Positions 1 to 64,000 of a stretch of 64,000 bases of DNA are shown here, piece by piece. How positions within the stretch are numbered: the first letter of the stretch is position 1; every line of letters starts with the position of its first letter. A model generated the notes under the pieces. That model was not told where the DNA came from and did no database searches. It worked only from the letters and a program-made list of their open reading frames with translations. The DNA comes from Candidatus Nomurabacteria bacterium RIFCSPLOWO2_01_FULL_41_18 (GTDB taxonomy: Bacteria > Patescibacteriota > Minisyncoccia > Phycocordibacterales > UBA9973). The stretch is from assembly GCA_001785865.1 (NCBI GenBank), contig MFUZ01000006.1, positions 176,880-240,879 on the forward strand, in the 5' to 3' direction. Made by a program: the position numbers and the translations under genes.

Positions 1-586
1 CTTTCTTATATTCATTGATTTGTTTCTGAGCATGAGAAAAACTGCTAGTGTCTTCAATGTTGGCAAAGTGCGCATAGATCCCAGAAACTTTTATATTGTT
101 GCATTTTTTTATTTCTGAAAATAAACTCGGCAACTCACTCCATAAAAACCCTTCACGTCCAAGATACGCATCTATGGGAATATGAATCTCTTGTATTTTG
201 TTTAATTTTTTAGATACTTTATTTAATTCTTTTAATTGCCCTAATGAGAAAACAGTCAAAATGCAACCTAATTTTATTGCTCTAGATAAATCTGAATTTT
301 CCACGTATCCTAAAACCAAAGTTTTCTTTTTGCTTACTTTTTGTAAAAGTTCTAATTCTTCCACACTATTTAATTGAAAATAGTTTACATGTGGCTCCAA
401 AATTTTAGCAATTTCATTTTGCCCATGCCCGTAAGCGTTCCCCTTTATAGCCACAGAAAGTTTAGTCCCCCCGCCACGGCGGGCAGGCTTTTTTACTAAA
501 TTCCTAAACTGTTTGATGTTGCGAATCAAATTATTTTTAGAAAGTTCTATGTACGATAGAGGCAGCTTTTTTTTAATATCTTGCAT
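1..586 (-). CDS. alr: Alanine racemase, N-terminal ~195 aa (partial; continues beyond the window start)
   Basis: The reverse-strand ORF starts at ATG 586 and is not in the ORF track because it runs off the edge. Its translation MQDIKKKLPLSYIELSKNNLIRNIKQFRNLVKKPARRGGGTKLSVAIKGNAYGHG... contains the PLP-lysine motif (V/I)K(A/G)NAYGHG. It lies directly downstream of ddl. Confidence 0.7.
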   Translation of the reverse strand, partial: MQDIKKKLPLSYIELSKNNLIRNIKQFRNLVKKPARRGGGTKLSVAIKGNAYGHGQNEIAKILEPHVNYFQLNSVEELELLQKVSKKKTLVLGYVENSDLSRAIKLGCILTVFSLGQLKELNKVSKKLNKIQEIHIPIDAYLGREGFLWSELPSLFSEIKKCNNIKVSGIYAHFANIEDTSSFSHAQKQINEYKK

Positions 587-2930
587 TTTTAATAATTTTT
601 TCTAATAAATCTAATGGGAAAATTTTAGGACTTTCTGCTAGTGCTTGATGGTAAAGGACAGTCGAAGGAGTAAGAGCTGGTAGAGTATTAACCTCGATAA
701 TTATAAGAGCACCAGTTGTTGTATTCATAAAGGCGTCTATTCGTGCATATCCTTGAATTCCAATTTTGATAGCTAATTCTTCTGCTAAAACACAAGTTTT
801 GGAAACAATTTTAGGTTTTATAATTTCAATCGGTGGAGGGGTAATGTTTATACCCGTGCCACCCTGAAATTTTTCTTCTACGGAAAGTACTTCGCCTTCG
901 GCCACAGTCAAACTAGGATTAAAAGCGTGTAATTTATTATTTTCTTCTAAAATTCCAATAGTAACTTCCGCCCAGCCGTCTTTCCTTGTATATTTTAATT
1001 TATTTCCTTTGAAATGTATAATATCTGTTCTAACAAATTTCTCAAATAAAATTTCCTTTATCGCATGATTTGGCATTTCGATGATACTTTTCTGATTAGA
1101 TAAAGTCCCTGTAGGAATGAGGCTTTCATTTTTAAATAAATATTCTAAATAATTCTTTAAGTCAATTTCACTGTATAAATGAGCCACCCCAGTCGAACAT
1201 CCATCATCTTTGGGCTTTACTATCACAGTCTTTGAATCAAGTTCTGATTGGAGCAGATGCCAAAATTCTTTTATTCTGTCTATTTCTATGTCTTTCAAAA
1301 ATACAACTTTCTGTGAAGCAGTGCCTACTCCATTTATCCGTAAATTTCTTATAAATTCCCCTGTCGTAAATTTATCCATACAAAGACGGGAGGTTTTTTC
1401 ATCTGATCCGTTAAATTTTATCTCCTTATCTTGTAACGATTTTTGAAAATTACCATTCTCGCCATCCCCTCCATGTAATCCTAAAAATACAAACGGGGAC
1501 TTGTTTATAAAATCTTCAAAAGATATTTTTCTGGGCATAAAAAATGGTTCAGTTGCTTCTTCGTTTGAAATTAAAAGTTCATTTTTTACTTTTTCTATTA
1601 TATTCTCTGCATTTTTTTGGGTTACTTCAGCATTTTTAGCGTTAGTAATTATTTCTTCTACCGTATGGTTCAAGATCAGAGTGTATGGTAATTCCCACAC
1701 ATTGTTTTCAAAATCGAGCAAATACGGTTTCGGTTTATATATACTAGATTTACGCAATTTGAGCCATACATTAGTTCCACTCATGAGAGACACTTGTCTT
1801 TCCGATGTTTTTCCTCCAAAAATTACAGACACTTGTTTCTTTTCTCCTTCTTTTTGTTTTAAAGATTCTGAAAAATTTATTTTTTGTCTATTACAAGAGT
1901 TTTTAACGACATAACGTAATAAATCGCTATGACTCATGCCGATCCTTGAAGATTGTTGAAAAAGAAAACTATTTTGTTCCATACCTGACAAAGGATTAAA
2001 GTCAGAAAACCAAATTTCACCATTTTTAAGCAACCAACCATCGAAACGAGTAAAATCTTTCATGTCAAAAAGAGAAAACAGTTGCTTGGCTTGTGTTTGT
2101 ATTTTTTCAATTACTTCATTTGGGAACCTTGCTGGACAATGATATTTTACTTGGTTGGTTGGTAAATACTTTTTTCGGAAATCAAAAATCCTGCCTTCGT
2201 GATAAGCCATCTCTATTTCAGAAGGAACCAAGGCAACTGGCATACCGAGCTTGTTTTGTAATATTATGATTGTGAATTCCGTACCTTCTGCAAAAGGTTC
2301 TAGCACCACTCGAGTATCAATTCTTTTAGAGAAAAGAAGATTCACTTTTTCTACAGCTTCTTCCGGAGTATTCACAGAAAAAACTCCAATACTTGAACCA
2401 CTTGCTGCTGGTTTTACAATTGCACGTTTTACGTTATTTTTTATAAAAAACTCCTTGATTATTTTTTCGTTATCTTTAGAATATATTTTTAATAGAACAG
2501 AAGGAAGCGTAAAGAAACCTTTTTCTCGAAGAGTTTTATTTGCCTCATATTTATCGAAGGCCATTTTGCAAGCCTTACTGCTTGATCCAATAAAAGGAAT
2601 TTTATTTTTTTCTAAAAATGTTTGAATTTGTCCATCTTCACCAAATGCACCATGCATCGCAGAAAAAGTTATATCAACTGACTTTAAAAACTTCGCCAAA
2701 GATTTTTGACTTAAGGGTGAAGAATTTTTTGCTAATTTAAAATCAAAATCAGAAGGGTTATTAGAATAAAGATCAGAACAAGAAATTTTGTAAGCTCTTT
2801 TTTTTTGATCAAAATAAATTGGAACGATTTCAATATTTTCACTCGATAGATGATCGAGAACAGACCTAGCGGAATTTAATGATATTCCGCGTTCCAAAGA
2901 CGGACCGCCTGTAAGAAGTGCTATTTTCAT
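573..2930 (-). CDS. ddl: Tandem D-alanine--D-alanine ligase (two complete Ddl/ATP-grasp modules fused, 785 aa)
   Basis: The N-terminal half (MKIALLTGGPSLERGISLNSARSV...IVKPAASGSSIGV) and the C-terminal half (KQVSVIFGGKTSERQVSLMSG...IVKPKDDGCSTGVA...EVNTLPALTPSTV) each carry the Ddl signatures. Confidence 0.8.
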   Translation of the reverse strand: MKIALLTGGPSLERGISLNSARSVLDHLSSENIEIVPIYFDQKKRAYKISCSDLYSNNPSDFDFKLAKNSSPLSQKSLAKFLKSVDITFSAMHGAFGEDGQIQTFLEKNKIPFIGSSSKACKMAFDKYEANKTLREKGFFTLPSVLLKIYSKDNEKIIKEFFIKNNVKRAIVKPAASGSSIGVFSVNTPEEAVEKVNLLFSKRIDTRVVLEPFAEGTEFTIIILQNKLGMPVALVPSEIEMAYHEGRIFDFRKKYLPTNQVKYHCPARFPNEVIEKIQTQAKQLFSLFDMKDFTRFDGWLLKNGEIWFSDFNPLSGMEQNSFLFQQSSRIGMSHSDLLRYVVKNSCNRQKINFSESLKQKEGEKKQVSVIFGGKTSERQVSLMSGTNVWLKLRKSSIYKPKPYLLDFENNVWELPYTLILNHTVEEIITNAKNAEVTQKNAENIIEKVKNELLISNEEATEPFFMPRKISFEDFINKSPFVFLGLHGGDGENGNFQKSLQDKEIKFNGSDEKTSRLCMDKFTTGEFIRNLRINGVGTASQKVVFLKDIEIDRIKEFWHLLQSELDSKTVIVKPKDDGCSTGVAHLYSEIDLKNYLEYLFKNESLIPTGTLSNQKSIIEMPNHAIKEILFEKFVRTDIIHFKGNKLKYTRKDGWAEVTIGILEENNKLHAFNPSLTVAEGEVLSVEEKFQGGTGINITPPPIEIIKPKIVSKTCVLAEELAIKIGIQGYARIDAFMNTTTGALIIIEVNTLPALTPSTVLYHQALAESPKIFPLDLLEKIIKNARY

Positions 2931-2963
2931 ATTTTTTTGCAGAAAATGACCTTAAATCTGCCT

Positions 2964-3707
2964 TTACAGTATAGCACTATTTAGATTTTTAGGGAAGTTA
3001 GTTAAATTCTTATAACCATTTTTTGTTATCAACACCATATCCTCTATTCTTACCCCACCGAAACCTTTCAGGTATATTCCCGGCTCTATAGTCATCACAC
3101 ACCCCACAGGAATAATGTCTTCACTCTTTGGTTTAAAATTTGGCCACTCGTGAATGACAGTGCCGACTCCATGCCCAAGTCCATGTTTAAAATTATTTTT
3201 AAATTTCTTCGCCAAAAAACTTCTAGCAACTCTATCTACTACTTTTGCTTTCTTTTCCCCCTTACTCAACTTCGCTAAAGCACGATTCTGGGCTTCGAGA
3301 ACTACTTGATAAACTTTTTTCTGCTTAGCAGTAGGTTTGCCCCAAAAATAAGTGCGAGTCATGTCTGAACAATAATGATTTATTGTGCATCCAAAATCAA
3401 ACATGATTATATCCGCCCCGCCACGGCGGGTAAACTTTTTTAATTTAGTTTTTCCCGGATTGTGGTGAATATTCGCAGTATTTTTACCAAAAGAAACTAT
3501 TGGTGGAAAGGACAACACATTTACGCCATGGCGTAAATGTGTTTTTTTAATAAAATTTGCAATTTCAAGCTCTGTCACTCCATCCCGTAATTTTTCTATA
3601 GTCTTTTGCAAAACCTTCTCGCTTATCCTCTGCGCTTTTACAATATTTGCCAACTCTTTTTTACTTTTTACCGCCCGTACTTCGTGAATGAGTTTTGTTT
3701 TTTTCAT
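2964..3707 (-). CDS. map: Methionine aminopeptidase type I
   Basis: Metal-ligand motifs DFGCTINHYCSDMTRT, HGLGHGVG, TIEPGIY and RIEDMVLIT. It contains an in-frame GC-rich insertion coding FTRRGG. Confidence 0.9.
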   Translation of the reverse strand: MKKTKLIHEVRAVKSKKELANIVKAQRISEKVLQKTIEKLRDGVTELEIANFIKKTHLRHGVNVLSFPPIVSFGKNTANIHHNPGKTKLKKFTRRGGADIIMFDFGCTINHYCSDMTRTYFWGKPTAKQKKVYQVVLEAQNRALAKLSKGEKKAKVVDRVARSFLAKKFKNNFKHGLGHGVGTVIHEWPNFKPKSEDIIPVGCVMTIEPGIYLKGFGGVRIEDMVLITKNGYKNLTNFPKNLNSAIL

Positions 3708-3790
3708 GGTTCGATTTTGCTCACCATGACCCTGAGAATTTATTCGAATGGGTCATAATTAACTATCCGCATATTCGCGCGAATTAGAGA
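3704..3790 (-). promoter_or_regulatory. Conserved leader element with the start codon embedded in a hairpin (copy 1 of 3), plus an upstream ATTCGCGCGAAT palindrome
   Basis: The minus-sense sequence reads ATGACCCATTCGAAtaaattCTCAGGGTCATGGTGAGcaAAAtCGAACCATG, where the final ATG is the map start codon. The arms ATGACCC/GGGTCAT and CATGGT/ACCATG are self-complementary. Almost the same string lies upstream of the CDSs at 56892 and 57451. Confidence 0.5.
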
Positions 3791-3792
3791 TA

Positions 3793-4908
3793 TCAAAAGA
3801 ATTTAACTATGTCATTAAAGGTCACGAGAACCATAAGCAATATCAGGATGCCGAAGCCGATCATATTGGCTGTATTGGCAACTTTCGGATTGATTCGCGA
3901 ACCCTTTATTTTTTCGATTAACAAGAAGAATAGCCGCCCGCCGTCTAGTGCTGGAAATGGCACCAGGTTGATCACCGCTAGGCTTACAGAGATGAGTGCA
4001 GCAAAAGACAATAAATACCCCACTCCTACGTCAAATACGACTCCAGTGACCTTGGCGAGCCCTACAGGGCCTATCACCGATTCGCGTATGGCCTTTGATT
4101 CCGGACCGCCAAAAACAAGCTTTTTGAGCCCTACAATCGTATCTCGAGAGGTAAGCAAGGTGGTTTGCAGGCCATAATTGATTGACTCAAAAAAATTGAA
4201 TTTTCCAGAGATTAAGGTATAAGGCATGATGCCGATCAAAGCTCGCCCGACTTCATCATTAGCTTCTGGAATCAGATCTACTGATTTTTCTTCGCCACTC
4301 CGCAGATAAGATATACGAATCGTTTCTCCTGGCTTGTCGGTAAAAGCGATGAATTCATCCAAGGTCGGCGTTTCCATTTTTTCATTATTTGTCTCTATAG
4401 CAGTCAAGATGTCTCCCGCTTCCAGTCCCGCTTTTTCCGCCGGACTTTTTGACGCCACTCCGAGCACTACTATCTTTTCTGTCATCTGCTCAAGGGCGCC
4501 TTTAGGAATACTGTCAGTCGCAAGCGGAGAACCAATAAAAAGCGTGCTCGCAAACAAGAGCCACGCCAAAAGGAAATTCATAAAGACTCCAGCAAACAAC
4601 ACTATCGCCTGTTTCCATTTCGCTTTATTGTAAAATTTTCTGTCTTCATCTGGGCCATTAGTATTTCTTGCTCCGTCCTTGGCAGGGTCATCATTTGGAT
4701 TCTCACCAAATATTTTAACAAATCCGCCTATGGGCAGGAGGTTTAGACTATATTCAGTTTCTCCAAATTTCTTGCCGAATATTTTAGGTGGGAAACCAAA
4801 ACCAAATTCATCCACGCGGATGCCGAACTTCTTCGCAGTAAAAAAATGTCCGAACTCGTGGACTAGGACCAGCACTAGTAGAATAATTATGAATATAATA
4901 ATTGACAT
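3793..4908 (-). CDS. rseP: RIP zinc metalloprotease (site-2 protease) with PDZ domain
   Basis: HEFGHFF zinc motif in TM1, an internal PDZ-like segment, and C-terminal TM helices. Confidence 0.8.
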   Translation of the reverse strand: MSIIIFIIILLVLVLVHEFGHFFTAKKFGIRVDEFGFGFPPKIFGKKFGETEYSLNLLPIGGFVKIFGENPNDDPAKDGARNTNGPDEDRKFYNKAKWKQAIVLFAGVFMNFLLAWLLFASTLFIGSPLATDSIPKGALEQMTEKIVVLGVASKSPAEKAGLEAGDILTAIETNNEKMETPTLDEFIAFTDKPGETIRISYLRSGEEKSVDLIPEANDEVGRALIGIMPYTLISGKFNFFESINYGLQTTLLTSRDTIVGLKKLVFGGPESKAIRESVIGPVGLAKVTGVVFDVGVGYLLSFAALISVSLAVINLVPFPALDGGRLFFLLIEKIKGSRINPKVANTANMIGFGILILLMVLVTFNDIVKFF

Positions 4909-4921
4909 GAATTTTTAGCAC

Positions 4922-5473
4922 CTAACCTAAGACTTCCTTCTGCTTTTTCTCGAAGCTTGCTTCCAGACTCTTATTCGCTTCGTCGATAATTTTTTGCAAC
5001 TCGTCTTTTGCTCGAAATTTATCATCATCTGTAAGTTTGCCTTCCTTGTGTTTCACTTCCACATCTTGCCAGACACGTTCTCGCTCACGACGCACCGTAA
5101 TCCTCTGCTCCTCTAATTTATCTTTCAAAACTTTTACGAGGTTTTGTCTTGTTTCTGTGGTTAGTTGTGGAAAAATAACTCTGATGCCCATGTCGTCAGT
5201 AGCTACTGACAATCCTAAATTTGAAGCATTTATAGCTTTCTCTATATCTTTAATTTGATTTTTATCAAAAGGAACAATGCGTATAGTTTTCGGATCTTCG
5301 ATAGATACAGAAGAAACATTCTTGAGTGGAACACGAGAACCATATGTTTCAACCGATACTCCATCCAAAACCATCGGCGAAGCCCGACCGATGTTTAATT
5401 GACTGTATTCCTTCCCCAAAAACTCCCCCACCTTTTTTATCTCTGTCTTAAAATTTGAAAAATTGTACTGCAT
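4922..5473 (-). CDS. frr: Ribosome recycling factor
   Basis: Full-length RRF-like sequence (183 aa) with the characteristic charged C-terminal helix. Confidence 0.9.
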   Translation of the reverse strand: MQYNFSNFKTEIKKVGEFLGKEYSQLNIGRASPMVLDGVSVETYGSRVPLKNVSSVSIEDPKTIRIVPFDKNQIKDIEKAINASNLGLSVATDDMGIRVIFPQLTTETRQNLVKVLKDKLEEQRITVRRERERVWQDVEVKHKEGKLTDDDKFRAKDELQKIIDEANKSLEASFEKKQKEVLG

Positions 5474-5526
5474 AACTTGATTATATCATACTTTTTAATT
5501 TAATAAATGTGCATAAAAAGAGAAAC

Positions 5527-5570
5527 CCGCCAAACGAACGGAGGGTTTCCTGTTCGGGCGGGTCGAATGA
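5527..5570 (-). terminator. GC-rich hairpin (CCCGCC...GGCGGG family) followed by a U-run on the minus strand
   Basis: aacccgccaaacgaacggagggtttcctgttcgggcggg. The minus-sense transcript ends ...hairpin-tttctcttttt. Confidence 0.5.
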
Positions 5571-5574
5571 ATTT

Positions 5575-6090
5575 TCAACTATGTGCTTTTTTTTGAAGCC
5601 TGTCAGCCTCGAAGCAATCTACCAACTGTTCAGCGCCACAGACAAGCACTCGAGCGTTCACTTGCGCAAGTTCCTCGTAAGGCCACCAGAAGCCCAGCCC
5701 ATCCTCTGAAGGACAAAAACAAATCTTTTTTTTGTCCTTTGAAACCTTGCTTGTAAATGCGACGAATCCCATTGACCAATCTCCGTAGCGTGGTACAACG
5801 TAATCAACGCCCCCAACAATTTGCGCCACTCCTGTTTTGGTTTTTGGTTGATGAAAGCTGCACAAGAAATTTGGGAAATAGATTCGCAGATGTCTGAGTG
5901 GGTTGTCGCCAAACTCGAAACATTTGTCAATATAACCCCAGATGTCTTCGAGAACTTGGCTCAGGGTATCGTCAAATTGTTTATCAACAGGATCGAAATC
6001 CTGAAAGGGATCGCCTGAGTAGTTAAGAACCTTGTTCCTTATCGGATACAAGTAATGGTCTTTTGCTTTTTTCATTTTTGGATTCTCCAA
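5575..6090 (-). CDS. Hypothetical protein, GC-rich relative to its neighbours (likely true start MKKAKDHY at about 6075)
   Basis: ORF with no recognisable motif. Its local GC is clearly higher than the flanking genes. It is driven by a consensus TTGACT-17-TATACT promoter. Confidence 0.45.
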   Translation of the reverse strand: MENPKMKKAKDHYLYPIRNKVLNYSGDPFQDFDPVDKQFDDTLSQVLEDIWGYIDKCFEFGDNPLRHLRIYFPNFLCSFHQPKTKTGVAQIVGGVDYVVPRYGDWSMGFVAFTSKVSKDKKKICFCPSEDGLGFWWPYEELAQVNARVLVCGAEQLVDCFEADRLQKKAHS

Positions 6091-6173
6091 AAGTCTCGCG
6101 GACTATCTCACACTTAGGAACATTCCTGTTGAAGCTTTGGTGACAAGCTTATGTTAAAGGACACTACACTTTA

Positions 6174-6202
6174 AGTATAGCATATCTACACCCAAAAGTC
6201 AA
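6174..6202 (-). promoter_or_regulatory. Sigma70 consensus promoter TTGACT-N17-TATACT (minus strand)
   Basis: rc of 6174-6202 = TTGACTtttgggtgtagatatgcTATACT. It is near-identical to the promoter at 60760-60788. Confidence 0.6.
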
Positions 6203-6224
6203 GCTTTTTTGCGGTATATTCAGT

Positions 6225-7925
6225 CTAGTAAACCTCCAACTGATAGCACTTCTCGCAATAAATTATTTTTGATTTATCTGGTGCATAACTTGTTTCAAAA
6301 GAAACCTCACACTTATTTTTATGATCATGATTTTCTTTATCACACATACAAGTTCTAGTCCAAAGTTTATTTGGCCCTCTATTTTGAAAACGTCTTATAT
6401 GCCGGCACTCTGGGCAATTTCTCGGAATCGGTATTTGCATTCTTTTATAAAAACCAAGTTCATCTTCTATAATTCTATAATTCTTTTTGCATTCTAAACA
6501 CACAAAAACTTCTTTACCCACATCAAAATCAGAAGGCAATTCTGAAATAGAATCTGGAAAAGTTTTCCAATCAACAGTTTCTTTTCCATAAGTTCCCCTC
6601 GGGGTATCTTCCCATTTGAAACCTTGCTTTAATGCTTCTTCTTTCGTAAGCGGAAATTCATCCATAACAGATGATTCATTGTAACCAAATGGAGAAAGCT
6701 CTTTTGGAAAGAAATCTCCATAAATCCCTTCTTGTGTCATTTTTGCAATTATTTCTGCGCGTAATTTTTTATATTCTTCTTTACTGTATTGTTTATTTAA
6801 AATACAATAAGAACCTTTTATTAAACCAGCGCAACCGAAACAATCTTTGGAATTTGGACAATTTGCACAATATTCCATAAACTGCGAACCCCAACACATC
6901 GATCCACAAATTACATTCGAGGCTTGTAGTCCTGTATTGTGACTATTGTAAATAAGTTCAGCAGAACGACCTGCTGTATTACAATCCACGCAATCCTTAG
7001 CTCCACGCCACACATGCACAGAATAAGCATTATCTTCTGCTTCATATGAATGAAAACAGTGATGATTGTTTTTTACATTAATCATGTAATTGCCTGTGGA
7101 ATTAACTGCGTTTGTGATTTCGGCAAATTTTCTCGGCTGATCTTTTAGGAAATTTTTATATTCTTTTCTGAAGGCTTCCACCCCAGTGTAAGTATCTAAT
7201 TTAAAAGATTTTAATTTTTTCTCATATTCTTCTTTTGAATATTGTGTATTGAAAATATTATACTTCTGTCCTCGTAAATTTATACAACCCAGACAATTCG
7301 TACAATTTCTGCAATTAAGTAAGAAAAAACTCTCTAGACAGTTGTAACACCCCTTTGAGAAGCGCAAAGAATGCGAGTCATAACAATCATCAACTTCATA
7401 AGAAAGTTCAACTTTATTGGTAAAAGAACAATCAGCTAAATCTTTTGAAAGTTGTATCCAGTGGCAATTTATGCAGTTTTCGTTATTGGAAGATTCCGTA
7501 ATTACATAACAATTTTTGTTGTCAGCTGCAAAATTAAGATAACTTGAATTTACACTTCTTTCATGAATAAGTGAAAGTTTCGGAACTTTATTCCACAACT
7601 CATTAAACTGCTCAAAAAATGTTTTTTCTGAATCATAATTTTGAGCGTATTTTTTGGCGTCCAAATCATCACTCCACCAACAGTCATGACACCAGACAGG
7701 ATAAGTTTTATTGGGGCTAAATATAGAAATGTGATCTTTTTTACAGTTATCACATTTGTGCTTATAAAAAAATCTTTCATTTTTAAAACAAAGCCGGAGT
7801 TGCATTCGGCATTCTGGACAAAGTTTGGGTGGTAACACCTCCATTTTTTCATAAAACCCAAAATCATTCGGCTCAATAGTGAAATCTTTTTTACAGTTTT
7901 GGCAAATTTTTGTTTGTTGATTCAT
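6225..7925 (-). CDS. Cysteine-rich protein with N- and C-terminal CxxC...CPECR zinc ribbons and an internally duplicated CxxC-repeat core
   Basis: N-terminal ICQNCKKDFTIEPNDFGFYEKMEVLPPKLCPECR matches C-terminal VCLECKKNYRIIEDELGFYKRMQIPIPRNCPECR. The core has many [DNG]CxxC units, and its two halves both end in N.QYSKEEY.KKL. Confidence 0.6.
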   Translation of the reverse strand: MNQQTKICQNCKKDFTIEPNDFGFYEKMEVLPPKLCPECRMQLRLCFKNERFFYKHKCDNCKKDHISIFSPNKTYPVWCHDCWWSDDLDAKKYAQNYDSEKTFFEQFNELWNKVPKLSLIHERSVNSSYLNFAADNKNCYVITESSNNENCINCHWIQLSKDLADCSFTNKVELSYEVDDCYDSHSLRFSKGCYNCLESFFLLNCRNCTNCLGCINLRGQKYNIFNTQYSKEEYEKKLKSFKLDTYTGVEAFRKEYKNFLKDQPRKFAEITNAVNSTGNYMINVKNNHHCFHSYEAEDNAYSVHVWRGAKDCVDCNTAGRSAELIYNSHNTGLQASNVICGSMCWGSQFMEYCANCPNSKDCFGCAGLIKGSYCILNKQYSKEEYKKLRAEIIAKMTQEGIYGDFFPKELSPFGYNESSVMDEFPLTKEEALKQGFKWEDTPRGTYGKETVDWKTFPDSISELPSDFDVGKEVFVCLECKKNYRIIEDELGFYKRMQIPIPRNCPECRHIRRFQNRGPNKLWTRTCMCDKENHDHKNKCEVSFETSYAPDKSKIIYCEKCYQLEVY

Positions 7926-7931
7926 AAAACA

Positions 7932-8660
7932 TTATATTTTCTCCGGTATTACCAAAGCCACAGATTCCATCAAGGTCTTAGAGGAACTTCCGGGCATACG
8001 CAAGAATTCACGGACTTTAAAAATGTGCTCAAAAAATCTAGTATCAAAGGGCATCTTTGACATGAACTTATTATGCAAAATAAGTTCTAGCGCATTTAGA
8101 AATTTCAAAGCTTTTGAGCGAGTGGAATCTAAGGCAATAATTTCATTTCCCTCTTCGTCCTCTTCTTCTGATTCAGCTAATAATTCTTTTATAAAATCAA
8201 TTCTTTTTTGCAAAGGCATATTTATAAACTTCTCTACTTCTTTTGTGTCTTCTCCTAATTCCGTAAGGCCTTGCCTTGGGGAGATTACATAAAATCTAGA
8301 AACTAAAGTTTTTAGAAGAGAATTTGTATCTGGCACGACCAGAAAGAAATGTGTATTTTCTATAGGCTCTTCAAACATTTTTAGCAAGACATTCTGCGCA
8401 TCTAAAGAAAAACTATTAACACAAACAACGAAAATTTTTTTAGTAGAAGAGAAACCTTTGTTCGTTGACATCGCACGCAAATCAAACGCCTCATCTATTT
8501 TTAGGTTATCAATTGTGATGTGACAAAAATCAGGATTACCCGAAGTTTTAATACCTAAATCTTCACAAAATCGTAAAATCTCCGGCACAATTTTCTCTCG
8601 TCCTCCTTCTATTAAGTAAGCATGGTGTAAATTATTTTTATCTAAGTGTTTTGAAATCAT
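7932..8660 (-). CDS. holB: DNA polymerase III delta-prime subunit-like (clamp-loader AAA+ fold, no Walker A)
   Basis: HAYLIEG, NVLLKMFEEP (the NALLKTLEEP box) and a SRF-type sensor motif. Confidence 0.65.
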   Translation of the reverse strand: MISKHLDKNNLHHAYLIEGGREKIVPEILRFCEDLGIKTSGNPDFCHITIDNLKIDEAFDLRAMSTNKGFSSTKKIFVVCVNSFSLDAQNVLLKMFEEPIENTHFFLVVPDTNSLLKTLVSRFYVISPRQGLTELGEDTKEVEKFINMPLQKRIDFIKELLAESEEEDEEGNEIIALDSTRSKALKFLNALELILHNKFMSKMPFDTRFFEHIFKVREFLRMPGSSSKTLMESVALVIPEKI

Positions 8661-8677
8661 GTGAATATTTTTTAAAT

Positions 8678-8812
8678 TAATAGCTTCTCTCGAAAAGCAA
8701 TCTATCTGGCAAAGCTTTGCCAGCGAACTGCTCGTCGCTCAAGAAAATAATAATCGGAATACCTATTTTATTTTCTAAGCTTCTGCGCAAGGCTTTTCTT
8801 AAGAACTATTTA
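8678..8812 (-). repeat. Dispersed ~134-bp repeat, copy 1 (inverted relative to copy 2), with an internal 18-bp palindrome CTGGCAAAGCTTTGCCAG
   Basis: The reverse complement of 8678-8812 aligns to 12112-12250 with about 95% identity (roughly 6 mismatches in 134). It is intergenic, between holB and mreB. Confidence 0.75.
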
Positions 8813-8823
8813 ATTTAAAATAA

Positions 8824-9837
8824 CTATTTTTTACTTAAAACTGTTTTCTTATATACATCCAAATGCTCCAATGCTATGCCTGTGCCCTTTACCACACAAA
8901 AAAGAGGATCTTCGGCTAAGGCCGCCTTTACCCCAGTTTTCCTGTAAACCAAATCAGTAAAATTGCGCAATTGAGACGAACCTCCGGTCATAATGATTCC
9001 TTGATCTATGATGTCGGAAGCAAGCTCGGGTGGAGTTTCTTGCAGTACATCTTTGATAGCTTGTATTATTTGTTTTAATTCTCCGTCTATGGCTTTAACT
9101 ATCTCATTTGTACCTACTCGCGCAGAACGAGGCAATCCCTGAATATAATCTCTACCCTTGATAGTAACATTAAGTTCTTCTTCCAAAAGTACAGCCGCAC
9201 CGATTTTTATTTTTACTTCTTCCGCTGTCCTGTCACCTATTGCTAGATTGAAGGTTTTTTTAATATAATCTGCTATTGCTTGATCTATTTTATTTCCGGC
9301 ACATTTAACTGATTTGGAAGAAACTATTCCGCCGAGCGATATAACTGCCACATCCGTCGTTCCTCCACCTATGTCCACTACCATATGCCCTCTAGACTCG
9401 TAAATCGGTATCCCAGCGCCAATAGCAGCCAAAATGGGTTCTTTGACGACATATGCATTCTTTGCACCTGCACGTATTGCGGCCTCTATTACAGCTCTGC
9501 GTTCTGTGCTGGTGACTCCGGCAGGTACTGAAACCATCACATCTGGTTTAAAGAAATTGAATCGCCCCATCGCTTTATTTATAAAATAACGAAGCATGGC
9601 TTCTGTCACACGATAGTCAGCAATCACACCGTCTTTCATCGGACAATAAGTAATGATGGATTCAGGGGTTTTGCCGATCATATCCTTGGCTTCGAAACCG
9701 ATAGCTAGAATCTTGTTGTCTTGCTCAGAAACTGCTACCACCGAAGGCTCGTTTAAGATTATCCCCTTGCCAGGCAAAAATACCAAGGTATTCGCTGTTC
9801 CTAAATCTATGCCTAATTTTTTCGTAAAAATACCCAT
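8824..9837 (-). CDS. mreB: Rod shape-determining protein MreB
   Basis: Actin-fold motifs GIDLGTANT and DIGGGTTD. Confidence 0.9.
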   Translation of the reverse strand: MGIFTKKLGIDLGTANTLVFLPGKGIILNEPSVVAVSEQDNKILAIGFEAKDMIGKTPESIITYCPMKDGVIADYRVTEAMLRYFINKAMGRFNFFKPDVMVSVPAGVTSTERRAVIEAAIRAGAKNAYVVKEPILAAIGAGIPIYESRGHMVVDIGGGTTDVAVISLGGIVSSKSVKCAGNKIDQAIADYIKKTFNLAIGDRTAEEVKIKIGAAVLLEEELNVTIKGRDYIQGLPRSARVGTNEIVKAIDGELKQIIQAIKDVLQETPPELASDIIDQGIIMTGGSSQLRNFTDLVYRKTGVKAALAEDPLFCVVKGTGIALEHLDVYKKTVLSKK

Positions 9838-9875
9838 TTAACTAATATATATTATTTTTGTGTTAAAATCAAAGA

Positions 9876-10229
9876 ATGAAAGATAAGGAACAAGAAGAGA
9901 AAAAAGAAGAAAAAGATCTTGAAAATAATTTAAAAAATCCATTTGCAGGATATTTAGATAATTTAAAAAAACATAAGCAAGCAGTGAACCCTGTTCACGA
10001 AATCGTAAACTGCTATTACAAAATGAACGGCTGGGAAAAGATGCCTAAAGATTTTTATACCGGCCGATATGCCTACAACAAGCTCGCTAGTGAGGCAAAA
10101 AAATTATATATAGCTTGTAGCGAAGAACTTGATGATTGTATTTGGGCGTTAGATAAAATGAAATACTTGGCAGAAAAAGGTGGCTTTGATTGGTCTATAA
10201 TTACCTGCTTGAAACATAAATTGAAATAG
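9876..10229 (+). CDS. Hypothetical protein
   Basis: 117-aa ORF with a Lys/Glu-rich N-terminus and no recognisable motif. Confidence 0.45.
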   Translation: MKDKEQEEKKEEKDLENNLKNPFAGYLDNLKKHKQAVNPVHEIVNCYYKMNGWEKMPKDFYTGRYAYNKLASEAKKLYIACSEELDDCIWALDKMKYLAEKGGFDWSIITCLKHKLK

Positions 10230-10263
10230 TATATATTTTAATAAATCAACCGAAAGGAAAATT

Positions 10264-10446
10264 ATGCTAAGTTGGTTCTTTCCCGCCGAGGGAGAGGGAT
10301 CCGTCCCTCAACACATTGAGTTGTTTGAACGCAAAGTTGTGGAGCATGATTTGGATATTGGAAAACCAGCGGTTCTCGAGGTGTTGAATTCTCATCACGA
10401 CAATCGCCCAGCCCAACGCATTCCCCACGATCTCGAAAGCAAATAA
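10264..10446 (+). CDS. Small hypothetical ORF (60 aa), GC-rich
   Basis: RBS-like aaaggaaa 7 nt upstream, and followed by a hairpin terminator. It could be non-coding. Confidence 0.3.
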   Translation: MLSWFFPAEGEGSVPQHIELFERKVVEHDLDIGKPAVLEVLNSHHDNRPAQRIPHDLESK

Positions 10447-10462
10447 GATCATCTCAATCAAT

Positions 10463-10500
10463 GGACGCACGGAGAACCCGATGCGTCCGCCCTTTTTTAA
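10463..10500 (+). terminator. Rho-independent terminator hairpin GGACGCA...TGCGTCC plus T-run
   Basis: ggacgcacggagaacccgatgcgtcc gcccttttttaa. Confidence 0.55.
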
Positions 10501-10501
10501 G

Positions 10502-10531
10502 TACGTAATGTATTACGTAATACATTACGTA
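10502..10531. repeat. 30-nt perfect palindrome TACGTAATGTATTACGTAATACATTACGTA, overlapping the rsmI stop codon
   Basis: The sequence equals its own reverse complement. It lies in a convergent intergenic region. Confidence 0.7.
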
Positions 10532-11214
10532 ACGATGACTGTAAATTCCCCTCTTTGTTTTTCGGGATTTTTATTAAGATATTCTAAAACTTCAGCAGGT
10601 GAGCCAGTTTTTAATTCTTCATAGATTTTTGTAAGTTCGCGCGCAATGCAGACTTTTTTAGTTGGGCAAAATTTTACAAGCGATTCTAGGGTTTTTAAAA
10701 TTCTGTGAGGGGATTCGTAAAATACCATAGTTCTCTCCGATTCAGCAATTTCTTTAAACAAAGTTTCTCTCCCCTTTTTGTGTGGTAAAAATCCAAGAAA
10801 AGTAAATTCATGCGTTGGCAATCCTGATGCAGAAAGTGCAGCAATGACTGCTGAAGGACCAGGAATCGGAATCACATCTACGCCATGGCTGAAATGCGTT
10901 TTGATCTTGTTTATAAGCATTGCCCCTGGGTCTGATATCCCCGGCGTACCCGCATCCGAAACCAACGCCAGATTTTTCCCCTGCTCTAATAATTCAAAAA
11001 TTTTATCTATCTTTTTAGCATGGCCTGCCCGGCTGTAATCGTCAGACGGGTAGCTCATAGTCGGCTTATTTATATTATATTTATCTAAAATCTTTTTAGT
11101 CTCCCGGGTGTCCTCGCACAATATCAAATCCACGCTTTTGAGCGTCTCTATCGCCCGGAGCGTAATGTCCCCCATATTTCCTATCGGGGTTGCGACGATG
11201 TAGAACTTTGCCAT
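10525..11214 (-). CDS. rsmI: 16S rRNA (cytidine1402-2'-O)-methyltransferase
   Basis: Tetrapyrrole-methylase fold motifs YIVATPIGNMGDIT, EDTRETKKIL and SDAGTPGISDPG. Confidence 0.85.
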   Translation of the reverse strand: MAKFYIVATPIGNMGDITLRAIETLKSVDLILCEDTRETKKILDKYNINKPTMSYPSDDYSRAGHAKKIDKIFELLEQGKNLALVSDAGTPGISDPGAMLINKIKTHFSHGVDVIPIPGPSAVIAALSASGLPTHEFTFLGFLPHKKGRETLFKEIAESERTMVFYESPHRILKTLESLVKFCPTKKVCIARELTKIYEELKTGSPAEVLEYLNKNPEKQRGEFTVIVT

Positions 11215-11624
11215 ATAGAATTTTTACCATTAAATGCAAAAATGAAAATAGCGGCCGCGACAATGAGTATATTCTTGATTATGTATTGCCCTTCCATTGT
11301 GGGCACCAAGAACCCTTGCCAGGCCACCTCGGGCAAGAGAAAAAGCGGCATAGTAATCATCGCGAGATGAGCTGCCAAAAGGAGCATTACAGGCTTGGTA
11401 AATTTTGGTACCAAAAATAATATACCGATCAGCATCTCAAAGATCCCAAAACAAATTATGAAAGTCTCGAAAGACATGAAAGGCATGGTTCTGCCGAGAA
11501 GTTCCGACACCAGCGGATTCGCCGGGCTCTCGTCGAAAACCTTCAGGATTCCGAACCAAAAATATACTAAAAAAATAGCGAAACGCGAGAAAGGTAGTGA
11601 TATTTTTTGAAAAAATCTTTCCAT
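11181..11624 (-). CDS. Integral membrane protein (DoxX/DUF417-like), probable start MERFF
   Basis: Four predicted TM helices. The family assignment is tentative. Confidence 0.45.
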   Translation of the reverse strand: MERFFQKISLPFSRFAIFLVYFWFGILKVFDESPANPLVSELLGRTMPFMSFETFIICFGIFEMLIGILFLVPKFTKPVMLLLAAHLAMITMPLFLLPEVAWQGFLVPTMEGQYIIKNILIVAAAIFIFAFNGKNSIWQSSTSSQPR

Positions 11625-11625
11625 A

Positions 11626-12096
11626 TTACTTTCTATATTTTTTCGTCCTCCACTTGTCTGCAATCTTTACCCGTGTGAGCGAACGCTCGAGCTCGGCTTC
11701 AAAATGCTCAAAGTCCACTGCCCCTTTGTTTTCTATTTGCTTCTTCAATTCTTCCGAACGAGCTTTTGCTTGAGCAATTTTTTCGTCAGAAATTTCTTTT
11801 ATATGTTCAGCAAAATCTGCAAGTACAGCCACTTCTGTAACGCCTTCTCCCCCCCGCCCATCCAGGCGGGGCAAGCCAGTTTTAACTTCCACAAATCCGC
11901 CGACTACAGCCATCGGCACATATTCGCCATTCGTAACAGCGACAACATCTCCGGATTTTAAACCAACAACAAGCGGAACATGTTCCGGCAAAATAGTTAT
12001 CTCGCCTTCCGTAGTCGGCAAGGTAACTTGATCCACCATTTCTTCCAAAACAAGCCGTTCTGGGGTGACTATTTTTAGTTTTAATTGTTTTGACAT
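11626..12096 (-). CDS. atpC: F1 ATP synthase epsilon subunit, with a ~12-aa in-frame GC-rich insertion (TGLPRLDGRGGEG)
   Basis: The N-terminal beta-sandwich and C-terminal helix are typical of epsilon. The insertion is coded by ccccgcc-tggatg-ggcgggg at 11846-11877. Confidence 0.85.
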   Translation of the reverse strand: MSKQLKLKIVTPERLVLEEMVDQVTLPTTEGEITILPEHVPLVVGLKSGDVVAVTNGEYVPMAVVGGFVEVKTGLPRLDGRGGEGVTEVAVLADFAEHIKEISDEKIAQAKARSEELKKQIENKGAVDFEHFEAELERSLTRVKIADKWRTKKYRK

Positions 12097-12111
12097 AATG
12101 TATATTTACTT

Positions 12112-12250
12112 AAAAAACAAATAGTTCTTAAGAAAAGCCTTGCGCAAGAGCTTAGAAAATAAATGAGGTATTCCGAATATTATTTTCTTGAGCGATGAGC
12201 AGTTCGCTGGCAAAGCTTTGCCAGATAGATTGCTTTTCGAGAGAAGCTAT
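12112..12250 (+). repeat. Dispersed ~134-bp repeat, copy 2, forming an inverted pair with copy 1
   Basis: About 95% identical to rc(8678-8812). It is intergenic, between atpD and atpC. Confidence 0.75.
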
Positions 12251-12312
12251 TTATTTTTTAAATTACAGTGCACCCTTCCCATTCTTCGCTAACGCTCATC
12301 AGGACTTCGGCG

Positions 12313-14420
<2,108 letters not shown>

Positions 14421-14460
14421 TTTATGTTATAATTTTAATCTTTCGATTTACTCAAGACTT

Positions 14461-15381
14461 TCAGCTTACAGACGCCATCCCGGCACTAATCTCTGATATT
14501 TCTCTGGTAATGTTCGACTGTCTGGCTTTGTTAAATACCAAAGTCAGATCATCTATCATTTCTCCCGAGGCATCACTCGCATTTTTCATCGCCACCATTC
14601 TGCTCGACTGTTCGGAAGCATTTGATTCTAGCATCATCTGATATATTTGCATTCTGGTCAATTTCTCTGCAAGAGAACCAATCAATTTTACCTTATCACC
14701 TTCTACTAAATAATTTATTGTTTTTTTCTGCAAAGACCCTATTTCCTCAGATTTAATATTTTCCAAAGATTCAATCATTTCTTTTAAATCTGTCCTACTC
14801 ACTGGCAAAATTTGTTTTATATTTGCTCGTTGCGTAAGGGCAGAAATAAAATCAGTATAAGCTACTAGCACTTTATCATATTTCAAAGCGCTGTATTCGT
14901 CTATGGCAAGTTTTGAAATAGGAATAATTTCAGACAAAGAAATGTTGTCATTTAATTCTGTAAAAGAGGCAATTACATTCACGCCGAGTCTGTGCATTGC
15001 CACATCCCCCTTTCTACCAATTGAAATTATGTCAAAGCCCGTCTTTGACATGCTAGATTTTAAGAGACTTAAAGTCTTTTTGATAACTTGCGCATTGTAA
15101 GCTCCACAAAGACCTCTGTTTGAAGTAATGAGAATCAATAAAACTTTACCTGCAGAAGTTTTTTTATCGCGTTCATCAAAAAGTGGATGCGAAATATCTT
15201 GAATACTTTGCGCAATTGAAGTCAAAATTTCCCAAGAATATTCTGCATACAAACGTGAAGCCAAAGTAGAAGCCACCGCACGCTTCATCTTAGAAGCAGC
15301 CACCAGCTCCATCGCTTTGGTGATCTTCTTAGTGCTTTTTACAGATTTTATTCTATTTTTTATTGCTTTACTGTTTGACAT
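14461..15381 (-). CDS. atpG: F1 ATP synthase gamma subunit
   Basis: Gamma-subunit N- and C-terminal coiled-coil helices, with a conserved C-terminus ITREISEISAGMASV. Confidence 0.9.
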   Translation of the reverse strand: MSNSKAIKNRIKSVKSTKKITKAMELVAASKMKRAVASTLASRLYAEYSWEILTSIAQSIQDISHPLFDERDKKTSAGKVLLILITSNRGLCGAYNAQVIKKTLSLLKSSMSKTGFDIISIGRKGDVAMHRLGVNVIASFTELNDNISLSEIIPISKLAIDEYSALKYDKVLVAYTDFISALTQRANIKQILPVSRTDLKEMIESLENIKSEEIGSLQKKTINYLVEGDKVKLIGSLAEKLTRMQIYQMMLESNASEQSSRMVAMKNASDASGEMIDDLTLVFNKARQSNITREISEISAGMASVS

Positions 15382-15399
15382 ATAATTCTTTTAATTTCC

Positions 15400-15440
15400 C
15401 CGCCCGTACCGAACGGTACGTTCGGGCGGGTTTTGTTCCA
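15400..15440 (-). promoter_or_regulatory. Nested GC-rich palindrome CCCGCCCG-GTACCGAACGGTAC-...-CGGGCGGG between atpA and atpG
   Basis: It is not followed by a U-run, so a processing or stability element is more likely than a terminator. Confidence 0.4.
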
Positions 15441-15448
15441 GACATAAA

Positions 15449-16948
15449 TTATTTCACAAAACTTGTTTTAAAATCCGCAATCGCTTTTTTAAGTTGCTCT
15501 TCGCCTTTATCTGTCCACATTTTGCTTTCTTTTACTTCTTTATAGAAAGTTTTAGCATGAGTTTCGGTATAATCAATGAGTCCAGATTCAAATTCTTTTA
15601 TTTTCTCCACTGGCACATCATCCATAAATCCTTTTGTAAGAGCATAAAACGTCACCACTTGGTGTTCTGTTTTTACCGGCGCGTATTGAAGCTGTTTGAG
15701 CATTTCCACTGATCTCTTGCCTCTTTCGAGTTGTTTTTTAGTAGATTCATCAAGATCAGAGCCGAATTGAGAAAAAGCTTCGAGTTCTCGGAACTGTGCA
15801 AGGTCAAGTTTCAAAGTTCCTGCAACTTTTTTCATAGCTTTTATTTGTGCACTAGAACCCACACGGGACACAGAAGAGCCCACGTTGACAGCCGGACGAA
15901 TTCCTTTATAAAAAAGATCTGTTTCAAGGAAAATTTGTCCGTCAGTAATGGAAATAACGTTGGTCGGAATGTAAGCTGAAATATCTCCAGCTTGAGTTTC
16001 AATAATTGGAAATGCGGTAATAGACCCTCCGCCATATTTTGCATTTCGTCTGCACGCACGTTCCAAAAGACGAGAGTGTAAATAAAAAACGTCTCCCGGA
16101 TACGCTTCACGGCCTGGGGGGCGACGAAGAAGCAAAGAAATTTCACGATATGCCACAGCGTGCTTGGAAAGATCATCATAAATAATTAAAACATCTTTTC
16201 CTTGATCCATAAAATATTCTGCAATAGAAACTCCGGCATACGGCGCAATATAAGACATTGAAGCCGCTTCCGATGCTCCTGCAGAAACAATAACCGTGTA
16301 ATCCATAGCCCCACCAGCCTCAAGTCTAGCTCCCAATTTGCGAAGTTTTGAATCTTTTTGACCGATTGACACATACACACAAATCATGTTTTGTCCTTTT
16401 TGATTTAAAATAGCATCGATGGCAAGCGCAGTTTTTCCTGTCTGTCTGTCACCGATGATGAGCTCACGTTGGCCACGACCTACGGGGATAATTGCGTCTA
16501 TGGCTTTGATACCTGTAGCGACTGGTTCAGAAACGCTCTGTCTAGTGACGACGCCCGGAGCTACTTTTTCGATTGGGTAAGTCTTGCCAGCTTTTATAGC
16601 TCCCTTGCCGTCAATCGGCGCGCCGATAGCATTCACCACTCGACCCAAAATACTATCAGAAACTGGTATTTCCAGAATTCTACCAGTAGCTTTGACCTCA
16701 TCCCCTTCTTTTATTTTTGAAAAGTCACCGAGAATAATTACTCCCACTGCATCTTCTTCTAAGTTTAACGCAACACCCGTTTCACCCCCCGGAAAAGTCA
16801 CCATTTCAGAAGATTTAATATCAGACAATCCAGAAACTTTGGCAATACCATCGAAAACTTCCATAACTTGACCCACTTTTTCCACTTTTAATTGGAGTGA
16901 AAAATTATCTATTTCTTTTCTTAAGTTTTCTATAATGTTATTGCTCAT
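15449..16948 (-). CDS. atpA: F1 ATP synthase alpha subunit
   Basis: GDRQTGKT P-loop and [27 protein letters not shown]. Confidence 0.95.
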
Positions 16949-17355
16949 ATGTTTCTTTCTAAATGCTCTTGTAATTTTCCAATTTTATTTTTTACACTCA
17001 AGTCTATCACTTCATTATTCACTTCCAGTTTTATTCCGCCTATCAATTTTTCATCCAACTTTTCTTCTAATATTACTTCTTTGGCGGAATATCTTTTTTT
17101 TAATGAGTGGGTTAAATCTTCTTTTATTTTATGGCTTAATTTTTCTACGCTTGATACTTTGGCTATTATTCTCCCCTCTTCTTTATTTATTATTTTTCTT
17201 AATTGTGAAAGTATTTCGGGAGCTTTTGATAAAAGTCTTTTCCGAAATAAGAAATTAACGACATTTTTCTGATACAGAGATAATTCATGACCATGCTTTT
17301 CTTTTGCTCCTGAATATATCGCGCGAGCTATGTCATTGTTTGATATAACTGTCAT
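16945..17355 (-). CDS. atpH: ATP synthase delta (OSCP) subunit, short form
   Basis: The position in the operon and the C-terminus [18 protein letters not shown]. Confidence 0.7.
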
Positions 17356-17813
17356 AAATTATTTAAATCCTTTTTACTGCTCATTAATTTCTCTGTGGCA
17401 AGCATTGATACACTCACAATTTCTTTGTTTGCTTCTTCTACAATTTTTGTTTTCTCAACCTGAAGACTTTTTTTACCGTTCTCTAAGATAGATGCAACCT
17501 CGATTTTTGCGTTTTCTATCATTTCGTTCTGCTTAGCTTGCACTTCCTTTTTCCCATCTTGAAAAATTTTGTTTGCTTCAATGCGGGCTTTGGCTAGGAT
17601 TTGTTCGGATTCTTTGCTTGTTTTTGCAAGAATTTCAGCATTTACTTTCGCATCATTCACTCCTTTGGAGATCAAATCTCCCCTGTCTTTCATAAGCTTG
17701 CGAAGCGGTTTTGCGGCAAGTAAATAAAACGCCAAAAACACAATCCCGAAGTTGAACAACTGGGCAATCATGAGCTTCCAATCTATGTGAAATGTTTCAA
17801 TAAACTCTTCCAT
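17352..17813 (-). CDS. atpF: F0 ATP synthase b subunit
   Basis: An N-terminal TM helix followed by a long charged helix, plus operon position. Confidence 0.75.
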   Translation of the reverse strand: MEEFIETFHIDWKLMIAQLFNFGIVFLAFYLLAAKPLRKLMKDRGDLISKGVNDAKVNAEILAKTSKESEQILAKARIEANKIFQDGKKEVQAKQNEMIENAKIEVASILENGKKSLQVEKTKIVEEANKEIVSVSMLATEKLMSSKKDLNNL

Positions 17814-17819
17814 TCTTTT

Positions 17820-18128
<309 letters not shown>

Positions 18129-18148
18129 TTAATAATTTTTTACCAACT

Positions 18149-19060
18149 TTAAACACTTGCTAATTTTTCTTCATGACTTTCGTGCTCTTCATGCTCCCCG
18201 CCTGAATGATCTTCAGATCGGGCAGGCTCGTGATCCTGCGATGCTATGGTGAAGTAAACTGTAGCGAGCAAACTGAATATCAATGCCTGAATGAGCCCGA
18301 TGAACACCTCCAGAAACAAAAACGGAGTCGGCAGGATATAAAGAAAAATTGCCCCCATAGAGGCCAATAACACTTCTCCAGCAAATACATTGCCAAAAAG
18401 TCGGAAAGAAAGTGATGCCACCTTTGCCATTTCTCCGATAAGCTCCAAAATACCTACGAAAAATGTAATCGGGGCAACAATTATGACATTTTTATCCTTG
18501 CGGAATTTCGTCACTATTCCTCCGAGCGCTTTTATATTAACATATTTATTGAAAATTTTCCAAATTCCTATAGTTATGATTCCAAAAATATTTGAAGCGA
18601 TAACTATAGCAATACTCAAGGCCAAAGTAGTGTTTATATCAGCTGTGCCAGCTCGAAAGATGGGAATAAAAACAGAATGTCCGGCCTCATTGGCTAAAAA
18701 TCCGACAGAACCGACAATGGGCAAAAGCCCCAGCCAATTGTTTACTAAAATAAAAACAAAAAGCGATATGACGAGAGGGAAAATTTTAAGGGTTATTTTT
18801 CTGTCATTTGTAACTTGATCGCAAAGTGAAAGCGCACCTTCTAAAAGAATTTCAAAAATGTGCTGAACTTTTCCCGGTATTTGTTTTAGGTTCTTTCGAA
18901 GCACCAAGCAAAATACGATAATAACCAAAACTGCGAGCCAAGAATTAAGTAACGAGTTTGTAATTTGAAAACTTCCAACATGGAAAACCGGTTCCGCGTA
19001 AATAGTAGTTTCGTGGACTGGTTCTACTTCAATATTTTGTTCTAAATTATTTGTTGCCAT
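18149..19060 (-). CDS. atpB: F0 ATP synthase a subunit with a His/Glu-rich C-terminal extension
   Basis: Subunit-a TM architecture. The tail reads ...HEPARSEDHSGGEHEEHESHEEKLASV. Confidence 0.85.
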   Translation of the reverse strand: MATNNLEQNIEVEPVHETTIYAEPVFHVGSFQITNSLLNSWLAVLVIIVFCLVLRKNLKQIPGKVQHIFEILLEGALSLCDQVTNDRKITLKIFPLVISLFVFILVNNWLGLLPIVGSVGFLANEAGHSVFIPIFRAGTADINTTLALSIAIVIASNIFGIITIGIWKIFNKYVNIKALGGIVTKFRKDKNVIIVAPITFFVGILELIGEMAKVASLSFRLFGNVFAGEVLLASMGAIFLYILPTPFLFLEVFIGLIQALIFSLLATVYFTIASQDHEPARSEDHSGGEHEEHESHEEKLASV

Positions 19061-19388
19061 TTGTTTTTTCTTCAGCCCGAGGCTGATCTGCCTCTGGCAG
19101 AAATTCTTTTTTATATCCCTTTACTTCCTTATAAATTCCGAAGCAAGTGATGCCGAAACCAATAATCAGAAAAATAAAGAACAAAGTCTGGCTTTCTGTA
19201 AAATTGCCCGCTATCAGACCTATAACCAAAGGCAATATAATCCACGAGGTCGTTTTAACATAAAAAACAATAACTGGTTGCCAGTTCATATGCATACAGT
19301 ATAAGGGAAAAACCATCGGGATGCAAATAAAAACAAAAGCCCCAAGCACCTTGTTGTGATTGGAGCCGCGATGATATAAAAAGATCAA
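19047..19388 (-). CDS. Small membrane protein upstream of atpB (AtpI/AtpZ-like position)
   Basis: Three hydrophobic helices. The 3' end of the ORF is coded by the 5'UTR repeat motif. Confidence 0.35.
   Translation of the reverse strand: MIFLYHRGSNHNKVLGAFVFICIPMVFPLYCMHMNWQPVIVFYVKTTSWIILPLVIGLIAGNFTESQTLFFIFLIIGFGITCFGIYKEVKGYKKEFLPEADQPRAEEKTNGNK
19068..19108 (-). promoter_or_regulatory. Two-hairpin 5'UTR motif (copy 2) immediately upstream of the atpB start
   Basis: Sense: AATTTCTGCCAGAGGCAGATCAGCCTCGGGCTGAAGAAAAAAcaaATG. Confidence 0.5.
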
Positions 19389-19454
19389 AAAGTGTTTTGA
19401 GTGAGGCCGTGTCCTCTCTCGGCTAGGTTTAGTGATTCACGGCACGAAAGTGGA

Positions 19455-19820
19455 TCAACCACCAGCCCCTGGATCACCATAATACTCTTTCGCTTCAGTA
19501 TCAAGAAGAGCCATCTCTGCTTGCTTTGGATCATTCTCGGGAACGACAGTCTCAGTGCTCAGATCTGGGATGGCGTCGATGTCAATGTGCATCCACTTCA
19601 AATATCCAGCTCTTGTTGCCTGATCAAAATTGCCGGTCTGGTTAACCAAGTAAAGACGCTGAAGTAACTTCACCGCTTCAATGGTCTTCGGACCATACAC
19701 TCCGTCAGGTACGATGTTGTAGCCAATTCCTTGAGCCTTCAACATCAATTGCAGAACCAAATTGGCGTGGCGGTCAGTTGATCCCTGATCAAGAGAAGGA
19801 AACGGGAATAGTTTTTTCAT
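19455..19820 (-). CDS. Peptidoglycan-binding domain (PG_binding_1-like) protein
   Basis: LQLMLKAQGIGYNIVPDGVYGPKTIEAVKLLQ matches the PGBD repeat. The gene is GC-rich. Confidence 0.5.
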   Translation of the reverse strand: MKKLFPFPSLDQGSTDRHANLVLQLMLKAQGIGYNIVPDGVYGPKTIEAVKLLQRLYLVNQTGNFDQATRAGYLKWMHIDIDAIPDLSTETVVPENDPKQAEMALLDTEAKEYYGDPGAGG

Positions 19821-19896
19821 ATTAACGAGCTTTCTTTTTTGGACGCGTTTTGCGTCGCTTTATATTTACAATATGAGAAAAGGCGAATTTGTCAAG

Positions 19897-19968
19897 TGAG
19901 TGTGGAAGGAATCGGACCTTCGACCTCTGTCTTATCAGGACAGCGTTCTACCACTGAACTACACACTC
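19897..19968 (-). tRNA. tRNA-Ile (anticodon GAU)
   Basis: rc = GAGTGTGTAGTTCAGTGGTAGAACGCTGTCCTGATAAGACAGAGGTCGAAGGTCCGATTCCTTCCACACTCA. It folds as a cloverleaf with anticodon loop CTGATAA. Confidence 0.85.
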
Positions 19969-20074
19969 AATAGAAAAAACTATAACAAAATAAACAGATT
20001 TCAGCAAACAATAATTTATCAAACATCACTCTACTAATATGCTGTTACTATGTACTAGTACATGAATGCATTTG

Positions 20075-20108
20075 AAAAAATCAAAAAACCGCCGGGAGGC
20101 GGCTTCTT
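20075..20108 (-). terminator. Rho-independent terminator of the RRM gene
   Basis: Minus-sense GCCGCCTCCCGGCGG followed by TTTTTTGATTTTTT. Confidence 0.7.
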
Positions 20109-20130
20109 GATTTTAAAATACAAATTTAAT

Positions 20131-20451
20131 TTAGTATTCTCTTCGTCCGCCTCCTCCCCCATAACCTCCTCGGTCATTGCCTCCACTTCGTGGTGGACGA
20201 GCTTCCATAGGGCGAGCTTCGTTGACAGTAAGTTTGCGTCCTTCGAATTCTTGATCGTTGAACATTGAAATAGCTTTACCAGCCTCATCTTGCGATGACA
20301 TTTCTACGAATCCAAAACCTTTTGAACGACCAGACATCTTGTCCATAATAATCACAGCGGATACTACTGATCCAGCTTGTGCGAAGAGCTCTTTGAGAGC
20401 ACCTTCTTGAGTGCTGTAAGGGAGTCCCCCTACATATAGCTTTGTAGCCAT
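20131..20451 (-). CDS. Glycine-rich RNA-binding protein (RRM domain)
   Basis: RNP2 LYVGGL, RNP1 KGFGFVEM, and a C-terminal RGG/GGYGGGGG tail. Confidence 0.85.
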   Translation of the reverse strand: MATKLYVGGLPYSTQEGALKELFAQAGSVVSAVIIMDKMSGRSKGFGFVEMSSQDEAGKAISMFNDQEFEGRKLTVNEARPMEARPPRSGGNDRGGYGGGGGRREY

Positions 20452-20660
20452 AACTTATTTCTTCCTTTTTTAATAAAAAGGACAAAAAACTATTTATAAA
20501 CCCTCCCAAGGCGGGCGGGCGTAGAAAACTCTTTTTCGCTAAATGAGACCCTACAGGAAAAGCATACCATATCTGAAATGAAAAGCAATAATTGTGTATA
20601 AAAAGGAACAGGTCGCCTGATTTTATTCAAGCAACCCGGTCTTGCAATTCAAAAATCTAA

Positions 20661-21209
20661 TTAAAATTTGCGTTTCCAAACCACAAACAAGCTACGACTT
20701 TGTGTGGTTTGTCCAACCGACGACACAGGGTACTCATCCCTGTACTGAACCTCGATCCCTTTCAGCCACGATCTTTGCCGAAATGAAAAGATATCCAGTT
20801 TCTCCCTCTTGTCTGGGGTTCGGACAGAATTCATCCCTACCCCTTCCCACGCATTTTCCGGCGTTGCTTTTGATAGCATTTCTGCCGACTTTAGCGCTTG
20901 TGCTTCTTCGACGATGTCAGTTTTTGTGAGAAACAATTTCGCCGTCGAAGTCGCCGAAGCAACTGAAACTTTAGGTTTTGGCTGAACCGACGAGGTTTCG
21001 ACTTTCTTCTGCGGAAGCCTGGGTTCATAAAGCACCATTTGCAAGTCCTTCCAGGTTTTTTCATTCCTCATCTCCATCAAGTTCCATGAGGATTGATAGT
21101 CGTTGCTCGCCACAACCACGACTTTGTTTGTGCTCGCTTTCACAGTCACTACGCAAGCAACGAGACCAACCGCAACCAACACCAGCATCCGACTGAATGT
21201 AGTCTTCAT
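20661..21209 (-). CDS. Secreted hypothetical protein (signal peptide), in a GC-rich block
   Basis: N-terminus MKTTFSRMLVLVAVGLVACVVTVKAS. Local GC is about 50%. Confidence 0.5.
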   Translation of the reverse strand: MKTTFSRMLVLVAVGLVACVVTVKASTNKVVVVASNDYQSSWNLMEMRNEKTWKDLQMVLYEPRLPQKKVETSSVQPKPKVSVASATSTAKLFLTKTDIVEEAQALKSAEMLSKATPENAWEGVGMNSVRTPDKREKLDIFSFRQRSWLKGIEVQYRDEYPVSSVGQTTQSRSLFVVWKRKF

Positions 21210-21339
21210 AGTTTTTTCGGTTTAGGGGGTTTAGGTTTGGAACGTCTTGGATTGTCAAAAAGACCAATCTGAGGAATAGTCTAGCACTTTTATAAAAATT
21301 TGCATCTAAATTTTATTAAGAAAATTAATACAAAAAGTA

Positions 21340-21372
21340 AAGGCCGGTTGCTTTCGCAACCGGCCCGAATCA
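21340..21372 (-). terminator. Hairpin GGCCGGTTGC-tttc-GCAACCGGCC downstream of the 395-aa secreted protein gene
   Basis: Perfect 10-bp stem. Confidence 0.55.
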
Positions 21373-21430
21373 TGATAGTCATTATTTTTGGTCTACACTA
21401 GACCATCTCGACTCAAGGTCGAGCACGAGG

Positions 21431-22618
21431 TCACTTTTCCTCAATGATGACTGGCGTAACTGCGCCACTGCCACCACGATACGAATTATATGGAGACTCA
21501 AAGGTCGAGTCTTGGAAATTCCACCAAATCGGGATCACGTGGTATCGCCCGATTGAGAAGTCCAACTCGAGATCCTCGTTCCAATTTATCGGAAACTCAC
21601 CGGAATCGCCTGTTGCGACGTTAACGATGATCACTTTTTGAGCTGTCTCGCCTTCTGAAGTGCGAACCACCAAACGAACACCGCTGACATTAGAGGTGTA
21701 AGTGACTTCCGTCAGGATGTCACTACCTCGCCTGTACTCGGCCTCGGGTCGTATGACGATTGTGTTCACATTGGTCAGGACTTGTGTCCCTTCAATGGTC
21801 GGACGTACGTTCGCATGCACTTCTCCGACTTTGCTTGCTGAACCAGATGGAACATCAAACGCAATTTGATTCCAATTGCTGTCAATGGCAACAATCACCG
21901 ATCTGCTACCGATAACATTCCTTGGAATGAGAAATCCTCCATTGCTGTCGGGAGAAAGCCAGATAGGCTCTCCACCGTCTTCAGGAAAGATTTGTAAATA
22001 GCGAGCGCCGGGAACAGTGACACGAATGTTCTTTGCAATTGTCACTTCAGGATCTTTCCCATACAGAGACCACCGCATTACCCCATTCGTCGGCTGTGGA
22101 TAGTCCTGATACGTGTACTTCTCCGAACTGCCCTCGAAAAGAGCAACCCAGTTTGTATCGAGATATTTCACAGTGACAGTGACCCGCCCACTTGTGGCGA
22201 TTGGAAACGAAACCTCGACGCTTGCAACGGTGTCACTCATCTCGTCGATCGAGGGCGAAAGACTCGAATAACTCCAACCCCAGCTGTAGCCACCGGAGGC
22301 GACCATGACCGGAGATCGGAATTCAAGATCCAAGTTGCTGACTCTCCTCAGCGCCCACGACATAAACGCAGGCTTCGACTGAAACATCCACAGATTGGAT
22401 GCCACGGTTTCAACCGTGAGAATCTGGTTGGACGCCGGCACCGACACCACGTTGGTTGGCAACGTAATTGGGGTCGGCATGTTCCCAAAGCAGGACTGAC
22501 CAGTGGTTACAGAGAACCCGTTGGTCCGATCACCGCAGCCAGGAATTGTTTCGGCGTTGATAGTGAATACCGCGACCGTCATCCCAATGACGGCAACTAA
22601 CGTTTTGATTGCTTTCAT
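21431..22618 (-). CDS. Secreted hypothetical protein (395 aa, signal peptide), GC-rich
   Basis: N-terminus MKAIKTLVAVIGMTVAVFTINAET. No recognisable domain. Confidence 0.55.
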   Translation of the reverse strand: MKAIKTLVAVIGMTVAVFTINAETIPGCGDRTNGFSVTTGQSCFGNMPTPITLPTNVVSVPASNQILTVETVASNLWMFQSKPAFMSWALRRVSNLDLEFRSPVMVASGGYSWGWSYSSLSPSIDEMSDTVASVEVSFPIATSGRVTVTVKYLDTNWVALFEGSSEKYTYQDYPQPTNGVMRWSLYGKDPEVTIAKNIRVTVPGARYLQIFPEDGGEPIWLSPDSNGGFLIPRNVIGSRSVIVAIDSNWNQIAFDVPSGSASKVGEVHANVRPTIEGTQVLTNVNTIVIRPEAEYRRGSDILTEVTYTSNVSGVRLVVRTSEGETAQKVIIVNVATGDSGEFPINWNEDLELDFSIGRYHVIPIWWNFQDSTFESPYNSYRGGSGAVTPVIIEEK

Positions 22619-22678
22619 TTATTTCAGTTCTTGGTTGTATTTCTTTGTTGTTCTTATTTACGGTTTTTTGTCTTGAGT

Positions 22679-22960
22679 TTACTTGTCGCTAAACGTCGGA
22701 CGAGTCCGCGTGTTCACGACGTTTGTTGAGTTGACTGCCACCACCACTGGACCCGTTCCACCCACCGGTGCAAGTTCCTTTTTCAGAAACTCCTCCAGCA
22801 CTGGTGAAGGTGCCACGGAAACTGACACAACCTCCTGTTTTGGTTCAGGCACCGGCGCAGTTTCAGCAACCGGCGAAACCGGCCCCAGGCACGTTGTGTA
22901 CCAGACTCCAACTCCACACAGGGCAGTTAGAATTATCCAGACTTTAGTCGATTTATTCAT
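22679..22960 (-). CDS. Small signal-anchored hypothetical protein (start MNKSTKV preceded by GGAGG), GC-rich
   Basis: An internal Met with a strong RBS. The longer track ORF would overlap prfA. Confidence 0.45.
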   Translation of the reverse strand: MNKSTKVWIILTALCGVGVWYTTCLGPVSPVAETAPVPEPKQEVVSVSVAPSPVLEEFLKKELAPVGGTGPVVVAVNSTNVVNTRTRPTFSDK

Positions 22961-23078
22961 AATTTCCTCCGTTCGGTTCCAACAGTCCTCACAGACACAA
23001 AAACACACTCCTTGATCGCCAAGCGAAAAGAAGTTGTCTTTATCGAGCCCTAAAGTCAAGGGCAAAATACCCTTCATT

Positions 23079-24047
23079 TTAGTCGCTTTCCTCGTTTCCA
23101 ACCACCCCAGAATCTATAGCTGTAATGATATCCCCGATATCGCCTTCCATTATTTTAGGCAGATTATGCCAGGATTTCTTTATACGATGATCTGTCACCC
23201 GGTCTTGTGGAAAATTGTAGGTGCGGATTTTTTCTGATCTGTCAGCTGTGCCTATTTGCTCTTTGCGATCACCCGCATATTTCTTTGCTTCTTTCTCTTC
23301 TTCAAGTTGCTGAAGTTTAGCTGTCAAAATAGCCATCGCCTTTTCTCTGTTTGCAAGCTGACTTCGTTCATTTGTGGAACGCACATCGAGCCCTGTCGGC
23401 TTGTGGATGATACGCACAGCCGTCTCAACTTTGTTTACATTTTGTCCGCCCTTTCCGCCAGAGCGAGAATATTCCATTTCAAATTCTGAAGGATCAATTT
23501 TTACTGTAACTTTTTTCCTAATGGGTAGAACTGCCACCGACGCAGTGGAAGTGTGTATCCTGCCATTTTTTTCAGTCGCAGGCATTCTCTGCACTCTATG
23601 CACGCCCGTTTCATAACGCATTTTATCGTAAATATTTTTTCCTTTTATTTCAAAACTCGCCTCCTTGTAGCCATTCAAATCACTTTTAGATTCATAGTTG
23701 ACTCTCCACTGCCAACCTTGAGCTTCTGAAAACTTCTCATACATATGCGCGAGCTCCCACGCAAAAAGAGATGCCTCGTCTCCGCCGGCGCCTGCCCGCA
23801 CTTCTAGTACTATCTCATTAGTTATCTCTTCTTCTATTTTTTCTTTATCTAAAATTTCTTGAACTTGTTTTTCTATTCTTTCTCTTTCTTCTTGAATAAA
23901 TTTTAATTCTTTTGCTGCCATTTCGTGCAAGCTGTCATCACCCGAGAGCATCTCTCGCACTTCAGCTTCTTCTCGCAAAATTTTTTCTAGCATTTCTGCT
24001 AGATAATTTGTTCTGTGATCTTTCTTAAGTTCAGATATGTCCAACAT
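23079..24047 (-). CDS. prfA: Peptide chain release factor 1
   Basis: PAT tripeptide (RMPATEKNGRIHTS) and GGQ motif (SGGKGGQNVNK). Confidence 0.9.
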   Translation of the reverse strand: MLDISELKKDHRTNYLAEMLEKILREEAEVREMLSGDDSLHEMAAKELKFIQEERERIEKQVQEILDKEKIEEEITNEIVLEVRAGAGGDEASLFAWELAHMYEKFSEAQGWQWRVNYESKSDLNGYKEASFEIKGKNIYDKMRYETGVHRVQRMPATEKNGRIHTSTASVAVLPIRKKVTVKIDPSEFEMEYSRSGGKGGQNVNKVETAVRIIHKPTGLDVRSTNERSQLANREKAMAILTAKLQQLEEEKEAKKYAGDRKEQIGTADRSEKIRTYNFPQDRVTDHRIKKSWHNLPKIMEGDIGDIITAIDSGVVGNEESD

Positions 24048-24266
24048 TTACTTCTTAGCTTTTGCAGTGGCCGCTTTTCTCTTATTGAAACGTTCCACAC
24101 GTCCAGCGGTGTCCATGATCTTTTCATTGCCAGTATAGAAAGGATGACATTGACTACAAATTTCCATCTCGATACTCGCCATAGTCGAACCAACTTCAAA
24201 TACCGCCCCGCAAGCGCAGGTTGCTTTTGTTTTTATATCGTATTTTGGGTGTATATCTTTTTTCAT
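24048..24266 (-). CDS. rpmE: 50S ribosomal protein L31
   Basis: MKKDIHPKY and a CxxC...CxxC zinc ribbon. Confidence 0.9.
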
Positions 24267-24289
24267 TGCTCCGAAACATTATCATAAAT

Positions 24290-25669
24290 TTATGATGAAA
24301 GCAAATCGATGTTGGCCTGGATGGAAGCTTTCAGCCTTGCCACACTTTGGCTGTATGAGCAGGAGATTCCTCCGGAACCGTAATATTTGCACGCGGCAAT
24401 ATTTTGAGCGCTGGCGCTCGTACCTATGCCCCCTAGATCCGTCAAGTACATGGAAGAAGCCATGAAAGCATCTTTCGGTTCCCAAGGACTCGCGTCGCGG
24501 CCAAGCAAATTTCGGAGGCGCCCTTCAAACAAAGTCCAGGTAGTAGGAATGAATTGCGCAGGACCCATGGCGCCTCCGTATCCTGCCACTCCCGCGATCG
24601 GACAAGAAATTGCGGTCTGGTTCCAGACTAGGCCGAGCTTTGAAGTGATGCGAAGGAAGTCTTCCACATCCCCTTTTCTTCCTGGCATACCCATCGGTTT
24701 CATGACATTCGAGAAAGGCGTTCCAGTGTTCTTGCCTATCCCCGCTCCAGTCGTCTGGTTTGTGAGATAGCATTGTCCGACGTTTGAACCCAGATTGCTC
24801 TCCTGTGTAAGAATTGCGAGAAGAAAAGCGGGCTCAATGCCGGTAAGTTTTTGAGCCTCTTGCGCGTAAGCAAGCGCTGTGCCAAATTCAATCTTCTGCG
24901 AAGTGTTTGCGAGCGGGAACAAAGCGCTCCTAATCCTGTCGGCCCTTGCTTTCTTTTCTGCAGCCAACTTTTGATAAGCAGCTTCGGTCTGCTGGGAAAT
25001 AGAGAGAAGTTGCCTCTTTTCAGCTTCAGAAACAGCTACTTTTTTTTGAGCGCTTTCGAGCTCCGCTTTCGCGTCAGTCTCTGCATTTTGCTTTTTCTCC
25101 AGATCCTGCTTGGCGACTTCGGTCTCTTGCTTAACCCCTTTGATCATATCCACTGAATCTTTTACTGCTGCCTTGAGTGAAGTATAGGATTCGAGATCAT
25201 TATAAAAATTAGAAAGATTGTCGTCAGAAAGAATGAGGTGCACTATATTTTCATTATCATACTCATTTGTATTCCGCAATAATTGGGCCAAGGATTCATA
25301 TTCGCGTTCTATCTTGCTCGAAAGAGAATTGATAGTTTTGGCTTTCTCGGTGATATTGATCTTCAGTTGAGCAATCACGAGCCCCCTCGCCTTGATTTTG
25401 GCTTTTAGGGCATTTATCTGGCTGTTTAAATAATTCACATCTCCGGTCAAGGTACCGGTTTGCTTTTGCTGCTGTTTCTGTAAGTCAAGTAACTTGGCGA
25501 GTTCCGCTTCTATCTGCGAAAGTTCGTTCTTGCAATAATTTTTATCTGACTCGCTTGAAGAAGGAGTGAGTTTAAGACAATCAAAAGCAGCCTCTCCTCT
25601 CACTAAGGGAAAGATTAATAATCCACTAAACAGTAAAAAGCTAACAAAAAATACGGTATTTCTAACCAT
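24290..25669 (-). CDS. Secreted coiled-coil protein with a C-terminal lytic transglycosylase (SLT-like) domain
   Basis: Signal peptide, a long Q/K/E-rich coiled coil, and a C-terminal FLLAILTQESNLG (catalytic Glu) domain. Confidence 0.6.
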   Translation of the reverse strand: MVRNTVFFVSFLLFSGLLIFPLVRGEAAFDCLKLTPSSSESDKNYCKNELSQIEAELAKLLDLQKQQQKQTGTLTGDVNYLNSQINALKAKIKARGLVIAQLKINITEKAKTINSLSSKIEREYESLAQLLRNTNEYDNENIVHLILSDDNLSNFYNDLESYTSLKAAVKDSVDMIKGVKQETEVAKQDLEKKQNAETDAKAELESAQKKVAVSEAEKRQLLSISQQTEAAYQKLAAEKKARADRIRSALFPLANTSQKIEFGTALAYAQEAQKLTGIEPAFLLAILTQESNLGSNVGQCYLTNQTTGAGIGKNTGTPFSNVMKPMGMPGRKGDVEDFLRITSKLGLVWNQTAISCPIAGVAGYGGAMGPAQFIPTTWTLFEGRLRNLLGRDASPWEPKDAFMASSMYLTDLGGIGTSASAQNIAACKYYGSGGISCSYSQSVARLKASIQANIDLLSS

Positions 25670-25690
25670 ATTTTTATTATATCACAAATC

Positions 25691-26392
25691 TTATTTTTTC
25701 TCGGCTTTTTCCCCGCCTGCGTGTGCAGGTTCCTTGGCAGCGACAGTAACGGCATCTGCGGCCGGAACTCCTTCCTCCTCTTTCTTGCCTTTCTTCTCAA
25801 CTTCAATTGCAGTCAAATCAGGCGCTACGACAACTTCCTCTTTTTCTTCCACTTGAGCAACGACAGATGCGACAACATCACCGGCAGATGTGATAGCCAC
25901 GACTCCAGATGGCAATTTGATATCAGAAACTAAAATATTATTATCTAAAGTTTCAAGCTTTGATATGTCAACAGAAAGATTGTGCGGTAAATGAGCAGGC
26001 AGAGCTTCGATTTCTATTTCATGAAGAACTTTTACAAGGTTTCCTATGCCAGTTTTAACTGCATTTGATATACCTTCAAAGACAAGAGGTACTTTAACTT
26101 TTATTTTCTTTTTCATGTCAATAGCCAAAAAGTCTACATGAATAGGTTCGTCTGTCACTGGATCTACTTGTACTTCGTGAATGAGCACATCTATGTCTCC
26201 ATCTGATGTGGCAACTTTAACAGCTGAAGATTCCCCTGCCTCCCTCCAGACTTTCTTGAATTCAATATTTGAAATAACAATGGAAGTGGTATCTTGTCCC
26301 GCACCGTAAAAAACAGCTGGGATTTTCCCAGATTTTCTTAAAACACCTAATTTCGTATCCAAATCTCGCTTGGAAGCTTTAATTACAAACAT
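25691..26392 (-). CDS. rplY: 50S ribosomal protein L25 / general stress protein Ctc form
   Basis: L25 N-terminal beta-barrel plus a Ctc-type C-terminal extension with an acidic/Lys tail. Confidence 0.8.
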   Translation of the reverse strand: MFVIKASKRDLDTKLGVLRKSGKIPAVFYGAGQDTTSIVISNIEFKKVWREAGESSAVKVATSDGDIDVLIHEVQVDPVTDEPIHVDFLAIDMKKKIKVKVPLVFEGISNAVKTGIGNLVKVLHEIEIEALPAHLPHNLSVDISKLETLDNNILVSDIKLPSGVVAITSAGDVVASVVAQVEEKEEVVVAPDLTAIEVEKKGKKEEEGVPAADAVTVAAKEPAHAGGEKAEKK

Positions 26393-26427
26393 AGGAACAG
26401 TATATAGAAAAAAAATAAAAATGCAAA

Positions 26428-28182
26428 TCAGACCTTATGCTTCGCGTCATGCTCGATAGCAATATGGTCTGTGATATATTTTTTTGTTCCTTCCTCTTCA
26501 GTAGGCACTTTTTTCCCTGGATTTAAAATGTTTAACGGATCGAAAATTTTCTTTATTTCCGCAAAGAGCCGTATTATCTCTTTTGGATACATTTTGTCGA
26601 GATATGGAGTGCGGATGATGCCATCATTGTGCTCCGCAGTAATTGAGCCATGGTATCTCCCCACCAAGTCATAGACTTTGTCTGAAAGCTCCATAATAAT
26701 CTTAGCGGTACCTGGACGCTTGAAATCCATCAGCGGAATGATATGGAAATTCCCGTCTCCGGCATGGCCGGCTAAGGTAAACATAAGATCGTATCCGCTT
26801 AATATCGCGTTTAACTCCGGAAGGAACTTCGGCAAAAATTCTGGGCGAACGATCACATCATCGATAAATGGAGCAGTACGCATACCTTTGACATGCTTCC
26901 GAAGGAGCGCAAAGCTCTCTCGGCGGATATCCCAATATTTATTCGCTTCAATTTCTGATTTAGTTATATGAACTTTCAACCCCGACGCATTAGGTTGGGA
27001 TCCCGACTTTATGTCGGGATTAAAAATTTTCAACCTTGATTTTAATACTTGGCATTTTTTATCAACTTCCTTTTCATCATTACCGGCAAACTCAGCCAGA
27101 ATAATTAATTTAGGAAAACCATCTTTAAGCATAAGAAGCGCTTCCGGCAAAAAACTCCACATGAATTTAAGCATTCCCAAAATTCCTTTGTTCTTGAGAA
27201 AATCCGGGAAAAATTTGACCGCTAGCTTCATAGTCTTGTCATCATATGTTTCGAGAGTTTCCGGGTTGAGGGTGAGGATCTCTTCCACCAAGCGCCCGAG
27301 CGGGCCTATGTCGTTCACAAAGATGGCCACAAGCTTGGAATATTTGTTCTCTGGGATCACCTTGAAAGTAATCTCTGTGACAATACCCAAAGTGCCCTGT
27401 GAACCGACTAATAATTTATTGAGATCAAATGCATACCCTTCGGCTCCGCTCAGGGTCTTTGGCTTTTGGCCTTCGACATTCCAAATATAATATCCAGCAG
27501 AATTCTTGCTTACTTTTGGTTTTGCGTGTTGTATTTCTGATTCATTATTTTGTATTAATGAAAATATATTTTTATAAACATTCCCCTCAAAATCGTTCTG
27601 AGTAATCTTTTTATTTAATTCTTGTTTATTGAGTGGCTTTACGACATATTCATTACCATCAGCAAAGACCACTTTGGCTTCTAAAATATAATTTTCAGTT
27701 TGACCGTATTTTAAAGTTCTCTCGCCAGCAGAATTGTTTCCAAACATGCCACCCATGGCATTTATACTTTTTGAAGCCGTGTAGCACGGCAAAATCATTC
27801 CTTTTTCTAAAGTTATTTTTTCAAAATCTCTATAAAACATCCCGGGTTGAACGGCAATTTCCCATATAGACTTTGTTTTCATGGGTAATGGCCCGCCAAT
27901 TAATTTATTCATGTACCGAGTGAAATCCAAAATAATAGATTCACCTATCGCTCCCCCCGACATATCGGTTCCGGCACACCTCGCTGTGATAGAAAGATCC
28001 GGATACTTTTGTTTATTTTCATTTACCCATTTAACTAAATTTTTCACATCTTCCGAATCTTTTGGAAAAAGCACAATTTTAGGCCGCACTTCAAGTAAGC
28101 TCGCATCATGCGAATATTTTAAAAGCGTTTCTGCATCATCCTCCACATCTCCCCTAAAAAATTTTTGTATTTCGGGTTTCAT
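26428..28182 (-). CDS. FAD-linked oxidoreductase (GlcD / D-lactate dehydrogenase family)
   Basis: PCMH-type FAD-binding N-terminal domain and a C-terminal FAD-oxidase domain (HAGDGNFH). Confidence 0.7.
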   Translation of the reverse strand: MKPEIQKFFRGDVEDDAETLLKYSHDASLLEVRPKIVLFPKDSEDVKNLVKWVNENKQKYPDLSITARCAGTDMSGGAIGESIILDFTRYMNKLIGGPLPMKTKSIWEIAVQPGMFYRDFEKITLEKGMILPCYTASKSINAMGGMFGNNSAGERTLKYGQTENYILEAKVVFADGNEYVVKPLNKQELNKKITQNDFEGNVYKNIFSLIQNNESEIQHAKPKVSKNSAGYYIWNVEGQKPKTLSGAEGYAFDLNKLLVGSQGTLGIVTEITFKVIPENKYSKLVAIFVNDIGPLGRLVEEILTLNPETLETYDDKTMKLAVKFFPDFLKNKGILGMLKFMWSFLPEALLMLKDGFPKLIILAEFAGNDEKEVDKKCQVLKSRLKIFNPDIKSGSQPNASGLKVHITKSEIEANKYWDIRRESFALLRKHVKGMRTAPFIDDVIVRPEFLPKFLPELNAILSGYDLMFTLAGHAGDGNFHIIPLMDFKRPGTAKIIMELSDKVYDLVGRYHGSITAEHNDGIIRTPYLDKMYPKEIIRLFAEIKKIFDPLNILNPGKKVPTEEEGTKKYITDHIAIEHDAKHKV

Positions 28183-28874
28183 ATTCTGTCTCGATATTTT
28201 ATGAAATCATTAATAAATAATCTATATAATGCGGGAGTAATTTTTTTTATCTCTTCCGCCCACTTTCGTACAATTTCCATTTCGCTATTAAAATTAACCC
28301 TAGACATATAAAAAAGAGTTGCGAAAGGAATAAGATCTGGTTCGTCTTTCAATCTTTCAATTTTTTCATCTTCTGAAACCATTAAAACTTGTGGCTTTAT
28401 TCTATCTCTATATGCTCCTACAGTTTTGGGATATATTTTATCGTATGCTTCAATCGCTGTTTGCGGTAAGCCAGACATTCTACCCATTTCCCAATAAATT
28501 TCTGGATCTCTTTCATGATTACCATAATCGGGCCTAGACCAAAAATGTGATATTAAATCTAAGTCCTTTTGATTATTTGCAACAAGACAAATTTTACCCG
28601 GTCTTGATCCTCGTATTCTTATATTCAATACTGGACCTTCATTAAACAACATACCAGCCTTTTCAACTCTTTCTTTCAAGTCACGTAACACTGATTCTGG
28701 CATGCCAAGTTCAAGAGATACCGCAGTGGCTGTTTTTAACCCCTTCCAAACAAGCACAAGAAAAACTCTATCTTTTGGCTCTAAATGTTGAAAACTCTCC
28801 AACGAAGTTGCTATTTTGTGTTCTTCTGCATTTAATTCTCTTTTTTGTTGTCCAACACTATCAGGTGTTTTCAT
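28179..28874 (-). CDS. Hypothetical protein with a sigma-70 region-4-like HTH
   Basis: The segment LEPKDRVFLVLVWKGLKTATAVSLELGMPESVLRDLKERV. Confidence 0.4.
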   Translation of the reverse strand: MKTPDSVGQQKRELNAEEHKIATSLESFQHLEPKDRVFLVLVWKGLKTATAVSLELGMPESVLRDLKERVEKAGMLFNEGPVLNIRIRGSRPGKICLVANNQKDLDLISHFWSRPDYGNHERDPEIYWEMGRMSGLPQTAIEAYDKIYPKTVGAYRDRIKPQVLMVSEDEKIERLKDEPDLIPFATLFYMSRVNFNSEMEIVRKWAEEIKKITPALYRLFINDFIKYRDRI

Positions 28875-29446
28875 AATTTTTTATTTAAATACTTTAAAAT
28901 CACAGCCACACTTCTGTCCTCCTTCATTTTACCAGATAGTGCTAATTCTTTTAATTCATCTTTAGAGATTTTTTTGACTTCTATTTTTTCATGTTCTTCT
29001 AGTTTCTGTCCAACTTGTTCATATTTTTTAATTACAAAATAATACAAATCCCACTCAAAACTACCTCCGCATTTAGAAATACAAAAAAATTCCATTTCAA
29101 TAGGTTTTACGCCCACTTCTTCCATTCCTTCTCTGATAACAGCAACTTTCACTTTTTCTAGAATTTCTTTTTGATTTTTTGGGTCTTTCTGTTTTACTAA
29201 AAAATCATTGTACTCAATCAAGGAATCAAAAACTTTTCCACCTGGTAATCTAAAATCTATACCTAAACCAAATCTTTCTTCTTTGCTTATTAAAAATTCA
29301 CCATCTGGGGTTTCGATAATTAATCGCACTCCTGGAGCCCTGCGTCCTTTTTCTAACACAATTTCTTTACCATTTGGAAAAAGAGTCTCGTGAACTATTT
29401 CTATCATTTTTCCTTGATAAACTATTTTTTGATTTTTACTTTGCAT
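28871..29446 (-). CDS. NUDIX hydrolase
   Basis: Nudix box ...REGMEEVGV. Confidence 0.75.
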   Translation of the reverse strand: MQSKNQKIVYQGKMIEIVHETLFPNGKEIVLEKGRRAPGVRLIIETPDGEFLISKEERFGLGIDFRLPGGKVFDSLIEYNDFLVKQKDPKNQKEILEKVKVAVIREGMEEVGVKPIEMEFFCISKCGGSFEWDLYYFVIKKYEQVGQKLEEHEKIEVKKISKDELKELALSGKMKEDRSVAVILKYLNKKL

Positions 29447-29495
29447 ATTTGTATCCTAAATTTCATCTTTAGTCCTTTCGGATAAATGTATGAAA

Positions 29496-30368
29496 TTACT
29501 TCATCCCGCTAAAGAGTTTTAGTCGAGCTTCTACAACTTTCTCTACTGCATCTACAGCAGGAGGCAAATATTTATAAGGGGTAATTTCTTCAGGACTATC
29601 ATTCAGAGCTTTCCTTAATGCCTTAGTAAAGGCAACACGAATCTCAGTATTGATATGAACTATGTCCACACCTTCCTTTATGCAAGCGATGAAGTCTTCA
29701 TCCATTGAACCAGAACCACCATGCAATACTAATGGTATACCCGTAGCTTTGCGGATATCTTTGACGCGCTCAGGATGTAATCTAGGATTACCACTTTTAA
29801 CCATACCATGCACATTGCCAATAGAAGGTGCTAAAAGATCAATACCAGTTTCATCCACAAAATGCTTTGCATCTTCTGGGGTTGTCATCGTAGCTTCTGA
29901 AACTCCATCTGGAATTTTATCTAGAATTTTTGAAGATGAACCAATGAAACCAAGCTCTGCCTCTATTAAAATCTCTCTATTCTCTTTTTTAGAAAGCTCA
30001 CGAGCATACTCCACGCATTGTTTAGTAATTTTTATATTTTCTTCTAGTGGAAGTTTAACCAGATCGATAACGGCCGAATCAAAACCAGCATCTAGCGAAT
30101 TTTTTACCGCCTCAAAACTGTAATGATGGTCCGCATTCAAAAATATCGGATAATTGTCTCTGGCGCGCAACGCTCGCACGACAGCCACTGCCTCATTTTT
30201 TCCGAAAAATTCTTCTTCCCCTTCGGAGAGTCCAATAATAATCGGCACGCCTAATTTTTTTGCCGCGTTGTAAATACCGTGTAGCGCTTCTAGATTTGAA
30301 ATATTAAAATGACCCATCGCAATGCCTTTCTTATCCGCCTCTAAAATATATTCTTTATATGTTTTCAT
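29496..30368 (-). CDS. fba: Class II fructose-bisphosphate aldolase
   Basis: Class II aldolase metal ligands and overall alignment (GHFNISNLE...HGGSGS). Confidence 0.85.
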   Translation of the reverse strand: MKTYKEYILEADKKGIAMGHFNISNLEALHGIYNAAKKLGVPIIIGLSEGEEEFFGKNEAVAVVRALRARDNYPIFLNADHHYSFEAVKNSLDAGFDSAVIDLVKLPLEENIKITKQCVEYARELSKKENREILIEAELGFIGSSSKILDKIPDGVSEATMTTPEDAKHFVDETGIDLLAPSIGNVHGMVKSGNPRLHPERVKDIRKATGIPLVLHGGSGSMDEDFIACIKEGVDIVHINTEIRVAFTKALRKALNDSPEEITPYKYLPPAVDAVEKVVEARLKLFSGMK

Positions 30369-30372
30369 TCTT

Positions 30373-31848
30373 TTATTTTAACATTTCTATTAAAATTTGC
30401 TTTGTAACTACTGGATTTACAGAACCTTTTGTCTCTTTCATTATTTGGCCAACGAGAGACATCAATGCTTGCTCTTTGCCCCTTTTGTAATCTGCTACAA
30501 CCTTTGGATTAGCATCTATAATCTTTTGTGCTATTTGTTTTAACGCCCTTGTGTCATTACTCTGAAGTAAATTCTGTTCTGTAGCTATTTTAAGCGGTGA
30601 TTCATCTTTTGTGACTAAAGTTGCTAAAATATCTTTGGCCACACGAGAAGAAATCTTATTTTCTCCAACTAAATTTATAAGCTCTGAAAAATTGTTTTCA
30701 CTTGGAAGCTTTGCATTTTTTTCAGACTTTTTAATACCTATATAATCTGTCGTAATATAATTCGATGCTATTTTTATTTTATCCTTATCTTTTAAAACCT
30801 TTGCAACTTTTTCAAACCAAGCACTAAGCGTAGGGTCATTTATGTAAACTTCAATATCTTCGTCTTTTATTCGAAAATCTTTTTTATACCTAGAGCGCTT
30901 AGCAACAGGCAATTCCGGCAATTCTTTCTTCATCTTTTCTAAATCAAATGCTTCGTGCAGTTTCAATTTAGGAAGATCGGGTTCAGGAAAATAGCGGTAG
31001 TCGGCGCTTCCCTCCTTCTTTCTCTGTGAAAAAGTCTTTTGTTTATTTTCATCCCAGCCACGAGTTTCCTGTACTATTTCTGACTCTTTACCACTCTCTA
31101 GTAATTCAGTCATTCTATCAAGCTCATATTTTATGGCACGCTCCACACTTCTGAACGAATTTAGATTCTTCACTTCCACTTTTGTGCCTAATTTTTTAGA
31201 GTCCGTAGAAATAGAAATATTCGCCTCAACTCGCATTTCGCCTTTTTCCATATTTGCTTCCGACACGCCGAGATACCAGAGCAAGAGCTGAAATTCTTTT
31301 GCGAATTTTGTCGCGCCCAAAGCCGCCTCATCCGCTTTTTGAAATGTGGTCGATTCGGTGACCAGCTCCATTAACGGCATTCCGGCTCTATTAAAATCTA
31401 CTAAACTATACCTTCCGAGATCGCCTGCCCCGTAGGAAGTACTCTTTCCTTCGGGGTGTTTGTTGTTCGCAGTATCTTCCTCTAAGTGCACTCGGGTGAT
31501 ATCGAAATCCACCAAATGTCCGCCGGAGACTATCGGATACTTGTATTGCGAGATCTGATACCCCTTCGGGATGTCGGGATAAAAATAATTCTTGCGGTCA
31601 AATTCGGAGAAGTCCGCAATGTTGCCACCAATCGCGAGACCGACCTTGATGACATTTTCTATTGCTTGTTTGTTCGCGACAGGAAGAGCGCCGGGGTGCG
31701 CCATGCATACCGGGCAAATATTTGTATTCGGCCTCTCCTCGTCCGGGTCGTTCTTGCAAACACAAAACATTTTCGTCAGTGTTTTGAGTTCGGCGTGGAC
31801 CTCGAGACCGATCGTTGGGTAATATTTTTTATCCATAGGCAATATCAA
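30373..31848 (-). CDS. gatB: Asp/Glu-tRNA amidotransferase subunit B
   Basis: PTIGLEVHAEL, CPVCMAHPGALPV and a C-terminal GatB/YqeY domain. Confidence 0.9.
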   Translation of the reverse strand: MILPMDKKYYPTIGLEVHAELKTLTKMFCVCKNDPDEERPNTNICPVCMAHPGALPVANKQAIENVIKVGLAIGGNIADFSEFDRKNYFYPDIPKGYQISQYKYPIVSGGHLVDFDITRVHLEEDTANNKHPEGKSTSYGAGDLGRYSLVDFNRAGMPLMELVTESTTFQKADEAALGATKFAKEFQLLLWYLGVSEANMEKGEMRVEANISISTDSKKLGTKVEVKNLNSFRSVERAIKYELDRMTELLESGKESEIVQETRGWDENKQKTFSQRKKEGSADYRYFPEPDLPKLKLHEAFDLEKMKKELPELPVAKRSRYKKDFRIKDEDIEVYINDPTLSAWFEKVAKVLKDKDKIKIASNYITTDYIGIKKSEKNAKLPSENNFSELINLVGENKISSRVAKDILATLVTKDESPLKIATEQNLLQSNDTRALKQIAQKIIDANPKVVADYKRGKEQALMSLVGQIMKETKGSVNPVVTKQILIEMLK

Positions 31849-31883
31849 TATAATATCATAAACAACATCAACGTGCGTATGGA

Positions 31884-32564
31884 TTACTGCCTTTGAATTC
31901 TTTCTTGGACAATTTTTCCGTCGTCCAAATGAACTATGCGCTCGGCGAATTTGCTGTATTCTTCCTCGTGAGTCACCATAATGATAGTCTGGCCTCCTTT
32001 ATGTAGTTCTTTAAAAATATTCATGATGATACGGGAGGATTCGTTGTCGAGATTCGCTGTCGGCTCGTCGGCAAACAATATCTGCGGTTCATGTGCGATC
32101 GCCCGAGCGATGCTCACTCTCTGCTGTTCTCCGCCGGAGAGCTGGCTCGGCAAATTAAAAAGCTTTTTATCTAGTCCGATTTTTGAGAGAGCCTCGCCCG
32201 CCTTTTTATAGGCCTGCTTTTCCGAAATATTCTGCATCAAGAGAGGCAGAGCCACATTTTCGATTGCATTCATTTCAGGCAGGAGCGCATAGTCCTGAAA
32301 AACATACCCTAACTTGGAAAGACGAAAGTATGTCTTTTCACTGATTGAGAGTGAGTTCATATTTTTATTGTCTATATAAATATCCCCCTCGGTTGGCTCG
32401 TCGAGTAGGCTCATCTGGTAAAGAAAAGTGCTTTTCCCTGCACCGGAACGGCCCATGATTGCGATGAACTCCCCGCCTTTCGCTACAAAATTAATTCCTT
32501 TCAGAACTTCTGTCACAGTTTCTCCATCTTTGAATAATTTTTTTAAATTTTTTACTTCAATCAT
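31884..32564 (-). CDS. ABC transporter ATP-binding protein (MacB/LolD-type)
   Basis: Walker A GRSGAGKST, signature LSGGEQQR, Walker B ILFADEPT. Confidence 0.85.
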   Translation of the reverse strand: MIEVKNLKKLFKDGETVTEVLKGINFVAKGGEFIAIMGRSGAGKSTFLYQMSLLDEPTEGDIYIDNKNMNSLSISEKTYFRLSKLGYVFQDYALLPEMNAIENVALPLLMQNISEKQAYKKAGEALSKIGLDKKLFNLPSQLSGGEQQRVSIARAIAHEPQILFADEPTANLDNESSRIIMNIFKELHKGGQTIIMVTHEEEYSKFAERIVHLDDGKIVQERIQRQ

Positions 32565-32569
32565 ATAAT

Positions 32570-33826
32570 TTAATTTCTGCCTAAAATGGAATCTAATGTA
32601 TTTTTACGGACGATGAGACGCGCGGGGATAAACCCGGCCACTATCGTGGTAAACATCAATAACCCCACTCTAAATAACGTACCACCGACCGGGGCTACCA
32701 ATATACCGTCGCTGAAAGGAAAATCTATCGGATGCGCCGCGATAAATGGTTGGAGCACACCGTAAAGCACGAGAATGCCTATGACGGAACCGCAAAAAGC
32801 ATAAAAGAAGGATTGTAATATATAGGAGATCTCGATTGCCCTCTCATTGATGCCGATTCCTTTCAAAATTCCAATAAATTTTCTTCTGGTAATTGCATTG
32901 ATGAAAATCACAATGAAAATAGTGATCGAGGCGACGACCAGACCGATGGAAGAAAGCATGTTTCCGAGCAGAGCAAACGTGTCGATCATATCTTTTATGA
33001 ACTTCGGCTGCGCATCGGCATATGTTTGGACCTTGGCTACGCGGTCGATCCCATTCTGTTTGAGAATATCGCGGACAACTTCTGGATCGGTGCCAGGTTT
33101 CAGTTTGATGGATATTTCATCTACGTTGTAATCATTGCGCCCGATAATGCTGCGAAGCTGAGAATCCACCATGAAGACCCGGAGGCTGACTTCATCCACT
33201 TTCGCTTTAATGATGCCCTTGATAGTGACTTCTCGCTCGATACCGTGCACATTGATACGGATTTTCACGCCAGGAGCCACATTGTAAAGAGTTGTAAATC
33301 CTGGAGAATCGATCGGCAAATATTCGCTATCAAGATAAGCACCAAGCATGACTTGATCATAGTCTGTGGGCGAGAGGTATTCCCCTTCGACTATGAACTT
33401 CGAGAGATTGGTAACCTCGTCCTCAGCCACTGGATCAATGCCGGTCACTGAGGCGACAGCAGTGTTAGGTTTCTCTTTGTCATTGGTTCGCGTCTTGTAA
33501 TTGGCCTCGAGAGTACCGCCTTCCAGATATCGCGCCGAGACGGCTTCCACCTGTGGCAAAGAATTCACAATACTCATAATTTCCGGACTACTCTCTATGT
33601 AAGTTTTGTTATTTAAGGTAGATATGATGACATCACTCGTATAATGGCTACGCACAGCGACTATCGCCCCTTGGATGAGTCCCACCAAGATTCCGCTCAC
33701 CACCACTAAATTAATGAAGGTGAAAAACATTACGAAAATGATAAGAATTGTAGTCCATATACTAGACCTTCTGATTTGCCGTTTCGCCAGAAAAAATCCT
33801 ATTCGAATATTCAATAAAGAAAACAT
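32570..33826 (-). CDS. ABC transporter permease (FtsX/MacB-like)
   Basis: An N-terminal TM helix, a large extracytoplasmic domain, and three C-terminal TM helices. Confidence 0.75.
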   Translation of the reverse strand: MFSLLNIRIGFFLAKRQIRRSSIWTTILIIFVMFFTFINLVVVSGILVGLIQGAIVAVRSHYTSDVIISTLNNKTYIESSPEIMSIVNSLPQVEAVSARYLEGGTLEANYKTRTNDKEKPNTAVASVTGIDPVAEDEVTNLSKFIVEGEYLSPTDYDQVMLGAYLDSEYLPIDSPGFTTLYNVAPGVKIRINVHGIEREVTIKGIIKAKVDEVSLRVFMVDSQLRSIIGRNDYNVDEISIKLKPGTDPEVVRDILKQNGIDRVAKVQTYADAQPKFIKDMIDTFALLGNMLSSIGLVVASITIFIVIFINAITRRKFIGILKGIGINERAIEISYILQSFFYAFCGSVIGILVLYGVLQPFIAAHPIDFPFSDGILVAPVGGTLFRVGLLMFTTIVAGFIPARLIVRKNTLDSILGRN

Positions 33827-33828
33827 AA

Positions 33829-35364
33829 TTATTCGACTGGCGGGAGGGTTGGGTTGAGCACAACCATTTCCCCTACTTCCAGTCCTGACACAACCTCGAC
33901 TTGCCCCAAAGAAGAAATGTCCCCGAGTACCACCTCTCTGTCATTTATTTCTTTACCATTTTTTACCTGCACGAATTTTTTTCCGTCTTTTCCAAAGACG
34001 ACCCCTCCCGGCACAGTTATGACGTCCGGTTTGCTGAAAATTACTATGAGAACATTGGCGGTCATACCAGATTTTAGCCGGTCATCCTTTTCAACGAATT
34101 GGAGTTGGATCTTATAATTGGCGACGCCGTCCCGCACTGTTTCGGCTTGATCGATAGACACTACCTCCGCGTTGAAGGTCTCATTTTCTCCGTAGGCATC
34201 GAGAGTCACCAGAGCTTTGTCGTGAAGTTTAATAAGAGGAATATTTATTTCCGGGACGTAACTTTCTATGAGAAAAGTACCGGTACTTATCATTGTAATA
34301 AGAGGCTCATTCGTAGAAGCTATTTCCCCAACTTCTTTTTCGGTGTTTGTGATCAAGCCATCGAAAGGCGCGTAAATAGTGTTTTTCTTTATTTCTGCGT
34401 GTATTTTTTCAATTTCAGCGTCTAAAATGGAGGACGAACCGTCATTTTTCTCCGTTAAAAGCTTTTGATAATCCGACTCTGCATTTTTAATTGCCAAATC
34501 ACGCTCATCTTTTGCTTCATTGTAAGCATTCAGGTTTGTACCGTAAGAAGAACTGGTTTTATTGGGAATATCCAGGTACCAAGTCGTTCCCTCATAAGAA
34601 GATAGGCCAGGATCGTCGGGAAAAAAAATATAGAGCCCCCTCGTGCCGAGCAGTGTCGAGCCTTGTTTGTTAATGACTCTTTTTGTGTTTTCTAAATTAA
34701 AAGTGAAAAGCACATAATTAGGCAGAGTTACATTTTCTTTATCAATATAAATTTTATATCTTCCTTCCGCGCCTTTATAAATCCCTCCCAAAGTCGGCGG
34801 ATCTACACCATAGTCATTGACCTCTGGAATTAATTCCAAATCTTCTGTAAGCAAAGCTTGGTAAGTATTGTCGACTTTTGTATCTTCCTGATTTCGTACT
34901 TTTTCTAATACTTCTTTTGCGTCTTCCAGATCCACATTGGAAGTTCTGGAATTTATTTCTTTTATTTTAAGATCCGCGAGAAGATCTGTAATTTCAAGCT
35001 GCGCTAAAATCTGTCCAGCTTTGACATTCTGGTTCTCCTTTACAAAAATCCTACCTATCCGGCCGGAATCCGCAAAACCGAGCTCCGCTCTGCTAGATGT
35101 CTCCACTTTTCCAGAAACAGAAACTTGATTCACGAAAAGCGAACGCTTAACCATGATTGTTTCTCCTGATATTTCCCGTCTAGTCAAGAAGAAAATTACC
35201 ACAATAACAAAGAGGAACGCCCCGATCGCATAATAAAGATATTTCTTATTTAGCTTTGAAAAAATGGTCATGTTGGTATGAATATTAGCACAAAATCCCT
35301 TTTCTGCAAAATAAAAAACCCTTACTGACTTATTAAATTTATTTAACGGGAGATAATTCTGCAA
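33829..35364 (-). CDS. Periplasmic adaptor / membrane-fusion protein (HlyD/MacA-like)
   Basis: TM anchor, coiled-coil hairpin, and a lipoyl/beta-barrel C-terminal domain. It is the first gene of the ABC trio. Confidence 0.6.
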   Translation of the reverse strand: MQNYLPLNKFNKSVRVFYFAEKGFCANIHTNMTIFSKLNKKYLYYAIGAFLFVIVVIFFLTRREISGETIMVKRSLFVNQVSVSGKVETSSRAELGFADSGRIGRIFVKENQNVKAGQILAQLEITDLLADLKIKEINSRTSNVDLEDAKEVLEKVRNQEDTKVDNTYQALLTEDLELIPEVNDYGVDPPTLGGIYKGAEGRYKIYIDKENVTLPNYVLFTFNLENTKRVINKQGSTLLGTRGLYIFFPDDPGLSSYEGTTWYLDIPNKTSSSYGTNLNAYNEAKDERDLAIKNAESDYQKLLTEKNDGSSSILDAEIEKIHAEIKKNTIYAPFDGLITNTEKEVGEIASTNEPLITMISTGTFLIESYVPEINIPLIKLHDKALVTLDAYGENETFNAEVVSIDQAETVRDGVANYKIQLQFVEKDDRLKSGMTANVLIVIFSKPDVITVPGGVVFGKDGKKFVQVKNGKEINDREVVLGDISSLGQVEVVSGLEVGEMVVLNPTLPPVE

Positions 35365-35728
35365 TTAAAGAATCTAACATTCTATTAGCTATATCTACAT
35401 CCTCTTCCGTGTAAAATCTTTCAGTACCCCGAAGGGTGTCGCAAAACCTGGAAAATTCTTCGCATTGTTTCTTAACTTCAGGATTATTTATCAATTCATG
35501 TGTATTTAAAACCATAATGACCCCCAATACATTACTAAAGAACACAGTTCGACATTTATACCTTTGATAATTTGGCATTTCAGGTCGCAATCTTTTAGAA
35601 GGAATTTCCTCTATATAATCAAACCTTAAAACATTAAGAAGCTTCAAATATTCTTCTCTTATTTTCGAAATTTTTTCAGGACTCGGAGTTACTTTTATTT
35701 TTTGGAATTGTTTAAAATTTTCATCCAT
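35339..35728 (-). CDS. Hypothetical protein
   Basis: 129-aa ORF with no recognisable motif. Confidence 0.4.
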   Translation of the reverse strand: MDENFKQFQKIKVTPSPEKISKIREEYLKLLNVLRFDYIEEIPSKRLRPEMPNYQRYKCRTVFFSNVLGVIMVLNTHELINNPEVKKQCEEFSRFCDTLRGTERFYTEEDVDIANRMLDSLIAELSPVK

Positions 35729-35740
35729 GGTAAATTTTGG

Positions 35741-36751
35741 TTACTTTTTCTTTAAAATCTTTACCAGTGCATCTTGAAACTTCTTCACAGCTTTATCATC
35801 AAATAAAGATAAAGTAAATACGTTTTTACTTATTTTCTTAAATTCTGCTACTTTTTTTAGGACGACTTTCGGATCATCTATTACATCACTTTTTGTTAAA
35901 ATAATTATTTCTTCTTTCTCTGATAAACCTTCTACTCCTAAATCTAAGCTTTGATCGTATTTTGCCAACTCTTTGCGAATTTCTTTGTAGCTCTTCATCA
36001 TGCCCGTCGAACCTCTGGATAAATTCTCGAACGAGATCAAGTGCGCGAGCATCTTGGTGCGCTTGATGTGACGTAAAAATTTGACCCCGAGCCCCTTGCC
36101 CTCGGACGCCCCTTCTATAAGTCCTGGAATATCGGCAATGATGTAACCGAAAAAATCTCCCAGATTTGGATCAAGTGTGGTAAAAGGATAATCTCCCACT
36201 TTCGCTTCAGCATTTGTAAGCGCGTTTAAGAGCGAAGACTTGCCTGCATTCGGAAGCCCGATAAATCCAATATCTGCAAAAAGCTCCAGCTCTATTTTAA
36301 AATTCCCGCTTTCTCCGGGTCCTCCGATGTTTGATTCATGTGGAGTAGTATTGATCGAGCTTTTGAAATGCTCATTTCCAAAACCTCCAAAGCCGCCCTT
36401 CAAAATAAGTATTTTCTCTCCTTCTTTTGTTAATTGCCATTTCTCATTAGTATCGAAATTGGTAATAATAGAACCCACTGGCAATTTTAGAACAAAATCT
36501 TCTCCATTTGCTCCATGTAAACTTTTACTTCCGCCGTCCTCTCCTCTCCCAGCGACAAAACTTTTTTTGGTTTTGTATTTTGAAAGAATATGAACGTCAC
36601 GCACTGACTGTACGTAAAAATTCCCACCCTTGCCAGCGTCACCTCCGGCTGGTCCGCCTTTCGGTTCAAATTTCTGGCGATGCCAGCGCACGACGCCGTT
36701 TCCGCCGTGCCCCGCCTCCGCATATATTTGTATTTCATCAATAAAGGCCAT
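35741..36751 (-). CDS. obgE: GTPase Obg
   Basis: Obg fold with a Gly-rich N-terminus (AEAGHGGNGVVRWHRQKF), G1 GLPNAGKSSL, and G3 DIPGLIEGA. Confidence 0.9.
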   Translation of the reverse strand: MAFIDEIQIYAEAGHGGNGVVRWHRQKFEPKGGPAGGDAGKGGNFYVQSVRDVHILSKYKTKKSFVAGRGEDGGSKSLHGANGEDFVLKLPVGSIITNFDTNEKWQLTKEGEKILILKGGFGGFGNEHFKSSINTTPHESNIGGPGESGNFKIELELFADIGFIGLPNAGKSSLLNALTNAEAKVGDYPFTTLDPNLGDFFGYIIADIPGLIEGASEGKGLGVKFLRHIKRTKMLAHLISFENLSRGSTGMMKSYKEIRKELAKYDQSLDLGVEGLSEKEEIIILTKSDVIDDPKVVLKKVAEFKKISKNVFTLSLFDDKAVKKFQDALVKILKKK

Positions 36752-36770
36752 CTTGAATAGGCTCTAGGCT

Positions 36771-37700
36771 TTAGGCACTAGGCGTTAACTTATAATCTAA
36801 GGCAAGTTGTGATAATTTGATGGCTCCCTCTTTTGATTTTGCTACCGCGAGGAAAAGAGCCCGATGGCAGAATACAGCATCCTGGACACCGGTAAGTTCC
36901 TGTAATTTTTTGTCCATAAGCCCAGCCCAGGATGCAGGAAGATCTTTTCTGTTTCCAAAGCTGTTTTTTGTTTTTCTCATAGCTACTGCAGACCATTTTT
37001 CATTGTCACCAAATACGGCGAATAAGGGTTCGGTAAAATTTTGCAAAGCATCCCAGATCTCAAATTTAGAAACTTTCGGCTCATCTATCACAATCAATCT
37101 TTTATCTTTTGCTTTTTTATAAAAACCTTTGATAATTTGGGCGACTTCTATTTGATCGTTCGCTTTCTTTATTTCTCTTTGAAGAATTTCTTTGCCCCAA
37201 GCAAACGCTTTTAAAAACTGTTTGTCTTTTTCCATATCTTCCAGAGAAGTCGGTGAAAAAATGGCGAAAACATCCTGTAAAGTATATGCCGAAATATTTG
37301 GAAAATTATTTTTATATAAATCAATCCCATTATCATTGGCATCTATCGGCATTGCAAGTTTGTGCTCGATAAAATCCGCAACTTCTTTGTTGCCGGCAAC
37401 TTCCACACCAAATTTTTTCCATACCAGACCAAAAGAGGAATAGGGTATTCCTTCCCTTTCACCTGCCCCGTCCGTTTGATGATGATCAAACCTATTTAAT
37501 TTTGCATCATATATTCCCCCCACATCAAAAACATAGTCCGCGTCATGTATGGTTTCTTTATCTCTCGTGCGAATTACTTCAAATTTCTCCCGCTTTTTCT
37601 CAAGCAATAAAGACAGCGTTGCGTAGGCAAAAATGTCATCCGCGTGAAAAGACCCGTCATGGGTAATTAGTTTTAATTTTTTTTCTTTCTTGCCCATCAT
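36771..37700 (-). CDS. MYG1/UPF0160 family metal-dependent hydrolase
   Basis: HDGSFHADD motif. Confidence 0.7.
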   Translation of the reverse strand: MMGKKEKKLKLITHDGSFHADDIFAYATLSLLLEKKREKFEVIRTRDKETIHDADYVFDVGGIYDAKLNRFDHHQTDGAGEREGIPYSSFGLVWKKFGVEVAGNKEVADFIEHKLAMPIDANDNGIDLYKNNFPNISAYTLQDVFAIFSPTSLEDMEKDKQFLKAFAWGKEILQREIKKANDQIEVAQIIKGFYKKAKDKRLIVIDEPKVSKFEIWDALQNFTEPLFAVFGDNEKWSAVAMRKTKNSFGNRKDLPASWAGLMDKKLQELTGVQDAVFCHRALFLAVAKSKEGAIKLSQLALDYKLTPSA

Positions 37701-37703
37701 AAT

Positions 37704-38153
37704 TTAAAAAAGACTGTCCACGACTGCTTTTACCACCATCCCGTCTGCTTTGCCTTTTAGTTCTTTCATAAGAGCTGACATGAGCATTCCCTTCTTTGCG
37801 GCATCTGTGATTTTAAGTTCCTCTTTTTTAATACGAGCAATTTTTTCCACTTCACCCCTATCCATCATTTTTGGCAAATAAGTTTCAAGTATCGCCAGCT
37901 CGGATTCTTCTTCTTTTACTAAATCCTCTCTATTTCCCTTTTTAAATTGCTCTATTGAGTCTTTTCTTTGTTTTGCGAGTTTAGTTATAACAGAAATAGC
38001 TTCGGGGTCTGTGAGCATTTCTTGTGGTTTTCTATTTTTGGCGACAAGCTCGTTGGTAAATGCGGCAGACATGGCCCGGAAAGCTTTCAAGCGCAAAACG
38101 TCTTTTGCCATCATTGCTTCTTTTATTCCATTTTTAATTTGTTCGTGTAGCAT
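37704..38153 (-). CDS. GatB/YqeY domain protein
   Basis: YqeY-like helical repeat sequence. The probable start is MLHEQ. Confidence 0.65.
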   Translation of the reverse strand: MLHEQIKNGIKEAMMAKDVLRLKAFRAMSAAFTNELVAKNRKPQEMLTDPEAISVITKLAKQRKDSIEQFKKGNREDLVKEEESELAILETYLPKMMDRGEVEKIARIKKEELKITDAAKKGMLMSALMKELKGKADGMVVKAVVDSLF

Positions 38154-38191
38154 TGCTTGATTATAACAAAGAAATATTGTTTTAGAAAGCC

Positions 38192-38262
38192 TTGCACAGG
38201 CGGGTAGCCGAGCAGTTCGCCCTGCCAAGCTTGCAGGGATAGATTGCTTTATAAAATAATAT
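38192..38262 (+). repeat. Partial third copy of the ~134-bp repeat, with a covarying palindrome around AAGCTT
   Basis: gagcagttcgcc-ctgccaagcttgcaggg-atagattgcttt compared with gagcagttcgc-tggcaaagctttgccag-atagattgcttt in copies 1 and 2. Confidence 0.6.
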
Positions 38263-38284
38263 TTCTTTGTGGTAATATAGTAAG

Positions 38285-39001
38285 ATGGCTAAGCTAATAT
38301 TTTTTGATACGGAGACCACGGGCAATGAACAGAAGGACTCCCTATGCCAAATTGCTTATAAAAGTGGTGATGAAAGTTTTACTGGCCTTTACAAGCCTCC
38401 ACTAAAAATTCCACCCGAAGCTTCTGCTGTACACCATATAACCAATAAGATGGTCGCCGACAAACCATCTTTTGCTGAAAGTGGGGATTTGTCTAAAATT
38501 AAAAAACTTTTTGAAGATAAAGACATCGTCGTCGTGGCTCACAACGCGCCTTTTGATTTGATGATAGTCGAAAAAGAAGGAATCAAGCCGCAAAAATTTA
38601 TTTGCACTTTACGGGTTGCCAGACATTTAGACCCAGAGGGAAAAATAGAAAGATATAACTTACAATATTTGCGTTACTTACTCGAAATAGAAATAGATGC
38701 CACTGCTCATGACGCGCTTGGTGATGTGTTGGTCTTAGAAAAACTTTTTGAGCGATTGAAAAATAAATTAATTCAGAGCGAGAATGTAAGCGAAGATGAA
38801 GCGATAAATAAAATGATTGAAATCTCTTCGCACCCTTCACTTCTGCGTTCATTCAACTTTGGCAAACATACTGGTAAAAAAATAGAAGAAGTAGCGAAAG
38901 TAGATAGAGGCTATCTGGAATGGCTACTAGCCCAAAAACTCGAAAGCGATCAAATAGATGAGGATTGGATTTATACGTTGAAACATTATTTGGGGAAATA
39001 A
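38285..39001 (+). CDS. DnaQ-like 3'-5' exonuclease with a C-terminal DUF3820-like domain
   Basis: Exo I FFDTETTG, Exo II VVAHNAPFDL, and C-terminus KHTGKKIEEVAKVDRGYLEWLL. Confidence 0.75.
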   Translation: MAKLIFFDTETTGNEQKDSLCQIAYKSGDESFTGLYKPPLKIPPEASAVHHITNKMVADKPSFAESGDLSKIKKLFEDKDIVVVAHNAPFDLMIVEKEGIKPQKFICTLRVARHLDPEGKIERYNLQYLRYLLEIEIDATAHDALGDVLVLEKLFERLKNKLIQSENVSEDEAINKMIEISSHPSLLRSFNFGKHTGKKIEEVAKVDRGYLEWLLAQKLESDQIDEDWIYTLKHYLGK

Positions 39002-39004
39002 TCA

Positions 39005-39052
39005 CCACCCCCTACCCCCGCCTTAATCAAGGAGGGGGTTAGGGGGTGGTAA
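39005..39052 (+). terminator. G/C-rich hairpin CCACCCCCTACCCCC...GGGGGTTAGGGGGTGG
   Basis: Imperfect 15-bp stem immediately after the stop codon. Confidence 0.5.
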
Positions 39053-39074
39053 TTCTGAATTCGGAAGGAAAAAC

Positions 39075-39106
39075 TTGACAATAGCTGTGTGTGTGTGTGT
39101 TAAATT
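39075..39106 (+). promoter_or_regulatory. TTGACA promoter with a (TG)7 dinucleotide tract in the spacer (20-nt spacer to TAAATT)
   Basis: ttgaca-atagc-(tg)7t-taaatt. Losing one or two TG units would give 18 or 16 nt, close to the optimal 17-nt spacing (candidate slipped-strand switch). Confidence 0.4.
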
Positions 39107-39140
39107 TTCAATCGAAAAGAAAACCCAACGAAAGGCTGTT

Positions 39141-39350
39141 ATGCTAGTACAAATTGTAAGTGCCCCTACAGGTTTAAGTTTGGTGGGAATAATGCACGTA
39201 GGTGCAGTCCACACCGGCAAGGCAATCGTCTGTATTAATGAACAACAAGGTTTGTTGGAAATTCACAACGGAGACGACAACGACCTTAAGACGTTGCGAG
39301 AAAAGGCAAGAATCACCTTGCAACAAGTTCCCAGCGAAAAAAGAGTGTGA
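39141..39350 (+). CDS. Small hypothetical protein (69 aa)
   Basis: RBS aaagg is 6 nt upstream. It is followed by repeated terminator module A. Confidence 0.35.
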   Translation: MLVQIVSAPTGLSLVGIMHVGAVHTGKAIVCINEQQGLLEIHNGDDNDLKTLREKARITLQQVPSEKRV

Positions 39351-39371
39351 AAAAGTGTGCATTCTGCCGCT

Positions 39372-39420
39372 TGTGAGGAGCCGAGCTTCCACAGGCGGCT
39401 TCTTATTTTTATTTAAATAA
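39372..39420 (+). terminator. Repeated terminator module (copy A): GCCGCTTGT-loop-ACAGGCGGC plus TTCTTATTTTTATTT
   Basis: About 55 nt, almost identical to 40525-40580. Confidence 0.65.
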
Positions 39421-39447
39421 ATGTGGTAAAATAAATTGGAAACTTGA

Positions 39448-39481
39448 TTACCTAACTTTTCCGACCGGTAGAGTTAGGTAA
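39448..39481. repeat. 34-bp palindrome TTACCTAAC-N16-GTTAGGTAA (copy 1), overlapping the 3' end of the PaaX-like CDS
   Basis: Perfect 9-bp arms. It codes the last 9 residues (LPNSTGRKS) and the stop codon. Confidence 0.65.
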
Positions 39482-40087
39482 ATTGAAAGTTTTTCGCAAA
39501 TGCCAATCATTTTCTAATTTTTCTACTATCATATACAAAACATCTTTTCCTATCTTAAAATCCGCTTTTAATAAAGAAATCAGATCCTCGCAATCATACG
39601 GATATAGCCAGACACTATTTTGAAGCCGAATAAAGCCTATTTGAGAAAGTGTTTGCCTTAAAAGAAATCTGGTTTTACTCCTTGATTCTTTTATATCAAA
39701 AATAACTACCCTCCAACGACCATCCCATTTTTTTGGAATTTTTAATTTAAAATTATGCTTATCAAGAAAATCCAACTTACTTTCCCCTTTCCTTGTAATA
39801 CGGGCAACTTTTTTCCCATTTATTTCAATTATTTCAATAAAGCCTTTTTCTCTAAGACGTGTAAAGGAATCATTTATGGAGTACTTTAAATTCTTTTTTC
39901 TTTTAAAAGAACTCTCAAGTTTTTTAATAGCTGATAAAACATTGGGAGCAACCAGAGCAACTCCAAGCATGCCAGCGGTAAAAACTGTGTTTAAAATTAT
40001 TTTTTGAATATTTTTGCGTTTATCCTTCTTTTTGATTTCTTGTTCTAAATTTCCCATATATTGATAACTACGTAAATTATAATCCAC
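39452..40087 (-). CDS. PaaX-family transcriptional regulator-like protein
   Basis: N-terminal winged-helix region (RLREKGFIEI...ARITRKGESKL). C-terminal WDGRWRVVIFDIKESRSKTRFLLRQTLSQIGFIRLQNSVWLYP matches the PaaX_C pattern. Confidence 0.55.
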   Translation of the reverse strand: MDYNLRSYQYMGNLEQEIKKKDKRKNIQKIILNTVFTAGMLGVALVAPNVLSAIKKLESSFKRKKNLKYSINDSFTRLREKGFIEIIEINGKKVARITRKGESKLDFLDKHNFKLKIPKKWDGRWRVVIFDIKESRSKTRFLLRQTLSQIGFIRLQNSVWLYPYDCEDLISLLKADFKIGKDVLYMIVEKLENDWHLRKTFNLPNSTGRKS

Positions 40088-40097
40088 AAATATAAAA

Positions 40098-40131
40098 TTA
40101 CCTAATTATTCCGACCGGTAGAGTTAGGTAA
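40098..40131. repeat. 34-bp palindrome TTACCTAAT-N16-GTTAGGTAA (copy 2), 11 nt upstream of the PaaX-like start codon
   Basis: Differs by one base from copy 1. It is a candidate operator. Confidence 0.65.
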
Positions 40132-40211
40132 TTTAGCAAAGTAAAAAATTGACACCTTACGCCTGAAGTGTTAGTTTTTAAGGGATAATCAACTAGTTCA
40201 CCAAAGGACAT

Positions 40212-40511
40212 ATGAAACAAAATGAAAAAGAAGTTACTGTTGTCGCAGACTGCACGAGTTGCGACGGCACTGGACTCTTTGGGTTTCGAGACAAACTCGG
40301 AGTTACCTGTTGGGATTGTGAAGGCAGTGGAAAAATGTCCATAACTTACACACCCTTCATCGAGCGAAAATTACGCCACGAGTGGCAAATCACAGAGGTA
40401 TGCCAAAGAAGTTCCCTCAGTATGAGATTGGGAACACCCATCAGCTACAAGGAGTTCCTGGAGGGTAAGTTCCCTGAGACACCTATCGAACCAGAAATAC
40501 CCAAAGATTAG
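40212..40511 (+). CDS. Small protein with two DnaJ-type CxxCxGxG zinc-finger motifs
   Basis: CTSCDGTG and CWDCEGSG. It has its own TTGACA promoter (40149-40178) and terminator module B. Confidence 0.5.
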   Translation: MKQNEKEVTVVADCTSCDGTGLFGFRDKLGVTCWDCEGSGKMSITYTPFIERKLRHEWQITEVCQRSSLSMRLGTPISYKEFLEGKFPETPIEPEIPKD

Positions 40512-40524
40512 TGTGCGTAATTGC

Positions 40525-40580
40525 CGCTTGTAGGAAGCCGAGCTTCCACAGGCGGCTTCTTATTTTTATTTAAAATGCTA
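40525..40580 (+). terminator. Repeated terminator module (copy B)
   Basis: gccgcttgtaggaagccgagcttccacaggcggcttcttatttttatttaaa. Confidence 0.65.
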
Positions 40581-40590
40581 AAATACTCTT

Positions 40591-41640
40591 ATGCAAATTC
40601 TTTGGATAATATTAGCTTTAGTTGCAGGAGTAACAATTGCCTATTTTGCTTTTGGGCGTAGAAAAGAAGAAAAGAAAGATGATAGTTTGGGGTTAAATTT
40701 AATACTCACTCAAATAAACGAACTTTCCAGAACTGTAGACAATAAAATCGGAGAATCGCATAAACAAGTCAACGAAAGTTTGAAATTCCATTCTAGCGAA
40801 TCAAATAAAATTATTAGAGATGTTACAGAAAGATTGACCAGATTGGACGAGACAAATAAACAAGTCATTTCTTTTGCAGACCAATTGCAAAGTTTGGAAA
40901 ATATTTTAAAGAATCCGAAACAACGCGGAATTCTCGGTGAATATTATTTAGAAACAGTTTTAAAAAATGTCCTTCCTCCCGGTAGCTACCAAATGCAATA
41001 CGAATTTGAAGATAAAACTATTGTGGACGCTGTAGTTTTCGTAAAAGATAAAATTATTCCCATAGACTCAAAATTCTCTCTGGAAAATTATAATAAAATG
41101 GTGGAAGAAAGGGATGCCGTAGAAAAGAAAAGACTAGAAGCAATCTTTGTGGGAGACTTAAAAAATAGAATCACTGAAACTGCAAAATATATTCAGCCAA
41201 CAAAAGGCACTACTGATTTTGCTTTTATGTTTATCCCCCACGAAGCTATTTATTATGATTTGCTCACAAATAAAGTGGGCGCGTTGGCATCGGAAGAAAA
41301 TGAGAACTTGATCCAACGCGCGGCAGGAAAATATAAAGTCATCATCACCTCCCCCACTTCATTCCTCGCATATTTGCAAACTGTCTTGCAAGGATTGAAG
41401 GCACTCAAAATAGAAGAATCCGCGAAAGAAATAATTAAAAAAGTGGAAGATTTGGGAAAACATTTAAAATCTTACGACGAATATCATAATAAACTCGGGA
41501 ATGCGCTCGGCACTGTGGTGAACCATTACAATGCTTCCAATAAGGAATTGAAGAAAATAGACAAGGATGTGCTCCGGATTGCTGGATCATCGCCGGAATT
41601 GGCATTATTAGAAGTCGAAAAACCCCGCCCGAACGACTGA
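40591..41640 (+). CDS. rmuC: DNA recombination protein RmuC
   Basis: N-terminal TM helix, a long coiled coil, and a C-terminal RmuC nuclease-like domain. It ends in TGA. Confidence 0.8.
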   Translation: MQILWIILALVAGVTIAYFAFGRRKEEKKDDSLGLNLILTQINELSRTVDNKIGESHKQVNESLKFHSSESNKIIRDVTERLTRLDETNKQVISFADQLQSLENILKNPKQRGILGEYYLETVLKNVLPPGSYQMQYEFEDKTIVDAVVFVKDKIIPIDSKFSLENYNKMVEERDAVEKKRLEAIFVGDLKNRITETAKYIQPTKGTTDFAFMFIPHEAIYYDLLTNKVGALASEENENLIQRAAGKYKVIITSPTSFLAYLQTVLQGLKALKIEESAKEIIKKVEDLGKHLKSYDEYHNKLGNALGTVVNHYNASNKELKKIDKDVLRIAGSSPELALLEVEKPRPND

Positions 41641-41687
41641 TCGTTCAGTCGGGCAGGCGAAATTAGAAGAATAATTAATAAATCAAG

Positions 41688-41906
41688 ATGTTTAAAAATT
41701 TTTTATTAAAAAAGATGTTGCGAACCCAAGGCGTGCCAGAAGCTCAGATCGACATGTTCATTAATATGATGGAAAAGAATCCTGAGCTTTTCAAAAAAAT
41801 TGCGGAGGAAGTAAAAGTAAAGATGGATCAGGGCGTAGATCAACAGACTGCGTCTCTCACTGTCATGAAAAAATACGAGCAGGAACTGAAAAAATTGGCG
41901 CAATGA
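41688..41906 (+). CDS. Hypothetical small protein
   Basis: 72-aa ORF that overlaps the msrB start by 4 nt. Confidence 0.4.
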
Positions 41907-42259
41907 ATAATTTAACTCCGGAAGAAAAAAGAGTAATAATCGACAAAGGCACGGAAGCGCCATTTGTGGGTGAATATGTGAACAATAAAGAAACTGGTGT
42001 GTATGTCTGCCGACAATGCGGATCCCCTCTTTATAATTCCAAAGATAAATTTGAATCTACTTGTGGCTGGCCAAGCTTTGATGATGAAATAAAAGGCGCA
42101 GTTAAAAAAAGCGTAGATGCTGACGAAATGCGAACAGAAATAACTTGCGCAAAATGCGGTGGGCATCTCGGACATGTCTTTACTGGAGAACACCTGACCG
42201 ACAAAAACGTCCGCCATTGCGTGAACTCGATCTCGATGAAATTTATTCCCGGAAAGTAG
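41903..42259 (+). CDS. msrB: Peptide methionine sulfoxide reductase MsrB
   Basis: Two CxxC pairs ([20 protein letters not shown]) and the catalytic RHCVNS. Confidence 0.9.
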
Positions 42260-42277
42260 TTAATTATTTAAAACGCC

Positions 42278-42769
42278 ATGACCAAAAAAATAGTATTAGC
42301 AGGAGGATGTTTTTGGGGACTCCAGGATTTGATCCGGAAACAGACGGGTGTGATACAGACGCGCGTAGGCTATACCGGCGGCAAAATCATCAATCCTACC
42401 TACACAAACCATGAAGGCCATGCGGAGGCTGTGGAAATAGAATATGACACAGAAAAAACTTCTTACAAAAATCTGCTGGATTTTTTCTTTCAAATCCACA
42501 ATCCTACAACATTGAACCAGCAAGGCAACGACCGAGGCACTTCTTACCGTTCAGCTATTTTTTATGGTAGCGATGAAGAGAAAAAGGAAGCCCAGAATTT
42601 CATAGACATCGTGAATAAGTCAAAAAGATGGAAAGACCCCGTCGTCACCACCCTTGAGCCTTTGGATAAATTTTATCTTGCCGAAGATTATCACCAAGAT
42701 TATCTAGAAAAGAATCCGGGTGGCTACACCTGCCACGCTATTTATTTTGATAGCTATTTGAAACCATAA
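42278..42769 (+). CDS. msrA: Peptide methionine sulfoxide reductase MsrA
   Basis: GCFWG active-site motif. Confidence 0.9.
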
Positions 42770-42853
42770 ATTCCCTATTCGCCTATTCGCGCGAATTAGA
42801 GAATAGAAAAGCTGGGCTGTGATTATACGTATATGAATACGTATAAAGTCGTG

Positions 42854-42925
42854 TGACCCTACGCGGAATCGGACCGCGATTTAAGCCTTGAGAAGGCCTT
42901 GTCCTAACCGTTAGACGATAGGGCC
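42854..42925 (-). tRNA. tRNA-Glu (anticodon CUC)
   Basis: rc = GGCCCTATCGTCTAACGGTTAGGACAAGGCCTTCTCAAGGCTTAAATCGCGGTCCGATTCCGCGTAGGGTCA. It folds as a cloverleaf. Confidence 0.8.
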
Positions 42926-43000
42926 GTAGCAAAAATATAACATTTTTAATAAAAAATTGAAAATTATCTCATCTGATATAGAATTTGTTATAATAATCTT

Positions 43001-43252
43001 ATGATCAAGAACAAGATAGCCACTGGCACAGTACACAAAGTACCAGCGGATTTGAGAAAGGCCGTTACTTCTGACAAAACGGTGCTAAAAACTTGGGAAG
43101 ACATCACTCCGCTCGCGCGCAACGAATGGATCTGCTGGGTTACATCTGGCAAAAAAGTAGAAACCAGAAATATCCGTATCAAAAAGGCACTCTCAAAGCT
43201 AAAAGGCGGAATACGTCGGCCTTGCTGTTGGGCTGGTTGTATTCATCGTTAA
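43001..43252 (+). CDS. YdeI/OmpD-associated (OmdA)-like small protein
   Basis: TPLARNEWICWVTSGKKVETRNIRI resembles the OmdA-family core. Tentative. Confidence 0.4.
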   Translation: MIKNKIATGTVHKVPADLRKAVTSDKTVLKTWEDITPLARNEWICWVTSGKKVETRNIRIKKALSKLKGGIRRPCCWAGCIHR

Positions 43253-43286
43253 AACCCCCTAAAACCCTGTAAAATCGATCAATCCC

Positions 43287-43321
43287 ATCAAAATCAGCTC
43301 GATTTTGATGGGATTCGCCCA
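43287..43321 (+). terminator. Perfect 15-bp hairpin AATCCCATCAAAATC-agctc-GATTTTGATGGGATT
   Basis: It is the first of several perfect hairpins in a 300-nt non-coding stretch. Confidence 0.45.
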
Positions 43322-43564
43322 AAAACAACAAAACCCACGTCCGGATAGTCGAACGTGGGTGTAAACGATTTACACAGACAAAAAAAGTGAAGCTGGGTTG
43401 CAACCTCTGGCTGTTGGTTGCAGAATGCTGAATTTCCCGTGGAGGAAAAGCCTTCCAGCAGAGCAGAAGATCCAACAACTGATCATCGGTGAAGAACAAC
43501 CCAACTTCGATAAATTTATATCACAACAAAAACAAAAAGCAAATTTGTGTTATAATATGAGTCT

Positions 43565-43879
43565 ATGATCAAATATTTAATCATTTTAGGCCTTATACTT
43601 CTCGCTTGGTGTCCGTGGCTGACAGCAGAAGAAGCCTCAAATATTATTGATAACAGAGTCGCAGAAATGCAGGAAGCGAACCCGGATCTTTGCGCTATGG
43701 AAATAAACAAGGACTCGATCCGCAAAGTACCGTTTGGCTATACGGAAGAAGTTTCTTACGACTGTTCGGTCTCTGATCCTATCTACGGAGTCTTCCAATC
43801 GACAGAAATAGTGTTTATAACATTCTATAAAGGACTGATCGGCATGCCAAACCGAAAAGTTTTACAGAATTTTGATTAA
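43565..43879 (+). CDS. Small secreted hypothetical protein
   Basis: Signal peptide MIKYLIILGLILLAWCPWLTAEE. An extended -10 TGtTATAAT ends 8 nt before the ATG (leaderless-type). Confidence 0.45.
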   Translation: MIKYLIILGLILLAWCPWLTAEEASNIIDNRVAEMQEANPDLCAMEINKDSIRKVPFGYTEEVSYDCSVSDPIYGVFQSTEIVFITFYKGLIGMPNRKVLQNFD

Positions 43880-43901
43880 GACTGGATTTAATTATAAGTA
43901 G

Positions 43902-44144
43902 ATGCAAAAAAATATTAAAAAGGCTGCCATACTCACCGCTGGAATCGTCTTCCTCACACTCGGATTACTCGGCTTGGTGTTGCCCTTTCTGCAAGGAATT
44001 CTTTTTTTGGCTATCGGGCTCATTCTGGTCTCGTTCAGCTCACCAAAGATCCGTCTGTGGATAAATAAACACACGGCAAAATACCCTCACTTGTCTTCGG
44101 TAATAGGAAAAGTTGAGACCTGGATCACTAAATTTATCGGATAA
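43902..44144 (+). CDS. DUF454/YbaN-like inner-membrane protein
   Basis: GLLGLVLPFLQGILFLAIGLILVSFSSPK pattern. Confidence 0.5.
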   Translation: MQKNIKKAAILTAGIVFLTLGLLGLVLPFLQGILFLAIGLILVSFSSPKIRLWINKHTAKYPHLSSVIGKVETWITKFIG

Positions 44145-44147
44145 GAA

Positions 44148-45449
44148 TTATTTTTTACCGAGCCAGGCATCGTCTTGACGCACTAGGATTTTATTTTTGT
44201 TTTCCTTATCGAGAATTATAGCTTCCACCACCCGCTCGAGGCGCATTTTTTGAGAACCTTTCACTAAGATGAAATCGTTCTTTTTTACAAATGTTTTCAT
44301 AAATTCGCCTGCATCCGCCGCATCTTTGAATTCAAGAATGTTATTCGGATCCATTCCTGCATCTATGGCGCCGGACTTGATAGCTTGCGCCCGCTGTCCC
44401 ACTACGATCAATATATCGCAGTTGTCCTTGGCTAGCCTGCCCACTTTTTCATGCGCTTCTACTGTATGTTTCCCGAGTTCGAGCATGTCTCCGAGCACTG
44501 CGATCTTCCTGTTCTTCGCTCTCACTTCTCCCAGGGTCTTCACCGCTCCCTCACAGGCAAAAGGAGAAGAATTGTAGGTATCATCGATGATCATCGAGTC
44601 GTTTATGCCCTTTAGTAGGCGCATGCGTCCCGGTGGTGCATCGTATTTCTGAAGAGCGTCGATGGCATTGATGACGTTCAGCTTGAGCCCGAAAGCGAGA
44701 GCAATTGAAGCGAGCGAGGCGTATTTGTGATTTTTACCGAATGCTCCGCCGATCACTACCGGCAGACTATTGCCTCCTTTTTCATCCTCTACTCTGAAAA
44801 TTATTCCTTCCGGATCCTCCGAAGCATTGTACAAAATACTCTCCTGAGTTCCCAATACGTCGGCGCCTGGCTTGAATCCAAAAGTAGTCACCAAGCTTTT
44901 AGTTTTGCTCCTCATTTCTGAGACATCTTCGTCGTCGTAATTCAATATCAAGAGGCCGTCTTTTTTTAAAGTTTTAATGAGCTTGGTCTTTTCTTCTATC
45001 AAGCTTTTGCGAGAGGTAAAAAATTCAATATGAGCGGGAGTTTCTCCGATCGTAGTAATGATCACCACGTCGGTCTTGAGCCATAGTGCGGTCTTCTGCA
45101 TATCCCCTTCTTTCCCCACCCCCACTTCGAGAACCAACCATTTCGGATATTTATGAGGGAATAAAAATAGAGACAATCCTTTTAAAATATTCGAAAACCA
45201 AATCCAGGGATTGTTCCAGCCGTTCGGAATGCCTAAAATAGTAAGCGGCAGACCGATTTCGCTATTGTAACTTTTCTCGCTCTTCCTCACATGGGAGACT
45301 CCGGAGAGGACAGCATACACCGCATCCTTGGTGGAAGTTTTTCCGACACTGCCGGTAATGGCAATGATCTTCGGCTTGTACTTGGCGAGTACCAGTCGGG
45401 ATTCCATCTGCAATATGTAGGCTATAATTTTTCTAAATGTTGTTTTCAC
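44148..45449 (-). CDS. murF: Mur ligase, MurF-like (UDP-MurNAc-peptide D-Ala-D-Ala adding enzyme)
   Basis: ITGSVGKTSTKD P-loop, a Mur ligase central domain, and a C-terminal domain. It is the last gene of the dcw cluster. MurE is not excluded. Confidence 0.65.
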   Translation of the reverse strand: MKTTFRKIIAYILQMESRLVLAKYKPKIIAITGSVGKTSTKDAVYAVLSGVSHVRKSEKSYNSEIGLPLTILGIPNGWNNPWIWFSNILKGLSLFLFPHKYPKWLVLEVGVGKEGDMQKTALWLKTDVVIITTIGETPAHIEFFTSRKSLIEEKTKLIKTLKKDGLLILNYDDEDVSEMRSKTKSLVTTFGFKPGADVLGTQESILYNASEDPEGIIFRVEDEKGGNSLPVVIGGAFGKNHKYASLASIALAFGLKLNVINAIDALQKYDAPPGRMRLLKGINDSMIIDDTYNSSPFACEGAVKTLGEVRAKNRKIAVLGDMLELGKHTVEAHEKVGRLAKDNCDILIVVGQRAQAIKSGAIDAGMDPNNILEFKDAADAGEFMKTFVKKNDFILVKGSQKMRLERVVEAIILDKENKNKILVRQDDAWLGKK

Positions 45450-45455
45450 GTTTGA

Positions 45456-47216
45456 TTATGAACGGTCCGGCGGAACATCGTAATAATTTAATAAAAATTC
45501 TGTGATATCTACAAAGGGGTTTCCCCAGGTAGTTGCGGCATAGGACACGCCTTTCGGATTTACGGCATAAAGGAAAACAATAAACTTCGGCTCATAAGCC
45601 GGAAAATAACCGACAAATGAATGAATGTGCACGTCCTTATAATAGCCTCCAGTGGTATGGTCCGCAACTTGCGCCGTGCCTGTTTTTATCGCCACACTAA
45701 AATTATCTATTTTCCCTTGTCCGCTCTTCATCGTCTTATCCATGACACCGACCAGCATCCTGGTTATCTCTTCGGAAGTTTCCTCGCTTATTTTCGTGCG
45801 CGTGGTCGGGTAAGTGAGTTTCTTGGAACCGCCAGTCATGTATCTGATCTCTTTGATGACATGAGGCACCACTAGATTCCCGCCATTTGCGAGCGAAGCT
45901 AGAGCTCGGGTCATCTCGATCGGAGTGAGAGCTATTCCTTGGCCGAAAGCAGCGTTGGCATATTCTATTTCTCGAATATTTTTCAAATTGCTGGTAATAT
46001 TTTTCATCAAGCCACTGGTTTCATTTGGCAGGTCAATGCCAGTTTTTTCATCTAATCCATAGGAGAGCAAGTAGTCGTGCATATTTTGTTTACCCAATTT
46101 GCGAAAAACATAAACCATTCCTGTGTTCAATGATTGATTCAAAACTTCTTGCATGCTTGTACCAGGGCCACGACCTTTTTTGTCAAAATTAGTAATAGGT
46201 TTATTAGTATCTACCATCACCGAACCCTTGTCGTCATAAGTAGTGTTTGCGTTTAATACTCCCGCATCGATCGCCCCCGCCATAACGAGAGGCTTTACCA
46301 CCGATCCGAACTCCATCACGTTTTCTACCAGAGGGTTGGAAAACACAGAGATCTTGTTTTTAGAAAAATCATTCGGATTAAAGTCCGGTTTGGCTCCTAG
46401 CGCATAGATCGATCCGTCCATCGGATCCATAATTATCCCGCCGATAGAATCCACTTTATATCTTTCTTGCACCTCGGTTAATTTCTTTTCCAAAAAACTC
46501 TGCACTTCTGGTTCGATAGTGGTGACCACGTCTCCGCCTCTGTCCGACTGTCTGAATGGGCTGATGTTTGAAAAGACCTCTGCAAAGAAATTCACATACG
46601 GCTTGTCATTATTGTGAGCGAGGACTTCTTCATACTGTCTCTCGAGTCCATAACGCCCGCCCAAATCATTTCCCTTGTAACCGACAAAGCCGAGGGTGTG
46701 GGAAGCGAGCAAACCCCCGGGGTAAAAACGCCATTTCTCCTTGAAGACACTGACACCCGAAATTTTCAGAGCCGTCACCGCATCGGCTTTATCCTTGGAA
46801 AGGCGGTACGCGACTTCTTCGTAAGGATCGCCGACTTTGGATGCCTTCGCGATGAAATCTTCCTGGTCGAGAACTATTATTTTTGACAATTTCAGATAGG
46901 CGGCCTCTTTGTCAGTTATTTTGCTAGGATTGATTGTGACCTTGAATCCGGTGACTTGAGTGGCAGCTGCAATCAGATGCCCTTCTTTGCCATCCCGGCT
47001 TCTGTTTTGAAAGAAAATAGTTCCACGCTCATAAATATTACTTCCGGGCGTGACATACTGACGGTCGGCAGAAGCCGAGTACGTTTCCCCGTGCACCACC
47101 TGCACCATAAATAGCCTCGCGCTCAAGACCAGACTAAAAGCTACGATGAATAAAAGCGTAACTCTTGATCTATTGATGAAACTAAAGGTCATTTTGGACA
47201 ATTTTTGCTCTATCAA
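45456..47216 (-). CDS. ftsI: Penicillin-binding protein (FtsI/PBP2-type transpeptidase)
   Basis: TM anchor, a dimerisation domain, and transpeptidase motifs SVVKP, SNT and KTGTA. Confidence 0.85.
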   Translation of the reverse strand: MIEQKLSKMTFSFINRSRVTLLFIVAFSLVLSARLFMVQVVHGETYSASADRQYVTPGSNIYERGTIFFQNRSRDGKEGHLIAAATQVTGFKVTINPSKITDKEAAYLKLSKIIVLDQEDFIAKASKVGDPYEEVAYRLSKDKADAVTALKISGVSVFKEKWRFYPGGLLASHTLGFVGYKGNDLGGRYGLERQYEEVLAHNNDKPYVNFFAEVFSNISPFRQSDRGGDVVTTIEPEVQSFLEKKLTEVQERYKVDSIGGIIMDPMDGSIYALGAKPDFNPNDFSKNKISVFSNPLVENVMEFGSVVKPLVMAGAIDAGVLNANTTYDDKGSVMVDTNKPITNFDKKGRGPGTSMQEVLNQSLNTGMVYVFRKLGKQNMHDYLLSYGLDEKTGIDLPNETSGLMKNITSNLKNIREIEYANAAFGQGIALTPIEMTRALASLANGGNLVVPHVIKEIRYMTGGSKKLTYPTTRTKISEETSEEITRMLVGVMDKTMKSGQGKIDNFSVAIKTGTAQVADHTTGGYYKDVHIHSFVGYFPAYEPKFIVFLYAVNPKGVSYAATTWGNPFVDITEFLLNYYDVPPDRS

Positions 47217-47559
47217 AAGACTCGCCCGGAGAAAGCAGGCCGAGAGTCTTGCGAGTTGCGAATGTCGCTTGAGTATTTTTGAATCCTAAAGAATACGAAA
47301 GGGTCAGATCGACTTTGTTCGACATGGATAGATAGGTGACTTCCAGATCTCGGACTTCATTGACAAGAGTGCGGGCGCTCGACTCCAAGCTTTGTCGTTC
47401 TACGATATTTTTGACCATATTGCCTAGGAGCAATACATATACCAAAGTAAGGAATCCGAGGGACCAAAAAATAAAACTGAACAAGGAGCGTTCAAAATTA
47501 TTGGTAACAATATTCAAACTCTTCACATGCATATATAATTTTGAACTGAGCTGCAACAT
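47182..47559 (-). CDS. ftsL: FtsL/DivIC-like cell division protein
   Basis: Short cytoplasmic tail, a single TM, and a periplasmic coiled coil. It lies between rsmH and ftsI. Confidence 0.5.
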   Translation of the reverse strand: MLQLSSKLYMHVKSLNIVTNNFERSLFSFIFWSLGFLTLVYVLLLGNMVKNIVERQSLESSARTLVNEVRDLEVTYLSMSNKVDLTLSYSLGFKNTQATFATRKTLGLLSPGESFDRAKIVQNDL

Positions 47560-47562
47560 ATT

Positions 47563-48495
47563 TTATTTTTTTTCTAAGATCCTTAATTTTGCGCTTCTGG
47601 ATCTCGGATTATTTTTAATTTCACTTTCCCCTGCTAATATTACTTTTTTGTTGATCAATTCTCCTTCTCCTTTCGCAACTTTCTCTTTATAAAATCTCTT
47701 AACTATCCTGTCTTCCAGACTATGAAAAGATATGACCGACATTCTTCCTCCATTTTTCAAAAATTGAAACCCTTTCTCCAACCCTTCCGCGAGCGCTCCC
47801 AGTTCATCGTTGACCGCTATCCTGATCGCTTGGAAAGTCTTGGTAGCAAAATGAATTCGTCTCTTATTCCCCTTGCGAAACTTTGCCGGAATAGCTTGCT
47901 CTATAATCTTTACTAAATCAAAAGTGGTTTTAATCTCCTGCTTCTTTCTAAACTCCACTATTTCCTTAGCGATTCTCCGAGCTTGCTTTTCCTCGCCGTA
48001 GCCGTAGATTATATCGGCTAGGCTTTCTTCTTCCCAAGTATTTACCACATCCTGGGCTGTAATATCTTCTGAAGAAGGATTTTCTTTCATGGTCATGAGT
48101 AGCGGCTCATCGATCAAAAAAGAAAATCCTCGTCCAGATCCACCGGCTAGCGGACTCAACTGATCCGAACTCAAACCTAAATCAAAAATAATACCGTCAA
48201 CTTTTTCTATCCCCTCTTTTTCCAAAACTTTATCTACATTTCTGAAATTGTCGTTAATAAAAGTAAAATCACAATTTAATTCTTTGAATTTACTTTCAAC
48301 TCTCTCTAAAGTGCTTTTGTCTTGGTCAAGAGCTAGTATTTTCACGCTCGGATATCTTCGGCAAATCTCGGAGCTGTGTCCTCCGCCCCCGAACGTCGCA
48401 TCCACAATCACCAATTTCTCATTCCCCACCTTGTGCGGAGCAAGCAAACCATCTATAGCTTCATTTAAAAGAACTGTCTTGTGTATACTCGTCAT
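47563..48495 (-). CDS. rsmH: 16S rRNA m4C1402 methyltransferase RsmH (MraW)
   Basis: DATFGGGGHS SAM motif, and DLGLSS. Confidence 0.9.
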   Translation of the reverse strand: MTSIHKTVLLNEAIDGLLAPHKVGNEKLVIVDATFGGGGHSSEICRRYPSVKILALDQDKSTLERVESKFKELNCDFTFINDNFRNVDKVLEKEGIEKVDGIIFDLGLSSDQLSPLAGGSGRGFSFLIDEPLLMTMKENPSSEDITAQDVVNTWEEESLADIIYGYGEEKQARRIAKEIVEFRKKQEIKTTFDLVKIIEQAIPAKFRKGNKRRIHFATKTFQAIRIAVNDELGALAEGLEKGFQFLKNGGRMSVISFHSLEDRIVKRFYKEKVAKGEGELINKKVILAGESEIKNNPRSRSAKLRILEKK

Positions 48496-48935
48496 TTTTG
48501 TCCGTTTCCGAGCGCTTCCGCTAATTGTTCCGCCTGCTTCTCGACAACTGCTTTATTTTCCGCCCAAACCTTGTCGTTCCAAACCTCCACTCTGTCCCTC
48601 ACGCCGACGATTGCCGCAGAACTGGAGAGCCCAATCCTTGCCTTCAGGAAATCCGGAATGAGAATCCTGCCGATCGAATCTATCTCCACTTCCGCCGCAC
48701 GTCCGAACATGTAGCGGTTGAAATTTCTCTGGTCAGCTTTCAGGAAAGACAGATCTGAATCCGAGTCAGAAAGTTTCTTGCTAACTTTTTCCCATTCTTT
48801 AGCTGTAAAAATGAACAAGCAAGCGCCCAACCCCGGTGTGATGATAATTTTTTTCCCAAGCTCCTTGCGGAACTTTGCCGGCATGGAAACCCTGTTTTTG
48901 TCATCTATTGTGTGTATGTATTCGCCGATCAACAT
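48492..48935 (-). CDS. mraZ: Transcriptional regulator MraZ
   Basis: Two SpoVT/AbrB-like halves with DxxxR motifs (DDKNRVSMPAKFR, DSIGRILIPDFL). Confidence 0.9.
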   Translation of the reverse strand: MLIGEYIHTIDDKNRVSMPAKFRKELGKKIIITPGLGACLFIFTAKEWEKVSKKLSDSDSDLSFLKADQRNFNRYMFGRAAEVEIDSIGRILIPDFLKARIGLSSSAAIVGVRDRVEVWNDKVWAENKAVVEKQAEQLAEALGNGQK

Positions 48936-48956
48936 AAATTTTGTAAAAATTATTAT

Positions 48957-48996
48957 TTCCCACTTCTTCCCACTTGATATACATTGTAAACCACTA
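48957..48996 (-). promoter_or_regulatory. MraZ box: direct GTGGG repeats (10-bp spacing) upstream of mraZ
   Basis: Minus-sense AGTGG-N21-AGTGGGaagaaGTGGGaaa. MraZ is known to bind GTGGG direct repeats upstream of its own promoter. Confidence 0.55.
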
Positions 48997-49042
48997 ACAA
49001 AATAACGCCAAGCCCCACCTGTGGATAACTTTTAGTGTCGCT

Positions 49043-49071
49043 GTTGACTTCTGTTGATTTAGGTTTTATAA
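49043..49071 (+). promoter_or_regulatory. Perfect sigma70 consensus promoter TTGACT-N17-TATAAT (plus strand, divergent from mraZ)
   Basis: ttgact-tctgttgatttaggttt-tataat. Confidence 0.6.
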
Positions 49072-49077
49072 TTAGAA

Positions 49078-49142
49078 TGTTTGGTTCCCCGAGGGGGGTC
49101 GTACCTGCGTGCATTTCAGGCCGACCTCCCTCACTTTTCTTG
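49078..49142 (+). ncRNA. Candidate ~65-nt small RNA: consensus promoter followed directly by an 11-bp GC hairpin and a U-run
   Basis: GAGGGGGGTCG-loop20-CGACCTCCCTC then ACTTTTCTT. There is no ORF downstream on the plus strand. Confidence 0.35.
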
Positions 49143-49250
49143 AAAAAAATACAAGAAAAAGGTGTCTAAAAAACGCCCATATCAAAATGATGTCCCGAGA
49201 ATCCCTGTGGTTCACGGGCATTTTCTATTTTTGGATAATTTTTACTCTTT

Positions 49251-49463
49251 TTATTTTGGTTTAAGCGCTCTAAGTCTAGCTATTTCTGTTTCAGCTTGAA
49301 TTTTCTTTGTATTTAAATATTCAAGTAAAGTCTTATCTTTGCTACCGGCTTCATTCAATTTAGCAATCTGCGAAACTGCAAATTCCAACATAGACTCTAA
49401 TTCTTCAATTGTTCTTGTAGGAGTTTTTTCTCTTGTTTCTGATTTTGATGACTTTCGTTCCAT
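49251..49463 (-). CDS. Small hypothetical protein downstream of lysS
   Basis: 70-aa ORF with a helical, charged composition. Its start overlaps the lysS stop. Confidence 0.35.
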   Translation of the reverse strand: MERKSSKSETREKTPTRTIEELESMLEFAVSQIAKLNEAGSKDKTLLEYLNTKKIQAETEIARLRALKPK

Positions 49464-49464
49464 G

Positions 49465-50931
49465 TTATTTTGGCTTCATTGTTGGAAAAAGAATAACTTC
49501 TTTTATGTTTTTCGCGCCTGATAAAAACATGACAAGTCTATCAATTCCTATGCCAATTCCCCCATTTGGAGGCATGCCATATTCCATAGCTTCTAAATAT
49601 GCCATATCGGTCGGTGAGATCTCTTCTGCCCCTTTTTTTGCTTTATTATCCTGATCGAGATAGCGCTCTTTTTGGTCGATAGGATTATTGAGCTCGGTAA
49701 ACGCATTTACCAACTCGAGACCTGAAATGACTAACTGGAAGCGATCGATAATGGATGGATCATCTTCTTTTCTTTTTGCAAATGGATTAAAAGCTACGGG
49801 ATAATCTATGATGAATGTAGGCTGAAGCAAATTTGAGCGACACAGCTTCTTGTACACAGAATCTAGAATATTCTCTTTCGATTCATCGGGTTCAATTTTG
49901 ATGCTATTTTTTTCTGCAAAGGCGGCCAATTCTTTTTCTGAGATATTTTCTGGATCTTTTATCCCTGAATATTTCTTTATCAAATCGTAAAACGTAATTA
50001 CCTCGAATTTTTTAGAAAAATCCAATGCAGTTTCCCCTATCACAACTTTATCTTGCTGAAAAATCTCCTTGATTAAATATTTAAATAGTTTTTCTGTAAA
50101 ATCTCTCTGGGTTTCGGCATCGCCATAGACTTCTTGAGACTCAAGCATGGTAAATTCGGGATTATGGGTGGTATCAATCCCTTCATTCCTGAATTTCCTT
50201 CCGATCTCGTAAATCTTTGTAAAACCTCCGACCAAGAGCATCTTCAAATATAATTCTTGCGCGATGGTAAGAAAAAAATCTGCATCTAGGGCATTGTGAT
50301 GCGTAATAAAAGGCTTGGCGATGGCACCGCCAGCAACTGTCTGCAATCTCGGAGTTTCTACTTCTATATAACCATTGTCGTTATAGAACTTGCGCACTAA
50401 GACAACGGCACGAGAACGTAAAAGCAACCTGTCCTTCGCTTCTTCATTCATCAAAATATCCAAATATCTCTTTCTAAATCTCTCTTCCACATCTTGCAAT
50501 CCGTGCCATTTTTCAGGCAAAGGTCGGAGGCTTTTTGAGAGCATTCGCCAATCTTTGGCCTCTACTGTCTTCTCTCCTCTTTTTGTTGTGAAAAAACCAC
50601 CTTGAATTTCTACAAAGTCCCCAATATCCACTATTTCATTAAAGAAATTAAATTTTTCTTCAGAAAGGACATCTTTTTTTAATAAACCCTGAAAAGTTGC
50701 AGTGCCATCATTTAAAGTTATGAAAATAATTGCGCCTTGCCCGCGAATAGACATGATTCTGCCGGCTATCCATTTCACTTCCTTACTTTTCTCCAGATTC
50801 TCAAAATTTAGGACAGCTTCACTGATGGCGAGCTCCCTTTTTGACTCCGCCGGATACGGATTCACACCCTTTTTCTTTAAGAGCTCAAGTTTTTTTATCC
50901 TGGCATCCCTAATTTCATCAATTGAAGACAT
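49465..50931 (-). CDS. lysS: Lysine--tRNA ligase, class II
   Basis: Anticodon-binding OB fold and class II motifs (FRNEG, GGIGIGIDR). Confidence 0.95.
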   Translation of the reverse strand: MSSIDEIRDARIKKLELLKKKGVNPYPAESKRELAISEAVLNFENLEKSKEVKWIAGRIMSIRGQGAIIFITLNDGTATFQGLLKKDVLSEEKFNFFNEIVDIGDFVEIQGGFFTTKRGEKTVEAKDWRMLSKSLRPLPEKWHGLQDVEERFRKRYLDILMNEEAKDRLLLRSRAVVLVRKFYNDNGYIEVETPRLQTVAGGAIAKPFITHHNALDADFFLTIAQELYLKMLLVGGFTKIYEIGRKFRNEGIDTTHNPEFTMLESQEVYGDAETQRDFTEKLFKYLIKEIFQQDKVVIGETALDFSKKFEVITFYDLIKKYSGIKDPENISEKELAAFAEKNSIKIEPDESKENILDSVYKKLCRSNLLQPTFIIDYPVAFNPFAKRKEDDPSIIDRFQLVISGLELVNAFTELNNPIDQKERYLDQDNKAKKGAEEISPTDMAYLEAMEYGMPPNGGIGIGIDRLVMFLSGAKNIKEVILFPTMKPK

Positions 50932-50935
50932 ATTT

Positions 50936-50990
50936 TTCAGCCTGAAGCTGATACTCCTTCAAAGGCGGACACAGCGCCTCCAGAGGAAAG
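50936..50990 (-). promoter_or_regulatory. Two-hairpin 5'UTR motif (copy 3) immediately upstream of the lysS start
   Basis: Sense: ...GTCCGCCTTTGAAGGAGTATCAGCTTCAGGCTGAAAAATATATG. Confidence 0.45.
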
Positions 50991-51458
50991 TTAAGAAACA
51001 TCGAGAATTTTATAATTTACTTTTCCACCCGGAGCAGTGAAAGAAACATTTTCACCTTTTTTTTTGCCAAAAAGGGCTTCTCCAAAAGGAGATCTGTTTG
51101 AGACCTTGCCCTTCCCCATATCAGCCTCTTCGGAACCCACTATAGTATAAGTCCTTTTGTCTTGGCTACCCACTTTCTGCACAATGACATTCGAGCCAAC
51201 TTCTATCAAATCTCCCCCACCTCCGGAAACAGTCTCTGAAGACTGCAAGATTTTTTCTATTTTTACGATGCGTCCTTCGAGCTTGCCTTGATCTTCGCGA
51301 GTCTGATGGTATTCCGCATTCTCCGACAGATCACCCAAAGATTTTGCATACTCCAAACTAGCCAAGATTTCTTTTCTTTTCGGCCCTTTCAAATCTTCTA
51401 ATTCCTTCAACAACTCTTCTCTTTTTTCTTTGGTTATATAGTTAGCTGCTTGGTCCAT
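50991..51458 (-). CDS. greA: Transcription elongation factor GreA
   Basis: N-terminal coiled coil with acidic tip residues (DLSEN), and a C-terminal FKBP-like domain. Confidence 0.9.
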   Translation of the reverse strand: MDQAANYITKEKREELLKELEDLKGPKRKEILASLEYAKSLGDLSENAEYHQTREDQGKLEGRIVKIEKILQSSETVSGGGGDLIEVGSNVIVQKVGSQDKRTYTIVGSEEADMGKGKVSNRSPFGEALFGKKKGENVSFTAPGGKVNYKILDVS

Positions 51459-51534
51459 AATTGTTTATAGTATCTTTTTTACCAAAAAAGTCAATACATT
51501 TTACAAAAAATCATTTATATGATAGTCTCTCTGT

Positions 51535-51768
51535 ATGGCAAACACCGTAATCGAAATAAAGAAAAATCCAAACGAGAACAATTCCAGCGTTCTGCGTCGT
51601 TTTTCACGCCGGATCCTGGAGTCAGGCATCATCCGCAAAATAAAAGGGGCTCGCTACAACGTGCGACAAGAATCCAAACTCAAGATAAAAAAAAGCGCGC
51701 TCAAGAGAATGGCTCGCAGGAAAGAAATCGAGCACTTAAAAAAACTCGGCAAAATGGTCACGAAATAG
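51535..51768 (+). CDS. rpsU: 30S ribosomal protein S21
   Basis: Basic 77-aa protein with the ARYNVRQESKLKIKKSALKRMARRKE pattern. Confidence 0.85.
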   Translation: MANTVIEIKKNPNENNSSVLRRFSRRILESGIIRKIKGARYNVRQESKLKIKKSALKRMARRKEIEHLKKLGKMVTK

Positions 51769-51772
51769 AGTC

Positions 51773-52114
51773 ATGCATTTCAAAAAATTAAAAAACGACA
51801 TTCTAGGAAAAGACTATTCCCTGTCGATTGCTTACGTAGACGAAAAGAAATCAGAAGAGATAAATAAAAAATATAGAGGCAAAGACAAACCGACAAACGT
51901 CTTGTCTTTTGCTTTGCGCAAAAATGAAGGCGAACTCGTGTTGTGCAAACCTGTCATCAGAAGAGAAGCGAAAAATTTCAATAAGACTTTCAGTCAGTTC
52001 CTGGGCTTTTTAGTTATCCACGGCATGCTTCATTTGAAAGGCCTCAAACATGGCAAAAAAATGGAAAAACTAGAGAAAAAATACTTGTCCCGTACTAAAT
52101 TTTTGATTAAGTGA
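51773..52114 (+). CDS. ybeY: rRNA maturation endoribonuclease YbeY
   Basis: HGMLHLKGLKH zinc motif (H..H....H). Confidence 0.8.
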   Translation: MHFKKLKNDILGKDYSLSIAYVDEKKSEEINKKYRGKDKPTNVLSFALRKNEGELVLCKPVIRREAKNFNKTFSQFLGFLVIHGMLHLKGLKHGKKMEKLEKKYLSRTKFLIK

Positions 52115-52154
52115 TATAATAATAAGTATTAGTAAATAAAATTTTAGTACTGGG

Positions 52155-53321
52155 ATGATAAGAAATATTTCAGTCGGAATAGACGTCGGATCAGGAACGA
52201 CCAGAGTCGTGGTGGGAGAATTCACAAAGGGAGAAAAAAATCCTAGGATTGTTGGCGTGGGCGAAGGAGAAACATTCGGCGTTCGCAGCGGTTATGTGGT
52301 AGATCCAAATGAAGCGCTAGAATCGGTCAGGAAAGCTGTCAGCATGGCGGAAAAATCTGCTGGAATAAAAATCAAGCGCGCCTTCATCTCAGTCGGAGGC
52401 TTGAGCTTGCGCGGAGAAGCCAGTTCTGGTTCGACCATCATTTCCAAGGCTGACGGCGAAGTAACCAACCTCGATGTAAATAAGGCTCTGCAGGACTGCG
52501 AGGATAATCTTAATCTGACCAACAAAAAAATCATCCAGATGTTCCATAGCTCTTCTCGGCTAGATGGAAAAGAAGTGTTGGGGCGCTTGGAAGGCATGCG
52601 AGGAACTCGGCTCGAGGTCAAAGCTTTTTTCATCACCTATTCCCTGCAACATCTAGAGGACTTGATAGAAATCATCGCCCAAGCGGGAGTGGAAACCATC
52701 GACGTGGTCGCTTCCCCCATCGCTATCGCTGAAATCACCCTATCTAAAAAACAAAAGATCGCCGGTGTCGGCCTGGTAAACATCGGACACCGCACCACTA
52801 CGCTAGCGGTATTTGAAAATGGAGTACCGACAGCGCTCCATACTTTTTCGATCGGCGGAGCCGACATCACCAATGACATTGCGCTTGGATTCAAAGTTCC
52901 GCTCGAGACTGCAGAGTCCTATAAACAAGGAAATAATATGGAAGAGAACTTTTCTAAAAAGAAATTAGACGAGATCATTGAAGCGAGGCTCTCGGATATT
53001 TTTGAACTCATAGAGAATCACTTGAGAAAAATAAAACGGAACGAACTTTTGCCGGCCGGGATAGTGTTTGTCGGCGGGGGCTCGAACACGCCAAAGCTTG
53101 TCGAGCTTTCGAAATCTATATTGAAGCTCCCTTCCGGATTGGGAACGACTGAAATTTTTGGGAACAATAAAACAAAACTTCGCGACTCTGCCTGGTTTAC
53201 AGCCATTGGTCTGGTCATCTCTGGACGAAACAACGATGACTATTCCGAAGGATCATTAAAAAACTTATTCAAGGACGTAAAAAATACTATAAAATCAAGC
53301 ATCAAGCAGTTGATGCCGTAA
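52155..53321 (+). CDS. ftsA: Cell division protein FtsA
   Basis: Actin-like ATPase motifs GIDVGSGTT and VFVGGGS. Confidence 0.9.
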   Translation: MIRNISVGIDVGSGTTRVVVGEFTKGEKNPRIVGVGEGETFGVRSGYVVDPNEALESVRKAVSMAEKSAGIKIKRAFISVGGLSLRGEASSGSTIISKADGEVTNLDVNKALQDCEDNLNLTNKKIIQMFHSSSRLDGKEVLGRLEGMRGTRLEVKAFFITYSLQHLEDLIEIIAQAGVETIDVVASPIAIAEITLSKKQKIAGVGLVNIGHRTTTLAVFENGVPTALHTFSIGGADITNDIALGFKVPLETAESYKQGNNMEENFSKKKLDEIIEARLSDIFELIENHLRKIKRNELLPAGIVFVGGGSNTPKLVELSKSILKLPSGLGTTEIFGNNKTKLRDSAWFTAIGLVISGRNNDDYSEGSLKNLFKDVKNTIKSSIKQLMP

Positions 53322-53351
53322 AGATTTGCTTTTTTTTACGCCAGTGCTAAG

Positions 53352-54572
53352 ATGATGGATATGCCAAAAATAAACCAAGAAATACAAACTTTCGCTCGCA
53401 TTATGGTCATTGGGGTAGGAGGATCGGGGAAAAACGCAGTCAATCATATGATAAACTCGAAGGTCAAAGGAGTATCCTTCATCTGCATGAATACCGACAC
53501 CCAAGACCTACATCACTCTCTCGCTGATAAGAAGATCCATATCGGAAAAAATCTTACCAAGGGTCTCGGCGCCGGAATGGATCCAGAGACCGGCAAGAAA
53601 GCGGCCGAAGAAACAAAATCCGAGATCCAAGACGTCATCAAAGGAGCTGACATGATCTTTATCGCCTGCGGAATGGGCGGAGGCACTGGCACTGGCGCAG
53701 CCCCGATAATAGCTCGCGCAGCTAGAGAGCAAGGGATACTCACTGTCGCCGTCACGACCAAGCCTTTCTTCTTTGAAGGAAATTATAGAATGAAAATAGC
53801 AGAAAAAGGAATCGAGGAACTCGCAAAGGAAGTGGATGCGATCATTGTCATTCCAAATGACAAACTTCTTCAATTGTCGGACAAAAATACCAACTTCAAA
53901 GATGCATTCAGCAACTGTGACAATATCCTACGCCAGGCGGTAGAGGGAATCTCAGACCTTATCACCACTCCCGGAGTCATCAACGTAGACTTCGCAGATA
54001 TCAAAGCTGTCATGCGAGATGCGGGAAGCGCGCTTATGGGCATCGGACTTGCCTCCGGCGAAAAGCGCGCTGAAAAAGCCGCCCTTATGGCGATAAATTC
54101 CCCTCTCCTCGAAATTTCGATCCACGGCGCCAAAGGAGTGCTGTTTGCTATCTCTGGCGGAGATGACCTGACTATTCACGAGATACAGGAAGCAGCGAAA
54201 ATAATCACTGAATCTATCGACAAGGATGCCAAAGTCATATTCGGTACGATACGTGATGAAAATATGAAAAAAGGCGAGTTGAAAGTGACTGTCATCGCCA
54301 CAAACTTCCCTGCTGATATGCCCAGGAAGAGTCTCTTTGGCAGCACTGGAGCTACACAGCCCGGCCCATTGCTCAAAGAAGATAATGCACTCATGGCAAA
54401 AAAAGATATAAACAGTAGCATCAATAGCGCCAAAGGTGGCAATACAAATATAAGCAACAATGATTTCATAAAGAAGGGAGACAAGAAATCTGACCCTATC
54501 GAAGATATAGTGATCGAAGACAATACTGATGACTGGAGCGCTGTTCCAGCATTTCTACGAAGGAAGAAATAG
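53352..54572 (+). CDS. ftsZ: Cell division GTPase FtsZ
   Basis: GGGTGTG tubulin signature and a variable C-terminal linker. Confidence 0.95.
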   Translation: MMDMPKINQEIQTFARIMVIGVGGSGKNAVNHMINSKVKGVSFICMNTDTQDLHHSLADKKIHIGKNLTKGLGAGMDPETGKKAAEETKSEIQDVIKGADMIFIACGMGGGTGTGAAPIIARAAREQGILTVAVTTKPFFFEGNYRMKIAEKGIEELAKEVDAIIVIPNDKLLQLSDKNTNFKDAFSNCDNILRQAVEGISDLITTPGVINVDFADIKAVMRDAGSALMGIGLASGEKRAEKAALMAINSPLLEISIHGAKGVLFAISGGDDLTIHEIQEAAKIITESIDKDAKVIFGTIRDENMKKGELKVTVIATNFPADMPRKSLFGSTGATQPGPLLKEDNALMAKKDINSSINSAKGGNTNISNNDFIKKGDKKSDPIEDIVIEDNTDDWSAVPAFLRRKK

Positions 54573-54606
54573 GAAAAAACTTGACGCTTAGTATATAATG
54601 TAAGAT

Positions 54607-55551
54607 ATGACTTACGATTTGATAATAATTGGTGGTGGGCCGGCTGGGGCGGCTGCTGCTGTTTACGCTTCTCGTAAAAAACTTCAAACACTTTTTATAA
54701 CTGCCGAATGGGGAGGGCAATCTGTCGTGTCTGAAAAGATTTTTAACTGGATCGGGACAACTTCCCTTTCGGGTAATGAGCTCGCGGACAATTTCAAAAA
54801 ACATGTTTTAGCTAATGCTAAAAGCGCTGAAAACACAAATCCTACTTTAGAAGTAAAAGAAGGCGAGAAAGTAACTAGTATAGAAAGACAGGGAGAATTA
54901 TTTTTAGTCAAAACAGAGTCTGGTCAAGAATTTTTAAATAAAACTGTTCTCATAACCAGTGGCAGTGGACGCAGAAAGCTTATGGCAAAAAATGCAGACA
55001 GACTGGAGCACAAAGGCCTCACTTATTGTGCTTCTTGTGATGGACCTCTTTTTGAAGGGCAAGATGTAATAGTTATTGGTGGAGGCAATGCAGGCTTTGA
55101 ATCTGCTGCTCAGCTCCTCGCCTATTGTAAATCTGTAACACTTTTGCACAGAAGTGAGAATTTCCGTGCGGACGAAATAACTGTGGAAAAGGTTCTAAAG
55201 AATCCAAGGATGAAGGCTATTAAAAATCTGGATATTTTGGAAGTAAAAGGCGATAAATTTGTGGAAGGAATAGTTTATAAAGACAAAATTACAGGTGAAC
55301 AAACAGAACTAAAAGTCTCAGGAATTTTTGTTGAAATAGGACAGATTCCAAATACTGATTTCATAAAGGACCTTGTTCCACTTGATTCCATTGGGCGTAT
55401 TAAAATAAATCCACTAAACCAAAAAACAGAAGTTCCGGGCATTTGGGCGGCTGGCGACTGCACTGATGTCCTCTATCATCAAAACAACATCGCTGCCGGC
55501 GACGCTGTGCGGGCACTTGAAGATATTTATCTTGCGATACATGCAAAGTAG
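54607..55551 (+). CDS. trxB: Thioredoxin reductase
   Basis: GGGPAGAAAA FAD motif, the redox-active CASCDG, and an NAD(P)H motif GGGNAG. Confidence 0.9.
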   Translation: MTYDLIIIGGGPAGAAAAVYASRKKLQTLFITAEWGGQSVVSEKIFNWIGTTSLSGNELADNFKKHVLANAKSAENTNPTLEVKEGEKVTSIERQGELFLVKTESGQEFLNKTVLITSGSGRRKLMAKNADRLEHKGLTYCASCDGPLFEGQDVIVIGGGNAGFESAAQLLAYCKSVTLLHRSENFRADEITVEKVLKNPRMKAIKNLDILEVKGDKFVEGIVYKDKITGEQTELKVSGIFVEIGQIPNTDFIKDLVPLDSIGRIKINPLNQKTEVPGIWAAGDCTDVLYHQNNIAAGDAVRALEDIYLAIHAK

Positions 55552-55562
55552 CATTTACACAA

Positions 55563-55590
55563 AAAAACACCCTGAAGGTGTTTTTTTGTG
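55563..55590. terminator. Bidirectional terminator ACACCCTGAAGGTGT flanked by A-run and T-run
   Basis: aaaaaaacaccctgaaggtgttttttt. Confidence 0.65.
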
Positions 55591-55606
55591 TGTGTAATCT
55601 ATAAAT

Positions 55607-55777
55607 TTATTTCTTATCCTCCATTCCATGCCCCTTTGGATCTGCCATGCAACATTGGCCTACTGGTTTGCCAGATCCACAAAAACACTTTTCCATCATT
55701 CCACAGCACGCTCCGTACATTTTTCCAGATCCACATTTGCAATCCTCCATTAATTTTGCTTTTTGTGTTTCGTCCAT
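55607..55777 (-). CDS. Unannotated 56-aa protein with two tandem SEC-C metal-binding motifs
   Basis: Hand translation of the reverse strand gives MDETQKAKLMEDCKCGSGKMYGACCGMMEKCFCGSGKPVGQCCMADPKGHGMEDKK. The two motifs are CxCGSGKxxxxCC. It is below the 60-aa cutoff of the ORF track. Confidence 0.55.
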   Translation of the reverse strand: MDETQKAKLMEDCKCGSGKMYGACCGMMEKCFCGSGKPVGQCCMADPKGHGMEDKK

Positions 55778-55940
55778 ACTTTTTAAATAAATTAAATTAT
55801 AATTGTAATTGTACCGAGAGATACGAGTGACTAAGACGCATCTATCATACTCGTCTATTATACCATAAATTGACTAGAGATTTTTTTTAGGATAATCTTT
55901 TAGAGAAAACAAGCAGTCAACCCTTAACGGAGACAAAAAC

Positions 55941-56552
55941 ATGATCTTTAAGCAAGCACTCAACAGGCGGAAGTTTGTTCGGAATTTCGGCATCCTGTCG
56001 ACAACTCTTTTAGCACACAAGGGAGTCGCCAGCATCACCAATTTGGTTTCGTCTCGACTGAAATACGAAAAAGTGGTGGTCAACGGCACGGAGATTTTCC
56101 GAGTTGTTGCAACACCTTCACCAACAAATTCAGTTTGGGAACTGCAACAGTCTCTGGATGCAGGAACGTCATGGACGACTATCACAAACGCCACTTCTAT
56201 TGGTGGGGGCAAAATCCAATGGGATGCGTCGTCGATAAAAAAAGCCGAATTTTTTCGGGCAAAGATAGTCACAGCAACAATCACGGTCCCAAACAATACT
56301 CCTTATGACATCCCTTTGATTGAGGGGCAAAAGTTATTTGACGCCATGGAAAGCCTTAAATTGGTTATTCCATCGTTCACTTTCACCTCCCAGTTTCACA
56401 CTGGTCTCGGTCAGTTTGTGACCAGCATCAATGGGACGAGCCAAGGAGGAGGCTTGAAGTGGATCCTATTCGTCAACGGAGTCTCCTCGACCAAAGGAAG
56501 CTCACAATTAGCGCTAAACGCAGGCAACCATATGGAATGGCGCTTAATCTAA
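55941..56552 (+). CDS. Secreted protein with a Tat-like signal (RRKFVRNFG) and a C-terminal DUF4430-like domain
   Basis: C-terminus GQFVTSINGTSQGGGLKWILFVNG...NAGNHMEWRL. It has its own TTGACT promoter and a GGAG RBS. Confidence 0.5.
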   Translation: MIFKQALNRRKFVRNFGILSTTLLAHKGVASITNLVSSRLKYEKVVVNGTEIFRVVATPSPTNSVWELQQSLDAGTSWTTITNATSIGGGKIQWDASSIKKAEFFRAKIVTATITVPNNTPYDIPLIEGQKLFDAMESLKLVIPSFTFTSQFHTGLGQFVTSINGTSQGGGLKWILFVNGVSSTKGSSQLALNAGNHMEWRLI

Positions 56553-56569
56553 TCGGTTTTATCGGTAAC

Positions 56570-56610
56570 AAACACGGCTGGTAAGGGTTTCCCTTGCCAG
56601 CCTGTTCTTT
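56570..56610 (+). terminator. Rho-independent terminator GGCTGGTAAGGG-tttc-CCTTGCCAGCC plus T8
   Basis: 12-bp stem followed by TTCTTTTTTTT. Confidence 0.7.
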
Positions 56611-56816
56611 TTTTTACTTGCAACTATTTTTAAAGAGAATATAATATGTTTACTGTTATATGGTGGAAATGAGGTTAGATTCCTCTACTGTGCCGCAACG
56701 GTAATATCATAAATTTTATGATTAGTCCGGTCTTCATGTAACAGAGCTTCCGAGCAGAAGATTTTTTCATAGAAACTTTTATGATATCTTCCCGCCCGGG
56801 TAAGATATTTTTTTTA

Positions 56817-56894
56817 TGTGACCCTTCTAAATAATCAGGCCTTCGCTCTGAGACTCAGGCTCGAAGAGGTCATGGTGAGTAAAACCGAACCATG
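56817..56894 (+). promoter_or_regulatory. Start-codon-embedding leader element (copy 2 of 3), expanded form
   Basis: TGACCC...CTCAGGcTCgaagaGGTCATGGTGAGtaAAAcCGAACCATG. The final ATG is the CDS start. Confidence 0.5.
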
Positions 56895-57401
56895 AAAAAT
56901 CCAAAAAAACTATATATTGAAACAATTATTTTATTATTTTTTTGTGTTGTTATATTTTTTGTATATACAAAAGAAGAGAAAATCACCACCCCGTCTCAAG
57001 TAAAAACCGAAGCTCCCCTCCTTGATAAGGAGGGGGTTCCGGCTGGTAATTTAAAAAAGAACCACCTCGCCTCTGGCACTCCTCCTCAACAAGGAAGAGA
57101 GGAAACTATCCCAGAAAATACTCAATCTGCAACTGTCCTAGCTGGAGAAATGAACATAAATTTATCATTTCTCCCAAATACTATTTTCTATGATGCACTC
57201 ATACAAGCAAGAGATGCTAATAAAATAACATTTTCCGGTAAAAATTATCCTGGGCTTGGATTTTTTGTAACCGACATCGGCACCCTGCATGCAGGCAGTA
57301 GAAAATACTTGATTTATTACATTAATGGGAAGGAGGCGACCGTCGGCGTCTCGGCTTATACACTCAAAAAGGGCGACGTCATCGAGTGGAAATTGGAATA
57401 A
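56892..57401 (+). CDS. Secreted protein with a C-terminal DUF4430-like domain
   Basis: Signal-anchor MKNPKKLYIETIILLFFCVVIFFVY. C-terminus GFFVTDIGTLHAGSRKYLIYYINGKEATVGVSAYTLKKGDVIEWKL. Confidence 0.5.
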   Translation: MKNPKKLYIETIILLFFCVVIFFVYTKEEKITTPSQVKTEAPLLDKEGVPAGNLKKNHLASGTPPQQGREETIPENTQSATVLAGEMNINLSFLPNTIFYDALIQARDANKITFSGKNYPGLGFFVTDIGTLHAGSRKYLIYYINGKEATVGVSAYTLKKGDVIEWKLE

Positions 57402-57402
57402 C

Positions 57403-57453
57403 ATGACCCATTCGAGAAAACCTCAGGGTCATGGTGAGTATAATCGAACCATG
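57403..57453 (+). promoter_or_regulatory. Start-codon-embedding leader element (copy 3 of 3), with a perfect TATAAT 7 nt before the ATG
   Basis: ATGACCCATTCGAGaaaacCTCAGGGTCATGGTGAGtaTAAtCGAACCATG. It starts 2 nt after the upstream stop codon. Confidence 0.55.
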
Positions 57454-59526
57454 ACAAATATATTAAAATTGAGTTTGTTGTGTCTGATGGTGTTTAGTTT
57501 TACTGTAAATATTTATGCAGAAGATACTGAAATAGTTGATCCAGAACCAGTACTCCCTCCAGCCGAAATTCCTCTAGATCCAATTCCAGATCCCGTGCCA
57601 GAACCTGATCCAGCACCAACAGTTACATTTATAATTAGAAATGGTGATACATTGATCTACCAAGACACAACCCCTCTTCCTGACATAGAAAATGATAGAA
57701 ATGTATTATCAGTTTTGCAATCTATTGATGAATCAAGTGATGCATTTTCTATAACAAACATTCAAGAATTTTCTTTCGGTAAATATTTAAAATGCATATT
57801 ACCAACTGATGCGACAGAGCTATGCGACAATTGGCAATACGCCGTCGGAAATTTGACGCCTTTCTCGAGCATAGATACTACAATGCTCGTAGGCGGCGAA
57901 ACAGTAGGCATATATTTCGGCACATCGCACCAGCTCGTCTTGAGCAACGAACGCATTACTGAAGGCGGATCATTGACTGCCACTGCTCAAAAATATAATT
58001 ATGAAACCAACGCATGGGATATATTGGAAGGTGTCTCCGTGGGCGTGACCCTGCCAAATCCCGATGACGCCTGGAATCCGATAGTGGTCTCGACCCACCC
58101 TGTCGATGATGTGGGAATAGCAACTATCACCATCGCCGAAGAAAACACATTCACACTCGGCATCGTGGAAGATTTTTACTTTCCTTCATACACCGTAGTC
58201 GTCGAAAAATCCGAAGAAGACGGCGAAAATGGAAGCGAGAATGAGGGAACGAACGGAAGCAACCCTACCCCACACTCTTTCAGCACCGCAGACGCTTTGT
58301 CGTATCTGAAAAGCATGCAAAGCGAAGACGGATCATTCGGAGACTCCGATCTGTACACAGACTGGGCAGGAATTGCTTTTGGATCTATGAATGTAGGCGG
58401 AAGTTCAAAAACTAAAATTCTTTCTTATTTTGAATCTAATAACGAAATTAGTTCCCTTTTGACCGACAATGAAAGGCGTGCGATGACACTTCTCGCGCTT
58501 GATAAAAATCCATATTCTTTTGGTGATGATGAAGTAAATTACATAAAAGCTATTGTGGATGAGTTTGATGGTGAACAGTTTGGTGATGCAGACTTAGTTA
58601 ATGATGATATTTTTGCTTTGATTCCACTTCAAAATGCTGGTTACAATGAAAACGACGATATGATTATAGAAGACATCACTTTTATAATTTCAAAACAAAA
58701 AAGTAACGGCTCATGGGAAGAAAGCGTAGACGTCACAGCGGCAGCTATCCAAGCACTTGAAGCTTTTGATGGAGTAGATGGGGTTTCAAATGCACTCTCG
58801 CAAGCAAGTGCTTATCTCGAAAATGAACAAAACAGTGACGGTGGTTGGGGTAATGTTTCTTCTACAAGTTGGGCAATGCAAGCAGAAAGTGCGCTAAATA
58901 CGTCATGGTCAAAAAATGGAAAAGATGGACTTGATTATCTAGCGACAGGGCAAGAAGAAGACGGCGCAGTTTCCCCTACCGAAGAGACACTTGAAAATCG
59001 CATTTGGGCAACGAGTTATGCAGTTGCCGGAGCTTCGGGAAAGTCATGGGGTGAAATTATGAATTCAGTTTCAAAACCATCAAATCAAGAAGAGAATTCT
59101 GGGAATAATAATGAAAATGATTCAGATGATGAAAATGATTCTAGAGATGACACAGAAGATGAAATAGAGGATGTTGCTCCAGAAGAAACCCAAATTAAAA
59201 CAGTTGTCTGCCCTGTCGGAGATTTTTTTAACGCGACGACTGGAGAGTGGTGCACCGAATTTGTGGTGATAAATAATCCACCAATTATTAAACAAGAAAC
59301 AAAAATAGTAAAAAAAATAGAGATAGTGGAAACTCTAGCGGAAGAAAAAACATTAGGAGAACAAACTTTAACAACAACAGAGACCCTGACAGCAACAGCT
59401 ATCGGTACATTACCTACCGAGCAAAGTGTGCCACCGGAAAAAACTTCCAGTACGACCCCGATTGTTCTCGGAACTCTCGGAGGAATCGTTCTTCTTTATA
59501 TTGCCGCTAAGTTTTTGATCAAATAA
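57451..59526 (+). CDS. Large surface protein with an N-terminal DUF4430-like region, prenyltransferase/squalene-oxidase-type alpha-alpha toroid repeats, an acidic linker, and a Thr-rich C-terminal anchor (TM plus basic tail)
   Basis: The likely true start is MTNILKLSLLCLMVFSFTVNIYA (a signal peptide). The track ORF starts 42 codons earlier and runs through the leader element. Repeats: SEDGSFGDSD..., QKSNGSWEES..., EQNSDGGWGN... and GQEEDGAVSP.... C-terminus ...TLPTEQSVPPEKTSSTTPIVLGTLGGIVLLYIAAKFLIK. Confidence 0.6.
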   Translation: MTNILKLSLLCLMVFSFTVNIYAEDTEIVDPEPVLPPAEIPLDPIPDPVPEPDPAPTVTFIIRNGDTLIYQDTTPLPDIENDRNVLSVLQSIDESSDAFSITNIQEFSFGKYLKCILPTDATELCDNWQYAVGNLTPFSSIDTTMLVGGETVGIYFGTSHQLVLSNERITEGGSLTATAQKYNYETNAWDILEGVSVGVTLPNPDDAWNPIVVSTHPVDDVGIATITIAEENTFTLGIVEDFYFPSYTVVVEKSEEDGENGSENEGTNGSNPTPHSFSTADALSYLKSMQSEDGSFGDSDLYTDWAGIAFGSMNVGGSSKTKILSYFESNNEISSLLTDNERRAMTLLALDKNPYSFGDDEVNYIKAIVDEFDGEQFGDADLVNDDIFALIPLQNAGYNENDDMIIEDITFIISKQKSNGSWEESVDVTAAAIQALEAFDGVDGVSNALSQASAYLENEQNSDGGWGNVSSTSWAMQAESALNTSWSKNGKDGLDYLATGQEEDGAVSPTEETLENRIWATSYAVAGASGKSWGEIMNSVSKPSNQEENSGNNNENDSDDENDSRDDTEDEIEDVAPEETQIKTVVCPVGDFFNATTGEWCTEFVVINNPPIIKQETKIVKKIEIVETLAEEKTLGEQTLTTTETLTATAIGTLPTEQSVPPEKTSSTTPIVLGTLGGIVLLYIAAKFLIK

Positions 59527-59530
59527 AATG

Positions 59531-59615
59531 CGGAGATGGTGAGATTTGAACTCACGATACCTTGCGGTATGCCGGTTTTCGAAACCGGTGCTTTAAACCT
59601 CTCAGCCACATCTCC
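59531..59615 (-). tRNA. tRNA-Ser (anticodon CGA)
   Basis: rc = GGAGATGTGGCTGAGAGGTTTAAAGCACCGGTTTCGAAAACCGGCATACCGCAAGGTATCGTGAGTTCAAATCTCACCATCTCCG. It has a long variable arm, which is typical of Ser tRNAs. Confidence 0.85.
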
Positions 59616-59650
59616 ATGTCTTTTAATCTAGCATTTTTTAAAATTTTGGC

Positions 59651-59680
59651 TAGAAATTAAACAAGGCTTGGAGTTGTACT
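59651..59680. terminator. Perfect 13-bp hairpin CAAGGCTTGGAGT-tgt-ACTCCAAGCCTTG
   Basis: It lies between tRNA-Ser and a GC-rich non-coding stretch. Confidence 0.5.
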
Positions 59681-60097
59681 CCAAGCCTTGCGATGATAAA
59701 ACCCTGATACCCTATTTACCATACTTACCGTCCTACGAGTGAAAGCACCTGACTCTGGAACCGAAGTCCCGTGCCAGTGATCCCTTCATCGGAAACCTTC
59801 GTATTAGTAACGAATGGCATCCAATCCCCTTGCCTTGAACTGTAAACTGCGTTCCACGCCTTCTGTGCAAGTGACGTGAAATATTGTGGGTGTGAGATTG
59901 TTTTCTCGTGCATTTTTGGTTTTAGTTGGGTTTTTGGTTGTTGGGTTGTGCTATGAATTCTCCTCCCGAAGAATCCACAGCGGGTGAACATTAAAACTAC
60001 AAAAATATCCTAGCACGCTTGCTAATTTTTGTCAAGTGTTGTGAAATAATAAAATTAAATTTGTTTTTTTAAAAAAAATGTTATAGTATCCAACATT

Positions 60098-60169
60098 GGC
60101 CCTATCGTCTAACGGTTAGGACAACGGGTTTTCAATCCGTTAATCGCAGTTCGATTCTGCGTAGGGTCA
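60098..60169 (+). tRNA. tRNA-Glu (anticodon UUC)
   Basis: GGCCCTATCGTCTAACGGTTAGGACAACGGGTTTTCAATCCGTTAATCGCAGTTCGATTCTGCGTAGGGTCA. It shares its 5' half with the Glu-CUC tRNA at 42854-42925. Confidence 0.8.
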
Positions 60170-60341
60170 CAGCTACATAAAACAAACCCACTGCTGGGCT
60201 TTTTTATGTGCTGTGACGACCGCAGTGATGTTTTGTCAGTAGACAAAACCACGAGGAGCGGACTGCGAAAATTCTGAGTGACGAAGAAGAATTATTTGTG
60301 GTCACATTTTTGTAAAAAATTGCAAAAAAAAGTGGCCTGCG

Positions 60342-60366
60342 TTTTCCACGCAGGCCAGTGCACCCA
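60342..60366 (-). terminator. Hairpin GGCCTGCGT-tttcc-ACGCAGGCC with a U-run on the minus strand
   Basis: Minus sense: ...GGCCTGCGTGGAAAACGCAGGCCACTTTTTTTTGC. Confidence 0.5.
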
Positions 60367-60759
60367 ATTTGTAGTTATACGAACCTACTGCTTACGCAAA
60401 CCTCATCACCCGATCCTGATCACCACTCCTCCTCCAGTCGGCGACAATGCCACGACTGGTTGGACGAGAAATCAATCTCGGATCATGCCACGTCCTGAAT
60501 CTGATGGTGGGACGATCCAAGCGAACAGGATTTGCTGAGGTTTCTTTGAGACCCTGCCTTACTGCAGGCGCCGTTGCGTTTTGCGTTTGCATTTTTTTTG
60601 TTTTTCGTTTTTGGTTTTACGTTGCTGCTCTTGGTTGAGGAACCAATATGTCGGTGGAGAACCGACACCGAAGAACAGCTTCAAAAAGACTGTACCACAT
60701 CTTCTTTAATAAAGCAATTTTTCCACAATCCCTTTAAAAATAAGCCTAAAAATCAGTGA

Positions 60760-60788
60760 TTGACTTTTGAGTATGAATATGCTATACT
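60760..60788 (+). promoter_or_regulatory. Sigma70 consensus promoter TTGACT-N17-TATACT (plus strand), a twin of the promoter at 6174-6202
   Basis: ttgact-tttgagtatgaatatgc-tatact. Confidence 0.6.
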
Positions 60789-60862
60789 GTAGAGAGTAGG
60801 TAGTAAATAGTTCAAACAACGGTCTCCTTAAAATGGGGACTGCAACAATTCAACCGAAAGAG

Positions 60863-61057
60863 ATTATGAAGTCAAAAAATTCACTCAATGCGAAGTGGTC
60901 TCGGCAAAGATACGAAGACAACAACGAGATCATGAGACTTGGGATATGGGGCATGGCATCGGCTACAGCAGTTTGGTTCACAATCTGCGCCACTTGTAGC
61001 AACGAGTCGGCAACGCATCTGGTGGACTGCTTCCGACACATCGTCGCCAACTGGTAA
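60863..61057 (+). CDS. GC-rich small ORF (about 63 aa) between a consensus promoter and a hairpin terminator. It could alternatively be an ncRNA.
   Basis: RBS gaaagag is 5 nt upstream. Terminator at 61080-61120 (GAGCGCCAAGG...CCTTCGGCGCT plus a T-run). Confidence 0.3.
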   Translation: MMKSKNSLNAKWSRQRYEDNNEIMRLGIWGMASATAVWFTICATCSNESATHLVDCFRHIVANW

Positions 61058-61144
61058 TCTCATGAAAACATCAAATCGTCGAGCGCCAAGGTTCTATTCC
61101 TTCGGCGCTTTACTGTTTTTATATATACTTTATAATCATACTTA

Positions 61145-61741
61145 ATGACTAAAAAAGAAGAACTAGAGAATTTACATAATAAATGGAAACAAGAATGCTC
61201 GTGCGAACTTAAAAAAACAGCCACGCAGGCAGTGCCAGGGGCTGGCAGCCCTGATGCAGAGATAGTCTTTATCGGAGAAGCGCCAGGAAAGAAGGAAGAC
61301 GAACTCGGAATCCCATTTGTCGGATCTGCGGGGAAATTCTTGGACGAAATGCTAGGGTTGATAAATTTAAAAAGAGAAGATATATACATCACAAACGTAG
61401 TAAAGTACCGCCCGCCAAACAATCGCGATCCTAGCCCCGAAGAAAAAAGTGCCTGCCGAGAATGGCTCTTGGAAGAGCTTAAAATAATTTCCCCAAAACT
61501 CATAATCTTCCTCGGGCGTCATGCAATGAACAATTTCTTTCCAGAACTCCAGATATCCGGCGCGCATGGTAAATTATTAATCAAATCTTTCAAAGATATA
61601 TCTACAAAATATTTCTTCCCTCTTTATCATCCAGCAGCTGCTCTGTATGACGGCTCTATGCGTGAAACTTTAAAAGACGATTTTAAAAAAATTCCGAAAG
61701 TCTTGAAGGAGATAGAGAAACGTGAAGAAAAAGCAAATTAG
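61145..61741 (+). CDS. udg: Uracil-DNA glycosylase, family 4
   Basis: GEAPGKKEDELGIPFVGSAGKFLD motif (GE[AG]PG...G.PF.G.AG). Confidence 0.8.
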   Translation: MTKKEELENLHNKWKQECSCELKKTATQAVPGAGSPDAEIVFIGEAPGKKEDELGIPFVGSAGKFLDEMLGLINLKREDIYITNVVKYRPPNNRDPSPEEKSACREWLLEELKIISPKLIIFLGRHAMNNFFPELQISGAHGKLLIKSFKDISTKYFFPLYHPAAALYDGSMRETLKDDFKKIPKVLKEIEKREEKAN

Positions 61742-62511
61742 TGTATAATCTTGAGACAATGTCAGATAAAATAAAAATCGTAATTTTAGCGGCGGGCAAG
61801 GGCAAAAGGATGCAAAGCGCACTGCCGAAGGTTTTGATTCCCTTCAAAAATAAACCCCTAATTTTCCATGTTCTGGATAGCGTAAAAAAATCCGGAGTGG
61901 ATCACAGGCCGACGATCGTCGTTGGACAACAGCGTGAATTGGTGATGAAAACCCTCGGAAATGATTACAATTATATAATACAAGAAGACCAGAAAGGCAC
62001 CGGGCACGCAGTCATCATCGCCCAAAAAACTCTAGAGAATGATGCAGATCACATAGTCGTGCTTTATGGAGACCACCCTTTTGTAAGTCCGGAAACCATA
62101 AAAAAATTAGTGCAGAAACATTTGGACTCTCACGGAAAAATAACATTGGCAACAGTCAAGCTTCCAGACTTCGAGGATTGGCGATCAGTGTTTGCTAAAA
62201 GTTTTTCCCGCATCATTAGAGACGAAAATGAAAATATAATAAAAGATGTACAGTATAAAGATACAACTCTCGAAGAGAGAAAAGTGACTGAAGTAAATCC
62301 ATGCTATTTTTGTTTCGAAGCAAAATGGCTTTGGGAGAAACTTAAAACCTTAAATACAAATAATGCTCAAAAGGAATATTATCTGACTGATTTAGTAAAA
62401 ATAGCTATGCAAGAAAAAATAAAAATAGCATCAATAAATATAGATCCAAAAGAAGCTTTGGGTGTAAACTCTAAAGAAGAATTGGAAGTATTAAATAATT
62501 TGGCAATATAA
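61741..62511 (+). CDS. Sugar nucleotidyltransferase (GlmU N-terminal-like, lacking the acetyltransferase domain)
   Basis: LAAGKGKRMQSALPKVL and YGDHPF motifs. The probable start is MSDKIKIV (61762). Confidence 0.65.
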   Translation: MYNLETMSDKIKIVILAAGKGKRMQSALPKVLIPFKNKPLIFHVLDSVKKSGVDHRPTIVVGQQRELVMKTLGNDYNYIIQEDQKGTGHAVIIAQKTLENDADHIVVLYGDHPFVSPETIKKLVQKHLDSHGKITLATVKLPDFEDWRSVFAKSFSRIIRDENENIIKDVQYKDTTLEERKVTEVNPCYFCFEAKWLWEKLKTLNTNNAQKEYYLTDLVKIAMQEKIKIASINIDPKEALGVNSKEELEVLNNLAI

Positions 62512-62518
62512 TCATCAT

Positions 62519-63769
62519 ATGCATCCCCCACACAATCCATTTGAAAACGCGATGGCCCAGCTCGACCTCGCCGCAAAGCTAAGAAACTTTGACGACAGTT
62601 TTATTGACAGCCTGAGGGAACCGAACCGCGACATCAGAGTCTCGATCAAAGTAAAAATGGATAATGGGGGGACGGAAATATTTGAAGGATATCGGGTGGA
62701 ATACAACAATTCCCTCGGGCCCTACAAGGGCGGAATAAGGTATCATCCTAAAACAGAGATAAATGAAGTGAAGGCTCTCGCCTTCTGGATGACGCTCAAA
62801 TGCGCCGTAGTAGGCATCCCGATGGGCGGAGGCAAAGGCGGAATAACTGTCGAGCCAAAAAATTTATCAAAATCGGAATTAGAGAGACTTTCCCGCGGGT
62901 GGGTAGAGAGCCTTTCTGACGTCTTGGGGCCATACAAGGACATCCCTGCTCCGGATATAAACACTACTCCGGAGATAATGGCGTGGATGGCAGATGAATT
63001 TGCAAAAATATCCGGCGACAAAACTCTCGCCACCTTTACCGGCAAACCGATGGCGAAAGGAGGCTCAGAGGGGCGAAATGAAGCCACCGGCCTAGGCGGG
63101 TTTTACGTTTTAGAAACACTACGCAAAGAAATAGGATTACCGGAAAAATGCGAGGTAGCTATCCAAGGATTTGGAAACGTGGGCAGTAATGCGGCGAAAA
63201 TTTTTATTGATCATGGGCATAAAGTGACAGCCGTTTCAGATTCTCAAAGCGGAATTTATAACCCGAACGGTCTCGATATCAAAAAAGTCTTGGAATTTAA
63301 AAAAAATACCGGAACCCTATTAAATTTTTCAAAAGAAAATCCGGAATGTAAGAACATTACCAACGAAGAACTCCTTGAATTGCCTTGTGATATTCTCATC
63401 CCGGCCGCCTTTGAAAATGTCATCACCGGCTCTAACGCCGACAAAATACAGGCACGAGCGATTCTGGAGCTCGCTAATGGGCCGGTCACTCCGGAAGCGG
63501 ACGAGATCCTATTTAAAAAAAACATCCCCGTCATACCGGACATATTGGCCAATGCTGGCGGAGTGACAGTGTCTTATTTTGAATGGGAGCAAAATCTAAA
63601 GGGTGAGCATTGGACACCAGAGCAAATTTTTGAAAAATTAAGACCAATAATGGAAACCGCTTCCAGTGAAATATTTAACAAAGCCAAAGATGTCAATACT
63701 TCTCTCCGCATGGGAGCTTTTATAGTGGCTCTTGAAAGAATTCAGCGAAAAAAATTAAGTAGCATTTAG
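62519..63769 (+). CDS. gdhA: Glutamate dehydrogenase
   Basis: GPYKGGIRYHP and GGGKGG motifs, and a C-terminal Rossmann motif GFGNVG. Confidence 0.9.
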   Translation: MHPPHNPFENAMAQLDLAAKLRNFDDSFIDSLREPNRDIRVSIKVKMDNGGTEIFEGYRVEYNNSLGPYKGGIRYHPKTEINEVKALAFWMTLKCAVVGIPMGGGKGGITVEPKNLSKSELERLSRGWVESLSDVLGPYKDIPAPDINTTPEIMAWMADEFAKISGDKTLATFTGKPMAKGGSEGRNEATGLGGFYVLETLRKEIGLPEKCEVAIQGFGNVGSNAAKIFIDHGHKVTAVSDSQSGIYNPNGLDIKKVLEFKKNTGTLLNFSKENPECKNITNEELLELPCDILIPAAFENVITGSNADKIQARAILELANGPVTPEADEILFKKNIPVIPDILANAGGVTVSYFEWEQNLKGEHWTPEQIFEKLRPIMETASSEIFNKAKDVNTSLRMGAFIVALERIQRKKLSSI

Positions 63770-64000
63770 TTAATTTAAAAATACTTATAAATCTGCGATA
63801 GCAGAAACATAAGTAACTTTATTTTTTAAACATGTAACCTTTTGCTAATTTGAAAGTTTTCAACCCATCTTTAATACCTATACTTTCCACATATTCCAAA
63901 AATTCCCTTGGAAGAGGTGAAGGTCCCACCCATACACTTTTCTGAATCATTAAATAATTGAACTTTTTTAGGTGCCAGCGAAGCCATTCCCTTTCAGCTT

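Follow-up and report, generated by a model that had tools for sequence, protein, structure and literature searches.

In a 64,000-nucleotide stretch of DNA (the window) from a tiny groundwater bacterium, Candidatus Nomurabacteria, we found three genes, A, B and C, all on the + strand at positions 55941-59526. Genes B and C most likely encode a B12-repressed pair of corrinoid capture proteins; ligand binding is predicted from their domains, from a cobalamin riboswitch and from linkage to B12 genes. The overall explanation, a B12-repressed B-C operon and capture of corrinoid at the surface, is considered probable. ORFs and domain searches confirmed the three genes noted by the initial annotation, together with the domains it had proposed for them. 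Its idea of corrinoid capture is supported; its sortase- or exosortase-like anchor is not. Signal sequences had been assigned to all three products and are present in A, B and C as judged by eye alone.

Gene A (55941..56552, + strand, NCBI locus tag A2738_00940) is an ORF of 203 aa. Its product carries a twin-arginine-like signal, then a middle domain rich in beta structure, and closes with a DUF4430 domain (residues 129-202), which matches PF14478 with 35.9 bits (E 1e-8), above the Pfam cut-off of 23.8 bits. The Tat-like signal ascribed to this product can be seen by eye as NRRKFVRNFG with a weakly hydrophobic stretch. A large database search recovered no relatives beyond A itself. In a comparison set of 80 related species-level Patescibacteria loci, a single locus (L076) carries an orthologue, in the same position and with 43% identity, and SRRGFF is found close to its N-terminus. 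Gene A is a rare extra beta-domain paralogue with a Tat-like signal. A terminator-like hairpin (56576..56602, + strand; 12 pairs, 8 of them G-C, then a T-run) follows it. The three genes had been regarded as one cluster, but A is followed by a terminator of its own and is located 5' of the riboswitch; it is outside riboswitch control and separately transcribed.

An AdoCbl (cobalamin) riboswitch aptamer (RF01482; 56638..56766, + strand) is located directly 5' of B-C and was absent from the initial annotation. The window copy scores 49.2 bits, 0.8 bits short of the gathering score of 50 (E 1.6e-7). Five loci fetched via homologues all gave an Rfam match at the equivalent site, above the gathering score in four (L005, L006, L007 and L003) and below it in the fifth. 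Our own covariance model, run on the 80 species-level loci (864 kb), found the riboswitch in 64, single, on the same strand and directly 5' of B, with zero matches away from the B-upstream sites in the 864 kb. One aptamer helix shows compensatory changes (GC 42, CG 19, AU 2). A promoter-like site (56618..56645, + strand; TTGCAA-16-TATAAT, 10/12 matches) stands directly before riboswitch helix P1, and many of the orthologous riboswitches have a TATAAT-like A/T-rich stretch at the matching place on their 5' side. RNA folding of the expression platform (56784..56815, + strand) gives the hairpin ATATCTTCCCG..CGGGTAAGATAT followed by T7; the hairpin has a free energy of -11.3 kcal/mol, and a comparable hairpin with a T-run is found in 44 of 63 orthologous loci. 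The 5' arm of the platform, AUCUUC, could pair with GAAGAU at the aptamer 3' end to form an anti-terminator. B and C would make up a two-gene operon with its own promoter, and adenosylcobalamin would repress it through riboswitch-driven transcription termination.

The hairpin-start leader reported on two of the three genes was found at the starts of B (long variant, 56818..56895, + strand, including the ATG of B) and C (short form, 57403..57454, + strand, including the ATG of C). The short form also precedes the C orthologue in L001. A third copy is present at 3704-3729 on the minus strand, at the start of an unrelated gene (3 matches vs 0.00 expected). The leader is a general, widespread element before many kinds of genes and no hallmark of the A-B-C cluster.

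Gene B (56892..57401, + strand) is an ORF of 169 aa. An N-terminal membrane anchor (residues about 9-25), whose helix looks uncleaved by eye, is followed by a linker of ~60 residues and a DUF4430 beta domain (residues 99-169; PF14478, 50.6 bits, E 2.7e-13, cut-off 23.8). The DUF4430 domains predicted at the C-terminal ends of the first two proteins are thus above the Pfam cut-off in both A and B. For the 131 homologues of B, all source names given are Patescibacteria-type lineages.

Gene C (57451..59526, + strand, stop codon included; NCBI locus tag A2738_00930) encodes 691 aa starting with MTNILK. A longer ORF from 57325 would overlap B, and its identical NCBI counterpart is also 691 aa in length. 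The signal peptide read from the sequence (57451..57519, + strand; residues 1-23, ending at IYA/ED) is of the classic type, with an AlphaFold helix at residues 2-16, and a Pro-rich spacer extends from it to residue 55. Next is a transcobalamin-type beta domain (57616..57924, + strand), a beta-grasp fold whose helix is followed by an inserted beta-hairpin. Its invariant residues include Cys115, Cys125 and, from the WQY motif, W128 and Q129; Y130 of that motif is nearly invariant. The DUF4430-like domain expected at this N-terminus is below Pfam detection in the window copy, but Pfam recognises it in 15 of the 30 N-terminal domains taken from orthologues (best E 4.4e-6) and structure matches agree. 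Modelled alone (pLDDT 90.7), the domain superposes on the beta domains of the animal B12 carriers: its top 19 PDB matches (TM 0.60-0.69) are those of intrinsic factor, haptocorrin and transcobalamin plus 3u7z, the R. gnavus DUF4430 structure, and below these only generic ubiquitin-like folds appear. An Ig-like beta-sandwich spacer (57925..58209, + strand; residues 159-253) is all-beta with pLDDT around 90; certain relatives carry other Ig-like modules (PF16403).

The spacer leads to an alpha6/alpha6 toroid of 12 helices (58282..59070, + strand; residues 278-540), which the AlphaFold model places within residues 279-536. The repeats of squalene-cyclase/prenyltransferase type seen earlier in C are borne out by this toroid and by SQHop_cyclase_C at 40.8 bits (cut-off 26.1, E 1.8e-10). 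In sequence the toroid is nearer to squalene-cyclase repeats (60/60 family members) than to PF01122 Cobalamin_bind, which matches 13 of 60 members (best E 8.2e-6) and reaches 14.1 bits against a cut-off of 25 in the window copy. Foldseek matched it to transcobalamin and haptocorrin alpha domains, among other toroids, with E 5e-5 to 2e-4. The whole-protein model has a pTM of 0.50 and so leaves closure of the beta domain and toroid over one pocket unestablished.

The squalene-cyclase likeness raises the question of a terpene cyclase or prenyltransferase enzyme. Public names for C point that way ('terpene cyclase/mutase family protein' and 'prenyltransferase/squalene oxidase repeat-containing protein'), PF13243 is above its cut-off in 60/60 family members, and squalene-hopene cyclases are both the best PDB sequence matches (profile E 5e-12) and the best Foldseek match. 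However, C has a single toroid of ~260 residues in place of the two-domain cyclase body, TIGR01787 gives 38.8 bits vs a cut-off of 322.7, and the position of the cyclase DxDD reads GDADL in C and GDxxL in the family consensus. The toroid of the family contains zero invariant Cys or His, so a prenyltransferase-type zinc site is absent. With a signal peptide, a fused B12-carrier beta domain and B12 riboswitch control in addition, an enzymatic role for C is very improbable. A thioester defence protein resembling alpha2-macroglobulin or complement is scarcely credible: PF07678 TED_complement matches 31 of 60 family members and many Foldseek matches of C are alpha2-macroglobulin and complement, yet these matches are limited to the generic toroid (TM 0.15-0.27) and no macroglobulin domains were found in C. 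In most family members the beta domain holds the only two cysteines of the protein, which makes the thioester motif CGEQ impossible in the toroid.

The toroid is followed by a disordered acidic and Thr-rich stalk (59071..59454, + strand; pLDDT <50) that contains the Cys loop CPVGDFFNATTGEWC. A stalk Cys pair is found in 8 of 120 homologues, 6 of these with a CPxG-type loop. The protein ends in a membrane helix and basic tail (59455..59523, + strand; PIVLGTLGGIVLLYIAA-KFLIK; helix residues 672-690), and 97 of the 120 homologues have a hydrophobic C-terminus. Every element listed for this region was found in C (acidic linker, Cys pair, Thr-rich segment, terminal hydrophobic helix and KFLIK tail). 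The sortase- or exosortase-like anchor built on them is not supported: conservation of TLPTEQS was sought in the 120 homologues and is absent, NCBIfam sorting-signal models gave zero matches to the C tail even at E <= 10, and a different motif is conserved instead. This motif is LTATA in C (59386-59400, + strand; residues 646-650). The strict pattern L-[TSAV]-A-[STNA]-[AVT] occurs in 76 of the 120 homologues, with variants in addition. Its median distance from the C-terminus is 38 residues, and it lies about 15-20 residues before the C-terminal helix. The sequence of the C tail is best read as a simple membrane anchor that follows a distinct conserved motif.

A chief role of C in adhesion or host attachment for an episymbiont, with covalent anchoring to the wall by sortase and a secondary B12 link, is distinctly unlikely. 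In its favour are the size of this predicted surface protein, its Ig-like domain and long stalk, and a tripartite C-terminus in which a motif precedes a hydrophobic helix and a basic tail. Extra surface Ig-like domains (PF16403) occur on some relatives, and in one distant relative the stalk contains LPQTG and LPXTG_anchor is weakly matched (E 0.061). The conserved motif, however, is unlike LPXTG and does not adjoin the helix, no sortase TLxTC motif was found in the window ORFs, and the neighbourhood genes give no hints of adhesion while the B12 linkage is pervasive.

B is immediately 5' of C in 73 of the 80 related loci. In about half of the loci B-C follows a same-strand cluster of a CbrT-like ECF S-component, NrdJ and a corrinoid adenosyltransferase; individually, NrdJ is upstream on the same strand in 43 loci, an S-component-like membrane protein in 38, a PduO-type adenosyltransferase in 29 and a CobA-type one in 5. 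The linked genes were identified by Pfam (ATP-cone, RNR_Alpha and the B12-dependent RNR insertion domain; CobA_CobO_BtuR at 1e-51 and Cob_adeno_trans at 3e-41 for the adenosyltransferases). Of 10 riboswitch-less loci with upstream sequence, 9 join B-C directly to an nrdJ-adenosyltransferase (or nrdJ) operon. In PDB 6FNP, the ECF-CbrT transporter for vitamin B12 (PMC5997447), the S-family profile matched a 182-aa chain named 'Membrane protein' with E 9.8e-6; from its length and name this chain is presumably CbrT. Pfam ECF-ribofla_trS matches 35 of 39 S-family members, and no ECF energising module was seen in the related loci read. NrdJ, adenosyltransferase and CbrT-like genes are all absent from the 64-kb window, which is part of a 313-kb contig. 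The riboswitch and these neighbours across the related loci give strong independent support to the idea of corrinoid capture, with binding predicted.

BtuG and BtuH of Bacteroides are surface B12-binding lipoproteins of high affinity that are riboswitch-controlled and feed a transporter; they have an outer-membrane lipid anchor and work with a TonB-dependent transporter. We take them to be functional analogues of B-C with unrelated folds. The modules of C are the same as those of animal transcobalamin, intrinsic factor and haptocorrin (PF01122 + PF14478; 2bb6, 2pmv, 4kki), and by analogy its function would be the tight extracellular capture of scarce corrinoid. C differs from the animal carriers in its reversed order (beta first) and intervening Ig-like domain, in being membrane-anchored rather than soluble, in its beta-only partner B and riboswitch control, and in that its PF01122 score is below cut-off and corrinoid binding is predicted. 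Burroughs, Balaji, Iyer and Aravind predicted in 2007 that bacterial transcobalamin-like SLBB proteins scavenge B12 (PMC1796856). These secreted or anchored proteins join a beta domain and an alpha/alpha toroid in one chain, with either module first, and Ig-fold fusions also occur; their operons include a second paralogous beta-domain protein and their hosts usually lack key B12 biosynthesis enzymes (PMC1796856). Their examples come from Firmicutes and archaea, with CbiO/CbiQ neighbours and partly Gram-positive anchors, and the paper is silent on riboswitches (PMC1796856). B-C, in contrast, is from Patescibacteria, has a cobalamin riboswitch directly 5', is accompanied in related loci by the CbrT-like S-component, NrdJ and adenosyltransferase, and has C anchored by a simple C-terminal helix that is accompanied by an LTA[ST]A-type motif. 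Lactobacillus delbrueckii has an nrdJ-cbrS-cbrT-pduO cluster (PMC5997447), and its trio of B12-dependent reductase, S-component-like protein and adenosyltransferase is also beside B-C in about half of the loci; unlike the B-C loci, no extracellular binding protein is named in the ECF-CbrT paper (PMC5997447).

Lsa1839 and Lsa1840 of Lactobacillus sakei are secreted, resemble the transcobalamin beta and alpha domains and are encoded with an uptake system; they were proposed to scavenge tetrapyrrole and hand it over to an S-component (bioRxiv 10.1101/864751). They are the only bacterial analogue studied experimentally and are linked to haem, not B12: deletion of the ECF operon encoding the two proteins lowered haem uptake, and haem was docked between them (bioRxiv 10.1101/864751). 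Cobinamide is also transported by ECF-CbrT (PMC5997447), and the ligand specificity of B-C is unreadable from sequence. B-C might accordingly capture another tetrapyrrole (haem or a corrinoid precursor) instead of cobalamin. We regard this as unlikely, as regulation is by a riboswitch of the cobalamin class, both in the window and in most of the related loci, and the genes linked to the pair encode a B12-dependent reductase and corrinoid adenosyltransferases rather than haem enzymes. C further differs from the L. sakei pair, with its separate proteins inside an ECF operon, in having the two domains fused and a second beta protein, B, and its regulation and neighbours point to cobalamin.

In the proposed cobalamin pathway, B and C would be membrane-tethered and outward-facing, with the modules that form the B12 sandwich in the animal carriers. 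C would combine beta domain and alpha/alpha toroid in one chain with the Ig-like domain between them, its disordered stalk and C-terminal membrane helix keeping it at a distance from the membrane, and B would be a lone beta domain tethered through its N-terminal membrane helix. Under B12 scarcity the B-C operon would be transcribed and C would capture corrinoid at the cell surface, B possibly being a second binding or hand-over module. C would then deliver the corrinoid to an importer in the inner membrane, for which the likeliest candidate is the CbrT-like ECF S-component that many related genomes encode beside the pair. A PduO- or CobA-type adenosyltransferase would make AdoCbl inside the cell for the class II ribonucleotide reductase NrdJ. 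AdoCbl would terminate B-C transcription and close the loop. B-C is most likely a bacterial B12-scavenging system of the kind predicted in 2007 (Burroughs et al.), and one undescribed in the Patescibacteria group.

The interval 55941-59526 of the window (G+C about 40%) is occupied by three plus-strand ORFs, which encode protein A (203 aa), protein B (169 aa) and protein C (691 aa). A is A2738_00940, and a protein identical to C is found in NCBI as "hypothetical protein A2738_00930". Upstream of the three genes are ybeY-, ftsA-, ftsZ- and thioredoxin-reductase-like genes, as judged by eye from translations and with the help of Pfam labels in a relative's syntenic locus, L001. A 56-aa ORF on the minus strand (55607-55777), between the thioredoxin-reductase-like gene and A, carries two CxCGSGK...CC motifs which by eye look like SEC-C metal-binding motifs. 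Directly downstream of C is a tRNA-Ser(CGA) gene (59530-59615, minus strand), followed by about 1.5 kb (59620-61140) without a convincing ORF. This stretch contains a tRNA-Glu(UUC) gene (60098-60170), and an Rfam scan of about 900 bases in it (60200-61140) gave no match at E ≤ 0.1.

The initial annotation, made from the sequence alone, described A and B as secreted proteins ending in a DUF4430-like domain and C as a protein with the same domain at its N-terminus, toroid repeats and a C-terminal anchor. This anatomy is right, since the ORFs, the Pfam matches and an AlphaFold model of C agree with it. PF14478 (DUF4430) is matched at the C-terminal end of A with 35.9 bits and at that of B with 50.6 bits (gathering score 23.8). 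B alone gave no informative match among PDB sequences. A consists of a Tat-like signal (NRRKFVRNFG), a beta-rich middle part and the DUF4430 domain; no TatA-like motif is present in any ORF of the window and no Tat component was seen there. When A was used to search a large database, the sole match was A itself. One orthologue was found in locus L076 of a relative, with 43% identity (E 4e-34), SRRGFF near the N-terminus and the same location upstream of a riboswitch. A is a rare accessory paralogue.

A and B are separated by 339 bases, in which there is a cobalamin riboswitch that the initial annotation missed. The AdoCbl riboswitch model RF01482 (clan CL00101) matches 56638-56766 with 49.2 bits (gathering score 50, E 1.6e-7). 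A scan of the whole window in gathering mode listed only tRNAs, and the riboswitch appeared only in a more permissive local scan. Orthologous sites score 56.6, 53.3 and 50.1 bits with RF01482 and 36.6 bits with RF00174 (cut-off 31.5). On the plus strand, a sequence scan located a terminator-like hairpin closing A (56576-56602) and a promoter-like TTGCAA-16-TATAAT (56618-56645) just before the first aptamer helix. The aptamer is followed by a hairpin (56784-56808, folding energy -11.3 kcal/mol) with a run of seven T, together spanning 56784-56815 (plus strand); the same arrangement is found in 44 of 63 orthologous loci. The 5' arm of this hairpin (AUCUUC) is complementary to GAAGAU at the 3' end of the aptamer, and in most orthologues the aptamer has GCAGGA and the hairpin TCCTGC...GCAGGA. 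Such alternative pairing would suit a terminator/anti-terminator switch, and the hairpin with its T-run is a predicted expression platform able to switch expression. Because a terminator follows A, and the promoter-like site, the riboswitch and a second terminator precede B, we predict that B and C form one transcription unit under B12 control, with A outside it.

C has more than 690 detectable homologues, and all names given by the source are Patescibacteria lineages (Nomurabacteria, Paceibacterota, Falkowbacteria, Parcubacteria, Minisyncoccia). The 131 homologues of B carry lineage names of the same kind. Individual homologues led to five loci in which a small DUF4430 gene stands directly before C despite differing flanking genes, and Rfam finds a cobalamin riboswitch just upstream, above the gathering score in four and below it in the fifth (32.9 bits, E 2.6e-4). 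A scan with one genome per species detected a C relative in at least 187 genomes, and the best 80 of 187 loci were fetched. A B-type gene is directly upstream of C in 73 of these 80; most of the others lack upstream sequence. We made a covariance model from six of the riboswitches. It matches 64 of the 80 loci, once in each, on the coding strand and just upstream of B, with no further match anywhere in the 864 kb of those loci. In an alignment of 63 of the 64 matched sequences, two pairs of one aptamer helix show compensatory changes in about a third of the sequences (first pair: GC 42, CG 19, AU 2; next pair: AU 42, UA 18).

The neighbourhood of B-C was analyzed by clustering and mapping all ORFs in the 80 loci. 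The usual same-strand order is S, NrdJ, adenosyltransferase, riboswitch, B, C, where S is a family of membrane proteins and NrdJ the B12-dependent ribonucleotide reductase; NrdJ, S, riboswitch, B, C is a variant. NrdJ genes are present in 43 of the loci, S genes in 38 and adenosyltransferase genes in 34 (PduO-type in 29, CobA-type in 5). About half of the related genomes thus have a same-strand "B12 island" upstream of B-C, and in these loci no genes for an ECF energising module were seen beside it. NrdJ was identified by the Pfam domains ATP-cone, RNR_Alpha and "B12-dependent ribonucleotide reductase, insertion domain", and the adenosyltransferases by CobA_CobO_BtuR (E 1e-51) and Cob_adeno_trans (E 3e-41). 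Members of S have about 181 residues; 35 of 39 match Pfam ECF-ribofla_trS and 9 match DUF6580. With E 9.8e-6 the S profile matches a 182-residue chain of PDB 6FNP named "Membrane protein", and this chain was taken as CbrT from its length and name. 6FNP is the vitamin B12 transporter ECF-CbrT of Lactobacillus delbrueckii, in which cbrT belongs to an nrdJ-cbrS-cbrT-pduO cluster (PMC5997447). NrdJ, S and adenosyltransferase genes adjoin B-C in about half of the related loci but not in the window, where the NrdJ, S, PduO-type and CobA-type profiles found no match within the 64 kb. The names CbrT and CbrS reportedly come from Rodionov et al. (2009).

Ten loci with enough upstream sequence gave no riboswitch match, and rescanning them with Rfam and our own model at E ≤ 10 produced no convincing one (best L078, 20 bits, E 0.09). 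In nine of the ten, B-C comes directly after the adenosyltransferase or NrdJ gene, which it overlaps or from which it is only a few bases away. In L078, the tenth, both the riboswitch and the trio of NrdJ, S and adenosyltransferase are missing. Immediately downstream of C in this locus (L078 3486-4028) there is a DUF6580 membrane-protein gene (E 1.4e-40), whose product aligns with the S family and shows 23% identity to its first member.

An AlphaFold model of C was built on 60 homologues, with mean pLDDT 78 and a pTM of 0.50, so that the relative placement of the domains is not established by it. The modelled chain begins with a signal-peptide helix (residues 2-16) and a Pro-rich spacer of low confidence. 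A beta-grasp domain follows (residues 57-156; strand, strand, helix, hairpin, strands), then an all-beta Ig-like domain (160-252), a toroid of twelve helices (279-536), a disordered stretch of about 130 residues and a terminal helix (672-690). For the DUF4430-like character claimed for the N-terminus, several sequence comparisons failed: in the window copy this domain has no Pfam match, a B-domain HMM found nothing significant in 120 C homologues, hhalign of the B-type domain against it returned a probability of 2.5%, and its profile found nothing useful among PDB sequences. The tie to DUF4430 was made through the orthologues and the predicted fold. Among the N-terminal domains of 30 orthologues, 15 match PF14478 at E ≤ 0.1, the best of them at 4.4e-6. 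Modelled alone, the C domain has pLDDT 90.7 and pTM 0.83, with the elements strand, strand, helix, strand, strand, strand, strand. The transcobalamin-like beta domain has been defined as a beta-grasp with a beta-hairpin inserted after the helix (PMC1796856), and the model of the C domain shows this hairpin. Its best 19 PDB matches (TM 0.60-0.69) are all beta domains of B12 carriers, among them intrinsic factor (2pmv), haptocorrin (4kki) and transcobalamin (5no0, 5np4, 8ixu), or 3u7z, a DUF4430 structure of Ruminococcus gnavus; generic ubiquitin-like folds come below these with TM 0.3-0.5. From the Pfam matches in half of the orthologues and these 19 structures, we take it as confirmed at the level of the predicted fold that the N-terminal domain of C is a transcobalamin-type beta domain.

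In the C family, Cys115, Cys125 and W128 and Q129 of a WQY motif are invariant, and Y130 is nearly so. Downstream of C in the 80 loci, on either strand, there is a thioredoxin-like gene in 24 and a DsbB-like gene in 20; these neighbours are suggestive, since the invariant Cys pair of the beta domain would need extracellular oxidation. An ArsR-family regulator gene comes after C on the same strand in 17 loci.

The toroid repeats recognized in the initial annotation were verified by Pfam: PF13243 (SQHop_cyclase_C) scores 40.8 bits in C (gathering score 26.1) and is above the gathering score in all 60 relatives. By sequence the toroid is closest to squalene-cyclase repeats. By fold (Foldseek) it resembles cyclases, the thioester domains of alpha2-macroglobulin and complement, and the alpha domains of transcobalamin and haptocorrin about equally, and a search with whole C also returned a lyase; the fold alone therefore assigns no function to it. 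PF01122 (Cobalamin_bind) is matched by C with 14.1 bits (E 0.023, below the gathering score of 25) and by 13 of 60 relatives at E ≤ 0.01. If C were a cyclase, the sequence similarity would be accounted for; all NCBIfam cyclase matches are, however, below threshold (TIGR01787, 38.8 bits against a cut-off of 322.7), the model has a single 12-helix toroid in place of the two-toroid cyclase body, and the cyclase DxDD motif aligns (HMMER) with GDADL in C and GDxxL in the family consensus. A prenyltransferase-type Zn site (Asp, Cys, His) was sought in the toroid of the C family, and no Cys or His is invariant there. In most members of the family there are exactly two cysteines, and both belong to the beta domain. 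The single toroid, the lack of DxDD, the lack of an invariant toroid Cys or His and the confinement of the cysteines to the beta domain make the cyclase, prenyltransferase and thioester readings unlikely, and the public annotation of C as a terpene cyclase is thereby corrected.

The C-terminus of C was at first likened to a sortase-type (LPxTG) sorting signal. Its hydrophobic segment PIVLGTLGGIVLLYIAA and basic tail KFLIK are present as described; the sorting signal found no support. TLPTEQS is particular to C and not conserved among homologues. The conserved element across 120 C homologues is L-[TSAV]-A-[STNA]-[AVT], which is LTATA in C (residues 646-650, 59386-59400). The strict pattern occurs in 76 of these homologues, its median distance to the C-terminus being 38 residues, and many of the rest have close variants (e.g., FTATA, LIATA). 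It is followed by 10-20 variable residues, often with I-P-x-P, and then by the membrane helix and a short basic tail; it is not LPXTG and lies about 15-20 residues ahead of the helix, not directly before it. NCBIfam sorting-signal models including TIGR01167 gave no match to the last 60 residues at E ≤ 10 or to the whole protein at E ≤ 1, and the sortase TLxTC motif is in no ORF of the 64-kb window. One distant C relative has LPQTG in its stalk with a weak LPXTG_anchor match (E 0.061). No other ORF of the window and loci searched (about 140 kb) has the same motif-plus-helix tail, which leaves no ground for regarding the motif as a sorting signal of general use. Given this conservation pattern, the lack of a model match and the lack of another such tail, we regard the C tail as a simple membrane anchor that has a conserved motif ahead of it, and not as a demonstrated sortase signal; the motif might serve as a processing or sorting signal. 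The stalk also has a Cys loop, CPxGDxFxxxTGxxC (residues about 585-600, 59200-59250), which is limited to the closest relatives (6 of 120 homologues, with a different Cys pair in two more) and weakly matches NCBIfam LIC10965_fam (E 0.03).

B and C both start with the hairpin leader reported in the initial annotation (56818-56895 and 57403-57454, plus strand). The element is longer than the hairpin described there and is not particular to this cluster. It has the form ATGACCC, TTCGA, ACTCA, loop GGGTCATGG, TGAGT, TCGAA, CCATGA, is nearly invariant and measures 52-80 nt. Its 9-base loop is complementary to both flanks, the 5' one and the 3' one with the start codon, which is supplied by the 3' end of the leader. 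One copy (3704-3755, minus strand) precedes an unrelated gene of the window at 3707 and another the C orthologue of L001 (9955-10003). A metagenome scan found the leader in at least 120 stretches. Among the matches listed, 90 of 114 distinct copies lead in frame into an ORF of 60 codons or more, where chance would give about 6%, the genes behind are of many kinds (L31, L2, L36, murF, folD, pilins and others), and some copies in G+C-rich contigs have no ORF behind them. The leader has no match in Rfam, and a literature search by its sequence found no paper. It is widespread and deserves a study of its own.

Burroughs et al. (2007) defined a transcobalamin-like clade of beta-grasp domains and reported that bacterial members are fused to alpha/alpha toroids in either order and also to Ig-fold domains, occur in operons with a second paralogous secreted protein and carry C-terminal Gram-positive anchors (PMC1796856). 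Their hosts usually lack key enzymes of B12 biosynthesis, and B12 scavenging was predicted. In L. sakei, separate beta-like and alpha-like secreted proteins are encoded in an ECF operon that has been linked to haem uptake (bioRxiv 10.1101/864751). The A-C cluster falls within the variety already described for such bacterial proteins; the present analysis contributes the lineage, a riboswitch immediately upstream and close linkage to NrdJ, the adenosyltransferase and the CbrT-like protein. Literature searches that combined the candidate phyla radiation with DUF4430 or with cobalamin riboswitches yielded no paper on the B-C system. In eukaryotic cobalamin-binding proteins (PF01122) a single soluble chain starts with the toroid and ends with the beta domain, whereas C has the order beta, Ig-like, toroid and a C-terminal membrane helix.

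Three results carry the account that we favour: the identities of the domains, the riboswitch plus terminator, and the linkage of the genes. From them we infer the following cycle. When AdoCbl is low, B-C would be transcribed. C would be exported by its signal peptide, a long disordered stalk ending in the C-terminal helix would keep it tethered, and B would be held by its N-terminal helix on a shorter linker. A corrinoid may be captured by C between the beta domain and the toroid, as in transcobalamin, and would then reach the CbrT-like importer. The PduO- or CobA-type enzyme would adenosylate it for NrdJ, and AdoCbl would then terminate B-C transcription. A more elaborate version appears improbable to us: B-C would act as a relay resembling transcobalamin plus its receptor, in which stalked C closes over the corrinoid and passes it to short-tethered B and on to the CbrT-like S-component, perhaps without an ECF module in these reduced genomes, and L-[TSAV]-A-[STNA]-[AVT] would be a new Patescibacteria processing or sorting signal.

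Patescibacteria (candidate phyla radiation) have tiny genomes and are generally regarded as relying on other cells for the majority of their building blocks. With B-C read as a putative surface capture pair for corrinoids, a dedicated pair predicted to be regulated by B12 is kept by a large clade within the group, where C is encoded in at least 187 species-level genomes. In about half of the loci the pair adjoins the B12-dependent ribonucleotide reductase and a B12-activating enzyme, and this adjacency would tie the supply of DNA precursors to scavenged B12. The pair offers bacterial relatives of the human B12 carriers, with the domain order reversed, for structural comparison, and a concrete, testable handle on what Patescibacteria take from their surroundings or hosts.

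Follow-up and report, generated by a model that had tools for sequence, protein, structure and literature searches.

Gene content of the interval

The interval 59527-61144 belongs to a window, by which we mean the whole 64,000-nucleotide stretch of DNA analysed, from the genome of a Candidatus Nomurabacteria bacterium (Paceibacteria, CPR). Two tRNA genes noted in a preliminary description of this DNA were called by both ARAGORN and Rfam. These are tRNA-Ser(CGA) on the minus strand (59530..59615; Rfam tRNA score 62.1 bits) and tRNA-Glu(UUC) on the plus strand (60098..60170), in which the CCA end is not encoded. ARAGORN called 4 tRNAs and no tmRNA. A likely tRNA-Glu promoter, TGtTATAGT at 60079-60087, was seen by eye just upstream of that gene, back to back with the promoter of unit A described below.

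The interval is a patchwork of parts, not one RNA gene, located at a variable spot flanked by tRNAs. Apart from the two tRNAs, the sole part conserved elsewhere is an element at 60171-60316. In relatives, the neighbourhood of tRNA-Ser(CGA)/tRNA-Glu(UUC) is a hot spot of insertion and rearrangement, which agrees in part with an earlier suggestion of decayed mobile DNA next to the tRNAs, but no tRNA-end repeat bounds an island in the window. The search that had been recommended, for direct repeats of tRNA 3' ends delimiting an integrated element, returned none above the level of shuffled sequence in the window. A phage or plasmid origin of 59616-61144 was rejected, as phage tRNAs matched tRNA-Glu alone and there were zero plasmid matches.

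Base composition and signal density were also assessed. The stretch 59700-60090 had been described as GC-rich, which is mostly wrong, as its GC content is 40.2% compared to 40.0% for the window. The whole interval reaches 42.8%, and the one conspicuous part is 60325-60690, whose 48.9% corresponds to the 95th percentile of 350-nt windows. Neither promoter-like sites (5, with 3.2 expected) nor terminator-like sites (5, with 2.6 expected) were enriched relative to shuffled sequence.

Two orphan units on the minus strand

Unit A occupies 59655..60035 on the minus strand, with a promoter-like start and a terminator end. Its promoter (TTGACA-17-TAGGAT with TG, 60035..60007) is followed by a 5' hairpin, a CA-rich tract, an ORF and a terminator-like hairpin at 59661..59691 (minus strand; 14 pairs, loop of 3, then UUUAAUUU). 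This hairpin contains the perfect 13-bp inverted repeat (59662-59674 / 59678-59690) that had been recognised earlier. The ORF has 88 codons (59991..59725, minus strand), with an internal AUG giving 62 aa, and covers most of the unit, in conflict with the statement that 59700-60090 holds no convincing ORF.

Unit B has a similar layout at 60325..60715 on the minus strand (48.9% GC). A promoter-like site, TTGCTT-17-TGgTACAGT at about 60717..60689, was identified by eye and was not flagged by the scan. It precedes 5' hairpins, a CA/A-rich tract, a 66-codon ORF (60592..60392) and a strong terminator at 60333..60357 on the minus strand (10-bp stem with 7 GC pairs, then CU8). A minus-strand terminator had been placed at 60342-60366; it exists, but lies about 9 nt away, at 60357..60333. 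Both 59691..59661 and 60357..60333 on the minus strand consist of a GC-rich stem-loop and a U-run, the form of an intrinsic terminator, and would be expected to act as such.

No DNA or protein relative of unit A was found, and its codon usage is atypical; for unit B there was no DNA relative, and a protein search with its ORF returned itself alone. Judged by these sequence signals, units A and B are predicted species-specific promoter-to-terminator orphan units. The possibility that units A, B and C (the last at 60795-61125) are decayed genes of the relatives' locus was rejected by tblastx against 80 loci, which gave nothing below E = 0.18. Units A and B were likewise rejected as paralogues of each other: their global identity is about 50%, the level of unrelated sequence, and beyond the promoter consensus they align only over a CA tract of low complexity, 45 nt long. 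A 19-nt complementarity between A and B was marginal, being reached by 2 of 300 shuffles, and was dropped as a firm claim.

It is possible, though we would not expect it, that the two units are real lineage-specific regulatory small RNAs, as opposed to genes for small proteins or foreign DNA in decay. In that case each would begin with a 5' hairpin, continue through a single-stranded CA-rich seed tract and have a structured body at its 3' end. In favour of this reading, promoter-like site and terminator share a strand in both units, and fold z-scores against dinucleotide shuffles were -5.2 for A and -4.85 for B, compared to -2.5 for unit C. Random 330-nt windows of the genome, however, had a mean z of -0.8 (sd 1.9, minimum -4.4), and without terminators the units scored -3.0 (A) and -4.7 (B), within or at the edge of that background. 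Therefore, the fold signal of the units is moderate at best, and the genome background weakens any case for structured RNA in A and B that is built on z-scores. The CA-rich tract common to A and B (z = 7.5 against mononucleotide shuffles) favours the small RNA reading, although its low complexity lessens its weight. Codon usage of the ORFs looks non-coding, but unit C is equally atypical and yet coding. In both units the AUG follows the CA/A-rich tract and the ORF ends about 35 nt before the terminator, as would suit small protein genes, and homologues on which covariation could be assessed are absent.

A small protein gene at the end of the interval

The consensus plus-strand promoter reported at 60760 is present (TTGACT-17-TATACT with TG, 60760..60788). 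It had been thought to drive an orphan transcript of about 300 nt. The promoter and the end hairpin stand, but the product is not an orphan RNA: 60795-61125 is predicted to be the mRNA of a small protein of 74 aa, encoded at 60833..61057 on the plus strand and with a homologue, P0004. This protein (79 aa, 50% identity, E = 4.5e-10) was the single homologue in an exhaustive search of 1.84e9 proteins. At locus L240 the same promoter-ORF-terminator layout is found, and 18 codons differ there synonymously only. The coding assignment thus combines a protein-level homologue, synonymous differences and a shared layout, with one homologue only.

A single hydrophobic segment is present in the 74-aa protein, and the motif IC-x-TCS-x-ESATHLV-x-CFRH is conserved at its C-terminus. 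The protein matched no family in Pfam, NCBIfam or PHROG, and codon usage of the gene is atypical. The mRNA would end at a hairpin with a U-rich tail (61077..61125, plus strand). A hairpin terminator had been proposed at 61080-61120; the minimum free energy (MFE) fold places a hairpin at about 61077-61112, with UUUACUGUUUUU behind it, but this structure is missing from the terminator scan.

Housekeeping RNAs

RNase P RNA, tmRNA, 6S and SRP RNA had been put forward as candidates for the interval, and the proposed cmscan run found tRNAs alone. In the window, no non-tRNA Rfam family reached its gathering score, and in 59400-61300 no match to RNase P, tmRNA, 6S or SRP RNA was obtained at E ≤ 10. 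The short RNase P-like motifs described earlier consequently lack an RNase P match even at that threshold. The bacterial RNase P covariance model, including the P4 core and CR-I to CR-V, did not recognise the interval, and neither ARAGORN nor Rfam detected a tRNA-like domain with a tag-peptide frame, as in tmRNA.

We consider it extremely improbable that a divergent housekeeping RNA of any of these four kinds is encoded here. All that speaks for one is how long units A and B are, at about 340-390 nt, together with the few short motif resemblances. Units A and B are like these RNAs in length and unlike them in having no model match and no conservation: both are absent at this locus in all 80 related genomes, and translations of their ORFs had no relatives among 5.8e9 proteins. 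As a housekeeping RNA is expected to be conserved, this counts against such a function. The preliminary description had also proposed an unrecognised structured RNA. One is present, at 60171-60316, but it is a tRNA-trailer element and not a housekeeping RNA, and no earlier claim had singled out this stretch. For units A, B and C, a strong fold signal is not borne out against the genome background.

A structured element behind tRNA-Glu

The element is a class 1 tRNA-trailer element of 146 nt (60171..60316, plus strand), supported by blastn, nhmmer, covariance model R1, RNAalifold and covariation. It begins 0 nt past tRNA-Glu(UUC), at the first base behind the gene and on the same strand. Hairpin H1 (60179-60205) carries a family-invariant A-CUGC-U loop (CUGC at 60191-60194) and is followed by U6. 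The rest of the family fold is a three-way junction of helix P1, an arm formed by P2, P2b and H2 with a conserved GAG bulge, and an arm H3. In the window copy, P1 is a short closing helix of 4 bp (60212-60215 with 60303-60306), followed by the joining segment J (ACGA, 60216-60219). The first arm comprises P2 (60220-60223 with 60258-60261), P2b (60225-60227 with 60250-60252), H2 (60230-60249) and the bulge GAGGA (60253-60257), in which the GAG is conserved; the H3 arm spans 60262-60302. All of these parts are on the plus strand. The terminator hairpin of unit B, if read on the plus strand, sits 17 nt behind the element.

Membership of the window copy in the family was established by searches independent of the model. 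It is 91% identical to the L053 and L044 copies by blastn, in genomes whose UDG proteins are merely 76-82% identical, and nhmmer comparison with six relatives gave E = 5e-31 to 4e-4. A co-oriented tRNA lies within 60 nt upstream, as is typical of the family. Its R1 score of 140.9 bits is high by construction, as the window copy is in the seed.

Known classes of structured RNA did not account for the element. Readings of the conserved junction bases as a kink-turn, box C/D motif, hammerhead or T-box were rejected by eye because of misfit spacing. The location of the element, immediately 3' of an RNA whose 3' end must be exact, prompted a comparison with self-cleaving ribozymes. For HDV-like, hatchet, hammerhead, twister and pistol ribozymes there was no Rfam match in 59400-61300 at E ≤ 10, and none reached the gathering score in 8 other copy-bearing loci.

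An uncatalogued RNA family in CPR bacteria

Model R1 was built from 7 copies and found 76 further ones. Sets of 80 loci each were covered: those from Nomurabacteria yielded 16 copies and those from metagenomes 76, with E-values down to 4e-36, and the family numbers at least 90 copies. As the pattern used to pick the metagenome set demanded both the H1 loop and H2, the diversity and frequencies of the family are biased. Viral matches to the pattern included no real copies (0 of 32) and were all due to chance.

The fold is maintained by compensatory change. RNAalifold reported compensatory changes in 15 of 33 pairs, and all 33 modelled pairs covary, changing on both sides. Paired cells amounted to 93.5%, compared to 65% in shuffled alignments and 39-54% with partners slid, percentages that are somewhat inflated, alignment A6 having been fitted to the model. 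The covariation score of 0.655 (0.195 for shuffles) was reached by none of 500 shuffles. For the extra helices there was alignment-free support, with z = -12.3 for P2/P2b and z = -9.0 for P1. Pairs of G.U outnumbered those of A.C by 115 to 26 overall and by 55 to 6 in the class 1 core, and the tRNA-sense strand is therefore the folded strand.

Rfam recognised tRNAs alone in the window and in 8 other loci of the family, which is thus not catalogued there, and literature searches found no description of such an element. The trailer element is a previously uncatalogued, large family of structured RNA in CPR bacteria. The genomes of CPR bacteria (Patescibacteria) are tiny and contain very little non-coding DNA, so that one would not expect a structured non-coding element to be present in many copies and at a sizeable share of tRNAs (a copy or repeat at 17 of 124 in UDG-centred loci). 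The bacteria that carry it are not yet growable alone. Trailer regions are at present annotated as spurious ORFs or left blank, and R1 can label them.

Copies behave as insertions at tRNA 3' ends

The positions of copies were examined relative to tRNA genes. Among 71 metagenome copies, which were collected with a pattern that holds no tRNA sequence, 44 start no more than 60 nt behind the 3' end of a tRNA in the same orientation and a further 12 lie 61-400 nt downstream of one, several of these being second tandem copies. The adjoining tRNAs have at least 20 different anticodons. Exceptions are copies in sense orientation behind protein genes, namely rpsI in L131 and a methyltransferase gene in L195.

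Trailer copies behave as insertions, with presence and absence at orthologous tRNAs, tandem stacks and many anticodons. Behind tRNA-Val, the site is empty in L033, L012, L028 and L014, where the ATG of tsaD follows 0-7 nt after the tRNA, and filled in L049, L025 and L032, where the element lies between tRNA-Val and tsaD. In L142, L148 and L146 the order is tRNA-Glu, a class 2 copy, a tRNA 3' repeat and a class 1 copy; that class 1 copy aligns with those of L045 and L013 from the first base after their tRNA. The tRNA's own 3' end is repeated 60-320 nt downstream in 36 of 195 tRNAs, compared to 0 in the upstream control. Borders carry tRNA-end repeats in 24 of 57 tRNA-adjacent copies elsewhere, and in the window there are none.

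Class 2 copies end by repeating 13-19 nt from the 3' end of the tRNA to which they belong. In addition, two segments flanking H1 are complementary to the acceptor 3' strand and to the T-loop and T-stem of that tRNA. Scores for complementarity to the own tRNA were 9-19, with non-cognate means of 6-9. Ahead of H1, 18 of 29 copies have a stretch of 6 nt or more that is complementary to the 3' strand of the acceptor (4% for non-cognate tRNAs), and behind it 18 of 29 have one of 7 nt or more that is complementary to the T-loop/T-stem (10% for non-cognate tRNAs). Given these segments, the class 2 unit would form a helix resembling an acceptor/T-stem, with the conserved core as its cap, and MFE folds of class 2 units agree with this architecture. 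The idea that the arms were copied from mature tRNA, as judged from a complement to CCA, was rejected by eye on two copies (L193 and L187), in which the complement runs into the genomic flank.

The window copy is at background for both class 2 marks, the cognate tRNA 3' repeat and the bipartite complementarity. As its core is present and the tRNA-mimicking arms and repeat are absent, this copy is probably old or immobilised.

Interpretation of the trailer family

Our main explanation is a joint one, to which we assign a probability of roughly 55%: the interval is a patchwork that combines a member of an uncatalogued tRNA-trailer RNA family, insertion-like, non-autonomous and targeting tRNA 3' ends, with a small protein gene and two orphan units. 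Since no space is left for a separate promoter, the element is most likely transcribed with the tRNA and forms the 3' trailer of its precursor. In this scheme the tRNA precursor transcript would include the element, and a 3'-processing nuclease would separate it from the tRNA. The element most likely is non-autonomous and aimed at tRNA 3' ends, and would most likely propagate through a folded single-stranded form, whether RNA or DNA. Against this explanation, the window copy and many class 1 copies have H1 followed by a U-run, which could end transcription before the core.

A more specific proposal is made tentatively. The family may be a mobile, protein-free element of about 150-210 nt, cotranscribed with the tRNA, with a conserved three-way-junction core and two arms that are adapted to the acceptor and T arms of the target tRNA with every insertion, and it may insert exactly at the tRNA 3' end with duplication of the last 13-19 nt. 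If so, templated targeting, possibly RNA-guided or based on reverse transcription, would be implied; to our knowledge, targeting of this kind is used by no described bacterial element. Target-matched arms would further suggest that DNA insertion can be directed to tRNA 3' ends by means other than a protein encoded in the element, with relevance to mobile-element biology and possibly to programmable insertion. No recombinase, reverse transcriptase or transposase was consistently found near copies, and ORFs near copies that lack a tRNA are mutually unrelated (S9/L13, methylases, radical SAM, pseudouridine synthase).

The element could instead be a structured 3' trailer that serves the host and is not selfish, acting in termination through H1 and its U-run, as a guide or protection in 3' processing, or in control of read-through, and spread between tRNA loci by ordinary recombination. 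We regard this as doubtful overall. The very strong purifying selection on the fold, which extends to class 1 copies that lack marks of mobility, is what a host function would produce, and H1 with its U-run in class 1 resembles an intrinsic terminator. Sense-oriented copies also occur behind protein operons, and as tsaD abuts tRNA-Val in genomes with an empty site, trailers lie on read-through paths. However, most orthologous tRNAs do without the element, as seen from the UDG-centred loci, and the genes downstream are mutually unrelated. Tandem stacks, exact target-end repeats and tRNA-matched arms would not be expected of a plain terminator or leader. If the host-serving reading is correct, the family would represent an unknown layer of tRNA precursor processing or read-through control.

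Tyrosine integrases leave repeats from the T-loop to the discriminator at tRNA genes, and the repeats observed here match such traces. The elements might thus be DNA recombination scars (attL and attR arms) of integrase islands at tRNA 3' ends after loss of cargo, their hairpins being incidental terminators or protein sites. A real cargo insertion does occur in L053: tRNA-Glu is followed there by a 417-aa ORF carrying a HEPN-like RN-x3-H motif, then by the decayed remnant of a tRNA 3' end and finally by the element. This ORF matched no Pfam, NCBIfam or PHROG family; it was also considered as an autonomous partner of the element and rejected, as it looks like cargo inserted at the tRNA. Scars are nevertheless an improbable origin of the family. 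An integrase was found near no copy, no ORF fits the units of 146-210 nt, and neighbouring genes are unrelated housekeeping or cargo genes. One integrase family would need at least 20 different tRNA targets, and a three-way junction would not persist family-wide in scars. Every helix covaries, and G.U exceeds A.C 4-9 fold, which argues for a selected single-stranded fold and not for duplex protein sites.

Comparison with known elements

Our preferred joint explanation, with an insertion-like and non-autonomous trailer family, can be set beside several known systems. Integrase islands and prophages in tRNA genes share insertion at the tRNA 3' end, a direct repeat from T-loop to discriminator and tandem accretion. 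Unlike them, the trailer units measure 150-210 nt, hold no integrase or ORF, occur at 20 or more tRNAs and have a covarying single-stranded fold. MITEs such as Correia, RUP, BOX and ERIC elements are likewise small, non-coding, multi-copy, cotranscribed with neighbours and polymorphic for presence. The trailer element differs in having neither fixed terminal inverted repeats nor a short fixed target duplication, and its target is the tRNA 3' end. In the window copy a terminal inverted repeat is absent save for the 4-bp P1, and in class 2 the paired ends and 13-19-nt repeats are not fixed but vary with the individual target tRNA, from which they are copied or to which they are complementary.

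Small RNAs are known from spacers and trailers of tRNA precursors, for example the 3' external transcribed spacer of E. coli glyW-cysT-leuZ. The trailer element would share with them read-through from the tRNA promoter and a 5' end set by tRNA 3' processing. Those RNAs are short, weakly structured and locus-specific, whereas the trailer element is a three-way junction of about 146 nt found at many tRNAs and with insertion behaviour.

Class 2 copies resemble tRNA-like structures (the tmRNA domain, viral 3' TLS and mascRNA) in that an acceptor-like helix stacks on one that resembles a T-stem and has the tRNA 3' end as its 3' strand. They differ in that a junction domain of about 95 nt replaces the T-loop, the discriminator is paired and the neighbouring tRNA is mimicked; the window copy is armless, and Rfam tRNA, tmRNA and TLS models gave no match to the trailer element. 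By analogy only, the copy-specific segments complementary to the flank of the insertion site recall the EBS-IBS pairing of group II introns and the bridge RNA of IS110. In contrast to these guide RNAs, the trailer element lacks intron domains and a recombinase or reverse transcriptase gene, and it carries a repeat of the target end.

Layout of the interval

When both strands are read, the interval resolves into five pieces. tRNA-Ser(CGA) (59530-59615, minus strand) forms the left edge and is followed by unit A, which runs on the minus strand from a promoter (60035..60007) through an 88-codon ORF to a terminator-like hairpin (59691..59661). tRNA-Glu(UUC) (60098-60170, plus strand) and the 146 nt behind it make up the third piece. 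Unit B extends on the minus strand from a promoter-like site near 60717..60689 to a terminator-like hairpin (60357..60333), and unit C comprises, on the plus strand, a promoter (60760-60788), a 74-codon ORF (60833-61057) and a hairpin near 61077-61112. The identical interval is present in seven public contigs. It is adjoined by the UDG gene (61145-61741), whose protein relatives (63-86% identity) all come from metagenome-assembled genomes of Candidatus Nomurabacteria or Paceibacteria, which assigns the window to a CPR bacterium. This gene is seemingly leaderless (61109-61147): it lacks a Shine-Dalgarno sequence, and a TTTACT-16-TATAAT promoter ends 8 nt before its ATG at 61145. On the other side, the 733-aa "surface protein" (57325-59526, plus strand) carries a domain resembling squalene-hopene cyclase (prenyltransferase repeat), a linker of acidic, low-complexity sequence and a membrane anchor at the C-terminus, and two DUF4430 genes lie upstream of its gene.

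The coordinates and signals of the preliminary description were largely real: ARAGORN and Rfam both found the two tRNAs, the perfect 13-bp hairpin is present, and the minus-strand terminator of unit B and the plus-strand promoter of unit C are genuine. The identities that it proposed were wrong. A cmscan search for RNase P RNA, tmRNA, 6S and SRP RNA matched only the tRNAs, with no other Rfam match at the gathering score in the whole window or at E<=10 in 59400-61300, and these four RNAs are excluded as far as the models can test. Nor does the label "GC-rich" fit 59700-60090, at 40.2% GC in a window of 40.0%; only 60325-60690 is high (48.9%). The valuable content of the interval is the 146-nt element, which had not been singled out.

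A structured family behind tRNA genes

Each piece was compared with 80 related loci by blastn, nhmmer and tblastx. The stretch behind tRNA-Glu (60171-60332) was 91% identical to two of them, L053 and L044 (L numbers denote fetched relative or metagenome loci), and nhmmer added four more. Such DNA identity exceeds expectation for genomes whose UDG proteins are only 76-82% identical. A covariance model of the element (60171-60316, plus strand), termed R1 and built from the seven copies used in RNAalifold, identified 16 copies among the 80 related loci, nearly all of which start no more than a few bases past the 3' end of a tRNA on the same strand (Glu, Val, Ser or Ala). Metagenome contigs were then searched with a pattern free of tRNA sequence (H1 loop, H2 and GAG bulge), which gave 120 stretches; in the 80 loci retrieved, R1 confirmed 76 copies. 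In viral contigs, all 32 pattern matches were due to chance.

Among 71 metagenome copies examined, 44 have their start no more than 60 nt beyond the 3' end of a tRNA on the same strand, and a further 12 lie 61-400 nt downstream of such a tRNA, several being second copies in tandem arrays. The tRNAs of the first group represent at least 20 different anticodons (Glu, Lys, Leu, Phe, Arg, Pro, Ile, Met, Ala, Val, Ser, Thr, Cys, Tyr and Gly). One locus, L186, carries five copies within 2.3 kb, four of them as tRNA-plus-element pairs. Copies also occur behind protein genes instead of tRNAs, in an rplM-rpsI operon (L131, 466-614, minus strand) and behind a methyltransferase gene that adjoins a type I/IIG restriction-modification gene (L195, 8570-8713, plus strand). 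Rfam offered no model for the element, whether in the window or across eight further loci with copies, and no earlier description was found in the literature searched. The element almost certainly belongs to a conserved, structured family absent from Rfam.

This family is wider than R1, since the model finds nothing at 19 of the 36 tRNAs whose own 3' end recurs downstream and since it also misses a divergent unit behind tRNA-Glu in L010 (5676-5840, minus strand), the closest relative sharing the surface-protein gene. That unit repeats the 3' end of the tRNA at 17/20 positions and contains a complement to the T arm, and its H1 and H2 differ. Two weak R1 matches elsewhere in the window (3419-3564, plus strand, 18.1 bits, E = 0.07; 55553-55691, plus strand, 14.5 bits, E = 0.53) are probably chance, and neither the element nor a 3'-end repeat accompanies the window's tRNA-Ile-GAU (19896-19968) or tRNA-Glu-CUC (42853-42925).

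Fold of the element

RNAalifold predicted three helices from seven copies, with 15 of 33 pairs compensated by changes on both sides. In a model-fitted alignment of pattern-selected copies, a biased set scored against shuffles and slid partners, standard pairs filled 93.5% of cells (65% when shuffled, 39-54% with partners slid), both-side changes occurred in 33/33 pairs (27.5 when shuffled), and the covariation score was 0.655 against 0.195 for the control, a level reached by 0/500 shuffles. Three extra helices, P1, P2 and P2b, were spotted by reading the alignment, and an alignment-free test, in which each copy's own strands were paired and compared with strands from other copies, supported them (z = -12.3 for P2/P2b and -9.0 for P1). 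In the resulting architecture, the hairpin H1, whose A-CUGC-U loop is invariant, precedes a three-way junction made up of a short closing helix (P1), a P2-P2b-H2 arm bearing the conserved GAG bulge, and H3. G.U pairs outnumber A.C pairs by 115 to 26 overall and by 55 to 6 in the core of window-type copies; therefore, the fold is read on the tRNA-sense strand. In several units (L130, L124 and L193) the H3 arm is separated from the repeat of the tRNA end by an extra mini-hairpin, GYGUACUCRC, which may be an optional family module.

Insertion at tRNA 3' ends

Filled and empty sites were both observed. In L033, L012, L028, L014 and others, only 0-7 nt separate tRNA-Val from the start codon of tsaD, and the element stands between the two genes in L049, L025 and L032. 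A tsaD gene abutting tRNA-Val(GAC) is seen in many Nomurabacteria (start codon at L033 8777, L012 5749, L028 7331 and L014 8959); at such loci the tsaD mRNA would arise by read-through from tRNA-Val, and tRNA 3' processing would define its 5' end.

A near-perfect repeat of 13-19 nt of the tRNA's own last bases was found right at the element 3' end in 24 of 57 tRNA-adjacent copies, spanning the 3' part of the T-loop, the 3' strands of the T-stem and acceptor, and the discriminator. As a control, 195 tRNAs with enough flank were scanned, and the repeat occurred 60-320 nt downstream in 36 and upstream in 0. Exact tandem units were present in L158, L187 and L132. In L142, L148 and L146 the order is tRNA-Glu, element with repeat, second element, and the sequence matching this second element in L045 and L013 starts at the base immediately following the tRNA, indicating that one element was inserted precisely at the end of the tRNA, in front of an older copy.

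Copies with the repeat (class 2) also carry arms matched to their own tRNA, and most start 12-57 nt after it; class 1 copies abut the tRNA and have neither feature. In class 2, the stretch that follows H1 is reverse-complementary to the cognate T-loop and T-stem 3' strand, even for rare T-loop variants (TCCGAGT with ACUCGGA in L187), and the spacer before H1 complements the acceptor 3' strand and discriminator. Complementarity scores were 9-19 for cognate tRNAs compared to non-cognate means of 6-9, with abutting class 1 copies at background. Exact complements of at least 6 nt (acceptor arm) and at least 7 nt (T arm) were each found in 18/29 copies, versus 4% and 10%, respectively, for non-cognate tRNAs. 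Minimum free energy folds of class 2 copies show an acceptor-like helix, an H1 branch and a long T-stem-like P1 with the conserved core on top. The window copy is class 1, with neither repeat nor complementarity, and its P1 is only UGUG/CACA. In two copies read by eye, the complement extends into genomic flank rather than CCA, and thus gives no sign of copying from mature tRNA.

The sense-strand conserved fold, tRNA 3'-end placement, insertion polymorphism, target-end repeats and target-matched arms are established. We put at slightly better than even (about 0.55) the reading that the family is a mobile element targeting tRNA 3' ends, and have low confidence in any specific mechanism. As the element leaves no space for a separate promoter, it would be made as the tRNA's 3' trailer; it could then be cut off by the tRNA 3'-end nuclease and spread as a non-autonomous element via the folded single strand. 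No integrase, transposase or reverse transcriptase was found near the copies. An integrase scar is unlikely, because the covariation is that of a single strand and many different tRNAs serve as targets. The main rival is a trailer module serving the host in termination, processing or read-through control, which we consider conceivable though rather doubtful; class 1 copies have a U-run after H1 that could stop transcription early.

The locus in relatives

The arrangement here is plastic among relatives. tRNA-Ser and tRNA-Glu are separated by 13 nt to several kb, the orientation of tRNA-Glu flips, and the cargo between them varies by genome (MFS transporter, phosphoglucose isomerase, phosphoribosyltransferase). 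L053 has a 417-aa lysine-rich ORF (634-1887, minus strand), which contains a HEPN-like motif (KIRNLIVHNEG) and matches nothing in Pfam, NCBIfam or PHROG. Flanked by tRNA-Glu on one side and, on the other, by a decayed 3' remnant of tRNA-Glu lying ahead of the trailer element, it resembles a cargo gene of defence type that was inserted at the tRNA.

Units A, B and C

These units matched none of the 80 related loci by blastn, nhmmer or tblastx and nothing in phage and plasmid collections, and codon usage looks non-coding in all three. The ORF products of units A and B matched only themselves among 5.8 billion proteins, and neither unit had a DNA relative in any fetched locus. Their mutual similarity is confined to a low-complexity CA-rich tract. 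Without terminators, the fold z-scores were -3.0 (A) and -4.7 (B), compared to a genome background with mean -0.8, sd 1.9 and minimum -4.4. Units A and B may represent sRNAs specific to the lineage, small protein genes whose leaders are CA-rich, or foreign DNA undergoing decay.

Unit C encodes a protein. In an exhaustive HMMER search against 1.84 billion representatives, its 74-aa product had one homologue, P0004 (79 aa, 50% identity, E = 4.5e-10), encoded on a metagenome contig with the same layout of strong promoter, short leader and terminator. The two genes differ only synonymously at eighteen aligned codons, and their products share a conserved C-terminal block, IC-x-TCS-x-ESATHLV-x-CFRH. 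Codon usage in unit C is unlike that of the genome, which would fit a foreign origin. On this contig, L240, the sole other one with a homologue, a 221-aa ORF with a faint LAGLIDADG_3 match (672-1337, plus strand) and a tRNA-Leu follow the gene, a context that hints at movement of the small gene together with mobile DNA in the vicinity of tRNAs.
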